Virus record (IMG/VR): IMGVR_UViG_3300002835_006866
Coordinates: 31,852-95,851 of that record
Origin: a virus
Direction: 5' to 3' (one strand)
Length of the DNA stretch: 64,000 nt
Shown here: positions 1 to 64,000 of the stretch, piece after piece
Numbering within the stretch: the first letter of the stretch is position 1
Layout: each line of letters starts with the position of its first letter
Made by a program: the position numbers and the translations under genes
Notes under the pieces: generated by a model
The model's input: the letters and a program-made list of their open reading frames with translations, nothing else
Database searches by the model: none
What the model was told of the DNA's origin: nothing

Positions 1-2
1 TA

Positions 3-395
3 AACGATTTAACTTACCGTGCTGTTAATGATGGTTATGTCGTTATCTTTGAAGGACACTTTAAACGAAATTATATTCATGTTCGTGACGTTTGTGAGGC
101 ATTTCTACATGCTATCTACCAGTTTGAAGAAATGAAAGGTAACGTATACAATGTTGGTCTTTCGTCTGCGAATGTTTCTAAGTTGGAGTTATGTGAAATA
201 ATTAAGAAACAACTACCAAACTTTACGATTGTAGAAGGCGATATCAAAAAGGATCCAGATCAAAGAAACTACATTGTATCTAATGCAAAATTAGAAGCAA
301 CTGGTTGGATGCCTTATTATACCATTGATAATGGTGTTGAAGAACTTATCAAAGGTTACACTTATCTCAAAAATAATATCTATGGTAATGTTTGA
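3..395 (+). CDS. NAD-dependent epimerase/dehydratase, C-terminal part (5' truncated by window)
   Basis: Frame is open from position 3: ...FEGHFKRNYIHVRDVCEAF...GNVYNVG...DPDQRNYIVSNAKL, typical of the extended SDR C-terminus. Confidence 0.85.
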   Translation, partial: NDLTYRAVNDGYVVIFEGHFKRNYIHVRDVCEAFLHAIYQFEEMKGNVYNVGLSSANVSKLELCEIIKKQLPNFTIVEGDIKKDPDQRNYIVSNAKLEATGWMPYYTIDNGVEELIKGYTYLKNNIYGNV

Positions 396-796
396 TGGAG
401 TATAATGAAAAGAACTTAAATCTGGTATCGGGTATAATTATGAAACACCTGACGCCAGATTTACTTCCTAAAAAATGGATTGAAAGAAACAAAACCAACC
501 CAACATTTGGTCATTGTCACACGGCATCAGCCTGCTTACAGAAAATATTTGGTACTAAGAATTTAAAACTGTACCATGGATTGGATGAAGAAGGTATTTG
601 GCATTGGTGGGTGATTGACCTAAATCAAAAATTGATTGATCTTACCTCAGACCAATACTACTCGCTAAATAAAATACCACCATACAATGTTGGTAAAAAG
701 GCTTCAATGTTGGGGTTTGAATACAGGAAAAGGGTTTTAAGGTTATTGGATAAGGTTAAGGAAGAGTTGTCATTAAACGGGACACCGCCATCATAG
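392..796 (+). CDS. hypothetical protein with possible Cys-His-Asp (papain/transglutaminase-like) triad
   Basis: Motifs GHCHTAS, HWWVID and IDLTSDQY. Confidence 0.5.
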   Translation: MMEYNEKNLNLVSGIIMKHLTPDLLPKKWIERNKTNPTFGHCHTASACLQKIFGTKNLKLYHGLDEEGIWHWWVIDLNQKLIDLTSDQYYSLNKIPPYNVGKKASMLGFEYRKRVLRLLDKVKEELSLNGTPPS

Positions 797-818
797 ATGT
801 TGTCAAGAGCAAAGTCAA
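790..818 (-). promoter_or_regulatory. antisense sigma70-type promoter
   Basis: On the minus strand, TTGACT-17 nt-TATGAT, with a second TTGACA inside the spacer. Confidence 0.6.
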
Positions 819-837
819 GCAAATTTATAGGTAAAGA

Positions 838-1437
838 ATGAAACATAAAGATATTTTCCAAGAACAAGGATATGTGTTCGTCAAAAATTTTATTGATCCT
901 GCTGTAGCAGATTACCTTTTTGAGTATCTAAGGTTTTCTACACATGCTATTGTATTATCAGGACAAAGTAAAGTAGCAATACAGGGAGATGAACAAGTTC
1001 CCGGTTCTTATGGTTCCCGACATGGTGATATGGCTTTTGATTCTTTAATGAAGCATATGCGGCCAAGAATGGAAGAAGTTACGGGCCTAGAGTTGTATCC
1101 TACCTATACTTACACTCGACTATACAAACCAGGTAACGAGCTTAAAAAACATACTGATAGGCCATCATGTGAAATCTCCTGTACATTGAAGCTTGGTGAT
1201 ACAGGAGAATATAATTGGCCTATTTGGATGAAAGATGCCGAATATAAGCTTGACAAAGGCGATGCAGTAGTGTACCGTGGTTGTGATTTGGAACATTGGC
1301 GAGAGGTGTGTGAAGGACCTCCTGAATATAGAATGGGTCAAGTATTCATGCACTATGTCGATAAAAATGGACCATATCCTGATTACAAATATGATAGAAG
1401 AACAGCAATGGCAAAGTTATTTGAAAAAGACCTATGA
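838..1437 (+). CDS. 2OG-Fe(II) oxygenase
   Basis: YTRLY...HTDRPSCEIS...GDAVVYRGCDLEHWRE, giving HxD...H. Confidence 0.85.
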   Translation: MKHKDIFQEQGYVFVKNFIDPAVADYLFEYLRFSTHAIVLSGQSKVAIQGDEQVPGSYGSRHGDMAFDSLMKHMRPRMEEVTGLELYPTYTYTRLYKPGNELKKHTDRPSCEISCTLKLGDTGEYNWPIWMKDAEYKLDKGDAVVYRGCDLEHWREVCEGPPEYRMGQVFMHYVDKNGPYPDYKYDRRTAMAKLFEKDL

Positions 1438-1973
1438 CCACTAAAAAAACAAAACACTATATCAACAACTCGGATTTTTTGGCAGCGTTGATTGAATACC
1501 AAAAACAATGTGACATTGCCAAAAAAGAAAAGAAAAACGATCCGCCTATACCGAATTATCTAGGTGAATGTTTCTTGAAAATTGCGGAACACTTATCAAG
1601 AAAACCAAACTTCATTTCTTATTCTTTCCGTGATGAGATGATTGCCGATGGTATAGAAAATTGTTTAATGTATTTTCGTAACTTTGACCCGGTAAAGAGT
1701 AACAATCCATTTGCATATTTTACTCAAATCATATATTATGCTTTCTTACGTCGAATTCAAAAAGAGAAAAAACAATTATATGTAAAGTATAAGGCAACTG
1801 AACAAATTGGTATTCTAGATGAGTTCGAAATGTTTGAAGATGCCGATGGACACCAAAAACAATTTCAACTCTATGATAACATATCGGAGTTTATTCAGAC
1901 GTTCGAGGAAAACAAACGTAAGAAAAAAGAAAACAAAACAAAAGGTCTAGAAAAATTTATTGATGAAATATGA
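1434..1973 (+). CDS. g55: late-transcription sigma factor gp55
   Basis: HYINNSDF, KPNFISYSFRDEMIADGIENC, NPFAYFTQIIYYAFLRRIQKEKKQ; upstream of g47. Confidence 0.95.
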   Translation: MTTKKTKHYINNSDFLAALIEYQKQCDIAKKEKKNDPPIPNYLGECFLKIAEHLSRKPNFISYSFRDEMIADGIENCLMYFRNFDPVKSNNPFAYFTQIIYYAFLRRIQKEKKQLYVKYKATEQIGILDEFEMFEDADGHQKQFQLYDNISEFIQTFEENKRKKKENKTKGLEKFIDEI

Positions 1974-1992
1974 AAAAAGGCAATAAAATATT

Positions 1993-3066
1993 ATGAAATT
2001 ATGTGTTCTCGGAGACACCCATTTTGGAGCTCGAGGTGATTCTTTAGAATTTCACAAATACTTCCAAAAGTTTTATGATGAAGTATTTTTTCCATACCTT
2101 ATCGAAAATGATATCAACTGTGTGGTACAACTAGGCGATTTGTTTGATCGCCGAAAGTTTATCAATTTCAATACACTACATCTATGCCGTCAATACTTTT
2201 TTGACCGATGCCAGACTTTAGGTATTAAAGTACACACACTTCTTGGTAATCATGACATAGCATTTAAAAACACACTTGAGGTAAATTCAACAGGCTTGTT
2301 GTTGAACGAGTATGAAAATCTCGAATACTATGATGATTTTGATACATTAGAATTTGATGGTGTTTCTATTGATATTGTTCCTTGGATTTGTCCAGATAAT
2401 GAGAATGAAATTTTTGAAAAAATAAAAAACAGTAAATCACAAATTTGTTTTGGTCATTTTGAGATAGATGGTTTTGAAATGGATCGAGGCAATGTTCATC
2501 AAGGTGGCCTTGACAGGAAAGCATTATCAAAGTATGATGTGGTGTTAAGTGGACACTTTCACCATAAATCTTCATCAGATAATATTACCTATGTTGGTAC
2601 GCCATACGAAATGACATGGGCAGATTATAATGATCCAAAAGGATTTCATATCTTTGATACTGAAACAAGATCACTAGAATTCGTTGAAAACAAAAATCGA
2701 ATGTTTTACAAACTAAACTACAAAGATGGTTTAGAACATTTTTCTGAAAATTATAAATCATTCGATTATTCTATCTATGAAGGTTGTTACGTTAAAGTCA
2801 TAGTGATAGAGAAGATGAATCCTTTTTTATTTGATATTGTTATAGATAAGATTTATAAAGCAGGCGCTTGTGATGTTTCAATCGTCGAAGATTTTACCGA
2901 AGTAATTGCTGATGATGATAAAGACATTGTTGACCAAGCTGAAGATACAATGACAATCTTGTCCAAATATATTGACAATTTGCAGTTGCAAGTTGAATCG
3001 GATAAACTCAAGAATTTAATGAGAGAACTTTATGTGGAATCTCTCACGCTAGAAAAGGTAGAATGA
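1993..3066 (+). CDS. g47: recombination endonuclease gp47 (Mre11/SbcD-like)
   Basis: Phosphoesterase motifs GDTHFG, LGDLFD, GNHD, SGHFH. Confidence 0.95.
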   Translation: MKLCVLGDTHFGARGDSLEFHKYFQKFYDEVFFPYLIENDINCVVQLGDLFDRRKFINFNTLHLCRQYFFDRCQTLGIKVHTLLGNHDIAFKNTLEVNSTGLLLNEYENLEYYDDFDTLEFDGVSIDIVPWICPDNENEIFEKIKNSKSQICFGHFEIDGFEMDRGNVHQGGLDRKALSKYDVVLSGHFHHKSSSDNITYVGTPYEMTWADYNDPKGFHIFDTETRSLEFVENKNRMFYKLNYKDGLEHFSENYKSFDYSIYEGCYVKVIVIEKMNPFLFDIVIDKIYKAGACDVSIVEDFTEVIADDDKDIVDQAEDTMTILSKYIDNLQLQVESDKLKNLMRELYVESLTLEKVE

Positions 3067-3695
3067 TGTACAAGACAATCTATAATAATCCTGATGAAAG
3101 ACGTAGAATTACTTACACTTGGTGTTATTGGGATAATGCTTTTACAAAAGAAGAATTGGACAAAATGTGCCAGTTTTTTACCTCAAACGGTGTTGAAAGG
3201 GGTACAACAGTAGGTGAACACACTAAACAATTGGTCAATGAAGATGTTCGTGTTTCAAATGTAAAGTTTTATAATTATGGTGAAAACACTGCTTGGATTT
3301 TTGAAAGAATTAATTGGGTCATCGAGAGTATCAATGAAAGATTCTTTAATTACAATCTAAACGGATATGAATCTTTTCAGTACACTGAATATGAAGGTGA
3401 TGAATTAGGTAAATACGATTTTCATCAAGATATGATTAATGGCAAAAACATGCCAGAAAATATGGATGAAACTAGAAAGTTATCCATGTCGCTGTTGTTA
3501 AACGAGCCTGGTGTAGACTTCGAGGGTGGAGAATTTCAAATAAATTCTGGCCAAGAATCTAATGCTGAAACTGTTGATTTGACCCGTGGTCGAATGATTT
3601 TCTTTCCTTCTTATGCCATACACAGAGTTGCTCCGGTGACAAAAGGCCGTAGAAAGTCTCTTGTTGTCTGGATTACTGGACCTAAATTTAAATAA
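3063..3695 (+). CDS. 2OG-Fe(II) oxygenase (PKHD/prolyl hydroxylase-like)
   Basis: YDFHQD, RKLSMSLLL, FEGGEF, FPSYAIHRVAPVTKGRRKSLVVW. Confidence 0.9.
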   Translation: MMYKTIYNNPDERRRITYTWCYWDNAFTKEELDKMCQFFTSNGVERGTTVGEHTKQLVNEDVRVSNVKFYNYGENTAWIFERINWVIESINERFFNYNLNGYESFQYTEYEGDELGKYDFHQDMINGKNMPENMDETRKLSMSLLLNEPGVDFEGGEFQINSGQESNAETVDLTRGRMIFFPSYAIHRVAPVTKGRRKSLVVWITGPKFK

Positions 3696-5401
3696 TGATT
3701 GTTTTTCGTAATGTAAGATGGCGAAATCTCTTAAGCACAGGCAATACGTTTACAGAGGTTAAGTTAAACGCCAACACAAACACACTTATTGTTGGAGAAA
3801 ATGGCTCAGGTAAAAGCACAATGCTAGACGCTTTGTGCTTTGGTTTATTTGGTAAAGCGTTTCGCAATATCAATAAACCTCAGCTTGTAAATTCAATTAA
3901 CGGTAAAGAATGTGTTGTAGAAGTGGAGTTTGATGTTGGTAATAAGTCATTCAAGATAATTCGTGGTATAAAACCAAGTGTATTTGAAATCTATCAGAAT
4001 GGCGAACTGTTAAATCAAGATGCAGCTTCTAGAGACTATCAAGAATACTTAGAAAAGTTTATTCTCAAGCTAAACTACAAGTCTTTTACACAGATTGTAA
4101 TTCTTGGTTCAGCATCTTTTACTCCTTTCATGCAGTTATCTGCTGCTGACCGTCGAGCCATTATTGAAGATTTGTTAGACATTCAAATCTTCTCAGTAAT
4201 GAATAGTTTGGTAAAGAGTAAACTATCATCAAACAAAGATGAAATGGTTCAAAAGAAAAATGAGATTGAACTACTTAAACAGAAATATGATCTGAAGAAA
4301 GAACATCTAGATAAACTCAATCAGAATAACGAAGAGAAGGTAAAAGAGTATGATGGTGAGATACAGAGTAATAGAGAAACCATTGGCACATTATCTGACG
4401 AGATTGACATATTGGTCGAACGACTGTCCAGTTTGGATGACACTGTTGCAAAAGCGCCTGAGATTGAGAACAAGATTGCTTCGTACAAGAAAGTTGAGTC
4501 TCAGATTGAAAGCAAGATATCCAAAGTTCGAAATGATACACAGTTCTATGAACACAATGCTGATTGTCCAACTTGTAGGCAAGCCATTACCGTGGAGTTT
4601 AAAGAAACACTATGCTCTGAACTCTCATCGAAAGAGCATGAACTCAATGAGGCTCTCAAAGAATTACAAGCTAAGATAACGGCACATGAATCAATACTGA
4701 AGGTTGTTCGTAATGATGAAAAAGAAAGATCGAATGTTCGTATTGAATTGGCCACAACACAAACACTTATAAAAGGCTATAACGAAAACATCATTCGCCT
4801 TGAAAAAGAAATCAAAAATTTACAAACAAATAATGACAGTGTAGACCAGAGTGAACTTGTAAATCTACAAAATGAAATTAAAGAAACGCAATCTGAATTA
4901 AGGCAGTTACTTACTGATAAAACATACTATGATGCTGCATCTTTGTTACTCAAAGATACTGGTATTAAAACTAAAATTATTAAACAGTATTTGCCAATTA
5001 TCAATAAATTGGTAAACAAATACCTATCGTCGTTAAACTTTTTTGTGAACTTTAATTTAGATGAATCTTTTAAAGAAACTATCAAGTCTCGCCATCGTGA
5101 CGATTTTAGTTATCACAATTTTTCAGAAGGTGAAAAACAAAGAATTGATATGGCATTGATGTTGACTTGGCGTGCTGTGGCTAAGTTAAAGAATTCCGCA
5201 AATACAAATTTGTTGATACTTGATGAAACATTTGATTCTAGTTTAGATGTTGGTGGCACAGAAGAGTTGATGAAGATTCTTCACATGCTAGAGGGTGTAA
5301 ATTTGTTTGTTATCAGCCACAAAGGTGATATCTTACAAGATAAATTTATCACAGCTATTCGTTTTGCAAAAGAAAAAAACTTCTCAAAGGTGATGAGATG
5401 A
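3695..5401 (+). CDS. g46: recombination ATPase gp46 (Rad50/SbcC-like)
   Basis: Walker A GENGSGKS, CPTC zinc hook, FSEGEK signature, LILDE Walker B. Confidence 0.96.
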   Translation: MIVFRNVRWRNLLSTGNTFTEVKLNANTNTLIVGENGSGKSTMLDALCFGLFGKAFRNINKPQLVNSINGKECVVEVEFDVGNKSFKIIRGIKPSVFEIYQNGELLNQDAASRDYQEYLEKFILKLNYKSFTQIVILGSASFTPFMQLSAADRRAIIEDLLDIQIFSVMNSLVKSKLSSNKDEMVQKKNEIELLKQKYDLKKEHLDKLNQNNEEKVKEYDGEIQSNRETIGTLSDEIDILVERLSSLDDTVAKAPEIENKIASYKKVESQIESKISKVRNDTQFYEHNADCPTCRQAITVEFKETLCSELSSKEHELNEALKELQAKITAHESILKVVRNDEKERSNVRIELATTQTLIKGYNENIIRLEKEIKNLQTNNDSVDQSELVNLQNEIKETQSELRQLLTDKTYYDAASLLLKDTGIKTKIIKQYLPIINKLVNKYLSSLNFFVNFNLDESFKETIKSRHRDDFSYHNFSEGEKQRIDMALMLTWRAVAKLKNSANTNLLILDETFDSSLDVGGTEELMKILHMLEGVNLFVISHKGDILQDKFITAIRFAKEKNFSKVMR

Positions 5402-5574
5402 AATTGATAAGTGAATATATGAGTGAGAATGGCGAAAGGACTGCCAAGGTCTATGTGAACGAAGAAGAAAAGAAATTCGTAGTTTCATTTAAAGATGTTT
5501 TTGGAGTACACTATACATCCAAATTTACTAAACTACAATCAGCAGAAGATTCTGCGGAGGATTATGTGCTATGA
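5398..5574 (+). CDS. small hypothetical protein (58 aa, not in ORF track)
   Basis: Read manually as MKLISEYMSENGERTAKV...SAEDSAEDYVL; ATGA overlaps at both ends. Confidence 0.65.
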   Translation: MKLISEYMSENGERTAKVYVNEEEKKFVVSFKDVFGVHYTSKFTKLQSAEDSAEDYVL

Positions 5575-6161
5575 GTGATGATATTTTAAAGATTGATACA
5601 TCCGTCAACTTGGGAAAAACAGAAGTAATTGAACCTTTACCAGTATACGATGACAATTCTCCAATGTTAAGAATGGTAATGCCTGAGTATACAGACCCAT
5701 TACCTTCACCAGCAATGAACAAGTTGATTAAACAACTTCATTTAACTCGACAGAAGTATAAAGGCCTTGGTTTATCCGCTAATCAATGCGGCATAATGAA
5801 AAGAGTTTTTGTTATTGGTTATGAGGACATGGAACTTGCCTTTATTAATCCAAAGGTAATCAATATGTCGGATGATTTGAAAAAAGAACCTGAAGGTTGC
5901 CTCTCTTACCCAGGTTTATTTCTTAAAATAAGCAGGCCTAGTTGGATTGAAGTAGAGTTTATCAATCAAAATGGTGAAACAAAAACTACTACACTGAGTG
6001 GTCTAACTGCCAGATGTTTCTTACATGAATTAGATCACATGAACGGTATCAGATTTGTTGAACATGCAGGTTCATTAGCAATTAAAATGGCAAAGCAAAA
6101 ACAACAAAAGATGCTTAAAAAGATAAAGAGAGCTGTGAAAAATAATGAGTTATCGATTTGA
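5571..6161 (+). CDS. def: peptide deformylase
   Basis: Motifs GLGLSANQCG, EGCLS, HELDH. Confidence 0.95.
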   Translation: MSDDILKIDTSVNLGKTEVIEPLPVYDDNSPMLRMVMPEYTDPLPSPAMNKLIKQLHLTRQKYKGLGLSANQCGIMKRVFVIGYEDMELAFINPKVINMSDDLKKEPEGCLSYPGLFLKISRPSWIEVEFINQNGETKTTTLSGLTARCFLHELDHMNGIRFVEHAGSLAIKMAKQKQQKMLKKIKRAVKNNELSI

Positions 6162-7422
6162 TCCAAAAGATGATGTAGAAACACAATGGGATAAATGGAG
6201 AGATTCCGGCATTGTGTATGAGAACATTGATGAGAGTGATCTTCGGGAGAGGGTCATTCGTGATTTGTCCTATGTTTCACAAATGGATGTTAAAGAGTAT
6301 ACTTTGTTCCAGAAATGGTGTGAAGTGCAAGATAGATATCCATCTATTGTGGTCAATGATTTGTGGGAAGGAGAGAAACGAGTCATCTCCGACCCGAATC
6401 AACAGAAGGCTATTGATGAAATCAAGAGCAACTTTTGGGTACAAAACGATGTTGATGATTACTTAAACATTGAGCCAGAACTCCTATATACAAATAAAGA
6501 AGATGATTTACCTGAGTTGTGGAATTGTATACGTACATTTTCTTCAACGATGAAAAACAATTCTAATATTGGTCGTAACTTAAATTTTGTTGTACGTGAT
6601 AAAGTAACTAAAAAGTATCTTGGTGTTACTTGCATCAGTTCAGACTTTCTTGATTTAACACCAAGAGATAACTTTATTGGCTGGGAAAGAGAAAAGAAAA
6701 CTCAGGGTGGTATGATTAATCATACAGCCATTGGTTCAACAATTGTTCCACTACAACCTCTCGGTTTTAATTATGTTGGTGGTAAATTGTTAGCACTTCT
6801 TTGCTTGTCAACACCAATTCAAGAATTATGGGAAAACTTATATGGTGATAAACTTGTTGGTATAACCACGACTTCTTTGTATGGTAAAACAAAGGCCGGT
6901 GGTCTGTCTCAATACGATAATCTAGATTTTTGGCAGCCAATGGGTTTTACTTCAGGCTCAGTTTCATTTGAACCTCTGGCAGAAACACGTTACATGATTC
7001 GTGAGTGGTTAAAAACAAATCACACCAGAAAATATTTTGAGTGGTATGTTGCAAAGAAACCATCTGGTCAACCACATAAACGTGACCATAAAAACAGATC
7101 GCTGTCTTTTGCATACAACAAACTTTCTGTACCAAAAGAATTGATTCGTTCCGAACATGCAAGAGGAATTTATTTTTCGCCATTGTATGATAAGACTTGT
7201 GAATTTCTTCGTGGCGAAAATGATGGCAGTAACATGGTAAAATTATTTGATACAAGTGTCGAGAATCTTACCAATGTTTGGAAACAAAAACATGCCAAAC
7301 CGAGAATCAAACAATTGGCAAAGAAAGGTAGAATATCTACCGAAAACCTTTTTTATGATGATCTTGCCGTCTTAACCTGGCAAGAAACAAAAGATAAATA
7401 TTTGCCTCAAGTGGGTCGATAA
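6145..7422 (+). CDS. DUF4338 / Druantia DruA-like protein (paralogue 1)
   Basis: IGRNLNF, IVPLQPLGFNYVGGKLLALL, TTTSLYG, SQYD. Confidence 0.65.
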   Translation: MSYRFDPKDDVETQWDKWRDSGIVYENIDESDLRERVIRDLSYVSQMDVKEYTLFQKWCEVQDRYPSIVVNDLWEGEKRVISDPNQQKAIDEIKSNFWVQNDVDDYLNIEPELLYTNKEDDLPELWNCIRTFSSTMKNNSNIGRNLNFVVRDKVTKKYLGVTCISSDFLDLTPRDNFIGWEREKKTQGGMINHTAIGSTIVPLQPLGFNYVGGKLLALLCLSTPIQELWENLYGDKLVGITTTSLYGKTKAGGLSQYDNLDFWQPMGFTSGSVSFEPLAETRYMIREWLKTNHTRKYFEWYVAKKPSGQPHKRDHKNRSLSFAYNKLSVPKELIRSEHARGIYFSPLYDKTCEFLRGENDGSNMVKLFDTSVENLTNVWKQKHAKPRIKQLAKKGRISTENLFYDDLAVLTWQETKDKYLPQVGR

Positions 7423-7443
7423 TCTGATATAATCTTTTCTAGT

Positions 7444-7506
7444 GCGGTGAGTCCGAGACAGCCTTCCCCCGAAGGTAGAGAGGTTTAACTCCTCTGAACC
7501 GCTCCA
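7444..7506 (+). ncRNA. minimised/degenerate tRNA-Gly-like RNA
   Basis: GCGGT/ACCGC acceptor end plus T-CCA; T arm AGAGG-TTTAACT-CCTCT; anticodon-like arm GCCTT-CCCCCG-AAGGT; extended -10 (TGATATAAT, 7425-7433) directly upstream. Confidence 0.55.
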
Positions 7507-7525
7507 CCCTTATCAAAGTGATAAC

Positions 7526-7575
7526 TGTTGCAAATACCGCAACAGGTTGACAAACCTCCACTTTTGTGTTACCAT
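7526..7575 (+). promoter_or_regulatory. early sigma70 promoter with upstream palindrome
   Basis: TGTTGC-N7-GCAACA, then TTGACA(7547)-17 nt-TACCAT(7570). Confidence 0.75.
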
Positions 7576-7602
7576 TAACCTATACTGACAAAGGTTAACG
7601 AT

Positions 7603-9858
7603 ATGACAACTTTTACTGTTGAACAAAAGTCTCAGCTTGCTAAACTTATGGCAACTGAGAACCTTACGGTCGAACACCAAAAAATTCGAACTGCTATGTT
7701 CGATACAAAAAACCGTGTTCTCTACTTGCCAATTTGGCAAAATATGTCTGGCCACCTTTATGACCTTTTGACCGGTCATGAAGTTGGCCATGCTTTGTAC
7801 ACTCCTGCGGAAGGTTGGCATGATGTTGCTACCGACAAGTCTAAAGGCAAAGGATACAAATCATTCCTAAATGTTCTCGAAGATGCTCGAATCGAGAAAA
7901 AAGTAATTCGTAAATACCCCGGTCTTCGGCTTTCTTTCCGCAAAGCTTTCAATGACCTATTTGAGCGTGATTTCTTTGGCATTAAAGATCAAAACATTGA
8001 CAGCCTTTCCTTTATTGATCGATTGAATTTGTACACCAAGAGCCAATACTCTTTAGATATCGGTTTTACCGATGAAGAGCAATTGATGGTTCAAGAAGTA
8101 CAAGCTCTAGAAACTTGGGAAGATGTAGTAAAACTAGCCGATAAAATTTACCAATATTCTAAAGAAGAGCAATACCAACTGGAAACGATTCAAGATTTTT
8201 CCAATTCCAACGGCTCTTATGATGGTGAAGAAGAATTTGATTTCGATGATATTGAATCTGAAGAAGATGAAACCGATGGTGAACCAGATTCAACTTCTGA
8301 AGGTGGTGATAAAAACTCCAATCCGGAAAATTCTGAAAACTCCCAAGATGATTTCAATTCTGAAGGTGAAAAATCCAATGGATCAAATCTAGAATCTAGA
8401 AAAGAATCACAAAATTCTTTTGATAATGGCTTCGATGATTTTTCACCTGGATGCCAAACAGATGAACAGTATCGCAAGAATGAAGATAAACTTTTGGATG
8501 AAAAATGCAAACCTTACTTGTATTTGAATATGCCAACTCCGAATTTGGATGTCATTGTTACTCCTGCAAAGCGAGTACAACAACTTCTATCGGATAGTTT
8601 TGCTTCACAGATTGCTATAAATCGGTTCACGGCAAATGATGTAAACAAATTTGTTCAAGATTTCAAAACCAAAAACGAAAAGTATATCAACCTTTTGGTG
8701 AAAGAGTTTGAAATGCGTAAGGCTGCAAAAGCTTTTAGCAAATCAAAACAATCGGATACTGGTGATATTGATGTTTCCAAATTGTCTCTTTACAAGTTTG
8801 ATGATAATATTTTCCGTAAACTTACGATTGTGCCAAAAGGCAAATCGCATGGCATGATTCTTCTTTTGGATTATTCTGGTTCCATGTCACAAAACATGGC
8901 CGGCTCGATTGAACAAATTCTTGTTTTATCTTTGTTTTGCCGTAAAGTGAATATTCCTTTTCATGTTTATGCGTTTTCAAATTGCACAGCCACATGGTAT
9001 ATTGATAACGAAAAATCTTATGATGTAAGAAAGCCAGAATCTTTTAGTCAAAATCTAAATGAATTTGGTTCCTCTGATCTTATTCTTCGTGAATACTTGA
9101 ACTCAAATATGGGAAATGCTGAGTTTAACAAAGCATTGAAGAATATGATTTTGCTGAAAATGTCGTATGCTGGTCGTGGCACTCGGTATATTATGCGGCC
9201 ACAAAGTGAATCGTTATCAAATACACCAATGAATGAGGCGATCATAGCAATGAAACCTATTATGGAAAAATTCAAGAAAACCAATAACTTGGATATTACA
9301 AATTTGGTCATTGTTCATGACGGTGAATCTGATGATATCAATCGCTATCACAAAGAGCCCAATGAAGAAAATTCTGGGTATACTGGTTGGTACAATACTA
9401 CTTCACAAAACGTGATTATGCAGGATAAAAAAATAAAGTTTCAATCAAAAATTGAAACTAATTTGAATCAATCTCTTTTGAAGTGGTTTTCACAAACGAC
9501 TGGTTCTAAAATTTTTGGTTTCTTTATTGTTCCACCAACCAACATTAGTCGGGTATTGATGTCAAAATACTGTGATAAGAATGGTAATCATTTGCCTTAC
9601 AATGCCGATATGTGGGATATAAAGAAAGAATTAGCTAAAAAATTCAGAAAAGAAAAATACCTTCTTTCTAAGAACCCTGGATTTGATTCATTTTTCTTTA
9701 TAAATGGTGGTGATGATCTTTTGGCTGAAGATGAGGAACTTGAAATTGAAGGTAAAATAACTTCGGCTAAATTGAAAAATGCCTTCATGAAATATAATAA
9801 GAGCAAACAAATCAATCGAATTCTTGTTTCTAAATTCATTGAAGGTATTGCAACTTGA
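7603..9858 (+). CDS. CobT-like protein: N-terminal HExxH metallopeptidase-like domain, acidic linker and vWA domain
   Basis: HEVGH, NVLEDARIE, MIDAS motif DYSGSM and HDGE; paired with a MoxR ATPase. Confidence 0.8.
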   Translation: MTTFTVEQKSQLAKLMATENLTVEHQKIRTAMFDTKNRVLYLPIWQNMSGHLYDLLTGHEVGHALYTPAEGWHDVATDKSKGKGYKSFLNVLEDARIEKKVIRKYPGLRLSFRKAFNDLFERDFFGIKDQNIDSLSFIDRLNLYTKSQYSLDIGFTDEEQLMVQEVQALETWEDVVKLADKIYQYSKEEQYQLETIQDFSNSNGSYDGEEEFDFDDIESEEDETDGEPDSTSEGGDKNSNPENSENSQDDFNSEGEKSNGSNLESRKESQNSFDNGFDDFSPGCQTDEQYRKNEDKLLDEKCKPYLYLNMPTPNLDVIVTPAKRVQQLLSDSFASQIAINRFTANDVNKFVQDFKTKNEKYINLLVKEFEMRKAAKAFSKSKQSDTGDIDVSKLSLYKFDDNIFRKLTIVPKGKSHGMILLLDYSGSMSQNMAGSIEQILVLSLFCRKVNIPFHVYAFSNCTATWYIDNEKSYDVRKPESFSQNLNEFGSSDLILREYLNSNMGNAEFNKALKNMILLKMSYAGRGTRYIMRPQSESLSNTPMNEAIIAMKPIMEKFKKTNNLDITNLVIVHDGESDDINRYHKEPNEENSGYTGWYNTTSQNVIMQDKKIKFQSKIETNLNQSLLKWFSQTTGSKIFGFFIVPPTNISRVLMSKYCDKNGNHLPYNADMWDIKKELAKKFRKEKYLLSKNPGFDSFFFINGGDDLLAEDEELEIEGKITSAKLKNAFMKYNKSKQINRILVSKFIEGIAT

Positions 9859-9909
9859 TGTTGTTTATTGGCAACAGCCCTTGACAAAGGGCTGTTTTTT
9901 TGATATAAT
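9859..9909 (+). promoter_or_regulatory. early sigma70 promoter overlapping a terminator-like hairpin
   Basis: TGTTG-N8-CAACA; TTGACA(9881)-17 nt-TATAAT(9904); the inverted repeat AACAGCCCTT/AAGGGCTGTT plus a T-run encloses the -35. Confidence 0.8.
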
Positions 9910-9940
9910 TGTTGTACAACATTGATATGGAGTTTACATT

Positions 9941-11113
9941 ATGACTAAGCGTGAAATGACCCGTCAAAAGTTTCTAGAAGCTCTCCAAGGTCTGGGTAAA
10001 GCCCAAGTGACTAAAACGGAGATTAAGCAAGTGTGTGAAACTTTGGGAATTTCTGGTGCTTCATGGTTTACTAAAGAAGAAACAAACAAAGTTTCCCGTG
10101 GCCTTTACCGAGTTCCTGCTGCCACTGTTGATACTGTTAATATGCAGGCTCAAGTTATTCCTATGACCAAAGCCATGGAAAAATCCACAAACAAAATCGT
10201 TAATGTTCAAACTGATTTGGACAGCGTTGATTTGATTCCTAAACAATACAAAAACTATGTTCCTTTTGGTGATTTTGAGGATATTGTTTCGATTGTTTCT
10301 TCGAAAAAGTTTTTCCCTGTTTTCGTTACTGGTCATTCTGGTAACGGTAAAACCATGAGCATCGAACAAGCCTGTGCAAAGGCAAAACGAAAATTCATTT
10401 GTATTTCGATGACACCTGAAACCGATGAAGGTGATCTTCTTGGTAATTATGTTCTGATTAATGGCAATATGGAATGGCGTGATGGTCCTGTGACCACTGC
10501 TGCTCGTCAAGGTGCTGTTCTGTGTATCGATGAGATTGACTATGGTGCTCAGAATCTATCTTGCCTTCAGCGTGTTCTAGAAGGTAAACCTTTCATGCTC
10601 AAAAAGAAAGGTGAACTGATTGTTCCTGCTGAAGGGTTCACTATCTTTGCTACCGCAAATACTAAAGGTAAAGGTTCTGATGACGGTCGTTATATGTTCA
10701 CCAATGTTCTGAACGAAGCATTTCTTGAGCGTTTTCTGAACACTTACGAACAGAAGTGGCCTCCTGTTAAAATCGAAAAGAAAATCATCGAAAAGGAACT
10801 ACAATCTGTTGGTCGTGAAGATGCCGATTTCTCTGATAAATTGGTATTGTGGGCTGATACAATTCGCCGAACTTTCGATGATGGTGGTTGTGATGAAGTG
10901 ATTTCTACTCGCCGTTTGGTGCATATCGTAAATACTTATGGTATTCACGGTGATAAAATGAAATCAATTTCGCTCTGCCTAAATCGCTTTGATGAAGATA
11001 CTAAGGCAAGTTTTCTCGATCTGTATAGCAAAATTGATGCCGGTGTTAATCCTGAAGAAATAACACCTGCTCCGGAAGTTTCAGCTCCTGTTGAACCAGA
11101 ACAACCTTTCTAA
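9941..11113 (+). CDS. cobS: CobS-like MoxR AAA+ ATPase
   Basis: GHSGNGKT, LCIDEID, ATANTKGKG, NEAFLERF, ISTRRL. Confidence 0.88.
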   Translation: MTKREMTRQKFLEALQGLGKAQVTKTEIKQVCETLGISGASWFTKEETNKVSRGLYRVPAATVDTVNMQAQVIPMTKAMEKSTNKIVNVQTDLDSVDLIPKQYKNYVPFGDFEDIVSIVSSKKFFPVFVTGHSGNGKTMSIEQACAKAKRKFICISMTPETDEGDLLGNYVLINGNMEWRDGPVTTAARQGAVLCIDEIDYGAQNLSCLQRVLEGKPFMLKKKGELIVPAEGFTIFATANTKGKGSDDGRYMFTNVLNEAFLERFLNTYEQKWPPVKIEKKIIEKELQSVGREDADFSDKLVLWADTIRRTFDDGGCDEVISTRRLVHIVNTYGIHGDKMKSISLCLNRFDEDTKASFLDLYSKIDAGVNPEEITPAPEVSAPVEPEQPF

Positions 11114-11121
11114 TCAATTTC

Positions 11122-11151
11122 AGCCCATCGGTTAAGATGGGCTATTTTTTT
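11122..11151 (+). terminator. rho-independent terminator
   Basis: AGCCCATC-GGTTAA-GATGGGCT followed by a T-run. Confidence 0.85.
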
Positions 11152-11171
11152 ATCTTTTACCTGACTAACTG

Positions 11172-11200
11172 TTGACAAACAAAGAAGGTAAGTTTATAAT
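11172..11200 (+). promoter_or_regulatory. early sigma70 promoter
   Basis: TTGACA-17 nt-TATAAT, perfect consensus. Confidence 0.85.
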
Positions 11201-11266
11201 TGTCAACTTGAGAGAACGGTCTCCTCTCAACCGTTTTTAATGTGAGACCAATTTATGGAGTTTGTT

Positions 11267-11557
11267 ATGCCTAACTATTCTAACATGTCTGCAAAAGAAA
11301 AAATCCTTGCTTATCTTTCGAAAGAAGATGGCTACAACACTTTGACCGTTGCACAAGCTCGTGCTCGCTTCAAAATCGATAATGTGACTGCCCGTATCGA
11401 TGAACTCCGCAAAGAGGGATATGCGATTTATACCAATCGTAAAACTCTCGCCGATGGCCGCAAGATTCAATACTACAAACTAGGCAAGCCAACTAAGAAA
11501 GTTGTCGCCGCTGGTGTAGAATATCTTCGTATGCAAGGTATCAATGCTTTTGCCTAA
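11267..11557 (+). CDS. winged helix-turn-helix DNA-binding protein
   Basis: KEKILAYL...TVAQARARF...VTARIDELRKEGYAI; GGAG RBS before ATG 11267. Confidence 0.7.
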   Translation: MPNYSNMSAKEKILAYLSKEDGYNTLTVAQARARFKIDNVTARIDELRKEGYAIYTNRKTLADGRKIQYYKLGKPTKKVVAAGVEYLRMQGINAFA

Positions 11558-11577
11558 TTTGGGCTAGAAAAAGCATC

Positions 11578-11614
11578 GAGGAAGTAATACATATAGGTGT
11601 TACTTCCTCTTTTT
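11578..11614 (+). terminator. rho-independent terminator
   Basis: GAGGAAGTAATAC/GTGTTACTTCCTC stem plus T-run. Confidence 0.8.
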
Positions 11615-11630
11615 ATTTTATGGGTGAATT

Positions 11631-12446
11631 ATGGAAATTGAAGTTAAGATTGATGATTTGAAGAAAAATAAAATATTTGTTGCTACGCCGATGTATGGCG
11701 GTATGTCACATGGACTGTATGTAAAGTCCTGCCTCGATTTACAAACAGTTATGACACAATACGGTGTAGAAACCAAATTTTCATTTCTGTTTAATGAATC
11801 ACTCATTACCAGAGCAAGAAATTATTTGGTAGACGAGTTTCTCCGCTCAGGTTACACACACTTACTTTTCATTGACTCGGATATTCATTACAATCCGCAA
11901 GATGTTTTAGCTCTGTTGGCATTAGATAAGGATGTTATTGGTGCTCCTTATCCAAAAAAATCTATTAACTGGGGTAATGTGGCTACAGCTGCACGAACAC
12001 ACCCAAATATGGAACCAAAAGAACTTGAAAACCTTGTTGGTGAATATGTATTCAATGTAGTGAAAGGCACACAACACTTTCAAGTTACCGAACCCTTAGA
12101 AGTGATGGAAATTGGAACAGGTTTCATGTTGGTAAAACGTAACGTGTTTGAAAGAATGGAAGTGGAATATCCAAACATTCGATACAAGCCAGATCATGTT
12201 GGTCAAGCCAACTTTGATGGATCACGTTACATTCATGCCTACTTTGATACAGTAATTGACCACAAAGATTCTATCACTGGTGGTGGATCAGAACGCTATC
12301 TATCAGAAGATTACATGTTCTGCCAAATGTGGCGTAAAATGGGCGGTAAAATCTATCTGTGTCCTTGGATGAGAACACAACATATTGGTACTTACGCTTT
12401 CACAGGTAATATGCCTGCTGTTGCTCAATTCACTGGAAGGCTGTAA
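11631..12446 (+). CDS. GT-A fold glycosyltransferase-like protein
   Basis: VATPMYGG, ESLITRARN, FIDSD (DxD), GTGFML, LSEDYMFC. Confidence 0.7.
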   Translation: MEIEVKIDDLKKNKIFVATPMYGGMSHGLYVKSCLDLQTVMTQYGVETKFSFLFNESLITRARNYLVDEFLRSGYTHLLFIDSDIHYNPQDVLALLALDKDVIGAPYPKKSINWGNVATAARTHPNMEPKELENLVGEYVFNVVKGTQHFQVTEPLEVMEIGTGFMLVKRNVFERMEVEYPNIRYKPDHVGQANFDGSRYIHAYFDTVIDHKDSITGGGSERYLSEDYMFCQMWRKMGGKIYLCPWMRTQHIGTYAFTGNMPAVAQFTGRL

Positions 12447-12751
12447 TGCAAGAGCAAGGTCGTAAATTTGATGGAGGCAAACTAGAATATGGTTTGCTTC
12501 CACCTTTGGCTTTAAAAGCCACAGTTGATGTTCTTACCTTTGGTGCTCAAAAGTATGAACGTGATAATTGGAAAAAAGTTTCTGATTCCAAACGTAGATA
12601 CTTTGATGCCATGCAAAGACATATCTGGGCATGGAAAGAAGGTGAAGTAAATGATCCTGAATCTGGTCGCCATCACTTAGCTCATGCTATGTGTTGCCTC
12701 ATGTTTCTGTATGAACATGATATACTATATTCAGTAGATGACAATTCTTAA
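12446..12751 (+). CDS. dATP/dGTP diphosphohydrolase-domain protein (DUF5664-like)
   Basis: GRKFDGGK, FGAQKYERDNW, DPESGRHHLAHA. Confidence 0.8.
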   Translation: MQEQGRKFDGGKLEYGLLPPLALKATVDVLTFGAQKYERDNWKKVSDSKRRYFDAMQRHIWAWKEGEVNDPESGRHHLAHAMCCLMFLYEHDILYSVDDNS

Positions 12752-12765
12752 TTATGGAGTAAAAC

Positions 12766-13455
12766 ATGAAGTTATCAAATGATACCCTTTCTGTACTAAA
12801 AAACTTTGGTTCTATCAATCAAGGTTTGTTTTTCAAAAAAGGTAACACACTAAAGACAGTTTCTTCTCATAAAAATATTCTCGCTCAAGTGGATATTAAA
12901 GAAGATATTCCTACTGATTTTGGTGTTTATGACCTAAACAATTTTCTTTCTGTAGTTTCTCTACACAAAGATGACCCGTCTTTCGATTTCGACGACAAGC
13001 ATGTGGTGATCGTTGGTAATAAAGGTCGTAGTAAAATCAAATATCGTTTTTGTGATCCAAAAATGATTAACACACCACCCGAAAAAGATATTGCAATGCC
13101 AGAACCAGAAATCAAGTTCGAATTTTCTTCGGAAGATTTCGAATGGATTCTACGTGCTGCGTCTGTTCTATCTTCTCCTCATGTGGCTATTCAATCTGAT
13201 GGTGAAGAAGTTCATATCGTCACACTCGACCTTCAAAATGACTCTTCGCATACCGACTCTCTTAAACTAAATGTTAAGGGTGATGGTAACAAATACAAGA
13301 TGATTTTCAAAACAGAAAACATCACTAAAGTTATGCCCGGTTCTTATGATGTTTTTATTTCTTCAAAAGGAATCTCCCGTTGGAATAACAAAAACATCGC
13401 TCTAAAATACTGGATCACTACTGAATCTGGAAGCAAATTCGAAAGGTCTGAATAA
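12766..13455 (+). CDS. g45: sliding clamp gp45
   Basis: MKLSNDTLSVLKNFGSINQ, FGVYDLNNFL; upstream of g44. Confidence 0.93.
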   Translation: MKLSNDTLSVLKNFGSINQGLFFKKGNTLKTVSSHKNILAQVDIKEDIPTDFGVYDLNNFLSVVSLHKDDPSFDFDDKHVVIVGNKGRSKIKYRFCDPKMINTPPEKDIAMPEPEIKFEFSSEDFEWILRAASVLSSPHVAIQSDGEEVHIVTLDLQNDSSHTDSLKLNVKGDGNKYKMIFKTENITKVMPGSYDVFISSKGISRWNNKNIALKYWITTESGSKFERSE

Positions 13456-13673
13456 TGGCTTTATATAACTTTACAAATGTTTTTGAAGGTAATGCATCAG
13501 ACACTATCGCTATCAACTCTGACTATGTTGTAGCCGTGTATGAAACATTGTATCCTAATCCTGATACAAATGAACTTGATGCTGTCACGAATATTTTTAC
13601 CTCAAATAGTATTACATACCAAGTTAGAGAGAATTACTTAACTGTAATTGCCACATTAAACTCTAACAACTGA
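13455..13673 (+). CDS. hypothetical protein
   Basis: ORF translationally coupled to g45. Confidence 0.6.
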   Translation: MALYNFTNVFEGNASDTIAINSDYVVAVYETLYPNPDTNELDAVTNIFTSNSITYQVRENYLTVIATLNSNN

Positions 13674-13712
13674 TACAATTACACTTTATTATGATTTACG
13701 TGAGGACTAAAA

Positions 13713-14645
13713 ATGGAACATCTATTGTGGACAGAGAAGTATCGTCCCAAAACCATCGAAGATTGTATTCTCCCGGAACGGCTAAAGAAGCCGTTTCAGG
13801 AGTACGTCAATCAACAAAACATTCCAAATCTTCTCTTGAGTGGTGGAGCGGGCGTTGGGAAAACAACAGTAGCGAAAGCTCTGTGCAACGAGATCGGCTG
13901 CGACTACATCGTAATCAATGGTTCTGATGAAAGAAACATCGACACATTTCGTGTAACGATTAAGAACTATGCTTCATCTATGTCTTTGTCTGGTGGCCGC
14001 AAGGTCATCATCATTGATGAAGCTGATTATCTGAATCCAAATTCGACACAGCCTGCTCTTCGTAATGCTATAGAAGAGTTTGCAAGTAATTGCTCTTTCA
14101 TCTTTACTTGTAACTACAAGAATCGAATCATTGAGCCGTTGCATAGTCGCTGTGCTGTCGTTGAATTCAATTTGAAGAATGGTGAGAAGGCTAAGATGGC
14201 TTCTCTCTTTTTCATGAGAATTCAATCGATTTTGCAAAGTGAAAAAGTCGAGTATGATGACAAGGTCCTGGCTGAGCTCATCAAGAAACACTTTCCAGAC
14301 TTTCGCCGTATCATCAATGAGCTGCAGCGTTACTCTCAGTTTGGTAAGATCGATACTGGTATCCTGTCGCAGATTGGTGATATAACCCTTACTGAGCTGA
14401 TTGGCTACCTGAAGTCGAAAGACTTTTCTAATGTCCGGAAGTGGGTGGCCAGCCATGACATTGATCCTGCCACCATGTACAGGAAGATTTACGATTCGCT
14501 AAATGAGTTGCTAAAGCCGCAATCCGTTCCGCAGGCCATAATTATTTTAGCGGATTATCAGTATAAAGCGGCATTTGTCGCTGACCAGGAGATAAATACT
14601 TTGGCTATGCTCACGGAAATCATGGTCGATTGCGAGTTTTTATGA
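13713..14645 (+). CDS. g44: clamp loader large subunit gp44
   Basis: LWTEKYRP, GAGVGKTT, IIDEAD, SRC motif. Confidence 0.96.
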   Translation: MEHLLWTEKYRPKTIEDCILPERLKKPFQEYVNQQNIPNLLLSGGAGVGKTTVAKALCNEIGCDYIVINGSDERNIDTFRVTIKNYASSMSLSGGRKVIIIDEADYLNPNSTQPALRNAIEEFASNCSFIFTCNYKNRIIEPLHSRCAVVEFNLKNGEKAKMASLFFMRIQSILQSEKVEYDDKVLAELIKKHFPDFRRIINELQRYSQFGKIDTGILSQIGDITLTELIGYLKSKDFSNVRKWVASHDIDPATMYRKIYDSLNELLKPQSVPQAIIILADYQYKAAFVADQEINTLAMLTEIMVDCEFL

Positions 14646-15121
14646 GTTTACACAGAAGCGATATCACAATTGAAGAAGGTTTAAAAGTATTTGACGAACC
14701 TGCTAAAAGACTTGCTAAGTTGGTGATTCCAAAAATCATTGACTCGATAGTTGAAGTTCAAGAGCACCCAAACAAATACAGTATAGATTTGATTGGATAT
14801 CAAAGTGAAGATTCTCCTGTGGCCTACATTGAGGTTGAAACTTCCCACTCTTGGAAAACTGTAAATTTCCCTTGGAAAAGACTATCGTATCTTGAAGAGA
14901 GAAAGGGTCGATACCTCTACAAAGAAGAGTATCTTAATTTGAATATGTACTTTGTAATGTTCAATAAAGATTTTACAAGTTTTGCCATCACAGACAGAAA
15001 TTCTATATTAAAATCTCCTGTGGAATCACATGTCAGAACTTGGAGAGGAAAAGAGCCAGAGAAGTTTAGAATGATTGACCGAAAAGACTTCGATGTTTAT
15101 ATCGTGAAAGATTTGTTGTGA
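14642..15121 (+). CDS. PD-(D/E)XK-like nuclease, probable free-standing endonuclease
   Basis: YSIDLIG...YIEVET pattern; inserted between g44 and g62. Confidence 0.5.
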   Translation: MSLHRSDITIEEGLKVFDEPAKRLAKLVIPKIIDSIVEVQEHPNKYSIDLIGYQSEDSPVAYIEVETSHSWKTVNFPWKRLSYLEERKGRYLYKEEYLNLNMYFVMFNKDFTSFAITDRNSILKSPVESHVRTWRGKEPEKFRMIDRKDFDVYIVKDLL

Positions 15122-15405
15122 AGGGAGAAACCAATGCTATTTTCCAATGGATACGTGATGACTTTGATTCCCATCCTGCCCGTTTTGTCATTGAGCTTTT
15201 GGCTTGGGGCATTAGCATTGGGTGTAGCCTTACTATGGCGATCACAGTCCCTAATCCTCCACTCCTCACTCTTTACCCTGCTTGGATTACTGGCTGCATC
15301 ATGTATTCTTGGGCTGCTTATTCTAGGAAATCGTTTGGCATGCTGGCTAACTATTTGCTCATAACTGCAATAGATACATTTGGACTGATTAGGATGTTGA
15401 CATGA
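15118..15405 (+). CDS. small three-TM membrane protein
   Basis: Three hydrophobic segments. Confidence 0.65.
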   Translation: MKGETNAIFQWIRDDFDSHPARFVIELLAWGISIGCSLTMAITVPNPPLLTLYPAWITGCIMYSWAAYSRKSFGMLANYLLITAIDTFGLIRMLT

Positions 15406-15785
15406 ACCCTTTTGATTATGTAAATGCTATATTAAAGAGTAAAGAAAAACTAATTGTTGATGATATAACTGAGAAAGGATACGAACCATTTCTAGTAAAC
15501 CGATCTTTGTCTTATCATAAAGACTGTGTGTTCTATGCAAATGAGATGAATCGGAGGCACCATTTAGATAAAAAATTACAAAATGATTTCCTTCTAAATA
15601 CCATCAGGTCCCAGAAAAGGACTTTTGCTAAGTGGGTTAAGCGTGAAAAAAGTGAAGATATAGAATGTGTTAAATTAGTCTATGGTTTCTCTGACTCAAA
15701 ATCCCGTGAGGCATTACGCCTACTTAGCAATGAACAAATCCAACAACTAAAAGAACAAACCGAGATCGGTGGATTAAGGAAATGA
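15402..15785 (+). CDS. g62: clamp loader small subunit gp62
   Basis: PFDYVNAI, YEPFLVNRSLS, ANEMN; position before regA. Confidence 0.9.
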   Translation: MNPFDYVNAILKSKEKLIVDDITEKGYEPFLVNRSLSYHKDCVFYANEMNRRHHLDKKLQNDFLLNTIRSQKRTFAKWVKREKSEDIECVKLVYGFSDSKSREALRLLSNEQIQQLKEQTEIGGLRK

Positions 15786-15786
15786 T

Positions 15787-16191
15787 ATGGTTGATTTATC
15801 CAAGTTTGTTGAGGTGAAACTCAACGAACAGGACGATTTTCTAAAGGTAAGAGAAACTTTGACTAGGATTGGAGTATCATCCAGAAAAGAAAAAGTCCTG
15901 TATCAGTCTTGCCACATTTTACATAAACAAGGCAAGTATTACATTGTACATTTTAAAGAGTTATTTGCATTAGATGGTAAACCCTCAAATCTCTCTGAAA
16001 ATGATATACAAAGAAGAAATGCAATTGCTAATTTGCTAGAAGAGTGGGGTTTAGTTAAAATTATGAACCGATCTATTTTAGAAAATAATATAGCACCACT
16101 GCATCAAATTAAAATTATCTCTTTTAAAGAGAAAGATCAGTGGGAACTGATAACAAAATATAATATAGGCAAAAAATCACAAGATTACTAA
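15787..16191 (+). CDS. regA: translational repressor RegA
   Basis: FLKVRETLTRIG, LYQSCHILHKQGKYYIVHFKELF. Confidence 0.96.
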   Translation: MVDLSKFVEVKLNEQDDFLKVRETLTRIGVSSRKEKVLYQSCHILHKQGKYYIVHFKELFALDGKPSNLSENDIQRRNAIANLLEEWGLVKIMNRSILENNIAPLHQIKIISFKEKDQWELITKYNIGKKSQDY

Positions 16192-16205
16192 TATGGTGAT
16201 TAATT

Positions 16206-16388
16206 ATGACAAAAGTGAAAAACAAATCTATCAAGTTAGTGAATAAATATACTAAAGAAGAAGTGTACACAAGAGACTATGATAATGTGGTTAAAGACGG
16301 CAACAACGAGTTTATTCGTGTTTTCGAATCACATAATCCTAACCGAACTTTTCTTGTCAACCGACAGGCTTTTGTGGTTGTCAAGTAA
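16206..16388 (+). CDS. hypothetical protein
   Basis: ORF with RBS, in operon context. Confidence 0.55.
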   Translation: MTKVKNKSIKLVNKYTKEEVYTRDYDNVVKDGNNEFIRVFESHNPNRTFLVNRQAFVVVK

Positions 16389-16441
16389 GTAGTGGCGCCT
16401 AATGGGCCACTTTATTAACTTGCTTAAAAAAAGGAGAAAAT

Positions 16442-16921
16442 ATGACTATTACTGGTCGATTTGGTCCAATGGTTCTTAATCAGACATTGGGTTTTGAAAA
16501 TTTTATTCGTGACGTTGAAGCAATTCTAAATGATTCTAGACCAACAAACAATTTTCCACCACATAACATCATCAAAGCAGATGAAAACAAATATGTGGTA
16601 GAACTTGCTGTTGCTGGTTTTAGTAAAGACGAAATTGATATCGAAGTGCAGGATAATACTTTGACTATCAAAGGTGATAAGAAAGTCGGTACACCCGATG
16701 TTCAATACCTACACCGTGGAATTGGCACACGATCTTTTACTAAAGCAATCACAATCGCTGACACCATTGAAGTAAAAGGTGCAGAGTTCAAAGATGGTAT
16801 TCTACGCATTGGACTTGAGAACATCATTCCAGAGCATAAGAAACCACGTAAGATTGAAATTGGCAATGAACTAAAGACGTTTGAACCTCAACTTCTACAA
16901 GAAGAAAAACAAACGGCTTAA
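16442..16921 (+). CDS. hsp20: small heat-shock protein Hsp20 (IbpA-like)
   Basis: NFPPHNI, ELAVAGF, YLHRGI, DGILRIGL, IPEHKKPRKI. Confidence 0.95.
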   Translation: MTITGRFGPMVLNQTLGFENFIRDVEAILNDSRPTNNFPPHNIIKADENKYVVELAVAGFSKDEIDIEVQDNTLTIKGDKKVGTPDVQYLHRGIGTRSFTKAITIADTIEVKGAEFKDGILRIGLENIIPEHKKPRKIEIGNELKTFEPQLLQEEKQTA

Positions 16922-16950
16922 TTTCTTGGGGCTTCGGCCTCATCTATATT

Positions 16951-17784
16951 ATGAACACACCAATAACAATGCTGGTTCATACTCATAAAGAGTACGCTTT
17001 CAATTTTGATTCGAAGTGGGTTAAGTATTTCTACGCCGCATCTTCCGATCCAAATGAATGGCATCCTTCTGTTGGTAATTTTACCAATGTGTACGAAGGA
17101 GAAAACACCATTAAGAAATTTTACAAGTATTATTCACACATAAGTGAATTAGAATTTCTTAAAGCTATGGGTCAACAATCAACAGAATATTATGCTGCTA
17201 ATCACATAGATTCTGATTACATTGGATGTGGTTCATATAGAAGATATTTGGCAGTTGAGAATGGTGTTGGTTATACAGGAGAAAAATTAGAAGTTCCTGC
17301 TAATGAAGATTCATGCAGGTTTTTAACTTCTGATTCTCAGATGAATCGTGCTCTAGATTATCTACAATCTGCTGATGTAGTTTGTAGTAGATTTAGAATG
17401 ATGCACAATTCAATTGAAAGACAATATTTGGAATCACAACTTCCAGAATATTGGTTTCTTTTCAAACAAGGTATAGAAACTCTTTTTCCTGAATACAAAC
17501 GACATATGATTTGGTTCACAGATTATAGTATCTGTAACTATGAATGTGTTTATGTAATGCCAAAATCATGGTTCAAGAAAATGTTTGGTGAATATTTTGC
17601 CATCATGGAATATATTTGGCAAAATTGCGAAGAAGTATATCCGGATAAAAACAAGAGGAGTTGGCACTGCTCTGAACCTTTTCCATGGAGATATCCTGGA
17701 TTTCTAAATGAAAGGTTCGTTCCGTTCTTTATGTACGCTAATGGGCTAAGGAAAATCGAAGTTCCTTTAGCGTTTTTATCATGA
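16951..17784 (+). CDS. DUF4422-like glycosyltransferase-related protein
   Basis: YIGCGSYRRYL and RYPGFLNERF motifs. Confidence 0.55.
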   Translation: MNTPITMLVHTHKEYAFNFDSKWVKYFYAASSDPNEWHPSVGNFTNVYEGENTIKKFYKYYSHISELEFLKAMGQQSTEYYAANHIDSDYIGCGSYRRYLAVENGVGYTGEKLEVPANEDSCRFLTSDSQMNRALDYLQSADVVCSRFRMMHNSIERQYLESQLPEYWFLFKQGIETLFPEYKRHMIWFTDYSICNYECVYVMPKSWFKKMFGEYFAIMEYIWQNCEEVYPDKNKRSWHCSEPFPWRYPGFLNERFVPFFMYANGLRKIEVPLAFLS

Positions 17785-18197
17785 AAGAAAAATATCTTGA
17801 ATCTTATATGGGTGTGGCTGAAATCTTTGCTAGACAGTCATCGGCAAAGAGATTGCAAGTTGGTGCCATTGTAGTCAAAGATGATCGTATCATTAGTATA
17901 GGTTACAATGGAATGCCATCAGGTTGGGATAATGTGTGTGAAAATATTAATGAAGATGGTACGTTAAAAACAAAACCAGAGGTGCTTCATGCTGAAATGA
18001 ATGCTATAGCCAAATTAGCAAGAAGTAACGAATCTGGTTTAAACTCCACTATGTTCATCACACATGCACCATGCATTGAGTGTGCTAAATTGATATATCA
18101 ATCTGGCATTAAAAAAGTTTTTTATAAAAATGAATACAGATCACAAGATGGTATAGATTTTCTTAAAAAATGTAATATCGATATTAATAAACTATAA
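17781..18197 (+). CDS. cd: dCMP deaminase
   Basis: GYNG, HAEMNA, PCIEC. Confidence 0.93.
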   Translation: MKEKYLESYMGVAEIFARQSSAKRLQVGAIVVKDDRIISIGYNGMPSGWDNVCENINEDGTLKTKPEVLHAEMNAIAKLARSNESGLNSTMFITHAPCIECAKLIYQSGIKKVFYKNEYRSQDGIDFLKKCNIDINKL

Positions 18198-18206
18198 GGA
18201 GAAGTT

Positions 18207-18647
18207 ATGTCGCAGGTAAAAGGTACTAAAACTGAATTGAATTTGAAAGAAGCATTTGCTGGTGAATCGCAGGCGAATCGTCGTTATTTGTATTTCGCTA
18301 ACATGTGTGATATTGCTGGCGCTCAAGAAGTAGCAGCTGTTTTCCGCCATACTGCTGAGGGAGAAACAGGTCATGCTCACGGTCATATGGAATACTTGAT
18401 CGAAGGCGGTGCTGGTGATCCTGCAACAGGAATGCCTGCAAAGAGCATTGTTCAGGCTCTCGAATCATCCATCGAAGGTGAAACTCATGAATATACCGAC
18501 ATGTATCCAGGTATGGCTAAAACTGCTCGTGAAGAAGGCTTCGAAGAAATTGCCGATTGGTTTGAAACTCTAGCAAAAGCAGAACGCAGCCATGCAGGTA
18601 AGTTTAAGAAAACTCTTGAGGCATACAAACAAGAAATTGGTGCTTAA
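18207..18647 (+). CDS. rubrerythrin (short ferritin-like form)
   Basis: [36 protein letters not shown]. Confidence 0.92.
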
Positions 18648-18704
18648 TTGCCACTTTTTTGAATTGTATATTGTATAATATTATTTTTATTGTTAAGGAA
18701 AAAT

Positions 18705-18929
18705 ATGAACATTCGTGAACTAGCAAAAAAACTTGCTATCGATAACAAAATGATTCATGCTGAAAAGTATGATTTATATTATCGTGATTATGATAACATG
18801 GTAGAAGTTTTGGGTTGGGTTCAAGACCCTTTGATTAATGCTTCTGATTTCAATGGAAGAGAAATGCTCATTCCAAATCGGTGGGTTACATTGGGAGTTC
18901 TAGATGCTAATATGGGAGTCAATGTATGA
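18705..18929 (+). CDS. hypothetical protein
   Basis: ORF with AAGGA RBS before ATG. Confidence 0.55.
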   Translation: MNIRELAKKLAIDNKMIHAEKYDLYYRDYDNMVEVLGWVQDPLINASDFNGREMLIPNRWVTLGVLDANMGVNV

Positions 18930-19225
18930 CCGTTAAATTAATTACACTTAAAACTAACCACACTCTCATCGGAGAAATTGTTGATGAAGGTAATGTTGGT
19001 GTAAAAATAAAACAACCAGTTCAAGTTGTTGTTCAGCCAACAAAAGATGGCCCAATGATGGGTTTTGTTCCGTTTGTTGACTTTAGTGAGGACTTTAAAA
19101 CTGGATTTGTAATTAATAATAACGACATTTTATTTACAAGTTCGCCTGTAAGAGAACTCGAAAATCAGTATAATAAGATGTTCGGTTCTGGTATCGAAAT
19201 CGCTTCTTCAATTCCTAAATTATAA
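18926..19225 (+). CDS. conserved T4-like hypothetical protein upstream of g43
   Basis: Pattern VKLITLK...NQYNKMFGSGI; position before g43. Confidence 0.65.
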   Translation: MTVKLITLKTNHTLIGEIVDEGNVGVKIKQPVQVVVQPTKDGPMMGFVPFVDFSEDFKTGFVINNNDILFTSSPVRELENQYNKMFGSGIEIASSIPKL

Positions 19226-19228
19226 TGA

Positions 19229-21781
19229 ATGACAAATAATTATTATACAAATGTTTCATGCCTCGGAAGTAATATTCTCTTCCGAGGTGTTAAAGACGGC
19301 CGGCGTGTTAAGTATAAAGTTGCTTACACGCCGACTTTGTTTTTGAAATCAAATAAACCTAGCAAGTATAAATCTCTTGATGGTTTGAGTTTAGAGACAA
19401 TAAAGTTTCAGACCATTCGTGAATCGAGAGACTTTGTTCGTCAGTATAATGACGTTGAAGGATTTAAAATCTTTGGTAATGACCGTTATGAATACGCTTT
19501 CATTGCTGATACATTCAAAGGTGACATTAATTGGAACTTTGATGATCTTTCTATTGCTATAATCGATATTGAAGTTGGATCAGAAAATGGTTTTCCTGAC
19601 CCATACAAAGTCACAGAGCCTATCACTGCCATTGGAATAAAATATATTAATGGAAAAATGATTGTCTATGGTTGTGGTGACTATGACAATCAACGTGATG
19701 ATGTTACCTACATCAAGTGTAAGAGTGAAATCGACCTGTGTAAAAAATTCATCGATGATTGGCAACAAAACTGTCCTGATGCAATCAGTGGATGGAATAT
19801 TCGTTTCTTTGATATTCCATATCTGGTCAATCGAATCAATAACCTTTTGGGTGAAGAAGAAGTAAAGAAACTTTCACCATGGGGTATCATAAACACAAAA
19901 AAGATTACAAAGATTAATCGTGACCTTGATGTTTATGATTTACTTGGTGTTCCAACACTAGATTATATCGAACTGTATAGATGGTACGCTCCGGCTGGTA
20001 AGTCACAAGAATCTTATCGGCTAGATCACATCGCCAGCGTTGAACTGAATGAGAACAAACTTTCATATGACGAATATGAAAACTTACATTCATTATATCG
20101 TTTAAACTTTCAAAAGTTTATTGATTATAACATTAAAGACGTTGAGCTTGTACTGAAGTTGGAAGAAAAACTTAAATTGATTGAATTGGGTTTGACTTTG
20201 GCTTACGATACAAAAACAAACTATGAGGACATTTTCGCACAAACGAGAATGTGGGATTCTTTGATCTATAATTATCTTTTAGACAAAGATATCATTGTTC
20301 CACCAAAAACGGTAAAAAATAAGAGTTCGGCTTTTGAGGGTGCTTATGTGAAAGAACCCCAAGTCGGTGTTCATGAATATGTTGCTTCATTTGACTTGAA
20401 CTCTCTCTATCCACACTTGATGATGATGTACAACATTTCACCAGAAACTCTTATTGATACAGAGGATTACACGGATGAAATGCGTGATATTCTTTCAGCA
20501 GGCGTAAATGTCGAGAAACTATTAATGAGACAGGTTGACACTTCAAAACTCATTGATGCTACAATTACACCAAACGGTCAACTTTTTAGAACTGACTTTC
20601 AAGGTTTTCTTCCTAAGATGTTGGAAGAAATGTATGAAGGTCGTAAAAAATTTAAGAAGATGATGTTGCAGGCGAAACAAGAATATGAAAAAGAAAATGA
20701 CGATGAAAAGAAATATGAAATCGAAAAAAGAATTGCACGATATGATAATCTTCAACTAGCGAAGAAAGTCTCCCTCAATTCTGCTTACGGTGCTCTTGGT
20801 AGTCAATACTTCCGTTTTTATGATTTGAGAATGGCACTTGGCGTTACTACAGCGGGCCAATTATCCATTCGTTGGATTGAAAATAAACTAAATGAATATT
20901 TAAATAAGTTATTAAGTACAAATAATGAAGATTACGTTATCGCCTCAGACACAGATTCGATTTATCTTAATCTTGGTCCGCTTGTTAAAAAGGTGTATGT
21001 TGCGGGAGAAAAAGTTCCTTCATCTAGAATCAAGATCATCGAGTTCATGGATAAAGTCTGCGAGCAGAAGATACAACCGTTCATTGATGAAAGTTACAAG
21101 GATCTTGCTACGTATGTTCGTGCATACGCCCAAAAAATGCAAATGAAACGTGAAGCATTATCTGATCGTGGCATTTGGACTGCAAAGAAAAGATATATTC
21201 TAAACGTACACAACAATGAAGGTGTTCAATATAAAGAACCTCAAATGAAAGTTATGGGTATGGAGATGGTTAAATCTTCAACGCCTGCTGCTATTCGGGA
21301 AAAAATGAAACAGGCTATTCACATTATGTTGAATGGTAAAGAAGGTGATATTCATGACTTCATTGAAGAATTTAGAGAGAAGTTTAAACAATTGCCTCCT
21401 GAAGAAGTATCTTTTCCCAGAGGATTGAATGGTTTGAAAGATTATTCTGATACCGCTACTCTATATAAAAAAGGGACACCGATTCATGTCAAGGGTGCTT
21501 TACTATACAACAATCGGTTGGAATCTTTGAAGTTAGATAAAAAATATCCAAGGATTCAAGAAGGTGAGAAAATTAAATTTACTTACCTAAAACAACCGAA
21601 TCCTTTAAAAGATATGGTCATTTCTTATCCAACGAGATTGCCACCAGAGTTTGGTCTCCATGATTTTGTTGATTATGATACGCAGTTTGAAAAGTCATTT
21701 TTGGAACCAATTAAAGTGATTCTCGACTGTATGGGATGGACAACAGAAAAAACCAATTCATTAGACAGCTTTTTCTCATGA
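19229..21781 (+). CDS. g43: family B DNA polymerase gp43
   Basis: Exonuclease DIE, SFDLNSLYP, KVSLNSAYG, SDTDS; C-terminal clamp peptide SLDSFF. Confidence 0.98.
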   Translation: MTNNYYTNVSCLGSNILFRGVKDGRRVKYKVAYTPTLFLKSNKPSKYKSLDGLSLETIKFQTIRESRDFVRQYNDVEGFKIFGNDRYEYAFIADTFKGDINWNFDDLSIAIIDIEVGSENGFPDPYKVTEPITAIGIKYINGKMIVYGCGDYDNQRDDVTYIKCKSEIDLCKKFIDDWQQNCPDAISGWNIRFFDIPYLVNRINNLLGEEEVKKLSPWGIINTKKITKINRDLDVYDLLGVPTLDYIELYRWYAPAGKSQESYRLDHIASVELNENKLSYDEYENLHSLYRLNFQKFIDYNIKDVELVLKLEEKLKLIELGLTLAYDTKTNYEDIFAQTRMWDSLIYNYLLDKDIIVPPKTVKNKSSAFEGAYVKEPQVGVHEYVASFDLNSLYPHLMMMYNISPETLIDTEDYTDEMRDILSAGVNVEKLLMRQVDTSKLIDATITPNGQLFRTDFQGFLPKMLEEMYEGRKKFKKMMLQAKQEYEKENDDEKKYEIEKRIARYDNLQLAKKVSLNSAYGALGSQYFRFYDLRMALGVTTAGQLSIRWIENKLNEYLNKLLSTNNEDYVIASDTDSIYLNLGPLVKKVYVAGEKVPSSRIKIIEFMDKVCEQKIQPFIDESYKDLATYVRAYAQKMQMKREALSDRGIWTAKKRYILNVHNNEGVQYKEPQMKVMGMEMVKSSTPAAIREKMKQAIHIMLNGKEGDIHDFIEEFREKFKQLPPEEVSFPRGLNGLKDYSDTATLYKKGTPIHVKGALLYNNRLESLKLDKKYPRIQEGEKIKFTYLKQPNPLKDMVISYPTRLPPEFGLHDFVDYDTQFEKSFLEPIKVILDCMGWTTEKTNSLDSFFS

Positions 21782-22686
21782 CACAATTTATATTACCTTT
21801 TTTGACCGCCATTGCTCTTTCGGGCGTGGCGGCTTATTATTCGGTAATAGGACTTGCACAGATATTTCCTGGATCTTATTGGCCGGTTATAATCATGGGC
21901 ACAGTTTTAGAAATAGCAAAATTGGTGACAGTATCATGGTTACATAATCATTGGAAAGAAACATTCTCTGCACTCAAGTTTTATTTTTTGATTGCAGTGA
22001 TATTGCTTATGGCAATTACTTCAATGGGTATTTTTGGTTACCTATCAAAGGCCCATATTGAACACTCATCAAACATATCACCTTTAGCCGCAAAGGTAGA
22101 AATTTATGACAAAAAGATTGAAGCACTCCAAGCGACCATTGAGAGGAATGACAAGAACCTTAGTCAGTATGATGCATCTGTCGATGAAATTATGGGCAGG
22201 TCGAAAGACGAAAGGGGCGCCGAGAGGGCATCACAGATACGCAAGGCCCAACAGAAAGACCGTGAGAGAATCGCTTCTGAAAATGCAAGGCTTCAAAAAG
22301 AAATACAAAACCTCACGGAAGAAAAACTCCCTTTATCCTTGGAAGTTAAGAAGGCTGAATCAGATTTGGGACCTATCAAATACGTGGCAGAAGTAGTATA
22401 TGGTACACAAGACCGTGATTTGATTGATAAAGCAGTTCGACTGGTAATTTTTATTATTATTATCGTGTTTGATCCACTTGCTGTTTTGCTGTTAGTAGCA
22501 TCAAATCAAACTTATAGAAAATATGCAGCTGATAAAGTGGACATTTTACCAGAAATTAAGGCAAGAAAGAGGAAAAAGATTGACAAACAGCCCGCTAATA
22601 GTTTAGACTCTTTTTTTGTTGATACAGAACACGAAGTAATACACAAATCAAAAATTGCCAATTTTGAGGATGATTCAAAACCATGA
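21778..22686 (+). CDS. four-TM coiled-coil membrane protein with C-terminal clamp-binding-like peptide
   Basis: Three N-terminal TM segments, coiled coil, fourth TM, basic tail containing NSLDSFF. Confidence 0.7.
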   Translation: MTQFILPFLTAIALSGVAAYYSVIGLAQIFPGSYWPVIIMGTVLEIAKLVTVSWLHNHWKETFSALKFYFLIAVILLMAITSMGIFGYLSKAHIEHSSNISPLAAKVEIYDKKIEALQATIERNDKNLSQYDASVDEIMGRSKDERGAERASQIRKAQQKDRERIASENARLQKEIQNLTEEKLPLSLEVKKAESDLGPIKYVAEVVYGTQDRDLIDKAVRLVIFIIIIVFDPLAVLLLVASNQTYRKYAADKVDILPEIKARKRKKIDKQPANSLDSFFVDTEHEVIHKSKIANFEDDSKP

Positions 22687-23297
22687 GGGAAGTAATTGAA
22701 CTTTTTCCTGTTCCTCTGTATAGAAATAATATTTTCGTTGATGAGGACACAAGACGCTTTGTAATGAACTGTAAATACGTAAGAAACGATAATGGTTTGT
22801 TCACTGATGCCAAACTTCTCGATCTTCCAGAACTTTCTGATCTCAAACACCTGATTCTCAGAGAAGTTGAATATTATGTATATGATTATTTGAAAGTTGT
22901 AAAAAATGTTGAGGTATACATTACATCATCATGGGCAGTAAAACACCAGAGAGGTGATTGGGCACAACCACATCACCATAGTAATAGTATTTTCAGTGGT
23001 GTTTTATATGTTAATGTCGATGAAAAAAGTGGTAACATAAAGTTTGTTCGTGATTCTAGGGCATATAATGTTTGGCCAATTTCTGTTTGTCCTGATGTTG
23101 AGGAAGAAAACAGAATTAGTTCTGTTGATTGGGTTGTAACGCCAAAAATAAATGACATACTAATTTTTCCATCTCATCTAACACACGAAGTTTCGAGAAA
23201 TATTTCAGGTATCGAAAGATGTGTTATCGCCTTTAATATTTTCTTTAAAGGAACTCTTGGTGATACGGAAACTTTACTGATTCTAAACGGAGAATAA
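22683..23297 (+). CDS. putative 2OG-Fe(II) oxygenase (TIGR02466-like)
   Basis: LFPVPLY, SWAV, HHHSNSIFSGVLY, FPSHLTHEV, IAFN. Confidence 0.8.
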   Translation: MREVIELFPVPLYRNNIFVDEDTRRFVMNCKYVRNDNGLFTDAKLLDLPELSDLKHLILREVEYYVYDYLKVVKNVEVYITSSWAVKHQRGDWAQPHHHSNSIFSGVLYVNVDEKSGNIKFVRDSRAYNVWPISVCPDVEEENRISSVDWVVTPKINDILIFPSHLTHEVSRNISGIERCVIAFNIFFKGTLGDTETLLILNGE

Positions 23298-23298
23298 A

Positions 23299-24360
23299 AT
23301 GAGTTTACTTGAAAAGATTAAAAAGAATTCTACAATCAAAGATAGTTCTATTCTATCTAAATCAAAGTTGTTTACAGAAAAAGATATGATTCCAACTGCC
23401 ATTCCTATGGTGAATGTTGCTTTGTCAGGAAGATTGGATGGTGGTCTTACTCCTGGTTTAACAATGTGGGCAGGTCCCTCTAAACACTTTAAGACAGCCT
23501 TCTCTTTGTTGATGGCTAAGTCCTATATGGACAAGTATGATGAATCTGTTTTGTTGTTTTATGATTCCGAATTTGGAACTCCACAGTCATACTTTGATAC
23601 CTTTGGTATTGACACTGACAGAGTGATTCATTCACCAATTACTGATATTGAACAATTAAAGTTTGATATTATGGCTCAGTTGGAAAATATCAATCGAGGT
23701 GATCGTGTTATCATTGTCATTGATTCGATTGGTAATCTCGCATCAAAGAAAGAAGTTGAAGATGCTCTTGAACAGAAGTCTGTTGCTGATATGTCACGAG
23801 CAAAACAAGTAAAAAGTTTATTCCGCATGATTACACCACATTTAAATCTAAAAGATATTCCTATGGTTGTGGTGAATCACACTTATAAAGAAATCGGAAT
23901 GTTTCCTAAAGATATCGTTGGTGGTGGAACAGGTTCTTACTATTCTGCTGACAATATCTTCATTTTAGGTCGTCAACAAGAAAAAGAAGGATCAGAAATT
24001 GTTGGATACAATTTCATCATTAACGTAGAGAAATCAAGATATGTTCGAGAAAAATCTAAAATACCTGTTACTGTATCTTTTGATGGTGGTATTAACAAGT
24101 GGTCTGGCCTTATGGATATCGCTCTCGAAGGCAATTTTGTAACCAAACCAAGTAATGGTTGGTATGCTAAAGTTGACCAGGAGACTGGTGAAGTCTTAGA
24201 TAAGAAACGCTTTGCTGATACACAAACAGAAGAATTTTGGAGAGATATTTTAGAAAATAATTCATTCAAAGACTATGTGAAGAAAAGATATGAAATCACT
24301 TATAGCAGTATTATGGGACAAGATGACATTTTGGAAGAAGTCGAAGAAAATGAAGCTTGA
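23299..24360 (+). CDS. uvsX: RecA-like recombinase UvsX
   Basis: AGPSKHFKT, YDSEFG, DSIGNLASKKE, GGGTG. Confidence 0.96.
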   Translation: MSLLEKIKKNSTIKDSSILSKSKLFTEKDMIPTAIPMVNVALSGRLDGGLTPGLTMWAGPSKHFKTAFSLLMAKSYMDKYDESVLLFYDSEFGTPQSYFDTFGIDTDRVIHSPITDIEQLKFDIMAQLENINRGDRVIIVIDSIGNLASKKEVEDALEQKSVADMSRAKQVKSLFRMITPHLNLKDIPMVVVNHTYKEIGMFPKDIVGGGTGSYYSADNIFILGRQQEKEGSEIVGYNFIINVEKSRYVREKSKIPVTVSFDGGINKWSGLMDIALEGNFVTKPSNGWYAKVDQETGEVLDKKRFADTQTEEFWRDILENNSFKDYVKKRYEITYSSIMGQDDILEEVEENEA

Positions 24361-24667
24361 AGAAGATATTGATTATAAATTCATAAACTTCAGTCATACC
24401 GAAGTTATTGGTATAGAGTTGTTAATGGAAGAATATCAAGGTACAATGTACCATTACCATAAAGTTGGTGCAGTTGAAGATGAAGGTGTAGCTAAACTTA
24501 GATTCAGTTATGTCATCATCACTCCTGGAAAACATGAGATGCAGGCCTTGTTAGAAGATGAAAATTTTCATACAATAATGGGGGATATTCTCAGTAAAAT
24601 TATTTTGGATTATAAACAACATGAATCGACTGGAACAAACGATACTGAAGAATTTGATATACAATGA
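24350..24667 (+). CDS. hypothetical protein at the gp40 position
   Basis: Small acidic ORF between uvsX and g41, where T4 has gene 40. Confidence 0.55.
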   Translation: MKLEEDIDYKFINFSHTEVIGIELLMEEYQGTMYHYHKVGAVEDEGVAKLRFSYVIITPGKHEMQALLEDENFHTIMGDILSKIILDYKQHESTGTNDTEEFDIQ

Positions 24668-26024
24668 GGCCTATACCAGAAAAGTATTACCATTCATAAG
24701 ATCAGATTATTTTTCAGACAACACAGAAAAAATTGTATTCAAAGAAGTTTTTGATTTTGTAAACAAGTATAAAAATCTTCCAACATACGAATCCCTTGTA
24801 ATCAATTTTACCGAAAGTAAAACTCTTACTGGCGACCAGGTCAAAGGATCAATAGACTTACTAAAAGAACTCCACTCTAATCGAGAAGAAAAAGTCGAAG
24901 AAAAATGGCTTATTGAACAAACTGAAAAATTTTGTCAAGATAAAGCCATTTACAATGCTATCATGGAATCTGTCCAGATTCTTGATGATAGAAACAAAGG
25001 TAAAACAAAAGGAGAAATTCCAAAACTTCTGAGTGATGCCCTTGGCGTTTCTTTTGACCAACACATCGGTCATGATTACATGAATGACTACGATTCACGA
25101 TATGATTTTTATCATAAAGTAGAAGCTAAAGTTCCATTCGATCTCGATATATTCAATAAAATTACAAAGGGTGGCTTACCGGTCAAAACTTTGAACATTG
25201 CTTTGGCTGGCACAGGCGTTGGTAAATCTTTATTCATGTGTCATGTGGCCGCATCTTGTTTATCTCAGGGTAAAAATGTTTTATATATTACTCTTGAAAT
25301 GGCCGAAGAAAGAATTGCTGAAAGAATTGATGCAAATCTTTTAAATATTGATTTGAATGAACTGAGAACAATCAGTAAAACAGACTACGACAAAAAGTTT
25401 CAAGTATTAAGAAACAAGGCAAATGGCAAATTAATCATCAAAGAATATCCAACTGCTTCTGCCTCTGCTCTACATTTCAGGGCTTTGCTTAATGAATTGG
25501 CTCTGAAAAAGAATTTTACTCCAGAAATTATCTTCATTGATTATTTGAACATCTGTTCATCTTCTAGAATAAAACCTGGCGGAAGTGTAAACTCTTACAC
25601 ATATGTAAAATCTATTGCTGAAGAGCTTCGTGGCTTGGCAGTTGAATTCAATGTGCCAATTGTATCTGCAACACAAACCACAAGAAGTGGTTTTACAAAC
25701 TCTGATCCAGGTCTTGAAGATACTTCAGAATCTTTTGGTTTGCCTGCAACTGCTGACTTTATGTTTGCTTTGATTACAAATGAAGAGTTGCAACAATTGA
25801 ATCAAATTATGGTAAAACAATTGAAAAATCGTTATTCTGACCCAAATGATTATAAAAGATTTGTTGTGGGGGTTGACAGGGCTAAAATGAGACTGTATGA
25901 TACGGAGCCTGATGCACAAAATGGAATTACAGATTCGGGGCAACCTGATGATACGCCTCCGTTGAATACATTTGGTAATCGTGAACGTAAATTTAATAAA
26001 AATTTTGGTGGTCTAAAAGTATGA
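24621..26024 (+). CDS. g41: replicative helicase gp41
   Basis: AGTGVGKS, ITLEMAE, IDYLN, SATQTTR, ESFGLPATAD. Confidence 0.96.
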   Translation: MNRLEQTILKNLIYNEAYTRKVLPFIRSDYFSDNTEKIVFKEVFDFVNKYKNLPTYESLVINFTESKTLTGDQVKGSIDLLKELHSNREEKVEEKWLIEQTEKFCQDKAIYNAIMESVQILDDRNKGKTKGEIPKLLSDALGVSFDQHIGHDYMNDYDSRYDFYHKVEAKVPFDLDIFNKITKGGLPVKTLNIALAGTGVGKSLFMCHVAASCLSQGKNVLYITLEMAEERIAERIDANLLNIDLNELRTISKTDYDKKFQVLRNKANGKLIIKEYPTASASALHFRALLNELALKKNFTPEIIFIDYLNICSSSRIKPGGSVNSYTYVKSIAEELRGLAVEFNVPIVSATQTTRSGFTNSDPGLEDTSESFGLPATADFMFALITNEELQQLNQIMVKQLKNRYSDPNDYKRFVVGVDRAKMRLYDTEPDAQNGITDSGQPDDTPPLNTFGNRERKFNKNFGGLKV

Positions 26025-27136
26025 GTTTGACTAAGGAACAGGCAGTTTACTGTGCAAATGTTTTTTCAAACTATTTCGATAAGTTTTCGAGAATAGATGA
26101 GTACATGAGAGAACAGAAAAAGGCTTCTATGGCAGAGAGGCCTTTTGTTTTGCCTGGTATGGGACCAGAAGAAGATTTGTTTTCCGATTTTTCTGTTTCG
26201 CCAGAGAAAATGAATTTCGAAATTGTAGAACTGCCTCAAGAGAGATGGGACATTTATTTGAATATGATTTCTTCACATTCAAACATGACCAATATTCCCG
26301 GTCGATCCCTCAGATTGGCAGTCTTAGAAACTACAACGAACAAGTGGTGTGGTTTTATTCGTCTTGGTTCTCCTGTAATTAACTGTAAACCAAGAAATGA
26401 GATGTTGGGTCAAGTGTTCACACAAGTCGATGGTGGTGCTCAAAGATTCAATCAATGTGCTATGATGGGTTTTGTGATTGTACCCGCACAGCCTTTTGGA
26501 TTTAATTATCTTGGTGGTAAATTGATGGCATCTATTTGCACGACACATGAAGTTCGTGAAATGCTAAATAAAAAATACAATATGACCACATGTTTGTTTG
26601 AAACGACTAGTCTGTATGGTTCTACTAAGGCCGTATCACAGTATGATGGCATGAAACCTTATATTCGTTATAAAGGTTTGACCGACAGTGATTTTCTTCC
26701 CATGTTACATGGTAAAACTTATACAGACCTAAAAGAGTATATTGAAAATATAATTGGTGAGCCATTGGCACCAGAAAGTGCCTCTAGTAGAAAACTGAAA
26801 ATATCTAATGCAATCGTTTCACATATCAATGTTGCTCTGAAGGGAACACCAGAGGGTGCTAAGTTTAAACAGACGATTGAAAATGCCAAAAATCTAAACG
26901 AACAAAAGAGATATTATGTTTCAGATTATGGATTCAGTAACATGATTGACTTTGTGAATGGTAAATCGAATACCTTGACTAAAGGTGAAAACTATGATAA
27001 ATTCTATCTGAAGAATGTGATTGAATGGTGGAGAAAAAAGGCCACGACAAGATACGAAAATCTCAAAACGGAGAATCGTCTGAGAAATGATATTGAAGTC
27101 TGGACTGGCGACACTGAACTAGACATTATACGATAG
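26021..27136 (+). CDS. DUF4338 / Druantia DruA-like protein (paralogue 2)
   Basis: PGRSLRL, IVPAQPFGFNYLGGKLMA, ETTSLYG, SQYD. Confidence 0.65.
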   Translation: MSLTKEQAVYCANVFSNYFDKFSRIDEYMREQKKASMAERPFVLPGMGPEEDLFSDFSVSPEKMNFEIVELPQERWDIYLNMISSHSNMTNIPGRSLRLAVLETTTNKWCGFIRLGSPVINCKPRNEMLGQVFTQVDGGAQRFNQCAMMGFVIVPAQPFGFNYLGGKLMASICTTHEVREMLNKKYNMTTCLFETTSLYGSTKAVSQYDGMKPYIRYKGLTDSDFLPMLHGKTYTDLKEYIENIIGEPLAPESASSRKLKISNAIVSHINVALKGTPEGAKFKQTIENAKNLNEQKRYYVSDYGFSNMIDFVNGKSNTLTKGENYDKFYLKNVIEWWRKKATTRYENLKTENRLRNDIEVWTGDTELDIIR

Positions 27137-27137
27137 G

Positions 27138-27145
27138 CATAAATA
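27138..27145 (+). promoter_or_regulatory. T4-type late promoter
   Basis: CATAAATA in the intergenic gap (T4 consensus TATAAATA). Confidence 0.65.
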
Positions 27146-27168
27146 CATAAAACTCTTTAGGAGACTTC

Positions 27169-27897
27169 ATGAGTGTTGCTTCAGATAAATTCGAACAAGA
27201 TGTAGCAAAGTCTATCAATAAACTTCCGGGAATAAAAGCCACTAGGCCAAAAGTAAGTACAGAATACTCGGATGTAAAAGTTGAATATAAAAACATAAAA
27301 ACTTGGGTGGAAGTTAAAATGTCACATACTGACAATCTTTCTAACCCAAGAGTTTATTATGAGGGTGGTAAATGGAAAACTACGTATAAAACACCCACAG
27401 CCAAAGCTGCTGTAGATATCTTAAATAAGTCTGCACAGGCCAAGGCCTTTATAAAAGCTATTTCTAAATTTTCTGGCATTCCGGAAAAACAGATAAAAAT
27501 TCCAACTACAAAATCCGGACTCAAAGAGCCTGGTGCTGTACCACTTCATGTTATGAAGTCTTATTTTGATCAGCCAAGTATTAACCGTTATATTGCTAAT
27601 GATGAAAATAGAGACTTAGGACAATTGGTGACGGAGCATTACACAGAAGGTAAAGCTGAGCCTGCATACTACATGCAAGCAGGAGATGATTTCTATTTAA
27701 TCTCAAAAACAAATCCTCTGAAGTTAACGGGTGTTCCTCTTTTAAGTGGTTCTGGTGATTTTAAAGTTCGTGTAGCGACCCGCTCTGAGTTTTATGAAGT
27801 TCAAGCAGAAATTAAAATTAAAAAAATGCCAAACAGTAAATACTCTGTAGCACCAGGCACAAAGAAAACAAATCCATTCATGAACATGAAAAAATGA
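27169..27897 (+). CDS. hypothetical protein, PD-(D/E)XK nuclease-like
   Basis: FEQDV...YSDVKV...WVEVKM. Confidence 0.5.
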   Translation: MSVASDKFEQDVAKSINKLPGIKATRPKVSTEYSDVKVEYKNIKTWVEVKMSHTDNLSNPRVYYEGGKWKTTYKTPTAKAAVDILNKSAQAKAFIKAISKFSGIPEKQIKIPTTKSGLKEPGAVPLHVMKSYFDQPSINRYIANDENRDLGQLVTEHYTEGKAEPAYYMQAGDDFYLISKTNPLKLTGVPLLSGSGDFKVRVATRSEFYEVQAEIKIKKMPNSKYSVAPGTKKTNPFMNMKK

Positions 27898-29123
27898 AAT
27901 TCACAGAATTTTTAAAAGAAGGAAAAGAAGGTAAAAACCTGCATCTGGAACATCTCGAAGATGAGGTTCTCAATGGCGGTGTTGTTGGTGCCAGAAGTGC
28001 TATAAACTTTCTACAATCTCTACGTGACATGTTAGCAGGAAAATCCTCAACTAAAATAAATGTCACAACAAAATGGGATGGATCACCAGCCATATTTGCA
28101 GGAGTTAATCCCGAAAATGGTAAATTTTTTGTTGGCACAAAAGGTGTGTTTGCTAAAAACGCCAAACTAAACTACACTGAAGAAGATATCGATAACAACC
28201 ATCCTGCTGAAGGATTGAATCATAAACTCAAAGTTGCTTTAAGATATTTACCCAAACTAGGAATAAAAGGTGTTCTTCAAGGTGATATGCTTTTCACCAA
28301 AGGTGACATAAAGAAACAAAATATTGATGGCATGCAATATGCTATTTTTCAGCCAAATACAATTGTTTATGCAGTACCTTTCGATTCACCTTTGGCTTTT
28401 AAAATGATGACAGCACAATTAGGAGTTGTCTTTCATACTTCATACACTGGTAAAACCATGGAAGATATGAAGGCATCTTTTAACATTGATATTGGTCATC
28501 TAACGCATACAAAAGATGTTTGGTTCAGAGATGCTACATTTACTGATGCATCTGGTATGGCATCTTTTACCGAAAAAGAAACTGAAGATTTAACAAAAAT
28601 ATTATCTTCAGCAGGCAAAACATTTAACACAATAAATTCTTTGACATTAAATCGAATTGCTACAAGTGATGTGTTTAAAAATTACATCAAAACATTTAAT
28701 AATGCAAAGATAAGAGCCGGTTCACAAATCAAAGACCCGAGAGCTCATACTTTAGAGTTAATTCGTTATGTAGAAGATAAATTAAACAAAGAAGTTTTAT
28801 CTGCAAAAAAAGAAGATACACGAAAGAAAAGAATCAAAGAAAAAACGGATGTCATGAGATTTTTCAGAGGTTCTGCTTCCGATTTAATTCAGATATTTAC
28901 ACTAATGAATCTTTTAGTTGACTCTAAAAATAGAATCATTAAAAAACTTCAAGAGATGAAACAAGTAACACACACTTTCTTGAGAACAGAAAATGGTTTT
29001 AAAGTAACCGATCCAGAAGGATTTGTTGCTGTATCAACAATAACTGGTGGTGCTGTTAAACTTGTCGATAGACTAGAGTTTAGTCAGGCCAATTTTAATG
29101 CAGCAAAGGCATGGGACAAATAA
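27894..29123 (+). CDS. DUF6267-like protein with ligase-type nucleotidyltransferase motifs and a capsid-targeting-like N-terminus
   Basis: MKFTEFLKE; TKWDGSP, LQGD, EGFV, VKLVDR. Confidence 0.6.
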   Translation: MKFTEFLKEGKEGKNLHLEHLEDEVLNGGVVGARSAINFLQSLRDMLAGKSSTKINVTTKWDGSPAIFAGVNPENGKFFVGTKGVFAKNAKLNYTEEDIDNNHPAEGLNHKLKVALRYLPKLGIKGVLQGDMLFTKGDIKKQNIDGMQYAIFQPNTIVYAVPFDSPLAFKMMTAQLGVVFHTSYTGKTMEDMKASFNIDIGHLTHTKDVWFRDATFTDASGMASFTEKETEDLTKILSSAGKTFNTINSLTLNRIATSDVFKNYIKTFNNAKIRAGSQIKDPRAHTLELIRYVEDKLNKEVLSAKKEDTRKKRIKEKTDVMRFFRGSASDLIQIFTLMNLLVDSKNRIIKKLQEMKQVTHTFLRTENGFKVTDPEGFVAVSTITGGAVKLVDRLEFSQANFNAAKAWDK

Positions 29124-29402
29124 ATGGAAAAGAAATTTGATCTAACGGCCATCTTGGCTGAATACGACGAAGATGATTTTGGTTTTACCGCCATCGACGA
29201 AGAAGAGTATACTTCAGTAATTGCGGAAAAAGAAGAGACTGTGGAAGAATACAAAGAAAGACTAGTACAAGTTGAAAAACTTATTCTTCCGTTTTTAACC
29301 AAACTTCTCAAAACTGCGGATCAGCCAATCATCAAATGGCCAAACAGAAGGCCAATTCTTGAAGCACAGATTCAGAAGATTCTAAATTTGACAAGAGGTT
29401 AA
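29124..29402 (+). CDS. hypothetical protein
   Basis: DDFGFTA...IKWPNR, typical of T4-like hypotheticals. Confidence 0.65.
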
Positions 29403-29404
29403 AA

Positions 29405-29728
29405 TTGGTAGAAATAACTTCTGGTGCTGCGAAAAAAATTAAATCTGTAATCGACGAAGAAAATCCAGATTTAAAGTTAAGAATATTTGTTCAGGGTGGA
29501 GGCTGCTCAGGATTTCAGTATGGGTTTTCAATAGAAGAATTACCCCCAGAACATGATGACTTTGTATTTGAAAAAGATGGTGTTGGTGTTATCATAGATA
29601 GTATGAGTATGCAGTATTTGAATGAAGCTGTAATCGATTATGAAGAAACGCTTATGGGATCCAATTTTAGTATTAAAAATCCTAACGTAACCGCAACTTG
29701 TGGTTGTGGTTCTTCATTTACAATCTAA
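29405..29728 (+). CDS. erpA: iron-sulfur cluster insertion protein (ErpA/IscA, HesB family)
   Basis: [31 protein letters not shown]. Confidence 0.93.
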
Positions 29729-29729
29729 C

Positions 29730-29900
29730 ATGATAAGAATACCTAGACCCAAAAAAGAAATTAGGCAAAATATAAAGCCTGATATTCTACCAAAATCTGG
29801 TGCAGGCCAATGGGGCACCAAAGAATTGGCAGACACTTATAGAAAAGATACACCTGGACAAAGTATAACTAAATTCAAAGACTACAAGACAACTAAGTAA
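29730..29900 (+). CDS. small hypothetical protein
   Basis: GAGQWGT...YRKDTPGQ. Confidence 0.55.
   Translation: MIRIPRPKKEIRQNIKPDILPKSGAGQWGTKELADTYRKDTPGQSITKFKDYKTTK
29892..29899 (+). promoter_or_regulatory. late promoter variant
   Basis: ACTAAGTA before the glycan locus. Confidence 0.45.
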
Positions 29901-29917
29901 TATAATGGAGATTTGTT

Positions 29918-30751
29918 ATGAAAGATTTGATTATTGGTGCCAGTACCAATTACGATTGGCCTAAACTAAAATACTGGATAAACTCCATCAACCAATCTGG
30001 TTTTGATGGCGATAAAGTTCTTATTCTGATGAACTGTGATGCTGACACAGTGAAAAAGGTCAGCGAAGCAGGATTTAAAATCATCGGTTTCAATCAAGAC
30101 AACGAAGGCAATCTTCGTTACGAATCAAAAATTCCTGTTCATGTTGAAAGATTTGGCCACATTTATGAGTATCTAAGAAATAATGACTATCGTTATGTGA
30201 TAACAACGGATGTTAAAGATGTTATCTTTCAACAAAATCCAATTGATTGGTTAGAAGCCAATCTCATTTCAAAACATTTAGTTTTTTCATCTGAAAGTAT
30301 GCTTTACAAGGATGAACCATGGGGTAATCAGAATCTATATGAGACATACGGTGATTATATACACAGTATTTTTAAGCATAATGAAATTTTTAATGTTGGC
30401 GTTCTTGCTGGTCACGGCTTTGCGATACGTGATTTAGCAATAAACATTTTCTCTACTGCCATAAACAGACCTATACCAATTTGTGACCAATCTACATTTA
30501 ACTTTTTAATCTCAATGCATCCATATAAAACGACCAGTCAATATTGTAGGTCAGAAGATGGTTGGGCATGCCAATTAGGTACAACAGTAGATCCATCAAA
30601 AGTAGAAAGTTTTAGGCCTTTCTTGTTGGAAGAATCGCCTATATTAAAGGATGACATTGTAACTACATCAAAAGGAAATCCTTACTACATTGTTCACCAG
30701 TACGATAGGGTTCCAGAATGGCGTAAAATTATTGAGGCGAAATATGGCTAA
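29918..30751 (+). CDS. glycosyltransferase-like protein
   Basis: TTDVKDVIFQQNP, NVGVLAG, DQSTFN, VHQYDR. Confidence 0.7.
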   Translation: MKDLIIGASTNYDWPKLKYWINSINQSGFDGDKVLILMNCDADTVKKVSEAGFKIIGFNQDNEGNLRYESKIPVHVERFGHIYEYLRNNDYRYVITTDVKDVIFQQNPIDWLEANLISKHLVFSSESMLYKDEPWGNQNLYETYGDYIHSIFKHNEIFNVGVLAGHGFAIRDLAINIFSTAINRPIPICDQSTFNFLISMHPYKTTSQYCRSEDGWACQLGTTVDPSKVESFRPFLLEESPILKDDIVTTSKGNPYYIVHQYDRVPEWRKIIEAKYG

Positions 30752-31454
30752 TGCACTTGTTATATCAGGACATCTAAGAACTTTCAGAAACATCTGTGAA
30801 GAATTGAAACATTTCATTTCTTTAAATGAACTCGATGTTTATATGTACGTTTGGGATGAAGGCAATCAAGAAGATATTGATTATGCGGTAAAATATTTAA
30901 ATCCAGTAAAATGGGCTGCAGAAAGAAATGAAATCTATGCACAGGAATTTTTAGATGCGGAATCTAGAATCTCTGAAAAAAATCCAAAAGATTTAATTAC
31001 TCCAGATAGGAATCATGTTACTCTATCAATGCATTTTGCTCGCAGAAAAGCATTTGAGTTGATCGATAAAGAATATGATAATGTAGTTTTTACCAGATTT
31101 GATACGCATTTGTATCCTTTTAAAGTGAGAAATATGGTAGAAACTTATCCTGATGTTGTGGTCACACCTACAAATGAACAGTACGGAATGGTTTCGGATA
31201 TTTTTGCCATTATTCCTTGGAAATATGCCAATAACTACTTCTTTTATCCGAGAGCAGAAAAGATACTTTCTACAAGATTCAGTAAAAAGTATAAAGAATG
31301 GCTCTCAGTAAAGTTTTGGTGGGAAAATGGTCAAAGAGATATAAAACTACATGATGAGAATCGATATTGTCCTCATATGCTGTGTATGAGAAATTACTTT
31401 GAAACAGATACGCCATACATAGTTGTAGATTTACCAGTCATGATTAAAAGGTGA
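30744..31454 (+). CDS. glycosyltransferase-like hypothetical protein
   Basis: ALVISGHLRTF, YDNVVFTRFD, SDIFA. Confidence 0.55.
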   Translation: MANALVISGHLRTFRNICEELKHFISLNELDVYMYVWDEGNQEDIDYAVKYLNPVKWAAERNEIYAQEFLDAESRISEKNPKDLITPDRNHVTLSMHFARRKAFELIDKEYDNVVFTRFDTHLYPFKVRNMVETYPDVVVTPTNEQYGMVSDIFAIIPWKYANNYFFYPRAEKILSTRFSKKYKEWLSVKFWWENGQRDIKLHDENRYCPHMLCMRNYFETDTPYIVVDLPVMIKR

Positions 31455-31457
31455 AAA

Positions 31458-32159
31458 ATGAAAATTGCATTATGTCTATCTGGGCAAGCCAGATGCTTTG
31501 ACAAAGTATATGAATACGTAAAGAAAAACCTTTTAGATAAACACGATATCACTGTTTTTTGCCACGTATGGGATTTCTCTGGTGTTGAAAAGTTAAAAGA
31601 ACTTTACAAGCCACAAAACATAATTGTGGAACCACCTATTACGCCAGACTTATCAAAGTACACTAGAGTTCCACCACCACAACCAAACTGGAAAGTTAAA
31701 GATCCAGCTCTTTCAACTTATGCTCAATTTTATTCGCTGAATATGGCAAATAAATTGAAGATGCAATATGAGAAAGAAAATAAAATGGTGTTTGATTGGG
31801 TCATTCGTTCGAGATATGACTTTACTTTGAATGTAGAAATTCTTTTTGAAGAATTAGACAATCAAAAACTTTACATACCGAATTGTAGAAGAACACCAGG
31901 TCGAGATTTTGGAAATGACCAGTTTGCTTTTTCTTCTTCAAGAAACATGGACAAATACTGTAATGTTTTTAACCGCATCGATGAGTTTTATGATTTAGGT
32001 ACAACGATGATCGGTGAAGAGATGATGAGCATGAATTGGAAAACAACTGGCCTTGTTGGTGAGAACTTAGTTTATTGTGATATGAATCATCCTTTTCCAC
32101 CAGGTCCACACAATGGAACTTGGCACTCACTAATGAGAGATGATTTTGAAAAGTGGTAA
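31458..32159 (+). CDS. glycosyltransferase-like hypothetical protein (paralogue of previous)
   Basis: KIALCLSGQAR, FDWVIRSRYD, NDQFAF. Confidence 0.6.
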   Translation: MKIALCLSGQARCFDKVYEYVKKNLLDKHDITVFCHVWDFSGVEKLKELYKPQNIIVEPPITPDLSKYTRVPPPQPNWKVKDPALSTYAQFYSLNMANKLKMQYEKENKMVFDWVIRSRYDFTLNVEILFEELDNQKLYIPNCRRTPGRDFGNDQFAFSSSRNMDKYCNVFNRIDEFYDLGTTMIGEEMMSMNWKTTGLVGENLVYCDMNHPFPPGPHNGTWHSLMRDDFEKW

Positions 32160-32896
32160 AATTAGTCAAAGAATTAAAGGGATACTCAGAGTCTAGTGTT
32201 CACTTGATGTACGATGAAAAGTTTTTTGTCAGAAAAACGGGAGATATTCATCGTAATATAGAAAGATATGATTCATTAACAAACATAGGTTTGTCTCTAC
32301 CAAAAATCTACAATGTTTTTGGTAGTTATTATGATATGGAATACATCTCTTGTTTGGAGATGAAAAAATATCTGTCTATAAATCCAACAACGAACATAGT
32401 AAACTTTTTAAAAGAAACGATAGACAAACTCAAAGAAAAATCAATAGAGAAAGATTACACCGAAACATACGAAAAAAAACTTTCGTCTTTTGATTTTTCG
32501 AAATATGATTTGCCATTTACCTGTGAACAGTTAATCGATAAACTACCTAAAACTTTACCTTGGACTGAATACCATGGTGATCTTACATTGGAAAATGTAC
32601 TATACGACACCAATAATTCAAGGTTTGTTTTGATTGACCCCTTGACAACCGAGTACGATTCGTATATATTTGACTTAGCGAAAATAAGACAAGACTTGGT
32701 ATGTAAGTGGTTCATTCGAAATGATTCGGTATTCTTAGATTCTAAGTTACAATCGATCTATGATAATCTAAAATCATATGAGTATTTTGAAAATAATTAC
32801 CTATTAATACTAATGTTGATGAGAGTATTGCCTTATACTAAAAACGAAAAAGATAAAGATTACTTGATGAACGGGGTGAAAAAGTTATGGAAATAA
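32153..32896 (+). CDS. APH/choline-kinase-like phosphotransferase
   Basis: HGDLTLEN, LIDP, DLAKIRQD. Confidence 0.75.
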   Translation: MVKLVKELKGYSESSVHLMYDEKFFVRKTGDIHRNIERYDSLTNIGLSLPKIYNVFGSYYDMEYISCLEMKKYLSINPTTNIVNFLKETIDKLKEKSIEKDYTETYEKKLSSFDFSKYDLPFTCEQLIDKLPKTLPWTEYHGDLTLENVLYDTNNSRFVLIDPLTTEYDSYIFDLAKIRQDLVCKWFIRNDSVFLDSKLQSIYDNLKSYEYFENNYLLILMLMRVLPYTKNEKDKDYLMNGVKKLWK

Positions 32897-33897
32897 TTAT
32901 GCCATGTGCAGGACTATCTACAAGATTTCCTAATCTGAGGCCAAAATATCTTCTTACAGATTACAATAGAAGATTGATGATTGAGAGTGCAGCAAAAAAC
33001 TTTATTGGAAAATATCCTGTTACAATCATCATTCTAAGAGAGCATGATGAGAAGTTTAGTGCTGTGCAAAAGTTAAGAGAAGCTTTTGGTGATGAAGTAC
33101 GAATAGCCGTTTTGGAAAAACCAACTTCTGGCCCAGCAGACACAGCTTATCAAGCATTGAAGGTCATGGGAATAAATGATTCAATTCTTATAAAAGATTG
33201 TGATGGGTTTTATGATTCCGACCTTGTAGAAGGTAATGCCGTCTATGTGTCAAAACTATCTAAAAATCCAGATATTCGTAATGCGCCTGCCAAAAGTTAC
33301 ACCATCACAAATGAACAAGGTTTAATCACAACTGTCGTGGAGAAACAAATCGTAAGTGATAGTTTTTGTGTTGGTGGTTATCAATTCGAAAGTGCTGACG
33401 AATATATCAAGGCATTTGAAGAGTTACAGAAAAAAGATTCTGAGATTTTTGTTTCAAATATCATTGACTACATGATTTCTAATGGCAAAGTTTTTGTCGA
33501 AAAAGATGTTGAGAATTTTGTCGATGTTGGTACCGCAGAAGATTGGTTTAAGTTCAATGATAAACCAACATACTTTTGTGATATAGATGGTACATTAGTT
33601 TTAAGTAAGACGTTTCATGATGAACCTTATGAGCCTCTGATGAATAATGTGAAGGCTCTACTGAAAGAACAAGAACGTGGTTGTATGTTTGTTTTCTGCA
33701 CCGCTAGAAATAACAAATATGAAGCATATACGAGACAAACATTAGATGAACTTGGATTTAAGAATTACGTTTTGGTCATGGAAACTAACCATGCACGCCG
33801 AGTGTTAATCAATGACTTTGCAAGCTCAAATCCATATCCTTCTGCTGTTGCAATTAACCTTCGTAGAGATGAAGATAATCTAGAGGAAATGTTATGA
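32887..33897 (+). CDS. sugar nucleotidyltransferase fused to a HAD phosphatase
   Basis: IMPCAGLSTRF...PKYLL; DVGT; C-terminal DIDGTL and CTAR. Confidence 0.8.
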   Translation: MEIIMPCAGLSTRFPNLRPKYLLTDYNRRLMIESAAKNFIGKYPVTIIILREHDEKFSAVQKLREAFGDEVRIAVLEKPTSGPADTAYQALKVMGINDSILIKDCDGFYDSDLVEGNAVYVSKLSKNPDIRNAPAKSYTITNEQGLITTVVEKQIVSDSFCVGGYQFESADEYIKAFEELQKKDSEIFVSNIIDYMISNGKVFVEKDVENFVDVGTAEDWFKFNDKPTYFCDIDGTLVLSKTFHDEPYEPLMNNVKALLKEQERGCMFVFCTARNNKYEAYTRQTLDELGFKNYVLVMETNHARRVLINDFASSNPYPSAVAINLRRDEDNLEEML

Positions 33898-34916
33898 ACA
33901 TTATGATTACTGGTGGTGCCGGTGGTATAGGTTCTACTTTAGCTTTAATGTTGAAGAAAAAAGGTTACGATATTATTGTTGTCGATAATTTCAACAATGG
34001 CTATCCAGAAAATCTAAAACAAAATGGTGAATATTTTTGTGAAGTTTTAAACTTAGACATTCGAGAAACAAATCGACTAAAAGAAGCATTAGATTTTTAT
34101 AAGACTGATGCTATTGTACATTTAGCTGCCATAACATCTTTACCTCAATGTGAATCGGATCCGGTTGAATGTATAGATGTAAATGTTGCTGGTACTGCTT
34201 CAGTTTTAAATGCTGCAAGACTCTCAAAAGGCCAAAGAGTTATTGCAGCGAGCACTTCAGCAATATATGAATGTAATGAAAAATCTGAAGCACCCTTTAC
34301 AGAGAACTTAAAAGTAAATCCTAGACTGTTTTATCCCTTATCTAAGAAATTGATGGAAGAAGTAATAAAGTCCTTCATTGATAACTATGGTATGGATATC
34401 GTTACTCTCAGATTCTTTAATGTGTTTGGCCCAAGGCAAGACATTCATAGATCATCACCACCTCTAATAAATTATATTGTTAGGGAATACTATAATAAAA
34501 GACCAATGACATTTTACTCCAATGGCCTGCAACAAAGAGACTATGTTCATGTTGATGATGTTGTTGACCTGATAGAGAGATGTTTAGATAAAAACAACGA
34601 TAGACTGCCCGGTGCAGTGATGAATGTTTGCACCAAAACTTTAACATCCGTTCGAGATGTTATTCAGTGTGCTGAAAAGGCTTTTGAAACGAAGTTAGAT
34701 TATAGATTTGAAAAACCTAAAAAGTTTTGGAGTGGATATCCTGAACTGTATCAAGGAGTGCCTTTATCAGAAAAGACCATTGAACGGGAGGTAAATAAAT
34801 TTGCTCTGGGTTCTTTCTGTAACGCCTTTTTGATAACGGGATGGAGACCTAATCAAAACATTGAAAAGTTAATGATTGAAACTATGAGACAAAATTATGA
34901 GCTTATTGCCAAATAA
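33894..34916 (+). CDS. NAD-dependent epimerase/dehydratase
   Basis: TGGAGGIGS, HLAA, YPLSK, RFFNVFGP, RDYVHVDD. Confidence 0.92.
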   Translation: MNIMITGGAGGIGSTLALMLKKKGYDIIVVDNFNNGYPENLKQNGEYFCEVLNLDIRETNRLKEALDFYKTDAIVHLAAITSLPQCESDPVECIDVNVAGTASVLNAARLSKGQRVIAASTSAIYECNEKSEAPFTENLKVNPRLFYPLSKKLMEEVIKSFIDNYGMDIVTLRFFNVFGPRQDIHRSSPPLINYIVREYYNKRPMTFYSNGLQQRDYVHVDDVVDLIERCLDKNNDRLPGAVMNVCTKTLTSVRDVIQCAEKAFETKLDYRFEKPKKFWSGYPELYQGVPLSEKTIEREVNKFALGSFCNAFLITGWRPNQNIEKLMIETMRQNYELIAK

Positions 34917-35616
34917 AAATTTAATACTACTTACCTCCGCATTGGTTCCAAACAATCAAGGCGCTGTTTCGCCAGAAGAAAGATTCAAACAAACCCTTGA
35001 GTCTATAAAATCTTTACGTAAACATTTCCCAAATGATTACATATTTTTTACAGATGGATCTTCGAATCAAATACCACAAGAATGGTTACAACAACTCCAT
35101 GATTTAAAAACTCTAGATGTTATAGCCGTTTGGAATTTTGATTCTGATATTCAGGCCTTATCTTCAGCTGGCAGAAAGAGTGAGACAGAGATAGTTCTTT
35201 TACTTAAATCGATTTCATCTTTATTACAAAATCCAGATTTGCAAAAGATGATGTATTCTGTAAAAAGAATTTATAAGTTTTCAGCCAGAACTTTTTTGAA
35301 TGATGATTTCGATCCGAAGGAACATGACCACTATGGTAAATACGTTTTTAAGAAAAAAATTGGTTCATGGATGATACCCACAAAACAAGCAGTCACAACA
35401 GACCATTTGTTTATTACAAGAATGTATTCGATGTGTCCATCTTTAATTCCAGATTACTGTCAGACACTTATAAAATGCTTTGAAACGGTGAACAAACATG
35501 GAATTGACACCGAGCATGCTCATCATCAACATATAGATAAGAAGTATCTTTTAGAATTAGAAAAACTACACTGTGAAGGCATTGTGGCCGGATCTGGTGC
35601 AACAGAAACTTACTGA
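34897..35616 (+). CDS. hypothetical protein (glycosyltransferase-like)
   Basis: Context; ERFKQTLESI, YKFSAR, DTEH. Confidence 0.5.
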   Translation: MSLLPNKNLILLTSALVPNNQGAVSPEERFKQTLESIKSLRKHFPNDYIFFTDGSSNQIPQEWLQQLHDLKTLDVIAVWNFDSDIQALSSAGRKSETEIVLLLKSISSLLQNPDLQKMMYSVKRIYKFSARTFLNDDFDPKEHDHYGKYVFKKKIGSWMIPTKQAVTTDHLFITRMYSMCPSLIPDYCQTLIKCFETVNKHGIDTEHAHHQHIDKKYLLELEKLHCEGIVAGSGATETY

Positions 35617-35623
35617 GGTGAAA

Positions 35624-36307
35624 ATGGATCTATGGAATTATTTTGAAAATAACACTGGTAAAAAAATTACCAAGTGGACACATTACTTTTGGGTTTATGA
35701 GAAACACTTTTCTTCTTTGAGGGATAAACCAATTAAATTACTTGAAATTGGTATTTTAAATGGTGGATCTCTACAGATGTGGAAAGAATACTTTCATCCA
35801 GATAGTTTGATCGTTGGCATTGATTTAAATCCAAGTTGTAAAAATCACGAAGATGTTGAGAACAATGTTCATGTCAGAATTGGTAATCAAGCCGATGAGA
35901 ATTTCTTACAAACTTTAGTGGATGAATTTGGAGAATTTGATTTAGTCATTGACGATGGCAGCCATCACGTTGACCATGTGAACAGAACATTCCAATTCTT
36001 GTTTCCAAAAATCTCAGAAAATGGAACATACTTCATTGAAGATACTCATGCAGCATATTGGGGTTCTCATGGTGGTGATAAAAATCATCCACAATCAATC
36101 AACAATATTTCAAAAGAAATGGTCGATAAGATAAATGCGGATCATTGTCCGGCTCAAGTAGAACCTGACTGGTTTACACGAAATCTAAAGTGTATGACTG
36201 TCTATGATAGTATTGTGGTTTTTGATCGAGGCAATGTGGGAGTCAAGAAACCAATGGAAATTGGTGGGCAAAAATCAGAAGGAGTATTGATTATCAAGAC
36301 CAGTTAA
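35624..36307 (+). CDS. class I SAM-dependent methyltransferase (sugar O-methyltransferase-like)
   Basis: LLEIGILNGGSL, FDLVIDDGSH, YFIED. Confidence 0.85.
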   Translation: MDLWNYFENNTGKKITKWTHYFWVYEKHFSSLRDKPIKLLEIGILNGGSLQMWKEYFHPDSLIVGIDLNPSCKNHEDVENNVHVRIGNQADENFLQTLVDEFGEFDLVIDDGSHHVDHVNRTFQFLFPKISENGTYFIEDTHAAYWGSHGGDKNHPQSINNISKEMVDKINADHCPAQVEPDWFTRNLKCMTVYDSIVVFDRGNVGVKKPMEIGGQKSEGVLIIKTS

Positions 36308-36309
36308 AT

Positions 36310-36317
36310 ACTAAATA
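36310..36317 (+). promoter_or_regulatory. late promoter
   Basis: ACTAAATA in the intergenic gap. Confidence 0.6.
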
Positions 36318-36348
36318 CCTCATTATAAACTGCTGCAGAGGCGGAAAA

Positions 36349-38943
36349 ATGAGGTTTACAGAATTTCTTACTGAGAAAGCGGAAAATCATGCGGTCATGG
36401 CTTTTGGCCGTATGAACCCACCAACGACTGGACATGAGGTTCTAGTCAATAAAGTAAAAGATGTAGCTAAAAGCGTAGGTGGTTCTCACCACGTTATCTT
36501 ATCCCATAGCCAAGACACCGAGAAAAATCCTCTGTCCTCGGAACAGAAGGTCAAACACGCCAAAAGATTTTTCCCTGGCACCAATATTTCAACCGCAAGT
36601 AAAGAGAAACCGACTTTCTTGCATCATGCCTCAGAACTGTACAAAAAAGGTGTTACACACCTACACATGGTCGCTGGTTCTGATAGAGTTGAAGAATATA
36701 AAAAGACCCTCCACAAATACAACGGTGTAAAGGATGCTCATGGCCATTTCAATTTCAAACACATAGAAGTTCATTCAGCAGGCGAACGTGATCCTGATGC
36801 CGAAGGCACCACAGGAATGTCTGCATCTAAAATGAGAGGACATGCAACTTCTGGTAATTTTAAAGAATTCAAAAAAGGCATTCCAAAACATGTTGCTGAC
36901 CATCATGCTAAAGAACTATACAACGATGTTCGTAAGGGTATGAGTATAAAAGAATTTATAGAAATTAATGAAAGTTTCGTTGAATTATTAAACGAAGGTG
37001 TTCATGATGAATCCATTTTTAAGGCAGTTTTTTTAGCCGGTGGACCAGGTTCAGGTAAAGACTATGTTCTCAGTAATACTTTAGATGGCCATGGTCTAAC
37101 AGAAATTAATTCGGATAAAGCTCTTGAATATTTGATGGACAAAGAGGGTCTGGATAAAATGATGCCAGCCTCCGAAACAGAGAAGAGAGATTTAGTTCGT
37201 GGTCGTGCAAAAAATATTACTGAACTCCGTCAAAGACTAGCACTTCTAGGTAGAAACGGTCTTATCATCAACGGCACAGGTGATGACGTAGAGAAAACAA
37301 AAAAAATTAAAGATGAGTTGGAAAAACTTGGTTATGATACTTCTATGTTATTAGTAAACACAAGAGATGAGATATCTGCAGCAAGAAATATTGAACGTGG
37401 CCAAAGAGGTGGTAGAACTGTACCAGAAACCATACGTAAAGAAAAATGGGACAATGTTCAAAATGCTCGCACAGAATATGCTAAGACGTTTGGTAATAAC
37501 TACATGGAGTTTGATAACTCTGAAGATTTAAGAAGTGCTGATCCAGAAATTGTCAGAGAAAAGAAACAAGAATTACTTCAACTGTTTAAACAGGTAAAAG
37601 AATTTACTGCGGCACCACCACAATCACCAGAAGCACAATTCTGGGTTGCAAATGAGATGGACAAAAAAGACACTTTAGAAATACCAAAGGATGGTGCTGA
37701 AAAAGTTCCACACTCAGATGCCGGTGCAGCAGAAGAAGCGAGAAAACTAGGATTGCAATACTATGGATTTGGTCGATATGGTAAAGATGGTGAAGTAACT
37801 CATCGATCAGTACATGGATCTTTAGTCATGGTCACAAAACAAGAACCTAAGCAACCAAAACTTCCAACTCCAGGTTCATCACCAATCTCTGAAGATTTGC
37901 GTAATTGGTTTGATCCGAAACATCCAAAAGGTGGTTGGAAACGTATCAATAGCAAAGGTGAAGCAATTGGTCCGTGTGCTAGAGAACCCGGTGAAGCAAA
38001 ACCAAAGTGTATGTCAAACGAGAAAAGAGCTAAATTAAGTAAGAAAGAAAGAGCGTCGGCTGTTGCTGCTAAGCGCCGCCATGATCCTGTTGCAGATAGA
38101 TCGGGTAAAGGTGGTAAACCTGTAAATGTTTCCAATTTTGGAAAAGGTAAATTGTCTGAATCAATTACTGTTTCCATAACAGGAGATACTGTAGAAGAAG
38201 TCAAAGATTTTTTCAATAACTTTAATTCACCAGTAGAGACAACGGAACAATACGCTCTTTCAGATTCTAGAAACGATCTAATAACTCTTGGTAAATCTAT
38301 GCAGCCATTTGGTGAAAAAATGGAAAATACCACAATTACAAATGACATGATTACAAATATTCAAGAAGAAAAGAAACATAATTTGTTAAAGGATAAAAAC
38401 GGAACTGTTAGAGTTTTTATGTTAAGGGCAGCAGCTGCAAAAGAAGCTCACACAAAACAAGGGACAGTTCTAAAACACAAAAACGGTTATGTTGTTAAAC
38501 TAAAAGAGGAAAAGGAAAATGTTGAAGCTTCTAAAAGAACTATTGGGGATTGGATCGAAGAGTCCAGAAAAACATGGACTGGAAGGAGCGACCCGAGCAC
38601 CGAACGAGGACTTCTCTCAGAGAGTGGAACAATACTCGCCACCGAAAGTGGAGAAACCAGTTCAGGAGATTCAAGAAGAAAAATCTCCATCTCCGAAATC
38701 AGGTCGAAGCAGAAAGAAAAAATAGTTGAATCAATTGATAAGAACATTGAACCAGGTCTTTCTATGGCAACATCGGGTGAAAATTTAGGAAGATCGGCTA
38801 CAAAAGTAAAATCACTAAAGAAGCCTTTAGAAGAATTAACTGGTGACGAAACAACCTATAGTATTGGCGCCCAAAAAGAAGATGAATTAAAGAAAAAAGG
38901 CATTGATTTAAAAACATTTAAATCTAAAAAGTTTATAGGATAA
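36349..38943 (+). CDS. multidomain protein: cytidylyltransferase/NMNAT-like domain, P-loop kinase and small basic domains
   Basis: MRFTEFLTE; FGRMNPPTTGH, AGSDR, MSASKMR; FLAGGPGSGK. Confidence 0.75.
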   Translation: MRFTEFLTEKAENHAVMAFGRMNPPTTGHEVLVNKVKDVAKSVGGSHHVILSHSQDTEKNPLSSEQKVKHAKRFFPGTNISTASKEKPTFLHHASELYKKGVTHLHMVAGSDRVEEYKKTLHKYNGVKDAHGHFNFKHIEVHSAGERDPDAEGTTGMSASKMRGHATSGNFKEFKKGIPKHVADHHAKELYNDVRKGMSIKEFIEINESFVELLNEGVHDESIFKAVFLAGGPGSGKDYVLSNTLDGHGLTEINSDKALEYLMDKEGLDKMMPASETEKRDLVRGRAKNITELRQRLALLGRNGLIINGTGDDVEKTKKIKDELEKLGYDTSMLLVNTRDEISAARNIERGQRGGRTVPETIRKEKWDNVQNARTEYAKTFGNNYMEFDNSEDLRSADPEIVREKKQELLQLFKQVKEFTAAPPQSPEAQFWVANEMDKKDTLEIPKDGAEKVPHSDAGAAEEARKLGLQYYGFGRYGKDGEVTHRSVHGSLVMVTKQEPKQPKLPTPGSSPISEDLRNWFDPKHPKGGWKRINSKGEAIGPCAREPGEAKPKCMSNEKRAKLSKKERASAVAAKRRHDPVADRSGKGGKPVNVSNFGKGKLSESITVSITGDTVEEVKDFFNNFNSPVETTEQYALSDSRNDLITLGKSMQPFGEKMENTTITNDMITNIQEEKKHNLLKDKNGTVRVFMLRAAAAKEAHTKQGTVLKHKNGYVVKLKEEKENVEASKRTIGDWIEESRKTWTGRSDPSTERGLLSESGTILATESGETSSGDSRRKISISEIRSKQKEKIVESIDKNIEPGLSMATSGENLGRSATKVKSLKKPLEELTGDETTYSIGAQKEDELKKKGIDLKTFKSKKFIG

Positions 38944-38945
38944 AA

Positions 38946-39335
38946 ATGAAAACATTTAAACAACATTTAGATGAGAGATGCTGGCCAGGATACAAAGAAA
39001 CGCCAGGTAAAAAAGCATATTCAAAAGGCTCTTGTGTAAAAGAAGAAGTTGAACTTGATGAAGTTGCAGCGTGGCAACGTAAAGAAGGTAAATCTGAATC
39101 GGGTGGATTGAATCGTAAAGGTATTGAATCATATCGCCGTGAAAATCCTGGTTCAAAGTTATCAATGGCTGTTACAACAAAGCCATCAAAGTTGAAGCCT
39201 GGTTCTAAAGCAGCAAATCGTCGTAAGTCATTTTGTGCCAGAATGGGTGGCATGAAACGCAGACTCACATCAGCAAAGACGGCACGTGATCCAGATTCAC
39301 GTATTAATAAAGCATTGAGAAAGTGGAACTGCTAA
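38946..39335 (+). CDS. basic head-internal-type protein (DUF6321-like)
   Basis: MKTFKQHLDE, CWPGY, RRKSFCARM, RINKALRKWNC. Confidence 0.65.
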   Translation: MKTFKQHLDERCWPGYKETPGKKAYSKGSCVKEEVELDEVAAWQRKEGKSESGGLNRKGIESYRRENPGSKLSMAVTTKPSKLKPGSKAANRRKSFCARMGGMKRRLTSAKTARDPDSRINKALRKWNC

Positions 39336-40649
39336 ATGGCACAATTTAGGACCGATTTAAACAAGATAGATTCAGGACAAGTATTCACTCGTTATGAAGT
39401 GAATATGATGTCTGATCGTCTATCACCATCTGGCACATTGACAGATGCGTTCGGTCGCTTACGTGTCACTCAACCATTCACGCTTTTTGATAGTTCACAT
39501 AGATTTAATGATAACGGTTTATGGGTAACATCAAACACAGCAAGTAATAGTTCACATACATTCGTAGAAAATCAAAGTACAGTTGACATGACTGTTGGCA
39601 CGACAGCAAATGCTGAAGTCATTCGTGAAACAACAAAAGTGTTTTCATACCAACCAGGTAAATCATTGTTGGTTATGAATACATTTGCAATGAACACACC
39701 AAAAGCAAATGTCCGTCAAAGAGTTGGATATTTTGGTCAAAGTAATGGCATTTACTTAGAGAATGATGGTAATACAAATTATCTTATAGTGAGAACAAAC
39801 ACTTCAAGCACAGTTACAGAGACAAGAGTAGCACAATCAAATTGGAACGTTGATAAGTTTGATGGTACAGGTTACTCATCACAAATTGGCGGACCAGAAC
39901 ACGCAGGCGGATTAGATGTAAGCAAAACAAATATTTTTTGGATGGATGTTGAATGGTTAGGTGTTGGTGACGTTCGTTGCGGTTTTGTCGTAGATGGAAA
40001 ATTGATACCGGCACACACATTTCATCACGATAATAGAAACACTGTGCCTTACATGACAACGGCATCATTACCGTTAAGATTAGAGATAAAAAATACTGGA
40101 ATAACTGCAAGCAATTCAACACTAAGTCAGATTTGCTCTACTGTAATTTCTGAGGGTGGTTATGAATTGTACGGTTCACAGCAAGCAGTGGGTACAACAA
40201 TTACTGCGCCAGTAGACTTACCAACAGCAGGAACATATTATCCAGTTGTTTCAATACGATTAAAATCGAATCGTTTAGATGCGATTGTTATTCTAACCGC
40301 ACTATCAATTTTAGGTATAACGAATAATGCATATTACAACTGGCAAGTAAGATCAAATGCAAACACATCGGGTGGTGGAACATGGGTAAGTGCTGGAACT
40401 GATTCTGCTGTAGAATACAAACTTGACGGTGGATCAGTTACGGGTGGTAGAATATTAGCATCTGGATTTACGGGTGCAACCACTCAAAGTATATCACCGG
40501 TTGATATTCTCAAAGAAGCATTATTCAAGTTTCAATTAGAAAGAAATAGTTTTGCAAACACAGCATATGAACTAACATTAGTCGCTTCGGCAAGTACCAA
40601 CGGTGCCGACATGTATGGTTCGATGGACTGGGAAGAAGTCACAAGATAA
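39336..40649 (+). CDS. probable virion structural protein
   Basis: S/T/G/N-rich beta protein with DAFGRLRV and YQPGKS; late region. Confidence 0.6.
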   Translation: MAQFRTDLNKIDSGQVFTRYEVNMMSDRLSPSGTLTDAFGRLRVTQPFTLFDSSHRFNDNGLWVTSNTASNSSHTFVENQSTVDMTVGTTANAEVIRETTKVFSYQPGKSLLVMNTFAMNTPKANVRQRVGYFGQSNGIYLENDGNTNYLIVRTNTSSTVTETRVAQSNWNVDKFDGTGYSSQIGGPEHAGGLDVSKTNIFWMDVEWLGVGDVRCGFVVDGKLIPAHTFHHDNRNTVPYMTTASLPLRLEIKNTGITASNSTLSQICSTVISEGGYELYGSQQAVGTTITAPVDLPTAGTYYPVVSIRLKSNRLDAIVILTALSILGITNNAYYNWQVRSNANTSGGGTWVSAGTDSAVEYKLDGGSVTGGRILASGFTGATTQSISPVDILKEALFKFQLERNSFANTAYELTLVASASTNGADMYGSMDWEEVTR

Positions 40650-40671
40650 CAAAAACTAATAGGAGAGTAAC

Positions 40672-41520
40672 ATGTCAATTTTCAATGACAAAGCACTGAA
40701 AGGTGTAGCAGAAGCAGCAGCAAAAATCATGCAACAAGAAGAACTAAAAGGCAATCAACACAAGATTGATGCCAATAAAAATGGTAAGATTGATTCACAC
40801 GACTTCAAACTCCTTCGTGCTAAAAAAGGTATGAAAGAGGAAGTGAAAGATGAATATGCACGTAAAGTGGACAAATATTTGAAAAAGAAATACAACAAAG
40901 AAGAAGTAGAACTTGATGAAGCATTTCCAACTGTTGCTGATGCAGCAAAAAGAATGAAAGATGCTGAGTCAAGCAAATTCGAAAAACAAAAATCTTCAAA
41001 AGGTACAATTTATACTAAGAAACATACTGAAAAGGATGCCGAGTATGAAGCACCAAAACCAGCTGGCCGCAAAAGGATGATTGGAAAAGGCTCTGATAAT
41101 CCAGACCACATGAAAAAAATGAAGATGACTGAAATGTTGGAAGCTTACCAAGAAGGTGGTCTGAAAGCACTTAACTCTATGTTGGTTGTTGAAGAACCAG
41201 ACAATGAGCAATTTACAAAAGAGTTTGAAGATCAGAAGGCTTCAATGGAAGGCAAGAAAAAACAGCCATCTGTTGCTGCAGCAGCAACTAAGGGCGTAAA
41301 AGAAATGCCTGAAGAAACTGATGTTGATCCGGATGATTTTATTTCAGAAACCGAAGAAGTTGAACTTGATGAGCGTACATTGACAAAGGGTGAAGCAGAA
41401 ACAAAAGAAAAGTATGTAAAAGGTATGAAGAAAGGACTATCAGGTTTCAAAGCTCGTTATGGTGAACGTGCTAAGTCGGTTATGTATGCCACAGCTACCA
41501 AAATGGCTAAAAAGGATTAA
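40672..41520 (+). CDS. charged head-internal protein with EF-hand-like loop
   Basis: DANKNGKIDSHD; EEVELDE twice. Confidence 0.6.
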   Translation: MSIFNDKALKGVAEAAAKIMQQEELKGNQHKIDANKNGKIDSHDFKLLRAKKGMKEEVKDEYARKVDKYLKKKYNKEEVELDEAFPTVADAAKRMKDAESSKFEKQKSSKGTIYTKKHTEKDAEYEAPKPAGRKRMIGKGSDNPDHMKKMKMTEMLEAYQEGGLKALNSMLVVEEPDNEQFTKEFEDQKASMEGKKKQPSVAAAATKGVKEMPEETDVDPDDFISETEEVELDERTLTKGEAETKEKYVKGMKKGLSGFKARYGERAKSVMYATATKMAKKD

Positions 41521-41522
41521 TT

Positions 41523-42410
41523 ATGCCTAATTTAAGATTTAGAAAGCTACGTGAAGGTGTAGCTGAAAAATTGCATAGTAAACAGCAAGAACTTCGTAAG
41601 AAGAGTGGCTTACCTCATCCCGATTACTATAAAGAGTTGGGTAAATCTTACGATATTAAAGATGACAGTGAACGTATGGCGCATCAATCTTCTCTGAAGA
41701 AGAAGTATAGTGTCAAAGAAGAAGTGGAACATTTGGAAGAAAAGAATGTTCCAACTTCTCCAGAAAAATGGGCAAGAGCCAAAGCACAAGCAAAGGCTAA
41801 GTTTGATGTTTACCCTAGTGCTTATGCGAACGGTTGGGCTGCAAAGAAATACAAAGAAATGGGTGGTGGTTGGAAATCTGTGAGCGAACAGAAAGATGAA
41901 GGTGAATACGATTATGAAGGAGACATGGCAAAAACTCAACTGAAAACTATCATTCGAAATGCACAAGAATTACATGATATGTTAGAAGATGATGAGAACA
42001 TGCCAGAATGGGTACAATCTAAAATTACCTTAGCAAAAGATTATATTGTAGTCGCTTCCAATTATATGCAAAGTGTTATGGAAGAATCTGTTGACCGTTA
42101 TGGTTCTGCAGCATCTGAAACATATCAGACCAAGCCAAATAAAGAGCCAATGAAGAAGTATGGCGACACAAAAGAAAAAATTGACGAGCAACACCGTGAT
42201 AAAGGCAGATTTAGACCTGTCATCCCTCATATGGTAAAGGCCTCTCATGTGGCATCACCAAGAGATAGACAATATAAAGTTGATGAAGAAAACGGTCAAT
42301 CTGTAAAAGCGCAGATTGTTAAGAACGCTGCAAAGAAAAAGAAAGAAGAACCTTCAGACAAGTTTCAAGCAGATCCAGTTTTATCAACAACTATAACAAA
42401 AAATTATTAA
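41523..42410 (+). CDS. modular head-internal-type protein
   Basis: FDVYPSAYAN, EYDYEGDMAK, PEWVQSKIT modules separated by Glu-rich linkers. Confidence 0.6.
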   Translation: MPNLRFRKLREGVAEKLHSKQQELRKKSGLPHPDYYKELGKSYDIKDDSERMAHQSSLKKKYSVKEEVEHLEEKNVPTSPEKWARAKAQAKAKFDVYPSAYANGWAAKKYKEMGGGWKSVSEQKDEGEYDYEGDMAKTQLKTIIRNAQELHDMLEDDENMPEWVQSKITLAKDYIVVASNYMQSVMEESVDRYGSAASETYQTKPNKEPMKKYGDTKEKIDEQHRDKGRFRPVIPHMVKASHVASPRDRQYKVDEENGQSVKAQIVKNAAKKKKEEPSDKFQADPVLSTTITKNY

Positions 42411-42421
42411 AGTGTTTGAGG

Positions 42422-42429
42422 TATAAATA
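42422..42429 (+). promoter_or_regulatory. T4 late promoter
   Basis: Exact TATAAATA. Confidence 0.8.
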
Positions 42430-42464
42430 CATTATCAAACAAATACAGATTAGGAGAAAAAAAC

Positions 42465-43034
42465 ATGTCACTATGGGGTAACTTAGACGCTGCTAACAAT
42501 GCGCCAAAACAAGGTGATACTACTGGATACGGTGGAAACACCGGCTCAGTGACACCAAATACACAGGTATACTTTGCCAACAATCAGGTGGGAGCTTACA
42601 TCGACAAAGCTGCTATCGGAATGTTTGGTGTAGATACAACTGAACAAGGCGTTTCTAGAACAGCTTCATCAAAAACAAGAGCTCAGCATGCCGGCTGGGT
42701 AATCAGAAAAGCAGGAACAGGCCCTGTTGTTACTATCACTGCTAACAGTGGAGCAACAGGAGTAAACAGTTCTGTTGTATTCTCTGGTGGTGGTACAAGC
42801 AATACACCAGCAACAGCAACTGTAGCTGTAAACTCCACATTCCACATTGTCAGTGTTACAGTGACAGGTGGTGGTGTTTACGAATCTACACCAACAGCTA
42901 GACCTAATACAGGTAATGCAGTTTTCACAGTAACAATGGGTGGTCGTGCTAACCGTGTTATGACTGAAACTGTTGTTGCTATGGGTTCTATGAGAGGTGA
43001 TGGTTCGGATGACGCTTACTTCCCTGACGCTTAA
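42465..43034 (+). CDS. probable virion structural protein
   Basis: Late promoter; MSLWG, HAGWV, GRANRVMTETVVAM. Confidence 0.65.
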   Translation: MSLWGNLDAANNAPKQGDTTGYGGNTGSVTPNTQVYFANNQVGAYIDKAAIGMFGVDTTEQGVSRTASSKTRAQHAGWVIRKAGTGPVVTITANSGATGVNSSVVFSGGGTSNTPATATVAVNSTFHIVSVTVTGGGVYESTPTARPNTGNAVFTVTMGGRANRVMTETVVAMGSMRGDGSDDAYFPDA

Positions 43035-43036
43035 TA

Positions 43037-43417
43037 ATGAATCTTAGAGACTATTTAAAAATGACTGGAGATAAAGTGGAAATGGAAACAGTTCCAACTC
43101 CGTCTATTTCTGAAGTAAATTTGGAAAACTTAAATAGTCGCCTATACTATGAGATGGATGAACCTTATTTGTCTCCCGAATCTGGCATACAGAGGATTCG
43201 TAGAGTGCTGCATTTATACGGACTTGATTTTCCAGCACTCTACGACCTTGAATCAGAAGGCGATGAATTGGCTGTAGATTTAACTGATAAATGGAGAATT
43301 TACATTCTATATTATTTAAAAGAAGATGCTGTTTATGAATTTTTTGCGGAAGTAGGTGATGAAAATAGGATGAATGAACTCCTTTCTGACGTAGAGGAAG
43401 AAACCGAAGAAATATAA
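43037..43417 (+). CDS. hypothetical protein
   Basis: Acidic ORF in late operon. Confidence 0.6.
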   Translation: MNLRDYLKMTGDKVEMETVPTPSISEVNLENLNSRLYYEMDEPYLSPESGIQRIRRVLHLYGLDFPALYDLESEGDELAVDLTDKWRIYILYYLKEDAVYEFFAEVGDENRMNELLSDVEEETEEI

Positions 43418-43809
43418 TGCTTTTTGATGATTTAAATAATGAGAATGTAATGATGTATGCAATTAAGGCCTATGAAAAACCTAATTGTATCATGAGTGAA
43501 TTCAAAGATGATATGAAACGATTTAATTATCTGAAGAGATTATTTCGTAGATATCGTAAGTTGAACGAATTGAGGGAACAATTGGTATTGAATCACCTAA
43601 TTGTTCTTTACAATGTTTTCGGTCCAGAAGTCGCTTCTAGACTCCTATTCTTCAAAATGTCCAAGGAAGATTATTCTGCCTTAAAGACCTATTTGTTATT
43701 TCTGAGTTGTATGCCCGAAAAAATTAAAAGTATAAAAGGACATGATATAGTTTCGTCAACGATACCTGTTGATATGAGAATAGCAGAGGCTTTAAGAAAC
43801 ATTAAATGA
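43417..43809 (+). CDS. conserved T4-like hypothetical protein
   Basis: EFKDDMKRFNYLKRLF, LNHLIVLYNVFG. Confidence 0.75.
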   Translation: MLFDDLNNENVMMYAIKAYEKPNCIMSEFKDDMKRFNYLKRLFRRYRKLNELREQLVLNHLIVLYNVFGPEVASRLLFFKMSKEDYSALKTYLLFLSCMPEKIKSIKGHDIVSSTIPVDMRIAEALRNIK

Positions 43810-43834
43810 GTTGTACCATAGAAAGTTAAGGCAG

Positions 43835-44026
43835 ATGGAAAACAAAACAAAGTCAAAACCAGTCATTGAAAGTGATGGTATGGTAGGTGGTTCTCCAGTA
43901 AACAATGTTTCTGGTGGGCAAATTGCAGGTCTTGGCGTTGGTCCACAAGGTGAACCTGGTGTCAAGAAACGCAAGACAGCAACATTCATTTCATTCATAA
44001 AGAGAAAATCAAATGTGGCTTCTTAG
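43835..44026 (+). CDS. small hypothetical protein
   Basis: PVNNVSGGQIAGLG...GEPGV. Confidence 0.55.
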   Translation: MENKTKSKPVIESDGMVGGSPVNNVSGGQIAGLGVGPQGEPGVKKRKTATFISFIKRKSNVAS

Positions 44027-44528
44027 TTTTCTACCTACAGGGTTTTTAGAATTCATTATTAATGCTACACTAATCGGTAGTGTTATTGGTATTGTACTGG
44101 GTTTCTTTGGGAGCAAGATACCAGTTATCAGTTCTTACCTAACTCCCATCAAATATATTTCTATTGCTTTATTCTGCGTAGGGTTATACTTGAAAGGTGG
44201 CCTTGACGTAGAAGAAGAGTGGCGCCAAAGAGTAGAAGAAATGCAAGCCAAGGTAAAAAAGGCTGAAGAGCAAGCACAATTGGCCAACAAAGAGATAGAA
44301 GCAAAAACACTTGAGAAAACAAAACTCATTCGTGAAAAAGGCAAGACAAGAGTTGAATATATCAATCGTCTTGTTGAAGGTAGAACTGTAGAGATTGTCA
44401 AAGATATGACTGCTGAAGAAAGAGCAGTTTTTGAAGCAAAACAAAAAGAACTATTAGATTCAATCAAGAATTGTCCAGTACCAAAAATTATCGTAGAAGA
44501 ACATAACAAAGCGGCTGAGTTAAAATGA
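44013..44528 (+). CDS. inner-membrane spanin (Rz-like)
   Basis: N-terminal TM segments, coiled coil, C-terminal Cys; upstream of a lipoprotein. Confidence 0.7.
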   Translation: MWLLSFLPTGFLEFIINATLIGSVIGIVLGFFGSKIPVISSYLTPIKYISIALFCVGLYLKGGLDVEEEWRQRVEEMQAKVKKAEEQAQLANKEIEAKTLEKTKLIREKGKTRVEYINRLVEGRTVEIVKDMTAEERAVFEAKQKELLDSIKNCPVPKIIVEEHNKAAELK

Positions 44529-44791
44529 AACTATTTGCAATTCTATCATTAGCTTTACTTACGGGTTGTTCAACACTTGTACCAGTAACAGCAAAGTTTC
44601 CAGATGCACCTAAATCATTGACTGAAAAATGTCCACCTTTGAATAAGATTGAATCAGATTCAGTTTCAATTGTAGATTTACATAAAACTGTAGTTGAAAA
44701 CTATACTTTATATCATGAGTGTGCTGTGAAAGTTGAACAGTGGAATGATTGGCATGTAAAACAAAAAAAGATATTTGAGTCTGTAAAATAA
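44525..44791 (+). CDS. outer-membrane spanin (Rz1-like lipoprotein)
   Basis: Lipobox LLTGC, proline-rich, NYTLYHEC. Confidence 0.8.
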   Translation: MKLFAILSLALLTGCSTLVPVTAKFPDAPKSLTEKCPPLNKIESDSVSIVDLHKTVVENYTLYHECAVKVEQWNDWHVKQKKIFESVK

Positions 44792-44800
44792 GGAGAGAAC

Positions 44801-44917
44801 ATGCTAGAAACTCTATTTTGGATTTTAGTTGGTGCCTTCATAGGATGGAATTTTCCTCAACCACAATATGCTAAAGATATTCAAACAAAAATAAAATCGT
44901 TATTTGTAAAGGAATAA
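44801..44917 (+). CDS. 38-aa membrane peptide (not in ORF track)
   Basis: AGGAGA RBS; MLETLFWILVGAFIGWNFPQP. Confidence 0.65.
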   Translation: MLETLFWILVGAFIGWNFPQPQYAKDIQTKIKSLFVKE

Positions 44918-44918
44918 T

Positions 44919-45536
44919 ATGGAATTGACAAAAGAACAACTAAAAGAATTACTTCCAAAGAATCCTTACATTGACCAGTGGCACAAAGCACTGAGTCAAT
45001 TGTTGCCCGATTATGAAATCAATACACCACAACGCATTGCGGCATTTATTGCTCAGTGCGCCCATGAGTCTGGTGGTTTTGTTTTTCTGACAGAGAATCT
45101 AAACTACAAAGCAGAGAGTCTTTTGAAAGTATTTCCAAAATACTTCAAAGATATGGCTACTGCAAAGGCTTACGAAAAGAAACCAGAAAAGATTGCAAAC
45201 AAAATCTATGCCGACCGAATGGGTAATGGTAATGAAGCATCGGGCGATGGTTGGAAATACCGTGGTCGTGGTCTGATTCAATTGACCGGCAAAACGAACT
45301 ATACATGGTTTGCAGCATCACTTGAGATTACACCAGAAGAAGCAGCCGAATATACACAAACATTTGAGGGTGCAGCACAATCAGCATGTTGGTTCTGGGA
45401 AACAAACAAACTGAATGTTGAAGCCGATAAAGGCGACATCAAAACAATGACACGCAAGATCAATGGTGGTTTCATTGGGCTAGAAGATCGTATCAAACAT
45501 TACGAGCATGCTCTTCATGTGTTAGGAGTTCACTGA
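44919..45536 (+). CDS. glycoside hydrolase family 19 endolysin
   Basis: FIAQCAHES, ENLNY, GDGWKYRGRGLIQLTG, INGG. Confidence 0.92.
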   Translation: MELTKEQLKELLPKNPYIDQWHKALSQLLPDYEINTPQRIAAFIAQCAHESGGFVFLTENLNYKAESLLKVFPKYFKDMATAKAYEKKPEKIANKIYADRMGNGNEASGDGWKYRGRGLIQLTGKTNYTWFAASLEITPEEAAEYTQTFEGAAQSACWFWETNKLNVEADKGDIKTMTRKINGGFIGLEDRIKHYEHALHVLGVH

Positions 45537-45757
45537 TGAAATATTTTGTACTTCTATTGTTTCCATTGTTGGTAGCATGTGAAGAACGATTTCGTTATCC
45601 TTGCCAAGACCCAGAAAATTGGGACACACAACAATGTAAAAAACCATTTTGCAGTGCAAACGGAACTTGCCCTGAAGATTTGACACATTACGAAAAAAAT
45701 AAAGTTGGTCAGCCTAATGGCATGATACCGGCACCTATCAGAGGAGAATGTAGATGA
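45536..45757 (+). CDS. Cys-rich lipoprotein
   Basis: Lipobox LLVAC; RYPCQDP...C...C...C. Confidence 0.7.
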   Translation: MKYFVLLLFPLLVACEERFRYPCQDPENWDTQQCKKPFCSANGTCPEDLTHYEKNKVGQPNGMIPAPIRGECR

Positions 45758-46227
45758 TTAGAGAATTATGGTCAGGAGAAAGATATACAACTGAAGAGTT
45801 GAATGCTCGTTTGAAGTTTTTTATTGGTATTGTTTTGGGTCTGACACTTTTTGGTATCGTGTTCGTTGTTCTCTATAGTCTTATTTTTGTTACTCAGCCA
45901 ATGAATGGCATGAGTCCAGTAGACAATAAGTTTTTTGAATTGATTATTCCTATTGCTACATTCTTGACAGGTACATTGTCGGGTATTATGTTGGCGGGTG
46001 ATGATAAAGAGTTGAGAGCAAAAGCACTTGAGTCTGCTACAAAGCCTTATGTGCCACCTCCACCGCCACCATCATCACCAATGAACTCATTTGGTTCAAT
46101 GGGTATGGCAGGTATGGGAGCAATGAGTATGCCAATGGCTGATCCGTTTGCATCATTTGCTGCTTCAGAGTTTTCTGGTTTTGGTGGTAAACCAGCACCA
46201 TCACAACCACCGCATCCAGAACTATAA
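45754..46227 (+). CDS. two-TM membrane protein with Pro/Met-rich tail (holin-like?)
   Basis: Two hydrophobic helices; lysis-cassette context. Confidence 0.6.
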   Translation: MIRELWSGERYTTEELNARLKFFIGIVLGLTLFGIVFVVLYSLIFVTQPMNGMSPVDNKFFELIIPIATFLTGTLSGIMLAGDDKELRAKALESATKPYVPPPPPPSSPMNSFGSMGMAGMGAMSMPMADPFASFAASEFSGFGGKPAPSQPPHPEL

Positions 46228-46455
46228 ATGAAAGCATGGTTTCTCAGTTTATTAGCTGATGGCCATAATGGCAGTGTCAGTAGTAAGAGAGCAATAACAC
46301 TGTTTGCTTTCTTACTTTGTGCTGCCTCTTTTATCGGTGAACTTTTTTGGAATACTAAAGTTACGTCACAAACTTTCGATTCTATGATGTATATCGTTAT
46401 TGCAGGCCTAGGTTTTACCGCATCTGAAAAATTTACTAAAAAGGAAGAAAAATGA
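46228..46455 (+). CDS. small two-TM holin-like protein
   Basis: SSKR, two TM segments, charged C-terminus. Confidence 0.55.
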   Translation: MKAWFLSLLADGHNGSVSSKRAITLFAFLLCAASFIGELFWNTKVTSQTFDSMMYIVIAGLGFTASEKFTKKEEK

Positions 46456-46631
46456 ATTATTTACTAGCAATGATGATCGGCGTATTAGCACTAACAAGTG
46501 TTTGGGCTGCCGAGGAAAAAAAGGTTTGTGTTAAAGAGTTTGATAACAAAACTAAAAAAGAAAAGGAAGTTTGCAAGACGATCAAAGTGCATAAGAAACT
46601 AGAAGGCACAAAGATTCCTGAGAAGAAATAA
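46452..46631 (+). CDS. small secreted protein (59 aa, not in ORF track)
   Basis: Signal peptide followed by KKVC...VCKTIKVHKKLEG. Confidence 0.6.
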   Translation: MNYLLAMMIGVLALTSVWAAEEKKVCVKEFDNKTKKEKEVCKTIKVHKKLEGTKIPEKK

Positions 46632-47068
46632 TGGCAATAGAAATAAAAGAAGTAGAATTGAAGGTTGACGTTGGTGTCCTGAAAACCCAAGTAGCAACAT
46701 TAACTCAACTATGTGACAAAATGGATAAAGTTATCGAGAAACTTGTCGATAACCAGGATCGTATCGTCAACCAAATCTACAACGACATGAACGACCGAGA
46801 AAAAAGCACCAATTCGGATATAAAAGAGATTCACTCCAGAATTACCACAATTAGCCGTGAGCTATCTGATAAGGTAGAGCTGACTGAGCGTAGAATTATG
46901 GATGAAATAAAATCATTACGTGACCATATCACCGAACACAATAGAAAAGAGGATGATGAACTTAAAAAGTTATCCCAATGGAGATGGATGGTTGCCGGGG
47001 GTGTCGTTGTTTTTGCCTGGTTAGTGTCCAATGTTAACCTAGGATTCTTAGGCAAATTTTTTGGATAA
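46631..47068 (+). CDS. coiled-coil protein with C-terminal TM
   Basis: Heptad pattern; WRWMVAGG TM segment. Confidence 0.65.
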   Translation: MAIEIKEVELKVDVGVLKTQVATLTQLCDKMDKVIEKLVDNQDRIVNQIYNDMNDREKSTNSDIKEIHSRITTISRELSDKVELTERRIMDEIKSLRDHITEHNRKEDDELKKLSQWRWMVAGGVVVFAWLVSNVNLGFLGKFFG

Positions 47069-47069
47069 T

Positions 47070-47098
47070 TTGACATGAACATCAATGTGTGTTATAGT
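47070..47098 (+). promoter_or_regulatory. sigma70-type promoter for primase
   Basis: TTGACA-17 nt-TATAGT. Confidence 0.7.
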
Positions 47099-47106
47099 AT
47101 GCAACT

Positions 47107-48132
47107 ATGTTACACATTGACTCTAAATACATAAAACTAGTATCCGCTCGCCTTAGAAACTTTAAGCAAAAGGATGCAAATCTCTGGAATTTCTCTTGCC
47201 CAATTTGTGGCGATAGCCAAAAGAACAAATTAAAGGCAAGAGGATATGTCTATAAAAAAGGCAATGGTCTTTATTACCGATGCCATAACTGTGGGGTAGG
47301 AACAAATCTTGCGAATCTCATCAAACATGTCGACCCAGCTGTATATCGAGAATATACACTTGAAAAATATAAATCGGGACATACAGGAGAACGATATGCA
47401 CCAGAAGCGTTTGATGTCCCGACGACAAGATTTGGAAAGATTGATCGAGCAAAGAGTTTCGATCATGCAGAATGGGTCGAAAAACTCCCAAGTGGACATT
47501 TTTGTCTAGAATATGTAACGAAGAGGAAAATTCCTTCTCGTTTTTACGATAGACTTTTATTCACCTCGACTTATAAGAAGTTTTGTGATAGCCTCATACC
47601 AAATCATGGCAAAAAAATTATTGACGATGCTCGTCTAATAATTCCCTTCTATGATGAACACAATGAACTTATTGCTGTTTCTGGCCGTGCATTAGAATCC
47701 TCAGAAGAAAAAATACGATACGTAACCTTACGTACCAATGATAGTAATCACAAACTTATCTTTGGTATGGAAAGATTGGACCTAAATCAACCCGTAAAAA
47801 TTGTTGAAGGTCCTATAGATAGCTTATTCTTGAAAAATTGTGTTGCATCATGTGATTCTAATCTCTCTGTGACAGCAAAAAATATTTCATGTGAAAGAAA
47901 ACTTTTAATCTTTGATAATGAGCCTAGAAATAAAGAAATCGTGAAATTGATGCAAGATGCAATCAATTTAGACCACAATGTAGTAATTTGGCCTGATAAA
48001 ATTGCAGCTAAAGATATTAATGAGATGGTCATGAGTGGTATTTCACCGGACGAAATAGAAAATATTATAAGTAGTAACACCTTTAAAGGTCTTGAAGCAC
48101 AAACTAAATTTATATTCTGGAAAAAATTATGA
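47107..48132 (+). CDS. g61: DNA primase gp61
   Basis: CPICGDS...CHNC zinc finger, VEGPIDS, FDNEPRN, KDINE. Confidence 0.95.
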   Translation: MLHIDSKYIKLVSARLRNFKQKDANLWNFSCPICGDSQKNKLKARGYVYKKGNGLYYRCHNCGVGTNLANLIKHVDPAVYREYTLEKYKSGHTGERYAPEAFDVPTTRFGKIDRAKSFDHAEWVEKLPSGHFCLEYVTKRKIPSRFYDRLLFTSTYKKFCDSLIPNHGKKIIDDARLIIPFYDEHNELIAVSGRALESSEEKIRYVTLRTNDSNHKLIFGMERLDLNQPVKIVEGPIDSLFLKNCVASCDSNLSVTAKNISCERKLLIFDNEPRNKEIVKLMQDAINLDHNVVIWPDKIAAKDINEMVMSGISPDEIENIISSNTFKGLEAQTKFIFWKKL

Positions 48133-48806
48133 AAGTGTACTTGATTAGTTATTCGCAAATACCAAGAACATTAGGTGGTGGCATTGAAAAGGATTTACAA
48201 GAGTTAATATCTTTCTGTGCTAGAGTGTCAAACCCTAGCAATCAAATGAACACGGAAACAAGTGAGAAGTTAATTCGTTATTTGATTAAAAATCAGCACT
48301 GGTCGCCTCTGGAAATGGTGAGTATGTGTTTAGAAATTGAAACGACCCGTGACATTGCTCGACAGATATTGAGGCATCGATCTTTTTCTTTTCAGGAGTT
48401 TAGTCAACGCTATGCTGACCCAACTGCTGAATTGGATGATACATTTGTTTATCGTGAAGCAAGACTACAAGATACGAAGAATCGTCAGAACAGTATTGAA
48501 ATAGATGATGATTATTTACAAGAAAGATGGGAAGAAGAACAAGCTTCGGTTCTTCTAAGGGTTAAACAAGCCTATAAATGGGCTATTGATAATGGTATCG
48601 CCAAAGAACAAGCCAGAGCAGTTTTACCTGAAGGCTTGACCAAATCACGTTTGTACATGAATGGAACCTTGCGTAGTTGGATCCACTACATACAACTCCG
48701 TTCCGCAAACGGCACACAGAAAGAACACATGGAAGTTGCACGTAAATGTGCAGAAGTAATCGCCAAAGTATTTCCTATGGCGAACGAATTTGTAGAAAAT
48801 CAATAA
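48129..48806 (+). CDS. thyX: FAD-dependent thymidylate synthase
   Basis: HWSPLE, RHRSFSFQEFSQRY. Confidence 0.96.
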   Translation: MKVYLISYSQIPRTLGGGIEKDLQELISFCARVSNPSNQMNTETSEKLIRYLIKNQHWSPLEMVSMCLEIETTRDIARQILRHRSFSFQEFSQRYADPTAELDDTFVYREARLQDTKNRQNSIEIDDDYLQERWEEEQASVLLRVKQAYKWAIDNGIAKEQARAVLPEGLTKSRLYMNGTLRSWIHYIQLRSANGTQKEHMEVARKCAEVIAKVFPMANEFVENQ

Positions 48807-48825
48807 TAAAACTGGAGCAGAATTA

Positions 48826-50622
48826 ATGGAAGATATCGTAAACGGAATTGTAGTAGATTATTCGAGAGATAGTTTATTCGATGAACTTGGAATTAAAAGA
48901 TTAAAAGAGAGTTATATGAGAGAGACTGAAGTTTCTCCTCAAGAAAGGTTTGCATATGTTTCAAAAGCTTTTAGCTCTGATATTGAACACGCTCAACGCC
49001 TGTATAACTATAGTTCTAAGCATTGGCTTTCTTATTCTACTCCTATTCTTAGTTTTGGCCGCAGTAAGCGTGGTCTTCCTATCTCTTGTTTTCTCCCTTA
49101 TCTTGATGATAGTGCGGAAGGTTTGGTCGATACTTTGTCGGAAGTAAACTGGTTATCAATGTTAGGAGGCGGCGTTGGAATTGGATTGGGTATTCGTTCT
49201 GCTGATGATAAGTCCGTTGGCATTATGCCTCACTTACGTACTTACGATGCTTCATCATTGGCCTACAGACAAGGCCGAACACGCCGTGGCTCTTATGCTA
49301 CCTACCTTGACATATCTCATCCTGATATTCTTTTATTTTTGGAAATGAGAAAGCCCACGGGTGACCCCAATCTTCGTTGTTTGAATTTACATCACGGAAT
49401 TAATATCACAGATAAATTCATGCAATTAATTCAAACTTGCATGGAAGATTCAAATGCTAATGATGATTGGGAACTGATTGATCCACATAACGATGAAGTT
49501 CGTGAAGTGGTTTCTGCTAAAGAACTATGGCAAAGAATTCTTGACATTCGTATGCAAACTGGCGAACCATACATTCATTTTATCGATACAAGTAATCGTA
49601 TGATGCCAGAGTTTCAAAAGAAAAAAGGTCTGAGCATCAAGCAATCAAATCTGTGCAGTGAGATTATTTTACCTACAGATAAAGAGCGAACCGCAGTTTG
49701 CTGTCTTTCGTCTGTAAATTTGGAGTATTATGATGAGTGGAAAGATAATGAACTTTTTCTTCGGGACGTGGCCGAGATGCTGGATAATGTACTTCAGCAC
49801 TTTATTGACAACGCTCCTGATTACATTTCTAGAGCCAGGTACTCTGCTCAGCAAGAGCGCAGCATCGGTGTGGGGGCTCTTGGTTTTCATGCTTATCTAC
49901 AAAAACATAACATACCGTTTGAGTCGGCGTTAGCAACGGGTGTAAACAACAAGATGTTCAAAAATATCAGAGAGAAATTAAATGAAGCGAATGTTAAACT
50001 TGGCAGTGAACGAGGCGAAGCACCGGATGCTAAGGGCACCGGTTTACGCTTCAGCCATCTTATGGCCATTGCTCCTAATGCTTCTAGCAGCATTATCATG
50101 GGCAACACTAGCCCTTCTGTTGAGCCTTATCGTGCAAATGCCTATCGCCAAGATACTCTTTCTGGAGCACACTTAAACAAAAATAAATATCTTGATAAAA
50201 TTATTCAGGAGAAATGTGATGCAGGCAAATCACTGGATTACCAAGAAGTCTGGTCAAGTATCATTGCAAACGATGGTTCCGTTCAGCATTTGGAATTCTT
50301 GGATGAATGGACAAAAAATGTGTTCAAAACTAGTATGGAGATTGACCAACGATGGGTTGTGGACCACGCCGCTAACAGACAAAGTTACATTGACCAGGCG
50401 CAATCCATTAACCTCTTTTTTAGACCTGATGTAAATATCAAATACCTACATGCCGTTCATTTTCAAGCTTGGAAACAAGGTCTTAAAACGCTTTACTATT
50501 GCCGCTCAGAGAAACTGGCGAAAGCGGATAAAGTTTCGAAAAGAATCGAAAGAAAAGTAATCGAAGAAATTGACCTGAAAGCCTTAGCAACCGAAGAAGT
50601 TTGTTTAGCCTGCGAAGGTTAA
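48826..50622 (+). CDS. nrdA: ribonucleotide reductase class Ia alpha subunit
   Basis: PISCF, SNLCSE, APNASS, KTLYY, C-terminal CLACEG. Confidence 0.96.
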   Translation: MEDIVNGIVVDYSRDSLFDELGIKRLKESYMRETEVSPQERFAYVSKAFSSDIEHAQRLYNYSSKHWLSYSTPILSFGRSKRGLPISCFLPYLDDSAEGLVDTLSEVNWLSMLGGGVGIGLGIRSADDKSVGIMPHLRTYDASSLAYRQGRTRRGSYATYLDISHPDILLFLEMRKPTGDPNLRCLNLHHGINITDKFMQLIQTCMEDSNANDDWELIDPHNDEVREVVSAKELWQRILDIRMQTGEPYIHFIDTSNRMMPEFQKKKGLSIKQSNLCSEIILPTDKERTAVCCLSSVNLEYYDEWKDNELFLRDVAEMLDNVLQHFIDNAPDYISRARYSAQQERSIGVGALGFHAYLQKHNIPFESALATGVNNKMFKNIREKLNEANVKLGSERGEAPDAKGTGLRFSHLMAIAPNASSSIIMGNTSPSVEPYRANAYRQDTLSGAHLNKNKYLDKIIQEKCDAGKSLDYQEVWSSIIANDGSVQHLEFLDEWTKNVFKTSMEIDQRWVVDHAANRQSYIDQAQSINLFFRPDVNIKYLHAVHFQAWKQGLKTLYYCRSEKLAKADKVSKRIERKVIEEIDLKALATEEVCLACEG

Positions 50623-50623
50623 A

Positions 50624-51262
50624 ATGCCCACCATTGCTCTATTTGTTCAACATCCTAGATGTTCAGTTCAATCGTGCAATGGTATAATCAAAGCACTTGG
50701 CTCAGATTACACCTATAAATTATTTACTAAACATGAAATCGAAAACGACTTTTTTAATTCTGTCGACCTCGTATGTTTTCCTGGCGGGGTCGGTGATGTT
50801 GATTCTTATGACACATATTTCAAGTCTCATGGGCGTCTTATCACCGACTACATCAAAAATGGTGGAAGATATCTTGGTATCTGTATGGGTGCCTATTGGG
50901 CTGGGCCTGATTATTTTAATCTTCTGTACGGAGCAAACGCCGTCCAATACATCAAACGACCGAATACTTGCACAAGGCGATCATACTCCAAAGCAATTGA
51001 ATGTGACTGGAATGGCGTACCAGACAGATTCTTCTTTTATGATGGAACTGCATTTGTCGGAAATCCAGAATACTACGATGTTGTCGCCAGATACTCGAAT
51101 GGTGATGCAGCAGCGATCATTCAAGGTAGAATAGGATTAATAGGTCCACATTTAGAAGCGGAAGAATTTTGGTACAACAAACCTTATCTACACAGACATT
51201 GGCATGAAGGCCGGCATCATGTTATGTTAAAAGAATTCGTGAACAAACTAATGGAAAAATAA
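50624..51262 (+). CDS. BPL_N / class I glutamine amidotransferase-like protein
   Basis: FPGG, YLGICMGAY, GPHLE. Confidence 0.75.
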   Translation: MPTIALFVQHPRCSVQSCNGIIKALGSDYTYKLFTKHEIENDFFNSVDLVCFPGGVGDVDSYDTYFKSHGRLITDYIKNGGRYLGICMGAYWAGPDYFNLLYGANAVQYIKRPNTCTRRSYSKAIECDWNGVPDRFFFYDGTAFVGNPEYYDVVARYSNGDAAAIIQGRIGLIGPHLEAEEFWYNKPYLHRHWHEGRHHVMLKEFVNKLMEK

Positions 51263-51901
51263 ATGGCACATTTAGTTGCAAACATACCACCAGTACACTG
51301 TTATATACGCAAAGAGTTTCTTTATGATTTTGAGAAAGGTCATGGAGATTATGAGCCTTGTATATGGGTGACACTTAAAAGCATCCGTGGTCAAGCATTT
51401 AGAATAGAGGCATACTTACCAAACTATGGCGCAATTTATGACAAACTACCTCTCCATGCGTTTGTATCACGCTCAGAGAATCTTGACCCTAAGAAGTTTT
51501 TACCTCTAGATACGTTACAGATTTGGGATTGTTTCAGTTATGACTTTACTGTAATACAAAAAGCCTTTCTGAGAAATCTAACAGCAAAGTTTTATGCTAA
51601 AGATAAACAGTTCTATCAAGGCAATTACTTGTTTACGGTAGACCATTCAGCGCCAGATTTGAATATTATTGATACAAGTTATGCTGAATGGCCAGAAGAT
51701 CATAAAAGTTTCAATTTCATTGAACTAGATAACGGTCAATTTGCTGCACAGCCAAATAATCGTTGCCTGTTTTTAGATGCAGCAAGTAATCCTAAACAAT
51801 TGAAGTTTCCAGACTTTAAAGTTTGCACAAAGAAATATGTTGTAGAACAAAATCCAAAATGGGCATTAGGCGACACAAATACCGTCATGTATGAGGAATG
51901 A
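51263..51901 (+). CDS. conserved hypothetical protein
   Basis: YDKLPLHAF, QIWDCFSY, GQFAAQPNNR. Confidence 0.7.
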   Translation: MAHLVANIPPVHCYIRKEFLYDFEKGHGDYEPCIWVTLKSIRGQAFRIEAYLPNYGAIYDKLPLHAFVSRSENLDPKKFLPLDTLQIWDCFSYDFTVIQKAFLRNLTAKFYAKDKQFYQGNYLFTVDHSAPDLNIIDTSYAEWPEDHKSFNFIELDNGQFAAQPNNRCLFLDAASNPKQLKFPDFKVCTKKYVVEQNPKWALGDTNTVMYEE

Positions 51902-51902
51902 T

Positions 51903-52160
51903 ATGAAAAAAATTATTAGATTCACCGCAGACTGGTGCGGACCTTGTAAAAGTATGGCCGCAAACTTAGGCCAAACCGATACAAGTGGCGTATCGATTGA
52001 AGTGATTGATATCGATAAAAATCCAGATATTGCCATGGAATACGGAATAAGAAATATTCCCACTTTAGTAATGGTAGATGAATCAAACAATGTAATTAAA
52101 AGAAAAACTGGTGTAATGACACCAACACAAATAAAGGAATGGATAAACGGAGATGACTAA
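51903..52160 (+). CDS. trx: thioredoxin
   Basis: WCGPC, IPTLV. Confidence 0.92.
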   Translation: MKKIIRFTADWCGPCKSMAANLGQTDTSGVSIEVIDIDKNPDIAMEYGIRNIPTLVMVDESNNVIKRKTGVMTPTQIKEWINGDD

Positions 52161-53145
52161 AAAAACCGCTAGCAAACTAACAGATGAAAGATCATCGTAT
52201 AAACCTTTTCACTATCCTTGGGCCTATGAATCTTGGTTGAAACATGAACAAAGTCACTGGCTTCACACGGAAGTTCCTATGGCTGAAGATGTAAAAGATT
52301 GGAAAAATAAATTAACGACAGAAGAAAAACAATTTCTTACTCATATTTTCCGTTTCTTTACACAAGGTGATATCGATGTTGCTGGTGGTTATGTCAAAAA
52401 CTATTTACCATATTTTCCACAACCAGAAGTTCGTATGATGCTTCTAGGCTTTGCTGCTCGTGAAGCATTACACATTGCTGCTTACTCACACCTTATTGAA
52501 ACATTGGGTCTGCCTGATGCAATGTATAATCAATTCTTAGAATATCAGGCGATGAGAGACAAACATGATTACGTACTTGATCTTAGCGCACAGAATGGCG
52601 ATGTTGCTTCTACTGCTACTCATATTGCAGTATTCTCTGCTTTCACCGAAGGGATGCAATTATTCAGTTCCTTTATCATGTTACTTAACTTCCCTAGGCA
52701 TGGGAAAATGAAAGGTATGGGCCAAATTGTTACTTGGTCTATCGTTGATGAAACACAGCATGCTGAATCAATGATTAAATTATTCAGAACCTACATAGAG
52801 GAAAATAAAGAAATTTGGAACGATGAATTAAAATCTAGAATTTATACCATTGCTGAGAAAATGGTTGAACTTGAAGATAAATTCATCGATTTAGCATTCC
52901 AAATGGGTTCTATGGAGAATCTAGATGCAGAAGATGTTAAGCGTTATATTCGCTATATTGCTGACCGCCGTCTTATTTCTCTTGGTCTTAAAGGGATTTT
53001 CAAGGTAAAGAAAAATCCTTTACCGTGGGTTGAGGAGATGATTAATGCTCCAACTCATACGAATTTCTTTGAGAACAGAGCTACAGATTATGCCAAAGGT
53101 GCATTGACTGGTAATTGGGAAGAAGTTTGGGGTAAAGCAGCGTAA
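52153..53145 (+). CDS. nrdB: ribonucleotide reductase beta subunit
   Basis: FFTQGD, EALH, EGMQLFSSF, DETQH, NFFE. Confidence 0.96.
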   Translation: MTKKTASKLTDERSSYKPFHYPWAYESWLKHEQSHWLHTEVPMAEDVKDWKNKLTTEEKQFLTHIFRFFTQGDIDVAGGYVKNYLPYFPQPEVRMMLLGFAAREALHIAAYSHLIETLGLPDAMYNQFLEYQAMRDKHDYVLDLSAQNGDVASTATHIAVFSAFTEGMQLFSSFIMLLNFPRHGKMKGMGQIVTWSIVDETQHAESMIKLFRTYIEENKEIWNDELKSRIYTIAEKMVELEDKFIDLAFQMGSMENLDAEDVKRYIRYIADRRLISLGLKGIFKVKKNPLPWVEEMINAPTHTNFFENRATDYAKGALTGNWEEVWGKAA

Positions 53146-53146
53146 T

Positions 53147-53221
53147 ACTAAATATAAAGTCTGATTATCTTCGATGGTCGGACTATTAAAAAAAATTCCA
53201 AATTGTGACGGTTCCGTTACA
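53147..53221 (+). promoter_or_regulatory. pstS upstream region: late promoter, hairpin and candidate Pho-box/operator
   Basis: ACTAAATA (53147); hairpin 53158-53184; TGTGACGGTTCCGTTACA (53204-53221) with GTGAC/GTTAC 11 bp apart. Confidence 0.45.
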
Positions 53222-53258
53222 CTAGAATAATTTTAGTAGTCTAACCATAGGAGATAAC

Positions 53259-54284
53259 ATGAAGAAGTTTTTAGCATCTATTCTATTAGCAGTATCTTCA
53301 GTCGTATCAGCAGCAGAATTCACTGGCGCTGGTGCGACTTTTCCATTTCCAATCTATGCAAAGTGGGCTGAAGCATATAAAGCACAAACTGGCATTGGTC
53401 TAAATTATCAATCAATTGGTAGTGGCGGTGGTATTCGTCAAATCAAGGCAAAAACAGTTGACTTTGGTGCAAGTGATATGCCACTCAAGAAAGAAGAATT
53501 GGATAAAGAAGGTCTTGTTCAATTTCCAGCAATCATTGGTGGTGTTGTACCAGTATTCAATCTTGATGGTATTGCTCCAGGACAATTGAAACTGACACCA
53601 GAAATTATTGCAAACATTCATCTTGGTAAGATTACAAAGTGGAATGACAAAGCACTTACTGATTTGAATCCTGGTTTGAATCTTCCTGCCATGAACATCA
53701 CTGTAGTTCATCGTGCAGATGGTTCGGGTACTACATTCATCTGGACAAATTTCTTGGGCAAAGCAAATGCTGAGTTTGCGAAAACTGTTGGTGAAGGCAC
53801 AGCAGTAAAATGGCCAACTGGTGTAGGCGGCAAAGGTAATGAAGGCGTTGCAGCCAATGTTCAACGTGTCAAAGGTGCATTTGGTTATGTTGAGTATGCA
53901 TATGCTAAAAAGAATAAAATTGCATTTGCTTCGTTGAAGAATCGTGATGGTGTTTTTGTATTGCCTGATGATTCCACATTCAAAGCAGCAGCAACAAACG
54001 CCGATTGGAACAATGCACCAGGAATGTATTTGTTGCTTACATGGCAGACAGGTAAAGATGCATGGCCAGCAACAGGTGCAAGTTTTATTCTGATGCACAA
54101 ACAACAAGCAGATACATTAACAGGTCGTGCAGTTCTCAAATTCTTTGACTGGTCATACAAGAATGGTGGCCAAATGTCAACAGAATTGGAATATGTTCAT
54201 ATGCCTGCCGATGTAATCAAGTTAGTACAAGAAAATTGGAAGAAAGACTTCCGTGGACCAGATAACAACCCAATTTGGAAATAA
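53259..54284 (+). CDS. pstS: phosphate ABC transporter substrate-binding protein
   Basis: Signal peptide; GAGATFP, YQSIGSGGG, DFGASD, RADGSGTT. Confidence 0.96.
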   Translation: MKKFLASILLAVSSVVSAAEFTGAGATFPFPIYAKWAEAYKAQTGIGLNYQSIGSGGGIRQIKAKTVDFGASDMPLKKEELDKEGLVQFPAIIGGVVPVFNLDGIAPGQLKLTPEIIANIHLGKITKWNDKALTDLNPGLNLPAMNITVVHRADGSGTTFIWTNFLGKANAEFAKTVGEGTAVKWPTGVGGKGNEGVAANVQRVKGAFGYVEYAYAKKNKIAFASLKNRDGVFVLPDDSTFKAAATNADWNNAPGMYLLLTWQTGKDAWPATGASFILMHKQQADTLTGRAVLKFFDWSYKNGGQMSTELEYVHMPADVIKLVQENWKKDFRGPDNNPIWK

Positions 54285-54293
54285 GGATATATC

Positions 54294-55700
54294 GTGAAAT
54301 TATTAAAAAAACTTTCTATTGTAGTTGCTTTAGCAGCAGTGATTCCAGCATATGCTGATGAGTATAAAGACACACTGAATATTCTGAGAGAGAAGAATGT
54401 AATCACTCAACAAGAATATGAAGATAAACTCAAAGCATATGAAGAAAAAGAAGAAAACAAAAAGTTTGCTGAAAGAAGAATCGACAAAGACGTTAGCGAT
54501 TCAGTCAAGTATAGACAAGCAAGAGCAAACGATGGAGCAGTCACAGAAAACGGACTTGGACTCAAATCCAAAGATGGTAACACGACTGCCCAATTTACAG
54601 GTCGATTACATATGGACTATCGACACTACACACCAGATTACGGTGTCGGTCAAACCACGGATTCGTATCAGAACCTAGCAGAAGTTCGCCGTGCTAGATT
54701 TGGTGTGCGTGGTCAGTTCAATAAAGACTTCAAGTATCAATTGCTTGCAAACTTTGGTAATGATGTTGGTGCTTCATCAAGTTCGAGTACAATGGATGAG
54801 ATGTGGGTAAACTATGCCGCTAATCCTGAAATGCAATTTCAGTTTGGACTATTCAAAATGCCATTCAGTCTTGAACAAATGACCAGTTCAAACAATATTG
54901 ATTTCATGGAGCGTAGTTTGATTGGGCAGAATGACAGTGAATTGATTCCTGCAAAAGAAACTGGCTTTATGTTGCATGGTGTTCCTGTGTCGGGTCTAAC
55001 TTATCAATTGGCAGTTAGCCGTGGTCGTGGTAACAAAGATGCTATCAATGATAACTTTGATTACATTGGTCGTGTTACCACCAATCTAGCTGAACTTGCT
55101 GGTAATAAAGAAGTTGTTGCTCACTTGGGTGCGGCTTATAGCATTGGTACAATCAAGAGTGGTGTAACGCCATCAAGTGGTCGCACTGAAGCAAGGACAC
55201 AGAGCAGTTGGTTTGTTGGTCCTGCATTGAGTGGTTCTACTGAAAGAACACGTGCAGGTCTTGAAGCAGCATTGGCATACAAAGGTGCAAAAGTACAAGG
55301 TGAATACTTTGATTTTACATATGATCCTACGACAGGTAATGACCAAAAAATCAAAGGTTACTATGTACAAGCACTTTATAATATTACAGGTGAAAATCAT
55401 GCCTACAAAGATGGTGCGTTCAACTGGATCAAACCAAATAATCCTGTAGGTAAAGGTGGCAACGGTGCATGGCAAATTGGAGTTCGTGCCAGTGAGTTTG
55501 ATGCCAGCAATATCACAGTTGTAGCTGGTAAAACAAATCGTGCAGTTGCTATGACATATGGATTGACATGGTTTGTAAACGACAATCTTAGATTCATGAT
55601 AAATTATGTTGACACTAAATTTGATGCACTAGTCGGTAGTTCAGGCGCACGTGTAAATGGCGACAAAGCAGTATTGTTTAGAAGTCAACTAAGTTTCTAA
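54294..55700 (+). CDS. phosphate-selective porin (OprO/OprP family)
   Basis: Signal peptide; EVRRARFG, FKMPFSLEQMTSS, FMERS; C-terminal Phe. Confidence 0.88.
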   Translation: MKLLKKLSIVVALAAVIPAYADEYKDTLNILREKNVITQQEYEDKLKAYEEKEENKKFAERRIDKDVSDSVKYRQARANDGAVTENGLGLKSKDGNTTAQFTGRLHMDYRHYTPDYGVGQTTDSYQNLAEVRRARFGVRGQFNKDFKYQLLANFGNDVGASSSSSTMDEMWVNYAANPEMQFQFGLFKMPFSLEQMTSSNNIDFMERSLIGQNDSELIPAKETGFMLHGVPVSGLTYQLAVSRGRGNKDAINDNFDYIGRVTTNLAELAGNKEVVAHLGAAYSIGTIKSGVTPSSGRTEARTQSSWFVGPALSGSTERTRAGLEAALAYKGAKVQGEYFDFTYDPTTGNDQKIKGYYVQALYNITGENHAYKDGAFNWIKPNNPVGKGGNGAWQIGVRASEFDASNITVVAGKTNRAVAMTYGLTWFVNDNLRFMINYVDTKFDALVGSSGARVNGDKAVLFRSQLSF

Positions 55701-55761
55701 GTAACCCTTAAAAATCGGTCACAATAATCAGGTGACTCTGGAGCCCGTAACCAGAACCCTT

Positions 55762-56592
55762 ATGGACAAAACATATCGCAGTATCTTTATTTCAGACGTT
55801 CACCTTGGCACAAAAGATTGCAAGGCTGAAGCTCTTAATAATTTTCTCAAACACAATACTTGTGATACATTGTATCTCGTTGGTGATATCATTGATGGTT
55901 GGAAAATAAAACAAAACAAGTGGCGTTGGAAACAAAGCCACACAAATGTCGTTCGTCGTGTTTTAGGTCATGCTAAAAAGGGAACACGTGTAGTATACGT
56001 TTTAGGTAATCATGACGAATTTCTCCGACCATTTCTTCAATACAATCTAAGTTTTGGTATGTTAGAAATGGTTAATCAATGTGAGCATATCGGTGCTGAT
56101 GGTAAACATTATTTGGTGATTCATGGAGATTTGTTTGATGGTATCACAAGATTAGCACCATGGCTATCATTTTTAGGAGACAGAGCGTATGATTGCATCT
56201 TATCAGTTAATAATAAATTTAATTGGATCTTACATAGAATTGGTATTGGTTATTTTAGCCTTAGTCGTTTTCTCAAGCACAGGGTAAAAAAAGCCGTAGA
56301 TTTTATCTTTCAATTTGAAAAAAATCTAGCAGGTTATTGCAAGAAAAAAGGATACGATGGCGTGATCTGTGGTCACATACATCATGCAGAAATTAAAGAA
56401 ATAGATGGTGTAACTTATATGAATGATGGTGATTGGGTTGAATCGTTGACAGCATTAGTTGAGCATCATGATGGTCGATGGGAAATAGTAACATGGACAC
56501 AGGAGAGCGACAATGTGGTTGATGATATTGATAGCGGTGCACCTAAACGATCCAAAGGACATACCAGGAAAAATAACTCTGGAATATCCTGA
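55762..56592 (+). CDS. plcP: PlcP-like metallophosphoesterase (phospholipase C; LpxH superfamily)
   Basis: SDVHLG, GDIIDGW, GNHDE, HGDLFD, GHIHH, NDGDWVES; Pho context. Confidence 0.75.
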   Translation: MDKTYRSIFISDVHLGTKDCKAEALNNFLKHNTCDTLYLVGDIIDGWKIKQNKWRWKQSHTNVVRRVLGHAKKGTRVVYVLGNHDEFLRPFLQYNLSFGMLEMVNQCEHIGADGKHYLVIHGDLFDGITRLAPWLSFLGDRAYDCILSVNNKFNWILHRIGIGYFSLSRFLKHRVKKAVDFIFQFEKNLAGYCKKKGYDGVICGHIHHAEIKEIDGVTYMNDGDWVESLTALVEHHDGRWEIVTWTQESDNVVDDIDSGAPKRSKGHTRKNNSGIS

Positions 56593-56683
56593 TCAAATTA
56601 CCTGCGAGAAAAGTTTACAAAGCATGAATTACTGGTTGAAGTTTGATTCATTCAAAATAGAAGGAAAGTGTGTGAAAAAATGA
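56513..56683 (+). CDS. small secreted two-Cys protein (56 aa, overlapping the 3' end of plcP)
   Basis: AGGAG RBS at 56501; MWLMILIAV...C...C. Confidence 0.55.
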   Translation: MWLMILIAVHLNDPKDIPGKITLEYPDQITCEKSLQSMNYWLKFDSFKIEGKCVKK

Positions 56684-57393
56684 TAGGACTTAGCGATAAA
56701 ATCACGATTGTAATACCCTGCAAGAATGAAGAAGAGTATATCCCTCATTTACTCACATCACTCAAACTACAAAAAATCGGCAAAACTAGAATCATTATTG
56801 CCGATTGTTCTACAGACAATACCCGACAAGTTATAAAAGATAATAGTGAATCTTTGAATATCGAAATCATTGAGGGTGGTCCCGTATCAATTGCTAGAAA
56901 TAATGGTGCTAAATTAGTTACCACTCCTTATATTTTGTTTATAGATGCCGACGTTCGTTTTCAAGATAAGTATGTGATTCGAGATGCTGTTGATGAATTA
57001 GAATTCAACGATTTGGATTTGGTTGGTGCTAAAATATACTGTTATGATAAGGACTTGAGAGCAAGTTTTGGATTTATGATGTTTAACTTTATAAACAATA
57101 TTCTCAAAAGATATAGTCCATTTGCCGTAGGTGCATTTATGCTAACACGAAGAGATAAGTTTGAAGAATATGGTGGTTTTCCTGAGAACTATACCACCTC
57201 AGAAGATTTCTTTCTCTCAAGAATGTACAGTCCCGAAAAGTTCGAGATTATCAACCACTACTTTGGACAAGATTCCCGCAGATTCAAAAAGATGGGTTAC
57301 TTTGGCATGGCAGCATATCTCATCAAAAACTTCATAAATCGTAATAACAAAGAATACTGGGATAGATTAGACGGGACCAAATACTGGAACTAG
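56680..57393 (+). CDS. family 2 glycosyltransferase
   Basis: IVIPCKNEE, DCSTDNT, ARNNGA, FIDAD, SED, SRRF. Confidence 0.9.
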   Translation: MIGLSDKITIVIPCKNEEEYIPHLLTSLKLQKIGKTRIIIADCSTDNTRQVIKDNSESLNIEIIEGGPVSIARNNGAKLVTTPYILFIDADVRFQDKYVIRDAVDELEFNDLDLVGAKIYCYDKDLRASFGFMMFNFINNILKRYSPFAVGAFMLTRRDKFEEYGGFPENYTTSEDFFLSRMYSPEKFEIINHYFGQDSRRFKKMGYFGMAAYLIKNFINRNNKEYWDRLDGTKYWN

Positions 57394-57431
57394 TCTAAAT
57401 AGATGTTTACGCCTAACATAGGGGGGGCATT

Positions 57432-57887
57432 ATGAAACATCTATTTTCTTTTATCATGGCATTATTCCTCATCTCTTCCTCTTATGCCAGCCAGAAAGAA
57501 TACACGCTGAATATTACCAAAGATGATGTAATTATTCATAATCAAAACGACTGGCATTTCGTAGTCAAGTCCGATGACTATGATATATACATTGAGAAAG
57601 GTATGCTAGGCACAAAAGGTGAAGTGGTTAGTTTTCATGCTTTTGTCCCATATCACGTTCCAGAGAAAATGTACGGCACAGATGTTCCTGTGAAAGCATT
57701 ATATGTTTACGGTTCACTACACTGCGGTAAACAAAAATTGATGTTGCTCATGGACATGTATGTTGATGAGACTAATAAAATAATTTTTAGGAATACCTAC
57801 GAAGTCAATACACATGTTGTTCCTCTGAATGTGCCAAATACCACACGTTTCGACATACTCAATTTGGTGTGTAAAGAATCTGTATAA
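57432..57887 (+). CDS. secreted/periplasmic hypothetical protein
   Basis: Signal peptide, two Cys; late promoter TCTAAATA at 57394. Confidence 0.6.
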   Translation: MKHLFSFIMALFLISSSYASQKEYTLNITKDDVIIHNQNDWHFVVKSDDYDIYIEKGMLGTKGEVVSFHAFVPYHVPEKMYGTDVPVKALYVYGSLHCGKQKLMLLMDMYVDETNKIIFRNTYEVNTHVVPLNVPNTTRFDILNLVCKESV

Positions 57888-57906
57888 TAACTCGAAAGGA
57901 ATTAAA

Positions 57907-58371
57907 ATGAATGTAAAAAAATATTATATCATGCTTGCCGCTATGGCAGCATTTTTGATGTATTTTCCTTTGGTCAATATGGCCTTGGCTAAAACACCAC
58001 AAGGTGTCATGTATGATGCTCAAATTCTCCGTGTAAGTGATGGTGACACGGTAGTTGTTTCTGCACCATTTTTACCACCACCATTAAAACAAGAGCTTGC
58101 TGTTCGTGTATATGGTGTTGATACTCCAGAAAAAGGCCATCGTGCTCAGTGCCCACAAGAAAATGAAAGAGGGCTACTCGCATCTAAATTTACCACTAAT
58201 GCTGTCGCTAAATCAACTAAAAGACAATTCGTTCTATATGGTTGGGACAAGTTTGGTGGTCGGGTTTTAGGAGATATTATTCTAGATGGCCAAAGTCTAC
58301 GAGCCATGTTGATTCAAAATGGTTTCGCTCGTGAATACTATGGTGAAGCAAAGCAGTCATGGTGTAACTAA
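57907..58371 (+). CDS. secreted thermonuclease (SNase family)
   Basis: Signal/TM segment; DGDT, VRVYGVDTPE, DKFGGRVLG. Confidence 0.9.
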   Translation: MNVKKYYIMLAAMAAFLMYFPLVNMALAKTPQGVMYDAQILRVSDGDTVVVSAPFLPPPLKQELAVRVYGVDTPEKGHRAQCPQENERGLLASKFTTNAVAKSTKRQFVLYGWDKFGGRVLGDIILDGQSLRAMLIQNGFAREYYGEAKQSWCN

Positions 58372-58520
58372 TGGCTACCATACACCATTTATGTGATGAA
58401 TGTGGATCAGAATTTACAATTAAATACAATGAAGATGTATGCGAAAGTGATCCAATTCATTGTCCGTTTTGCAGCGCCTACATATTAGAATCCGAAGAAT
58501 ATGATGATGAAGATGATTAA
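58371..58520 (+). CDS. small zinc-ribbon protein (49 aa, not in ORF track)
   Basis: CDEC...CPFC plus acidic tail. Confidence 0.7.
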   Translation: MATIHHLCDECGSEFTIKYNEDVCESDPIHCPFCSAYILESEEYDDEDD

Positions 58521-58522
58521 TT

Positions 58523-58942
58523 ATGACATGGTATTATGACGGTGTGCCGTTTGAAGAAAGCGGCACACATTTTGGTTTTGTTTATTTGATAGAAAACCTT
58601 ATCACAGGTAGAAAATATATTGGACGCAAATACTTTAGTAAAGCTGGCACAAAGCAGGTCAACGGCAAGAAAAGAAAAATACGAAAAGTTTCTGACTGGG
58701 AAACCTATTGGGGTTCCAACGAAACACTCAAAAGAGAAGTGGCCGAACTAGGCGAACATAACTTCCGCAGAACAATTCTCCACCTCTGTAAAACCAAATC
58801 TGAATGCTCTTATTTTGAATTAAGAGAACAAATGGACCGAAGGGTTCTAGAATCTGATATGTGGTACAATGATTGGGTCTCGGCGAAGATAAGAAAAGAT
58901 CACCTAAAAACTATTGTGCAAAGCAACAAAACTACTAAATAG
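58523..58942 (+). CDS. GIY-YIG endonuclease (EndoII/DenA-like)
   Basis: GFVYLI...YIGRK, YWGS, WYN. Confidence 0.8.
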   Translation: MTWYYDGVPFEESGTHFGFVYLIENLITGRKYIGRKYFSKAGTKQVNGKKRKIRKVSDWETYWGSNETLKREVAELGEHNFRRTILHLCKTKSECSYFELREQMDRRVLESDMWYNDWVSAKIRKDHLKTIVQSNKTTK

Positions 58943-58986
58943 AAGGACAGTGCCTAATGGGGCTGTCTAACCTACAGGAGAAAATT

Positions 58987-59214
58987 ATGTTTCAAGATAT
59001 GTACAAAAACTACCTTATGACACCAGATGCTTTCATCGATGTCCTACAAAACACGAAGAAAAACATTTCAAATGAAATCTTCACCGATAAAACTCTAAGC
59101 AAAATTGCTTCAGACTTCATCGATGCACAAACCACTTTTGCAAAATCAATGGTTAAAATCAATACTACCTTAGCAAAACATGCTATCGAAAGTGTTTCAC
59201 CAAAATCCAATTAA
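58987..59214 (+). CDS. phasin-like small helical protein
   Basis: FIDVLQNTKK...FIDAQTTFAK; late promoter ACTAAATA at 58934 and AGGAG RBS. Confidence 0.5.
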   Translation: MFQDMYKNYLMTPDAFIDVLQNTKKNISNEIFTDKTLSKIASDFIDAQTTFAKSMVKINTTLAKHAIESVSPKSN

Positions 59215-59246
59215 TCATACATATGCCTTGGAGGGATCTGAGGCAT

Positions 59247-59501
59247 ATGAAAAAACCAATATCAAAAGCCGTGTCTAAAGAATATTTAAATGCGGCATCA
59301 AAAATTCAATCGTGGAATCCAATCGAAAGAAATGGTTGGCTTGTAAAGTTTTCCATATTCAATAACGACCACATTTTAATATTCTTTGTTTCAACCTATA
59401 CTGGGCAAACAATTATACGCCAATTTGAATCTGAAATAGAGGCCATCAATTTCATTAATCATGTTGTAGAATTGAACCCACAATATGCTCAGCACATATA
59501 A
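59247..59501 (+). CDS. hypothetical protein
   Basis: ORF with RBS. Confidence 0.5.
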   Translation: MKKPISKAVSKEYLNAASKIQSWNPIERNGWLVKFSIFNNDHILIFFVSTYTGQTIIRQFESEIEAINFINHVVELNPQYAQHI

Positions 59502-59660
59502 TCCATTTCAGCCAATTATAGATAATTTTAAAAATTATCCCAATAAAGTGGAAAAAGAGTTTCAGCTGAACACCCTGTACTATAAAGAAACAAAAGAGCC
59601 TTTTATCAAAGGCATTTTGGGCCATCAGATATATAAGCCAAACAATTAAAGGAGTTTATT

Positions 59661-60080
59661 ATGCGAGTGGGATTTACTTGTTCATGTTTTGATTTACTTC
59701 ATGCCGGCCATGTTCTAATGCTCAAAGAAGCAAAAGACCAATGTGATTATCTTATTGTGGGATTACAAACCGATCCAACAATAGATAGAACAACCAAAAA
59801 TAAACCAATTCAAAGTGTGACCGAAAGGTTCATTCAATTATCTGCCGTAAAATATGTTGATGAAATTGTGGTTTACGAGTCAGAGGACGATTTACTCCAA
59901 ATACTCAAAGCCTATAATATAGATGTTAGAATTATCGGCGAAGAGTACAAAGATAAGTTTTTCACGGGTAATGATTTGCCAATGGAAATACACTTCAATA
60001 AAAGAACCCACAAGTTTTCATCTACCGAATTGAGAAACAGGATCGTGAGTGCATATGAGACTGAGATTTACAAAAAATGA
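59661..60080 (+). CDS. glycerol-3-phosphate cytidylyltransferase-like (TagD family)
   Basis: FDLLHAGH, YVDEI, RTHKFSSTELR. Confidence 0.88.
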   Translation: MRVGFTCSCFDLLHAGHVLMLKEAKDQCDYLIVGLQTDPTIDRTTKNKPIQSVTERFIQLSAVKYVDEIVVYESEDDLLQILKAYNIDVRIIGEEYKDKFFTGNDLPMEIHFNKRTHKFSSTELRNRIVSAYETEIYKK

Positions 60081-60309
60081 ATTAAAAGATGCTAAACTAC
60101 TAGCGGAAGAACTATCCACTTATGGACACCCTGAACCATTGTGTGAGCGGGCGGCAATATTAATAATGAAAATGGTAGAAGAATTAGAAAAAGAAAATTA
60201 TGAACAAGTTTGATTGGTTTTTATGCGGCTTCATTGCCGCATATTTGATTTTGGCTATAGTAAAATTAAACATTATTGGAAACATTATGCAAATGTTTAA
60301 GGATTGGTG

Positions 60310-60714
60310 ATGAGTGAATTGAAAAGTGTAGATGTTTTGATTGATGATGTAAAGAAAGATTATCCTCCAGTGGTTGACCATGCCTCAGTGATGCGTTGGA
60401 ATTCTGGTGTTGGCAACAGTGTACGTGGTGTCGGCAGTATTAATGGCAATGTGACAAATGCTTCACTTGATTTAATCAAAGGCCAAATGGTCACGGCTCA
60501 AATGTCTATTGATGCCAATGAAGCCATACAAATGGATGACATTGAACTGAAAAATCGATTGATTACAAAATTAGTAAGAGAATTGATGAATGGCCATTAT
60601 ATTGAATTCACCAAACAGCAAGATTACGCTAGTATGGAAACAACCATTCGTGCTAGAATATTTGTAACACCCGATGAGCAAGTGCGGTTGCTTCGAATGA
60701 ATCAAAAGGGCTGA
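60310..60714 (+). CDS. hypothetical protein
   Basis: ORF track. Confidence 0.55.
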   Translation: MSELKSVDVLIDDVKKDYPPVVDHASVMRWNSGVGNSVRGVGSINGNVTNASLDLIKGQMVTAQMSIDANEAIQMDDIELKNRLITKLVRELMNGHYIEFTKQQDYASMETTIRARIFVTPDEQVRLLRMNQKG

Positions 60715-60716
60715 TA

Positions 60717-60932
60717 ATGAGCGATACTGAATTCAAAGATATGGTCTTTGATATTGATGAGGCCTTGGCCACAATTGCAATGAAATATGAAATGCACCCA
60801 TTGACCATGTCAGCCTACGTTTTAGCCCGCCTTGTTGTGGCAAATGAGTTTGTTGGTAGCCAAAAAGAATTTTCATTGGTTCTCGATAAAGCAAAAGATA
60901 CGATACAAAAAAACGCTCAGCCACTACACTAA
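60717..60932 (+). CDS. hypothetical protein
   Basis: ORF track. Confidence 0.55.
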   Translation: MSDTEFKDMVFDIDEALATIAMKYEMHPLTMSAYVLARLVVANEFVGSQKEFSLVLDKAKDTIQKNAQPLH

Positions 60933-60949
60933 AAGGTTAAATAATAGGT

Positions 60950-61213
60950 ATGAATAACCTATTAAAGTTTTTACCCCAGATACTAGAATCATTACCAATG
61001 GTTGCAAAGTATCTGAAATACCTTCCAATCTTAATGGTTCTGGCGGTCATAGGCTATGCTGTATACTATTTCGCCACCTCTTACCGTGATCCATATAAAT
61101 GTGTAGATAATGAGGTTTACCAGCAAATAAGAATTGATTCTGGCGTTTATGTTTTCAAGGGTGGTTATTGTGTCGATGAAAAGATACAGATTGGATCACC
61201 TAAGGAAAAATAA
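60950..61213 (+). CDS. membrane protein
   Basis: One TM segment, two Cys. Confidence 0.55.
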   Translation: MNNLLKFLPQILESLPMVAKYLKYLPILMVLAVIGYAVYYFATSYRDPYKCVDNEVYQQIRIDSGVYVFKGGYCVDEKIQIGSPKEK

Positions 61214-61428
61214 TGTCCGATGATAACGAAGATGTAAAGTCACAGCTAAGTAAATACAAACCTAAGAAAAAAAAGATGGCCGTTCCAAAAGAGTTTTTGG
61301 AGGGTGCCAATAGTTATGATGATAAACTAAACTTGGTCAAGATACTAAGTGAGCGTGAAAAGAATCGAGTGGTGTTAATTGTTCGATCAATGCTCAAAGA
61401 TGCCGTAAAAAAGAAGGATAGAGTATGA
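61213..61428 (+). CDS. hypothetical protein
   Basis: Translationally coupled ORF. Confidence 0.55.
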   Translation: MSDDNEDVKSQLSKYKPKKKKMAVPKEFLEGANSYDDKLNLVKILSEREKNRVVLIVRSMLKDAVKKKDRV

Positions 61429-61655
61429 TGCACATTAATTTTTTGTTCTGGTGGGCAACCATGACCTTTGCCATATCAAGAGGTGATATACTTGGCATTT
61501 GCCTCGCTGGCTTTGGTTTTATGTTTATAATGGTTCTAATTGAGGAATATGAATATGTTCGAGATGAGACTACTAGCAAAATCAGACGGGAAGGCAGTCT
61601 TGCAGTACCGAGTAAAAGAAGATCCAGATCCGGTGAACAACGGCCTCTATTTTAA
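61425..61655 (+). CDS. small membrane protein
   Basis: Two hydrophobic stretches. Confidence 0.4.
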   Translation: MMHINFLFWWATMTFAISRGDILGICLAGFGFMFIMVLIEEYEYVRDETTSKIRREGSLAVPSKRRSRSGEQRPLF

Positions 61656-61709
61656 ACACCTAGTTTGGTCAGAGTGGAAAAATGTACCCGTTTGCCATGA
61701 GGACAAACA

Positions 61710-61871
61710 ATGACCTGGGCTCTAGTTTTTTGGCTCAGTGTGCCAACCAATTTTGTCATACACACCAATTTCTCTACTGAAAAAGAATGTATCGCCGAAC
61801 AGGAGAAATGGACCAAACGATTTAATCATGTGAAATCACAATTAATTGCTGAATGTAGAAAATATGAATGA
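61710..61871 (+). CDS. small secreted two-Cys protein (53 aa)
   Basis: GAGG RBS; MTWALVFWL...FSTEKEC...AECRK. Confidence 0.55.
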   Translation: MTWALVFWLSVPTNFVIHTNFSTEKECIAEQEKWTKRFNHVKSQLIAECRKYE

Positions 61872-62109
61872 ATACAAGTGGGAACGATTTGGCGAAAAAC
61901 ACTATTATCATAATGTAGCCACAGGCAGAATCGTAGGTGCCGTAAGCAAGATAGCACTCCAAGAAGTATGGATATCCCTAGTCTACATTGGCGAATACAG
62001 TTTTACCGTTCAAGATGAAAAACACCTAGGGCAATACATTTCACTTGATTTTGCCAAAGAAGCCACACAAAGATTTTGGGACATTCAGAATAGGACATTG
62101 TTAGAATGA
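61864..62109 (+). CDS. hypothetical protein
   Basis: ORF track. Confidence 0.55.
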   Translation: MNEYKWERFGEKHYYHNVATGRIVGAVSKIALQEVWISLVYIGEYSFTVQDEKHLGQYISLDFAKEATQRFWDIQNRTLLE

Positions 62110-62363
62110 ACGAACAAATTAAAGCTCTGATGATTAAACATGGCCTCCACCAATATATCAGTGAGGATTGCCAACACCGTATGGAAATGCTGGCCGAGTT
62201 ACTCATCCAAGAATGTATAAACTGCTGTGGTGCTCAGGCCGATAAAAAGAATATACGCCAACGATTTGGATTACCTATAGAGAGCAATATAAAGTATCCA
62301 AGTGTAGAACCACAAGGACACCATACACAATATGGCCGAAGGTATGATAAACCTAGTGTGTGA
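62106..62363 (+). CDS. hypothetical protein
   Basis: MNEQIKAL...AELLIQEC, a phage-type motif. Confidence 0.55.
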   Translation: MNEQIKALMIKHGLHQYISEDCQHRMEMLAELLIQECINCCGAQADKKNIRQRFGLPIESNIKYPSVEPQGHHTQYGRRYDKPSV

Positions 62364-62393
62364 AATAGTGGAGAAAAGTGGTAAAAAGTGGTA
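62364..62393 (+). repeat. three direct repeats with 10-bp period (MraZ-box-like)
   Basis: AGTGG at 62367, 62377 and 62387, separated by A-rich spacers. Confidence 0.7.
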
Positions 62394-62415
62394 GTAACCG
62401 AATGGGAGTATAAGA

Positions 62416-62736
62416 TTGCCAGGAGTGTATAGGGAGAAGGATTGTCCGGCCTGCGGTGGAAAACACCGGAAAAAGGGCTTATATTGCTCCCAGGCATGCT
62501 CAAATACCTCCAGGACTTATACCAACGAAACAAAAAACAAAATCTCCAGAGGACTCAGAGAATACTATAAAACACCCGAAGGTATTGCCCTGGCCACTGT
62601 GAATAATCGCCGAGTAAATGCCGATAAGCGAGGCGAAGAGCCACCAGTAACAATAGACCAATTCGCCGTCGATATACCCGAATTACCTCCCGACCTATAC
62701 GATTATACTAATTACGATAAGGCCGAGGACTGGTGA
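62416..62736 (+). CDS. zinc-finger / NUMOD3-like DNA-binding protein
   Basis: CPAC...YCSQAC, ETKNKIS. Confidence 0.55.
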   Translation: MPGVYREKDCPACGGKHRKKGLYCSQACSNTSRTYTNETKNKISRGLREYYKTPEGIALATVNNRRVNADKRGEEPPVTIDQFAVDIPELPPDLYDYTNYDKAEDW

Positions 62737-62787
62737 TCCACCCTCCCTCTTCCGCCCTCCATTCTATACTAAAACCCAAGGCCTGTC

Positions 62788-62840
62788 TGTAGTTTTTATA
62801 CAACAGCGGGCCTTGACTTTTACCGCATTTTCTGTATAAT
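62788..62840 (+). promoter_or_regulatory. early sigma70 promoter with upstream palindrome
   Basis: TGTAG-N8-CAACA; TTGACT-16 nt-TATAAT. Confidence 0.7.
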
Positions 62841-62870
62841 GGAACCATAGAAAATTATCAGGAGGACAAG

Positions 62871-63056
62871 ATGTTTACAAAAGAACAACTAGAGGCGGCT
62901 TACAAAGATTTTAAGAATGTGGCTGTTATCGAACCTGCAAAACCTCGCAAGGGAGAGAAAACTTTCAATCTTGATAAGGCTCTCTATAATCGGCCTGAAC
63001 GGCGTGGTACTGTGCGAGGTCGAGGTTATGTAAGCCCTGGTGAGCGAACCACATAA
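62871..63056 (+). CDS. early hypothetical protein
   Basis: AGGAGG RBS after the promoter. Confidence 0.6.
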   Translation: MFTKEQLEAAYKDFKNVAVIEPAKPRKGEKTFNLDKALYNRPERRGTVRGRGYVSPGERTT

Positions 63057-63059
63057 CGC

Positions 63060-63087
63060 TTGACATTCCTGCCTATTTGTGTATAAT
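63060..63087 (+). promoter_or_regulatory. early sigma70 promoter
   Basis: TTGACA-16 nt-TATAAT. Confidence 0.75.
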
Positions 63088-63121
63088 TGGTTTTGTGATG
63101 AATTGATGAGGAGTTAATAAA

Positions 63122-63427
63122 ATGTTTACTTTTGCTTGTGCTTCTGTTGAGGGTCTGACCCTTGCTCAAAAACGTGAAACTGTCAAGGCTCTCCGTGAGT
63201 CCATTAAGGCTGATATGGCTAATCGAAAATTGTCGAAGGCTCTAACGAAGGAGCTAAAGGCTAAGGCTCGAGTGGAGAAAGCGGCTGCTCGTGAGGTCAA
63301 AAAAGCAGAGCGAATCGCTAAGATGGAAGCGAAACTTGCGGCTCTAAAGGCACCGAAGGTTGGTGCTGCGGCTCGAAAGGCTGCACGTAAGGCAGGTCCT
63401 GTTACTGTGATGGCCCTGGGAGCCTAA
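63122..63427 (+). CDS. Ala/Lys-rich basic early protein (histone H1-like composition)
   Basis: KAAAREVKKAERIAKMEAKLAALKAPK. Confidence 0.65.
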   Translation: MFTFACASVEGLTLAQKRETVKALRESIKADMANRKLSKALTKELKAKARVEKAAAREVKKAERIAKMEAKLAALKAPKVGAAARKAARKAGPVTVMALGA

Positions 63428-63428
63428 T

Positions 63429-63746
63429 ATGAAACTGCTAATCACTACTCAAATTTGGGAGAATTACGCCTGGCGGGAAGATGGCACCATTGGTACTGGA
63501 GCTGATGCGTACTGGAAACCAAAGGGCGGTGGTGATTATGTGGTAAAGAATTTTAAGGACTTCGATAAGACCACAGGGGTTGTCGTGGCGCTCCGTAGTC
63601 AGATTGAAATTGATAACGATTACTTCCGTGAGCATATCCTTGACTGGGAGGTGGTGCCTGATGATTACTTGACCGAGTTTGAGCGATCCCAGCTAGAATT
63701 CGATGGCCAGATCCTGTACCCTGCTCGGGAGTTATCACTTTCATAA
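63429..63746 (+). CDS. conserved phage hypothetical protein
   Basis: TQIWENY, YWKPKGG, LTEFERSQLEFDG. Confidence 0.7.
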   Translation: MKLLITTQIWENYAWREDGTIGTGADAYWKPKGGGDYVVKNFKDFDKTTGVVVALRSQIEIDNDYFREHILDWEVVPDDYLTEFERSQLEFDGQILYPARELSLS

Positions 63747-63759
63747 CAAAAAATATCGC

Positions 63760-63788
63760 TTGACAAAACCCTCCCTTTCTGCCATAAT
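63760..63788 (+). promoter_or_regulatory. early sigma70 promoter
   Basis: TTGACA-17 nt-CATAAT. Confidence 0.7.
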
Positions 63789-64000
63789 GGCACCGTGATG
63801 AGATGATTTGGAGATTGAGATGATTGCGATTTTGATACTATTTGCGGGTTTGATAATCTGGGGCTACCTGGCTCACGGTTCTGTTACTACTTTGGGGTGA
63901 TATGATGGAAACAATTGATATTATTTTCAGTGCCCTGGCCATTCTAAGTGGCCTTTACATTGTGTATGATGCTTATCTGGATAGGAGTGTATAATGTACG

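Follow-up and report, generated by a model that had tools for sequence, protein, structure and literature searches.

The locus behind the DNA polymerase gene of this virus raises the question of why a membrane protein should carry the same seven residues, NSLDSFF, as the end of the polymerase. In T4, a peptide of this type inserts into a hydrophobic pocket of the gp45 sliding clamp. In the window (the whole stretch of 64,000 nucleotides that was analysed, taken from a 95.8-kb contig), the two genes and their shared peptide lie as follows.

19229 to 21781, plus strand: gp43, T4-type family-B DNA polymerase, 850 aa (ORF and match to Mosig gp43)
21755 to 21778, plus strand: C-terminal peptide NSLDSFFS of gp43, presumed clamp-binding epitope (likeness to the T4 gp43 tail)
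21778 to 22686, plus strand: gene of the membrane protein, 302 aa (start and gp43 stop overlapping in ATGA)
22597 to 22623, plus strand: NSLDSFF-V-D of the membrane protein (residues 274-282), candidate gp45-docking short linear motif (identity to the gp43 tail; conservation)

The initial annotation had reported NSLDSFF in both the gp43 tail and the overlapping downstream membrane protein, and this is borne out by both sequences. The polymerase, which is 53% identical to gp43 of the Pelagibacter phage Mosig (E 1.1e-143), ends in ...EKTNSLDSFFS (in longer form ...GWTTEKTNSLDSFFS, up to the stop), with NSLDSFF at 21755-21775. The membrane protein holds ...KARKRKKIDKQPANSLDSFFVD... at 22597-22617, within the longer stretch ...DKQPANSLDSFFVDTEHEV..., and its NSLDSFF lies 22 residues before the C-terminus. 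The explanation that we favour, with slightly better than even confidence, is that the membrane protein is a membrane-anchored client of gp45.

The codons of the peptide are AAT TCA TTA GAC AGC TTT TTC in gp43 and AAT AGT TTA GAC TCT TTT TTT in the membrane protein. Because neither pair of Ser codons has a single base in common and the Phe codons differ as well, the match is not a DNA copy; a recent DNA duplication, already discounted in the initial annotation on the strength of the differing codons, was rejected together with gene conversion, and the peptide has been kept through synonymous turnover. A chance origin is excluded, as the number of matches expected from the amino-acid composition of the contig is 8.4e-7 for the membrane protein and 8.9e-5 for all 31,448 residues of the plus-strand ORFs.

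For the membrane protein gene, ATG 21778 is a more likely start than the in-frame ATG that comes first, at 21736, since it is with the Met of the former that the alignments to homologues of 299-306 aa begin, at 96-100% coverage. It is translationally coupled to gp43 within the gp43/UvsX/gp41 replication gene block, where no late-promoter-like or terminator-like sites precede it (the site count was no higher than in shuffled sequence). A nested +1 ORF inside the gene is devoid of a lipobox Cys. The remaining features of the protein are listed below.

21787 to 22044, plus strand: TM1 (residues 4-27), TM2 (34-54) and TM3 (66-89) (hydropathy, loop charges, AF2 and invariant columns)
22045 to 22449, plus strand: long antiparallel helical hairpin (residues 90-224), predicted to be periplasmic (AF2; positive-inside rule)
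22450 to 22518, plus strand: TM4 (residues 225-247) with the invariant F231-D232-P233 motif (invariant columns, AF2 and hydropathy)
22558 to 22578, plus strand: basic island KARKRKK (residues 261-267), a KKKK island in relatives (column entropy)
22636 to 22656, plus strand: VIHKSKI, a distal motif of the tail with V-I-P-K-D-K-I as its consensus (I, K and I columns of near-zero entropy)

Four TM segments and a basic tail had been described in the initial annotation, in agreement with hydropathy and the AF2 model; the C-terminal tail comprises 53 residues, 11 of them K/R. Helices were modelled at residues 2-29, 31-57, 64-141 and 145-208, and the TM3-TM4 loop consists of two long helices that form a cysteine-free hairpin of ~130 residues, with pLDDT mostly above 80. 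Column analysis of the homologues showed that K48 in TM2 is invariant and E45 nearly so; together with K48, the residues H93, G198-P199, Y202 and D232-P233 stand out as strongly conserved in the core and juxtamembrane regions. The tail is predicted to be disordered (residues 257-302, pLDDT below 50); the model contains one helical turn there, which spans L276-F280 and so falls exactly on LDSFF. Among 70 homologues, the TM1-TM2 loop was found to lack K/R, and K/R is enriched in the TM2-TM3 loop and after TM4. This distribution and the KARKRKK run in the tail suggest that the tail and both termini are cytoplasmic and the hairpin periplasmic, a topology derived solely from the positive-inside rule and one that the initial annotation had thought probable for the tail.

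In more than 100 relatives the tail follows one pattern: a variable linker, a KKKK island, an [ST]L-E-x-F-F-x-D island and a distal IxKxKI island. Homologues as distant as ~50% identity still have the L-[DE]-x-F-F peptide while the surrounding linker varies, with column entropies over S-L-E-S-F-F-x-D of 0.55, 0.25, 0.12, 0.97, 0.00, 0.32, (1.8) and 0.07. The four K columns of the basic island stay at or below 0.45 bits, versus 1.7-2.9 in the flanking linker. Among 48 distinct DNA versions of the peptide, L is kept in 44 (through five L codons), E/D in all 48, the first F in all 48 and the second in 44, so that codons turned over synonymously with the amino acids retained. In these alignments the tail peptide behaves as a selected short linear motif. 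Diverged sub-clades carry conservative substitutions (SVESFI, SIESFL, TLESFY, SVELFT, SIESLI), and the distal VIHKSKI-type motif is kept in some relatives that lack LExFF (L066-72, L179/180, P0213 and P0265).

The polymerase tails of the relatives read [ST][LI]E[SDNAG]FF plus one residue, many of them QYTLESFF, and the [ST][LI]ExFF core is retained by gp43 in all paired loci. In every paired relative gp43 lies upstream of the membrane gene, and the order of gp43, an optional insert and the membrane gene is conserved down to a relative of 43% identity. The initial annotation had suggested that homologues be checked for conservation of the motif and for its co-variation with the gp43 tail; conservation was found, and strict residue co-variation was not seen. 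The pairing is D/D in this phage versus E/E elsewhere, a single event, and a metagenome scan for paired loci found no relative closer than 83%, which leaves D/D as a single observation; the 88%-identical relative P0002 also has LDSFF. In the sub-clade L066-72 the membrane protein reads SIESLISS while gp43 keeps TLESFFG. Residue-level co-variation between the two peptides is weak.

The family of the membrane protein counts at least 7,849 clusters at 90% identity in metagenomes (4,307 representatives at 50% clustering), mostly in the same place after gp43. Searches of Pfam, PHROGs and the Atlas returned no family above threshold for the membrane protein; the weak Tetraspanin, DUF4407, DivIC and Rz-spanin matches are driven by TM and coiled-coil composition. 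The protein resembles DUF4407 (PF14362) and tetraspanins in its four TM helices and large TM3-TM4 loop, and of 70 relatives 52 gave a sub-threshold Pfam match to Tetraspanin and 10 gave one to DUF4407 (best E 1.3e-4). The Tetraspanin (PF00335) identity was rejected at 24.4 bits against a cut-off of 32.1, the loop being a Cys-free helical hairpin and not a disulfide-bonded EC2. DUF4407 was rejected likewise, as the window protein gave no match at E <= 0.1; Atlas neighbours named 'putative DUF4407' owe this name to automatic cluster labels only, and a literature search for a function of DUF4407 found no functional report. A fold search against the PDB was negative at E <= 0.001 and brought up generic hairpins of coiled-coil type only, and one against BFVD gave only uncharacterised viral homologues. 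Distant homologues, including that of the cultured phage Mosig, carry other tails free of an LExFF-type motif, and the Mosig gene adjoins a glucosaminidase gene with a GH108 gene nearby. The LExFF-type motif is lineage-specific, and the ancestral job of the core would therefore be something other than that of the motif.

Conservation in the family lies in the membrane core and hairpin rather than in the tail, which favours an envelope protein that serves superinfection exclusion or the timing of lysis or acts like a spanin, with LExFF incidental or periplasmic and unrelated to the clamp. The cell-wall genes beside the Mosig homologue point the same way, as does the position of the T4 membrane immunity gene imm directly downstream of gene 43, which would make the present gene its positional analogue. 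Imm, too, is an early protein of the membrane whose small gene follows that of the polymerase, but it has 83 aa, lacks the long hairpin and a clamp-type peptide, and ends in the unrelated tail ...QPNQVIIIREKE; with no PHROG or Pfam link either, identity with Imm was rejected, and the position after gene 43 is all that is common. The Rz-like spanin match is a partial one to phrog_739 (E 2.6e-4, residues 71-165, covering TM3 and the coiled coil). Known i-spanins have a single N-terminal TM, a periplasmic coiled coil and a partner o-spanin lipoprotein, and this identity was rejected for a protein with four TM segments. In an incidental peptide, moreover, one would not expect L, E, F and F to be retained over 48 DNA versions while the linker drifts, nor the peptide to match the tail of the cognate polymerase across sub-clades (with L066-72 diverged), and the 11 K/R of the tail, including KARKRKK, are unfavourable for export. 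A purely envelope-based explanation is for us very unlikely, and an envelope role of the core would be compatible with a clamp-docking tail.

The gp45-client explanation requires a clamp and gains from further carriers of the peptide; a clamp and one such carrier, gp55, are encoded in the window.

1434 to 1973, plus strand: gp55 late sigma factor (phrog_234 at 2.6e-61)
12766 to 13455, plus strand: gp45 sliding clamp, presumed reader of the peptide (phrog_223 at 7e-67)

The clamp matches the RB69 and T4 gp45 structures 1b77 and 1czd (E 1.6e-21 and 1.3e-20). The window gp55 ends in ...NKRKKKENKTKGLEKFIDEI (...GLEKFIDEI), with GLEKFI at 1944-1961 behind a similar basic linker; KARKRKK of the membrane protein parallels the KRKKK/KKKKK run before the gp55 epitope. 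In relatives, gp55 ends in ...KKKKKEKKSEGLEQFLDDDVE or ...GLDNFLDGEAE. The T4 tails, read directly, are SLDFLFG for gp43 and ...SLDFLYEAND for gp55. The pattern [STG][LI][DE]xF[FLI], which was derived from gp43, gp55 and the membrane protein themselves, occurs three times on the plus strand of the 95.8-kb contig (31,448 aa; ~1 expected), in these very proteins and never more than 30 residues from a C-terminus. The degenerate motif was also looked for in a complete 172-kb relative, where the same three proteins have it, as do two unclear ORFs. The same tag is C-terminal in other proteins of relatives: a DNA-modification protein of the Mom family (PF25680, 2.1e-57), a protein that weakly resembles methyltransferases and whose best match is a PHROG of unknown function, and a PD-(D/E)XK protein. 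These are the kinds of enzymes that would be expected to ride the clamp. An independent pattern search of T4 found the LDFLF motif in gene 30 (ligase); a match under gene 7 was antisense and was rejected as spurious, and a further match lies at 20761-20775.

The shared peptide might also dock a partner other than gp45, such as a hub protein, a chaperone or a protease adaptor that recognises a degron-like tail. No gp33 was found on the 95.8-kb contig. That of relatives ends in ...LNMLKVKGNRLPI and is free of LExFF, which speaks for such a partner. The Mosig gp55 ORF ends in KKKTKKK and has no hydrophobic epitope, so clamp coupling in these marine and freshwater phages may differ from that in T4. 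However, the two best-anchored carriers are orthologues of T4 proteins with proven clamp-epitope tails, the motif resembles both SLDFLF/LDFLF of T4 and the PIP-like QxxLxxFF (compare QYTLESFF at the end of many relatives' gp43), the further carriers in relatives are DNA-acting enzymes, and a gp45 orthologue is present in the window. The motif of the host beta-clamp (QL[SD]LF) is presumably a poorer fit to the peptide than the T4/PIP type. A different partner is, in our estimate, quite unlikely.

Docking of T4 gp43, gp55 and gp33 on gp45 through a C-terminal peptide, which the initial annotation took as established, is documented, the gp43 peptide being a recognised gp45 epitope (PMC2988020). 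The three epitopes are interchangeable, their owners compete for the same gp45 sites, and in gp55 the epitope is carried by a flexible linker of divergent sequence (PMC2988020). In T4 ligase the gp45-binding element is an internal LDFLF, which lies in a disordered loop and forms a short helix; the Kd is ~10.7 uM, and there is a crystal structure (PMC6212786). The membrane protein resembles these clients in its short hydrophobic-acidic peptide (S-L-D-F-L-F/Y in T4, S-L-D-S-F-F here), in its flexible variable linker and in sharing the peptide with the cognate polymerase and sigma factor. Like the ligase, it has an internal motif in a disordered segment, with the AF2 helical turn on LDSFF; the epitopes of gp43 and gp55 are terminal or nearly so, whereas this one is not. 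The spacing also differs, L-D-F-L-F in T4 and L-D-x-F-F here, the latter being closer to the PIP-box LxxFF. Furthermore, all known carriers are soluble, being either enzymes of DNA or RNA or transcription factors, unlike this integral membrane protein without a recognisable DNA-acting domain.

Several lines thus lead us to the gp45-client explanation: the identical 7-mers with different codons, the conservation of the peptide and the gp45 orthologue in the window; the motif trio of gp43, gp55 and membrane protein, the retention of the gp43 core, the conserved gene order and the tagged DNA-acting enzymes; the interchangeable epitopes and the internal ligase loop of T4, the disordered tail with its helical turn and the charges that place the tail inside; and the translational coupling to gp43 in a block that has no late-promoter-like or terminator-like sites. 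The protein would sit in the inner membrane with both termini in the cytoplasm and the hairpin projecting into the periplasm. Its tail would present, behind a basic KKKK-type spacer, the [ST]-L-[DE]-x-F-F-x-D peptide and then a second peptide, V-I-x-K-x-K-I, the former being of the same kind as the ends of gp43 and gp55. In this way the protein may take hold of gp45 where the membrane faces the cytoplasm, whether the clamp is free or already on DNA, and its rivals for the three pockets of the trimer would be gp43 and gp55. Several points count against this explanation: the motif is 22 residues away from the C-terminus, residue-level co-variation with gp43 is weak, the motif is lineage-specific, and gp33 of relatives does not have it. 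We infer the binding to gp45, the location of the tail and the consequence, be it anchoring of the fork or of late transcription or buffering of the clamp pool.

It was also considered that the peptide does bind gp45 and that the protein is a regulator, which would fill clamp pockets at the membrane and thereby titrate or time the clamp pool. Late transcription, which needs gp55-gp45, might then be delayed, or polymerase loading limited, and the hairpin might sense the trigger. The evidence named for the client applies here as well, including the competition of T4 clients with interchangeable epitopes for the same sites (PMC2988020), and the strongly conserved core and juxtamembrane residues suggest more than an inert anchor. 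However, sequence does not separate sequestration from tethering, and if the clamp is abundant, a membrane protein whose peptide binds in the micromolar range may be too scarce to deplete it. We consider a regulator of this kind unlikely.

To our knowledge, the T4-type clamp clients known so far are all soluble and act on DNA or on RNA polymerase, and a literature search for a membrane-bound gp45 partner found nothing relevant. The nearest known functional analogues of the role proposed for the membrane protein come from phi29, in which replication is protein-primed and proceeds without a sliding clamp, p1 and p16.7 contacting terminal protein and ssDNA. Both are early phage membrane proteins that were proposed to anchor the replication machinery to the membrane via protein-protein contacts (PMC4974454). 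They are unlike the present protein in that they are single-TM or membrane-associated, belong to a phage of a Gram-positive host and show no relationship to it in sequence or architecture.

A more far-reaching version of the membrane-anchored gp45 client, which is rather doubtful, is that of a transmembrane coupler, in which the core and hairpin sense or contact the envelope (for example wall state, superinfection or prohead assembly site) and the tail holds gp45-loaded phage DNA or withholds gp45 at that place. If this is true, T4-like phages would have a specific molecule through which replicating phage DNA is attached to the membrane, as has long been postulated, and through which late transcription is controlled in space. 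The wider family, in which tail modules can be exchanged on a common membrane core, would then serve phages more generally to bring cytoplasmic partners to the membrane. This family is very large and uncharacterised, and different peptide modules recur in the tails of its members. In this clade [ST]LExFF appears to be a portable tag, by which clamp clients of uncultured phages could be catalogued, and a conserved integral membrane protein with the clamp epitope of the polymerase would be the first candidate for a link between clamp and membrane in a T4-like phage.

The polymerase gp43 ends in ...EKTNSLDSFFS, and the product of the four-TM membrane-protein gene directly behind it ends in ...KARKRKKIDKQPANSLDSFFVDTEHEVIHKSKIANFEDDSKP. 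It had been claimed in the initial annotation that the two share NSLDSFF, encoded by different codons. Both copies lie where they were placed, at 21755-21775 and 22597-22617, and differ in the Ser codons (TCA/AGC versus AGT/TCT) as well as in the last Phe codon (TTC versus TTT). Given the amino-acid composition of the contig, NSLDSFF is expected by chance 8.4e-7 times in a protein of 302 aa. That is the length of the product if translation begins, as is most probable, at ATG 21778; homologues of 299-306 aa align from the Met encoded there.

The window covers the 3' two-thirds of a viral contig of 95.8 kb from a T4-like myovirus, and every gene examined in it lies on the + strand.

Genes of the window relevant to the finding
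1434-1973, +, gp55 (phrog_234, 2.6e-61)
12766-13455, +, gp45, the sliding clamp (phrog_223, 7e-67; RB69 clamp structure 1b77, E 1.6e-21)
13713-14645, +, gp44
upstream of the 146-aa ORF, +, dCMP-deaminase-like ORF, the first in the order around the finding
18207-18647, +, ORF of 146 aa
between the 146-aa ORF and gp43, +, two small ORFs
19229-21781, +, gp43
21778-22686, +, membrane protein
22683-23297, +, 2OG-Fe(II) oxygenase (PF13759, 1.2e-19)
between the oxygenase and gp41, +, a UvsX-sized ORF, then a small ORF
behind these two, +, gp41 helicase (phrog_19, 5.9e-129)

The start codon of the membrane gene overlaps the gp43 stop (ATGA). No terminator-like site was found between the two genes, and no NATAAATA late-promoter-like site from 16242 to 27138. 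The membrane protein should therefore be co-produced with the replication and recombination proteins. Behind the helicase, a 371-aa protein (26021-27136, +) matches phrog_19197 (5.9e-139) and, above cut-off, the family of the Druantia protein DruA (PF14236, 5.9e-10); this DruA-family product is a defence-system-like protein within the phage replication block.

The membrane-protein family comprises at least 7,849 clusters of close relatives at 90% identity. The tail was profiled in 118 distinct close homologues.

Column entropy along the tail (bits)
linker after TM4: 1.4-2.9
KKKK island: at most 0.45
variable stretch after the island: 1.7-2.6
S-L-E-S-F-F: 0.55, 0.25, 0.12, 0.97, 0.00, 0.32
following residue (V): 1.8, variable
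D closing S-L-E-S-F-F-x-D: 0.07
columns I, K and I of the distal I-P-K-D-K-I: about 0

Among 48 distinct DNA versions, the Leu is retained in 44, via five different Leu codons, the Glu/Asp and the first Phe in all 48 (the latter as TTT in 13 and TTC in 35), and the second Phe in 44. Amino acids at the eight positions ahead of the motif vary freely, except for -8, where the basic island closes with K, and -2, which is mostly P. Diverged sub-clades carry conservative variants (TLESFY, SVESFI, SIESFL, SVESFM, SVELFT, SIESLI). The core is thus kept in homologues while the surrounding linker varies and, judged by these alignments, selection acts on the peptide at the amino-acid level.

Wherever upstream DNA was available, gp43 was found upstream of the membrane gene, in some loci immediately next to it and in others with a single gene inserted between the two. 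The inserted product (~185 aa) is an Asp/Arg-hydroxylase-like cupin (PF05118, 28 bits); such an insert (for example L157:959-1498, in the locus of one relative) is present in about half of the relatives. Since a cupin precedes the membrane gene in many relatives and the 2OG-Fe(II) oxygenase follows it in the window, both sides form a variable slot for oxygenase genes. The gp43 tails read [ST][LI]E[SDNAG]FF plus one residue in all paired loci, often QYTLESFF, which fits the QxxLxxFF spacing of the PIP box. A comparison of both motifs across loci shows that the same core is kept in both proteins throughout the clade. Strict co-variation with the gp43 tail, considered in the initial annotation, is limited to a single case, Asp/Asp in the lineage of the window versus Glu/Glu elsewhere. 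In a 63%-identical sub-clade the membrane protein reads SIESLISS, whereas gp43 retains TLESFFG; LDSFF also occurs in an 88%-identical relative.

The premise that the C-termini of T4 gp43, gp55 and gp33 bind the clamp is documented in a review, where these hydrophobic-acidic ends are described as interchangeable clamp-binding epitopes, the one of gp55 being carried by a linker that diverges and probably lacks structure (PMC2988020). The T4 record gives the tails as ...EEKASLDFLFG for gp43 and ...SPSLDFLYEAND for gp55. Scanning the T4 genome with a degenerate DNA pattern for L-D-F-L-[FY] returned five sites: in genes 43 and 55, antisense under gene 7, at codons 231-235 of gene 30, and at 20761-20775. 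The gene 30 site is an internal LDFLF of the T4 ligase, located in a disordered 26-residue loop; it binds in the pocket of the clamp as a short helix (Kd about 10.7 uM; PMC6212786) and provides a precedent for an internal motif.

On the contig, the pattern [STG][LI][DE]xF[FLI] occurs three times versus ~1 expected (+ strand, 139 ORFs, 31,448 aa), although it was devised after its three carriers had been seen, so that the count expresses specificity and is no independent test. The carriers are gp43, gp55 (C-terminus ...NKRKKKENKTKGLEKFIDEI) and the membrane protein, each with the motif at most 30 residues from the C-terminus; such positions make up 13% of all residues. A complete relative of 172 kb (G001) has the pattern in the same three proteins and in two unexplained ORFs besides. 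A 140-aa ORF of this genome (G001:C1:79785-80204, +), ending in ...NPNPITIDFFLERIR, may be a further carrier. In relatives, gp55 ends in ...KKKKKEKKSEGLEQFLDDDVE, a Mom-family DNA-modification protein (PF25680, 2.1e-57) in ...STLEKFFVESL or ...PSLEGFFT, and a PD-(D/E)XK-domain protein (PF20472) in ...SPLEYFFKNNEETHVNT; the Mom-family or the PD-(D/E)XK gene can directly succeed the membrane gene. A 423-aa protein encoded after gp41 ends in ...KKSTLEVFFE; its best match is a PHROG of unknown function (phrog_12517, 5.2e-10), a methyltransferase PHROG is matched more weakly (phrog_498, 5e-8), and Pfam N6_N4_Mtase stays below cut-off.

Tagged Mom-family, PD-(D/E)XK and methyltransferase-like genes in loci of relatives
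L029:3949-4764
L029:4767-5219
L058:4968-6236
L069:3012-3815

None of these three kinds of tagged gene lies within the window. Their products are candidate clamp-riding DNA-modification enzymes, and the [ST]LExFF tag is portable in the clade of the window. The shared peptide is genuine and selected, a short linear motif of the kind that forms the clamp epitopes on the polymerase and sigma factor of this phage. Apart from the membrane protein, all identified carriers act on DNA or RNA polymerase, as expected of sliding-clamp clients, which sets the membrane protein apart as the exception. The gp33 homologues of two relatives (L086, L087) end in ...ERLNMLKVKGNRLPI and that of the cultured Pelagibacter phage Mosig, similarly, in ...KIEETGKLPV; this C-terminus in relatives is unlike the LExFF tag on gp43 and gp55.

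An AlphaFold2 model built on a 70-sequence alignment (mean pLDDT 77) has helices at 2-29, 31-57, 64-141, 145-208 and 213-254, with four TM helices, TM3 and TM4 being prolonged to form a long antiparallel hairpin. In the tail (257-302), which includes KARKRKK, pLDDT is below 50, save for a helical turn at 276-280 that is exactly L-D-S-F-F. In the 70 homologues, K/R never occur in the TM1-TM2 loop and are enriched both in the TM2-TM3 loop and in the 15-residue stretch behind TM4. By the positive-inside rule, the predicted topology is N-in and C-in, with the hairpin probably periplasmic. Invariant residues (K48, T81, S82, G84, G87, H93, G198, P199, Y202, F231-D232-P233) concentrate within the membrane and at the base of the hairpin; the core therefore has its own conserved function. 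The fold resembled no solved structure in a PDB search and no characterised viral protein in a BFVD search.

The coiled-coil part of the gene also contains a very basic 96-aa ORF in the +1 frame (22106-22396, +), coinciding with a patch of higher G+C (0.44-0.48 versus 0.31-0.40). All of 50 distinct relatives have this frame open at the corresponding place, over 91 codons or more. When the codons of the window gene were shuffled synonymously, the open stretch reached 98 codons in only 2.6% of cases. The lower synonymous diversity there (0.28 versus 0.37-0.45) may reflect the many two-fold-degenerate residues of the region.

The best-supported mechanism, held with slightly better than even confidence, is that the tail of the membrane protein would dock the clamp, gp45, on the cytoplasmic side of the inner membrane. 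Such docking might anchor forks or late-transcription complexes, or it might buffer the clamp pool, roles that sequence alone does not separate. The proposed role has its nearest functional analogues in p1 and p16.7, membrane proteins of phi29 (PMC4974454), although these are unrelated to the membrane protein and work without clamp use.

A full HMMER search returned 4,307 representatives at 50% clustering, with conservation confined to residues 5-247; matches in bacterial MAGs look like phage contigs. The nearest cultured relative is the homologue of Mosig (40% identity), which is without LExFF and adjoins glucosaminidase and GH108 genes, Mosig gp43 ending in ...ASLEAFFG. A 43%-identical relative still follows gp43 (end SSLSAFFS), but has a different short tail. 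The clamp-type peptide, lacking in both, was therefore acquired within the clade of the window, on an older membrane scaffold. The Mosig gp55 ORF (L206:1492-2058, -) ends in ...TKTVKKKTKKK, a basic run without a hydrophobic clamp epitope behind it, unlike gp55 of the window and its relatives. Tails in the family span about 60 to about 570 residues, with other recurrent modules.

Recurrent tail modules in distant members (P0122-P0271)
YEPDDGPLTxxQIEQI
WVADVGEKPT
HPYLN..F.HF
CxxC...PGIGxFCPNKxCDV, zinc ribbon
...SGEYDxDxLSDxEREQI..., C-terminal

The long tails of these distant members are acidic. As a whole, the family resembles a single membrane scaffold bearing interchangeable docking tails.

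Follow-up and report, generated by a model that had tools for sequence, protein, structure and literature searches.

The bacterial PlcP lipid-renovation pathway has been described (PMC9239053; PMC8231724), with GT21 among the known glycoglycerolipid synthase families (PMC8231724). Operons that pair PlcP with the glycosyltransferase Agt include those of S. meliloti (SMc00171), P. aeruginosa (PA3219-PA3218), SAR11 HTCC7211, Phaeobacter MED193 and Methylosinus OB3b. On the viral side, cyanophages carry Pho-regulon genes (pstS, phoA, phoH and Pho boxes), and a preprint reports oprP in freshwater amoC-phages (bioRxiv 10.64898/2026.06.18.733297). Phage production is often limited by phosphorus, of which membrane phospholipids hold one of the larger stores in a cell. 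Here we describe a phage gene cassette that, taken as a whole, is likely to be an auxiliary module for phosphate stress, combining phosphate uptake with lipid remodelling by PlcP and a glycosyltransferase.

The window, the whole stretch of DNA analysed, makes up the 3′-terminal 64 kb of a 95.9-kb IMG/VR record whose completeness is rated at ~54%. Its source is an uncultured T4-like phage, with T4-like myovirus genes (gp43, gp41, gp46/47 and RegA) and a DNA polymerase ~50% identical to cyanomyovirus polymerases; no tRNA genes were found in the 64 kb. The first-pass annotation had described co-oriented genes for PstS, a porin, a metallophosphoesterase and a GT2 directly after nrdB, with a signal-peptide SNase two genes further on, and this layout was confirmed: the genes are contiguous and all on the + strand, and a secreted protein of 151 aa separates GT2 from the SNase. 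The upstream neighbour, nrdB (52153–53145, + strand), encodes the ribonucleotide reductase beta subunit (PF00268, 259.6 bits; NF007186, 450 bits against a cut-off of 237). The downstream edge is formed by a SegE-like GIY-YIG homing endonuclease (58523–58942, + strand; PF19835, 118.8 bits), homologues of which come after the SNase in many related loci.

The proposed linkage of these genes in related phages is borne out, since a glycosyltransferase comes next after plcP in 70 of 75 related IMG/VR loci (GT2 in 42, an Agt-like GT4 in 28). The pstS-porin pair lies directly upstream of plcP in 11 of 70 related loci, prevalence amounts to at least 592 IMG/VR stretches, and homologues at 85–88% identity sit on long contigs. 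The cassette genes are host-like, and near-identical genes occur in two metagenome-assembled genomes (L003 and L004), as might be seen if bacterial DNA had been mis-assembled or mis-binned into the viral record. We consider such an artefact very improbable: in a T4-like genome coded on one strand, the block is flanked by phage nrdAB and a seg-type endonuclease, viral contigs that carry it number in the hundreds, and the phage PlcPs form a monophyletic clade of their own, at most 61% identical to cellular PlcPs. The two bacterial contigs are themselves more likely phage DNA in bins, as they carry the phage-type GT2 together with the RNA element described below.

The phosphoesterase gene (55762–56592, + strand) encodes a member of the PlcP family, predicted to act as a Mn-metallophosphoesterase, the phospholipase C of the lipid-renovation pathway. 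The initial reading of this protein as PlcP and not LpxH was upheld by identity, profile and tree comparisons. Against the protein at the P. aeruginosa PA3219 locus its identity is 55% across 243 aa (E 1e-92), and against the one at the S. meliloti SMc00171 locus 49% across 245 aa (E 2e-85). These full-length values are comparable to the ~51% found among characterised PlcPs (PMC9239053). In a tree obtained by a quick search, with SH-aLRT support only, the phage PlcPs group together (support 100), and their sister (86) is a clade (94) containing both characterised PlcPs, while true LpxH is set apart by very long branches (99–100). PF00149 and PF12850 score above cut-off, and residues D12, H14, D42, N83, H121, H205 and H207, checked as generic metal-ligand motifs, show no variation when aligned with those of characterised PlcPs.

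JGI, GenBank and RefSeq nevertheless label viral plcP as lpxH, which would place the enzyme in lipid A synthesis. The phage protein belongs with LpxH to the metallophosphoesterase superfamily, shares N-terminal motifs with it and matches LpxH structures weakly over its N-terminal part. However, its alignment with E. coli LpxH covers only 120 aa at 23% identity and does not continue past residue 123, and its scores fall far below the LpxH equivalog cut-offs (NF003743, 43.3 bits against 134; TIGR01854, 32.9 bits against 190). Both the LpxH-type C-terminal half and the GNRD motif are missing, the latter replaced by GNHD as had been noted at first sight. Together with the tree position, these scores and this motif contradict the LpxH identity, which we give practically no credence. 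The mis-annotation extends to PlcP loci that have been characterised by experiment, and databases misfile viral plcP as the cell-wall gene lpxH. The closest cellular homologues belong to named Alphaproteobacteria with LpxI above cut-off, and LpxH above cut-off was found in none of them; one genome has a PlcP-like paralogue alongside a true LpxH. Six cellular homologues within the characterised-PlcP clade have an Agt-like GT4 downstream. The gene starts at ATG 55762, also the first-pass call; the ORF-finder GTG at 55732 lies inside a non-coding conserved element with 1-nt indels among relatives.

This element is a covarying, folded two-hairpin RNA (55704–55758, + strand), with stems at 55718–55722/55732–55736 and 55737–55741/55751–55755. 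Its end lies 4 nt before the start codon of plcP, a gap that lacks a Shine-Dalgarno sequence, and the element's regulatory role is putative. Stem pairing is present in 97% of cells against 20–40% in slid controls, and six of nine base pairs change on both sides, values reached by 0 of 500 shuffles; RNAalifold returns the identical two-hairpin fold. Our RNA model, R1, scores 67 bits at the element and finds one copy in the window, while Rfam contains no family matching it. In other phages the RNA is also present between regA and hsp20 and is thus not specific to phosphate genes, an observation that counts against the phosphate-stress module, and the idea that it is exclusive to the cassette was rejected. 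A pseudoknot between the 5′ flank and the loops was dropped, as the alignment contained no covariation for it.

The gene after plcP (56680–57393, + strand) encodes a compact, 237-aa GT-A glycosyltransferase of the GT2 type, most likely starting at ATG 56680 given that homologues are 236–241 aa long. It scores 86 bits with PF00535 and, over residues 84–186, 31.8 bits with PF13506 (Glyco_transf_21; cut-off 21.7). The GT21 family takes in processive diacylglycerol glycosyltransferases, Pgt. Gene position and the GT21-domain match make this GT2 a candidate diacylglycerol glycosyltransferase. It may work like Agt, though it is not a member of that group, having neither the GT-B fold nor GT4 membership nor homology to atu2297, PA3218 or GTcp. 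Sibling phages, on the other hand, encode a GT4 with 37% identity to the PA3218 Agt across 323 aa, and this enzyme and GT2 alternate in the very same slot, having been swapped at least three times on the PlcP tree. This alternation, and the passing of the GT21-domain cut-off, argue against the alternative that PlcP alone frees head groups while GT2 targets a non-diacylglycerol acceptor such as polyprenyl phosphate, LPS or another lipid. Such an acceptor would be in keeping with a structural search using the AlphaFold2 model (pLDDT 94.7; GT-A fold), which returned generic GT-A matches only, such as TarS/TarP, PcManGT and other non-diacylglycerol enzymes, and with a best NCBIfam match to an arsenosugar/mycofactocin-type glycosyltransferase, below cut-off. 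Distant relatives bear generic names. Also on the side of this alternative, a search at E ≤ 1e-25 through a sample of 401 Pseudomonadota genomes gave no match to GT2 and hence 0 cellular plcP-GT2 pairs, weak evidence since the search had no positive control. On balance, we judge a non-diacylglycerol acceptor unlikely. The lack of homology to Agt, the generic fold matches and the missing cellular pair are also points counting against the phosphate-stress module as a whole.

The uptake genes precede plcP. The first, pstS (53259–54284, + strand), encodes a periplasmic phosphate-binding protein with a signal peptide (phrog_5385) that passes the equivalog cut-offs of NF008171 (417.9 bits against 339) and TIGR00975 (365.7 bits against 205). 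It is 54–58% identical to proteins of Betaproteobacteria and Alphaproteobacteria alike. The second (54294–55700, + strand) encodes an outer-membrane porin of the OprO/OprP family (PF07396, Porin_O_P, 160.6 bits against a cut-off of 20.9) with a signal peptide, an N-terminal coiled-coil stretch and a C-terminal Phe. It matches the structures of OprP (2o4v) and OprO (4rjw) at E ~6e-19 and is at most 29% identical to named porins. R34, R59, R60, K74, D94, S124, S125 and R133 of OprP are kept, while Y62 is changed to R and Y114 to K. Of the central phosphate-binding set of OprP residues (R34, R59, R60, D94, K121 and R133), five of six are retained and K121 aligns with Q; phosphate selectivity is putative. 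PHROGs v4 has no family for the porin or for PlcP. A phage set of porin, plcP and glycosyltransferase had been called little characterised. We found no publication on viral plcP, database records and surveys naming the gene lpxH; for the porin the claim of novelty has to be tempered by the 2026 description of phage oprP.

Approximately 40 nt upstream of pstS lies a Pho-box-like direct repeat (53203–53220, + strand; TTGTGAC-GGTT-CCGTTAC), two 7-mers with an 11-bp period followed by a -10-like box. Searching both strands of the window with a loose pattern gave no other match. With a strict pattern, the 1.26 Mb of related loci yielded 31 matches, every one of them on the coding strand and no more than 150 nt upstream of plcP (19) or pstS (12). 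The window's site is a degenerate variant, present as a single copy ahead of pstS with none before plcP; that it is degenerate and the only one in the window counts against the module, as does the porin's lack of the key OprP residue K121. Conservation of this putative site across related loci points to possible PhoB control of the cassette.

Two exported products complete the block. The 151-aa protein (57432–57887, + strand) has a signal peptide and no match in Pfam, NCBIfam or PHROG, and related loci keep it in the same place, after the glycosyltransferase gene and before that of the SNase. The staphylococcal-nuclease-like endonuclease (57907–58371, + strand; PF00565, 38.8 bits; phrog_452, 70 bits) contains DTPE and Arg motifs and most likely starts at 57907 rather than 57829, because its signal peptide begins there. 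It is found in 27 of 80 related loci, at varying positions, and might conceivably scavenge external DNA for phosphorus.

A PlcP relative, a sugar-adding enzyme and PstS with a porin behind a putative phosphate-starvation control site suggest that the phage probably frees phosphorus from host membrane lipids during infection. The genes would probably be expressed as one transcription unit from a PhoB-type promoter ahead of pstS, and exported PstS and porin would supplement the host's high-affinity phosphate uptake. At the inner membrane, PlcP would remove the phospho-head group from phosphatidylethanolamine and phosphatidylglycerol to yield diacylglycerol, to which the neighbouring glycosyltransferase (GT2 here, Agt-like GT4 in siblings) would add a sugar, so that the membrane stays intact as phosphorus-free glycolipid. 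Since PlcP yields phospho-alcohols and not phosphate, host phosphatases would still be needed to release the phosphate used in phage DNA synthesis, and we infer that this phosphorus feeds dNTP synthesis.

The pair of PlcP and glycosyltransferase could instead serve mainly to alter the envelope, blocking superinfection or changing receptors, with the nuclease destroying DNA that enters the periplasm. Surface modification is a frequent task of phage glycosyltransferases (PMC7029224), bacterial lipid remodelling affects phage attachment and membrane proteins (PMC9938194; PMC9804370), the SNase and the 57432–57887 protein are exported, and GT2 has a weak GtrB-like PHROG match. Yet the pair is tied to pstS and the porin with a common Pho-box-like site, which points to phosphate economy, and the products of PlcP and Agt are inner-membrane lipids rather than surface glycans. 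We hold an envelope function to be distinctly unlikely and favour the release of lipid phosphorus. The furthest-reaching form of that reading is that a large and widespread lineage of lake phages turns host inner-membrane phospholipid into glycolipid during infection, under PhoB control, and so covers the phosphorus that its genome requires, with GT2 as a new class of diacylglycerol glycosyltransferase and a new RNA that tunes plcP translation or stability; we offer this tentatively, thinking it possible but on the doubtful side.

If true, the phage PlcP pathway would be a new viral route for redirecting host phosphorus. Viral 'lpxH' counts in AMG surveys would then shift from lipopolysaccharide synthesis to phosphorus stress, and where the abundance or transcripts of plcP serve to mark phosphorus limitation in bacteria, part of the signal would come from phage genes. 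A new glycolipid synthase could come to light in GT2, and a new phage regulatory RNA in the two-hairpin element.

Compared with the bacterial PlcP-Agt operons, the phage cassette has a PlcP that is 49–55% identical over its full length, a glycosyltransferase directly downstream and a Pho-type site, and sibling phages even carry a true Agt-like GT4. Unlike those operons, it belongs to a lytic T4-like phage, its partner enzyme is a 237-aa GT-A protein unrelated to Agt, plcP is joined to pstS and a porin, and a structured RNA precedes it. As with the cyanophage Pho-regulon genes, pstS stands behind a Pho-box-like site and would relieve phosphorus limitation, whereas here the set is extended by a porin of the outer membrane and a pathway acting on membrane lipids. 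An OprO/P-family porin encoded by lake phages is likewise common to this cassette and the amoC-phages, the report on which makes no mention of pstS, lipids, glycosyltransferases or lpxH.

The block proposed in the first-pass annotation, with co-oriented pstS, porin, metallophosphoesterase, GT2 and SNase genes after nrdB, was found complete in the window, where all long open reading frames lie on the same strand. The order is nrdA, two small genes, nrdB and then six cassette genes on the + strand: pstS (53259-54284), an OprO/P-family porin (54294-55700), the metallophosphoesterase plcP (55762-56592), GT2 (56680-57393), a secreted protein with no assigned function (57432-57887) and a secreted SNase (57907-58371), with three start codons re-assigned within the cassette. 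The window makes up the 3'-terminal 64 kb of its source record, which is linear, 95.9 kb long and ~54% complete by the IMG/VR rating; the hallmarks (gp43 polymerase, gp41 helicase, gp46/47, virion protein and RegA) are those of a T4-like myovirus, and the gp43 polymerase shares only ~50% identity with its counterparts in cultured cyanomyoviruses. The two genes between nrdA and nrdB (50624-51901) encode a GATase/BPL_N-like protein and a match to phrog_3704 ('ferredoxin'); across related loci they accompany the nrd genes and often the cassette too. Directly 3' of the SNase gene is a SegE-like GIY-YIG homing endonuclease (58523-58942, +), a position kept in many related loci; this endonuclease could plausibly drive the exchange of the cassette among phages.

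Judged by its sequence, the phosphoesterase is a PlcP and not an LpxH. With the two LpxH equivalog models, whose cut-offs are 134 and 190, it reaches 43 and 33 bits, and it matches LpxH structures weakly, at the N-terminus only. Its identity to PlcP of Pseudomonas aeruginosa (55% over 243 residues) and Sinorhizobium meliloti (49% over 245 residues) can be set beside the ~51% among characterised PlcPs (PMC9239053). All seven metal-ligand positions are invariant in the alignment with characterised PlcPs, and the PlcP-specific blocks GNHDEF, LGD.AY, YWSLS, GHIHHA and GDWVES.TAL.EH.DG are present in the window protein and absent from LpxH. The PlcP-like reading of the first-pass annotation held in the HMM comparison, and also in a maximum-likelihood tree (quick search, SH-aLRT support only, calculated without the SAR11, MED193 and OB3b PlcP sequences), where the protein groups with characterised PlcPs. 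The tree unites the 23 phage representatives in a single clade (support 100) whose sister (86) is a clade (94) holding both characterised PlcPs; two true LpxH proteins, one of them from E. coli, are set off by very long branches (support 99-100). The closest cellular homologues occur in five named Alphaproteobacteria, in each of which LpxI is present and LpxH does not reach its cut-off, and one gammaproteobacterial MAG encodes a true LpxH (219.7 bits) alongside its PlcP-like gene. The products of PlcP are phospho-alcohols, not phosphate.

The P. aeruginosa and S. meliloti reference loci came from a 'plasmid' collection that includes mislabelled chromosomal DNA from these two species, in which PlcP has been characterised. 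The P. aeruginosa gene is flanked by azoR3 and a family-1 glycosyltransferase gene followed by cyaB, a layout we take to be PA3219-PA3218-PA3217, and the S. meliloti gene adjoins a LuxR-type regulator and an acyl-homoserine-lactone synthase (sinR/sinI), presumably the position of SMc00171. The two PLSDB entries concerned (CP090106.1 and NZ_CP042268.1) are a 3.7-Mb S. meliloti replicon bearing the label pSymB and a P. aeruginosa 'plasmid' with the azoR3-plcP-agt-cyaB region; each entry gives its characterised PlcP the name UDP-2,3-diacylglucosamine diphosphatase.

No description of a viral plcP came up in full-text literature searches. The gene is labelled LpxH in the records of phages Mosig, where it adjoins pstS, and S-SRM01, and is not discussed in the genome papers of either. 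Viral AMG surveys file lpxH under lipopolysaccharide synthesis (PMC9611531, PMC10653327), although these entries may not be plcP. For phage oprP there is one recent precedent (bioRxiv 10.64898/2026.06.18.733297). In the cultured Pelagibacter phage Mosig (MT647606.1, 93031-94866), pstS and the plcP homologue are divergent; the latter is 48% identical and falls outside the main phage PlcP clade, which suggests a separate acquisition.

Close PlcP relatives (74-96% identity) are encoded by at least 592 stretches in IMG/VR, and the contigs that carry them include some of 160-367 kb; cellular homologues reach at most 50-61% identity to the window protein. The linkage of the cassette genes extends to related phages: among 80 related loci fetched, 75 were assessable for the gene after plcP, and that gene was a window-type GT2 in 42 and a GT4 in 28, with at least three exchanges between the two on the PlcP tree. 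The GT4 of sibling phages is 37% identical to PA3218 Agt over 323 residues and clusters with the gene 3' of cellular plcP homologues; in the reduced tree set, GT4 was downstream in 6 of 38 cellular rows, all within the clade of characterised PlcPs. The pstS-porin pair lies immediately upstream of plcP in 11 of 70 loci, and downstream in others. SNase is tied to the cassette more loosely, since it occurs in 27 of the 80 loci at varying positions. Phage-type plcP with phage GT2 was also seen in contigs binned into a Haliscomenobacter MAG (a 70-kb contig, L003, which additionally has the RNA element described below, and L168/L169, with the L168 PlcP inside the phage clade) and a Gammaproteobacteria MAG; these are probably phage contigs within bacterial bins.

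The GT2 is confidently predicted to adopt a GT-A fold (pLDDT 94.7) and scores above the Pfam GT21 cut-off, GT21 being one of three CAZy families known for glycoglycerolipid synthesis (PMC8231724). Its nearest atlas clusters are viral, and proteins of its length with 35-47% identity form a family. A search at E<=1e-25, made without a positive control, found a cellular plcP-GT2 pair in none of 401 Pseudomonadota genomes. The neighbours returned by structure search were generic. Diacylglycerol is a candidate acceptor on the strength of gene position. The porin retains five of six central OprP residues; K121 is aligned with Q, so its phosphate selectivity is only putative.

Directly 5' of the plcP ATG is a 55-nt two-hairpin RNA element (55704-55758), which matched no Rfam family. 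All five pairs of stem 1 have changed on both sides; 97% of cells were paired, versus 20-40% in slid controls, and none of 500 shuffles reached the observed values. A covariance model detected it in 42 of 83 loci, one copy each, always on the coding strand and within the cassette. When the full set of viral contigs was scanned, 43 strong matches emerged, and 26 of these adjoined cassette genes, compared with 0 of 35 chance pattern matches. At least five other strong matches lie upstream of hsp20 in other T4-like phage contigs (L190:2000-2053, L197:1205-1258, L217:3817-3870, L237:3472-3526 on the - strand and L209:4027-4080), four of them between regA and hsp20 and the fifth, in L209, with an epimerase-like gene upstream instead. 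Its distribution thus extends beyond phosphate genes. A small CUUCGG-type hairpin usually follows 3' of these hsp20-upstream copies, and in a further contig, L244, the element adjoins a tRNA-like sequence. These contexts suggest an RNA of general use to phages, either regulatory or mobile, with a possible link to RegA. In the window, where regA and hsp20 are adjacent (15787-16921), their spacer yielded no match even with model filters off, and the only copy is that of the phosphate cassette.

A direct repeat, (T/C)TGT(A/C)A(C/T)-N4-(T/C)TGT(A/C)A(C/T), has 31 copies in the 1.26 Mb of related loci, none of them on the opposite strand; 19 precede plcP and 12 precede pstS, in every case by no more than 150 nt. 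In the window, the sole copy on either strand is a looser one before pstS (53203-53220), which suggests that pstS, porin, plcP and GT2 share one transcript here. In its sequence form, this phage direct repeat is like the Pho box of E. coli.
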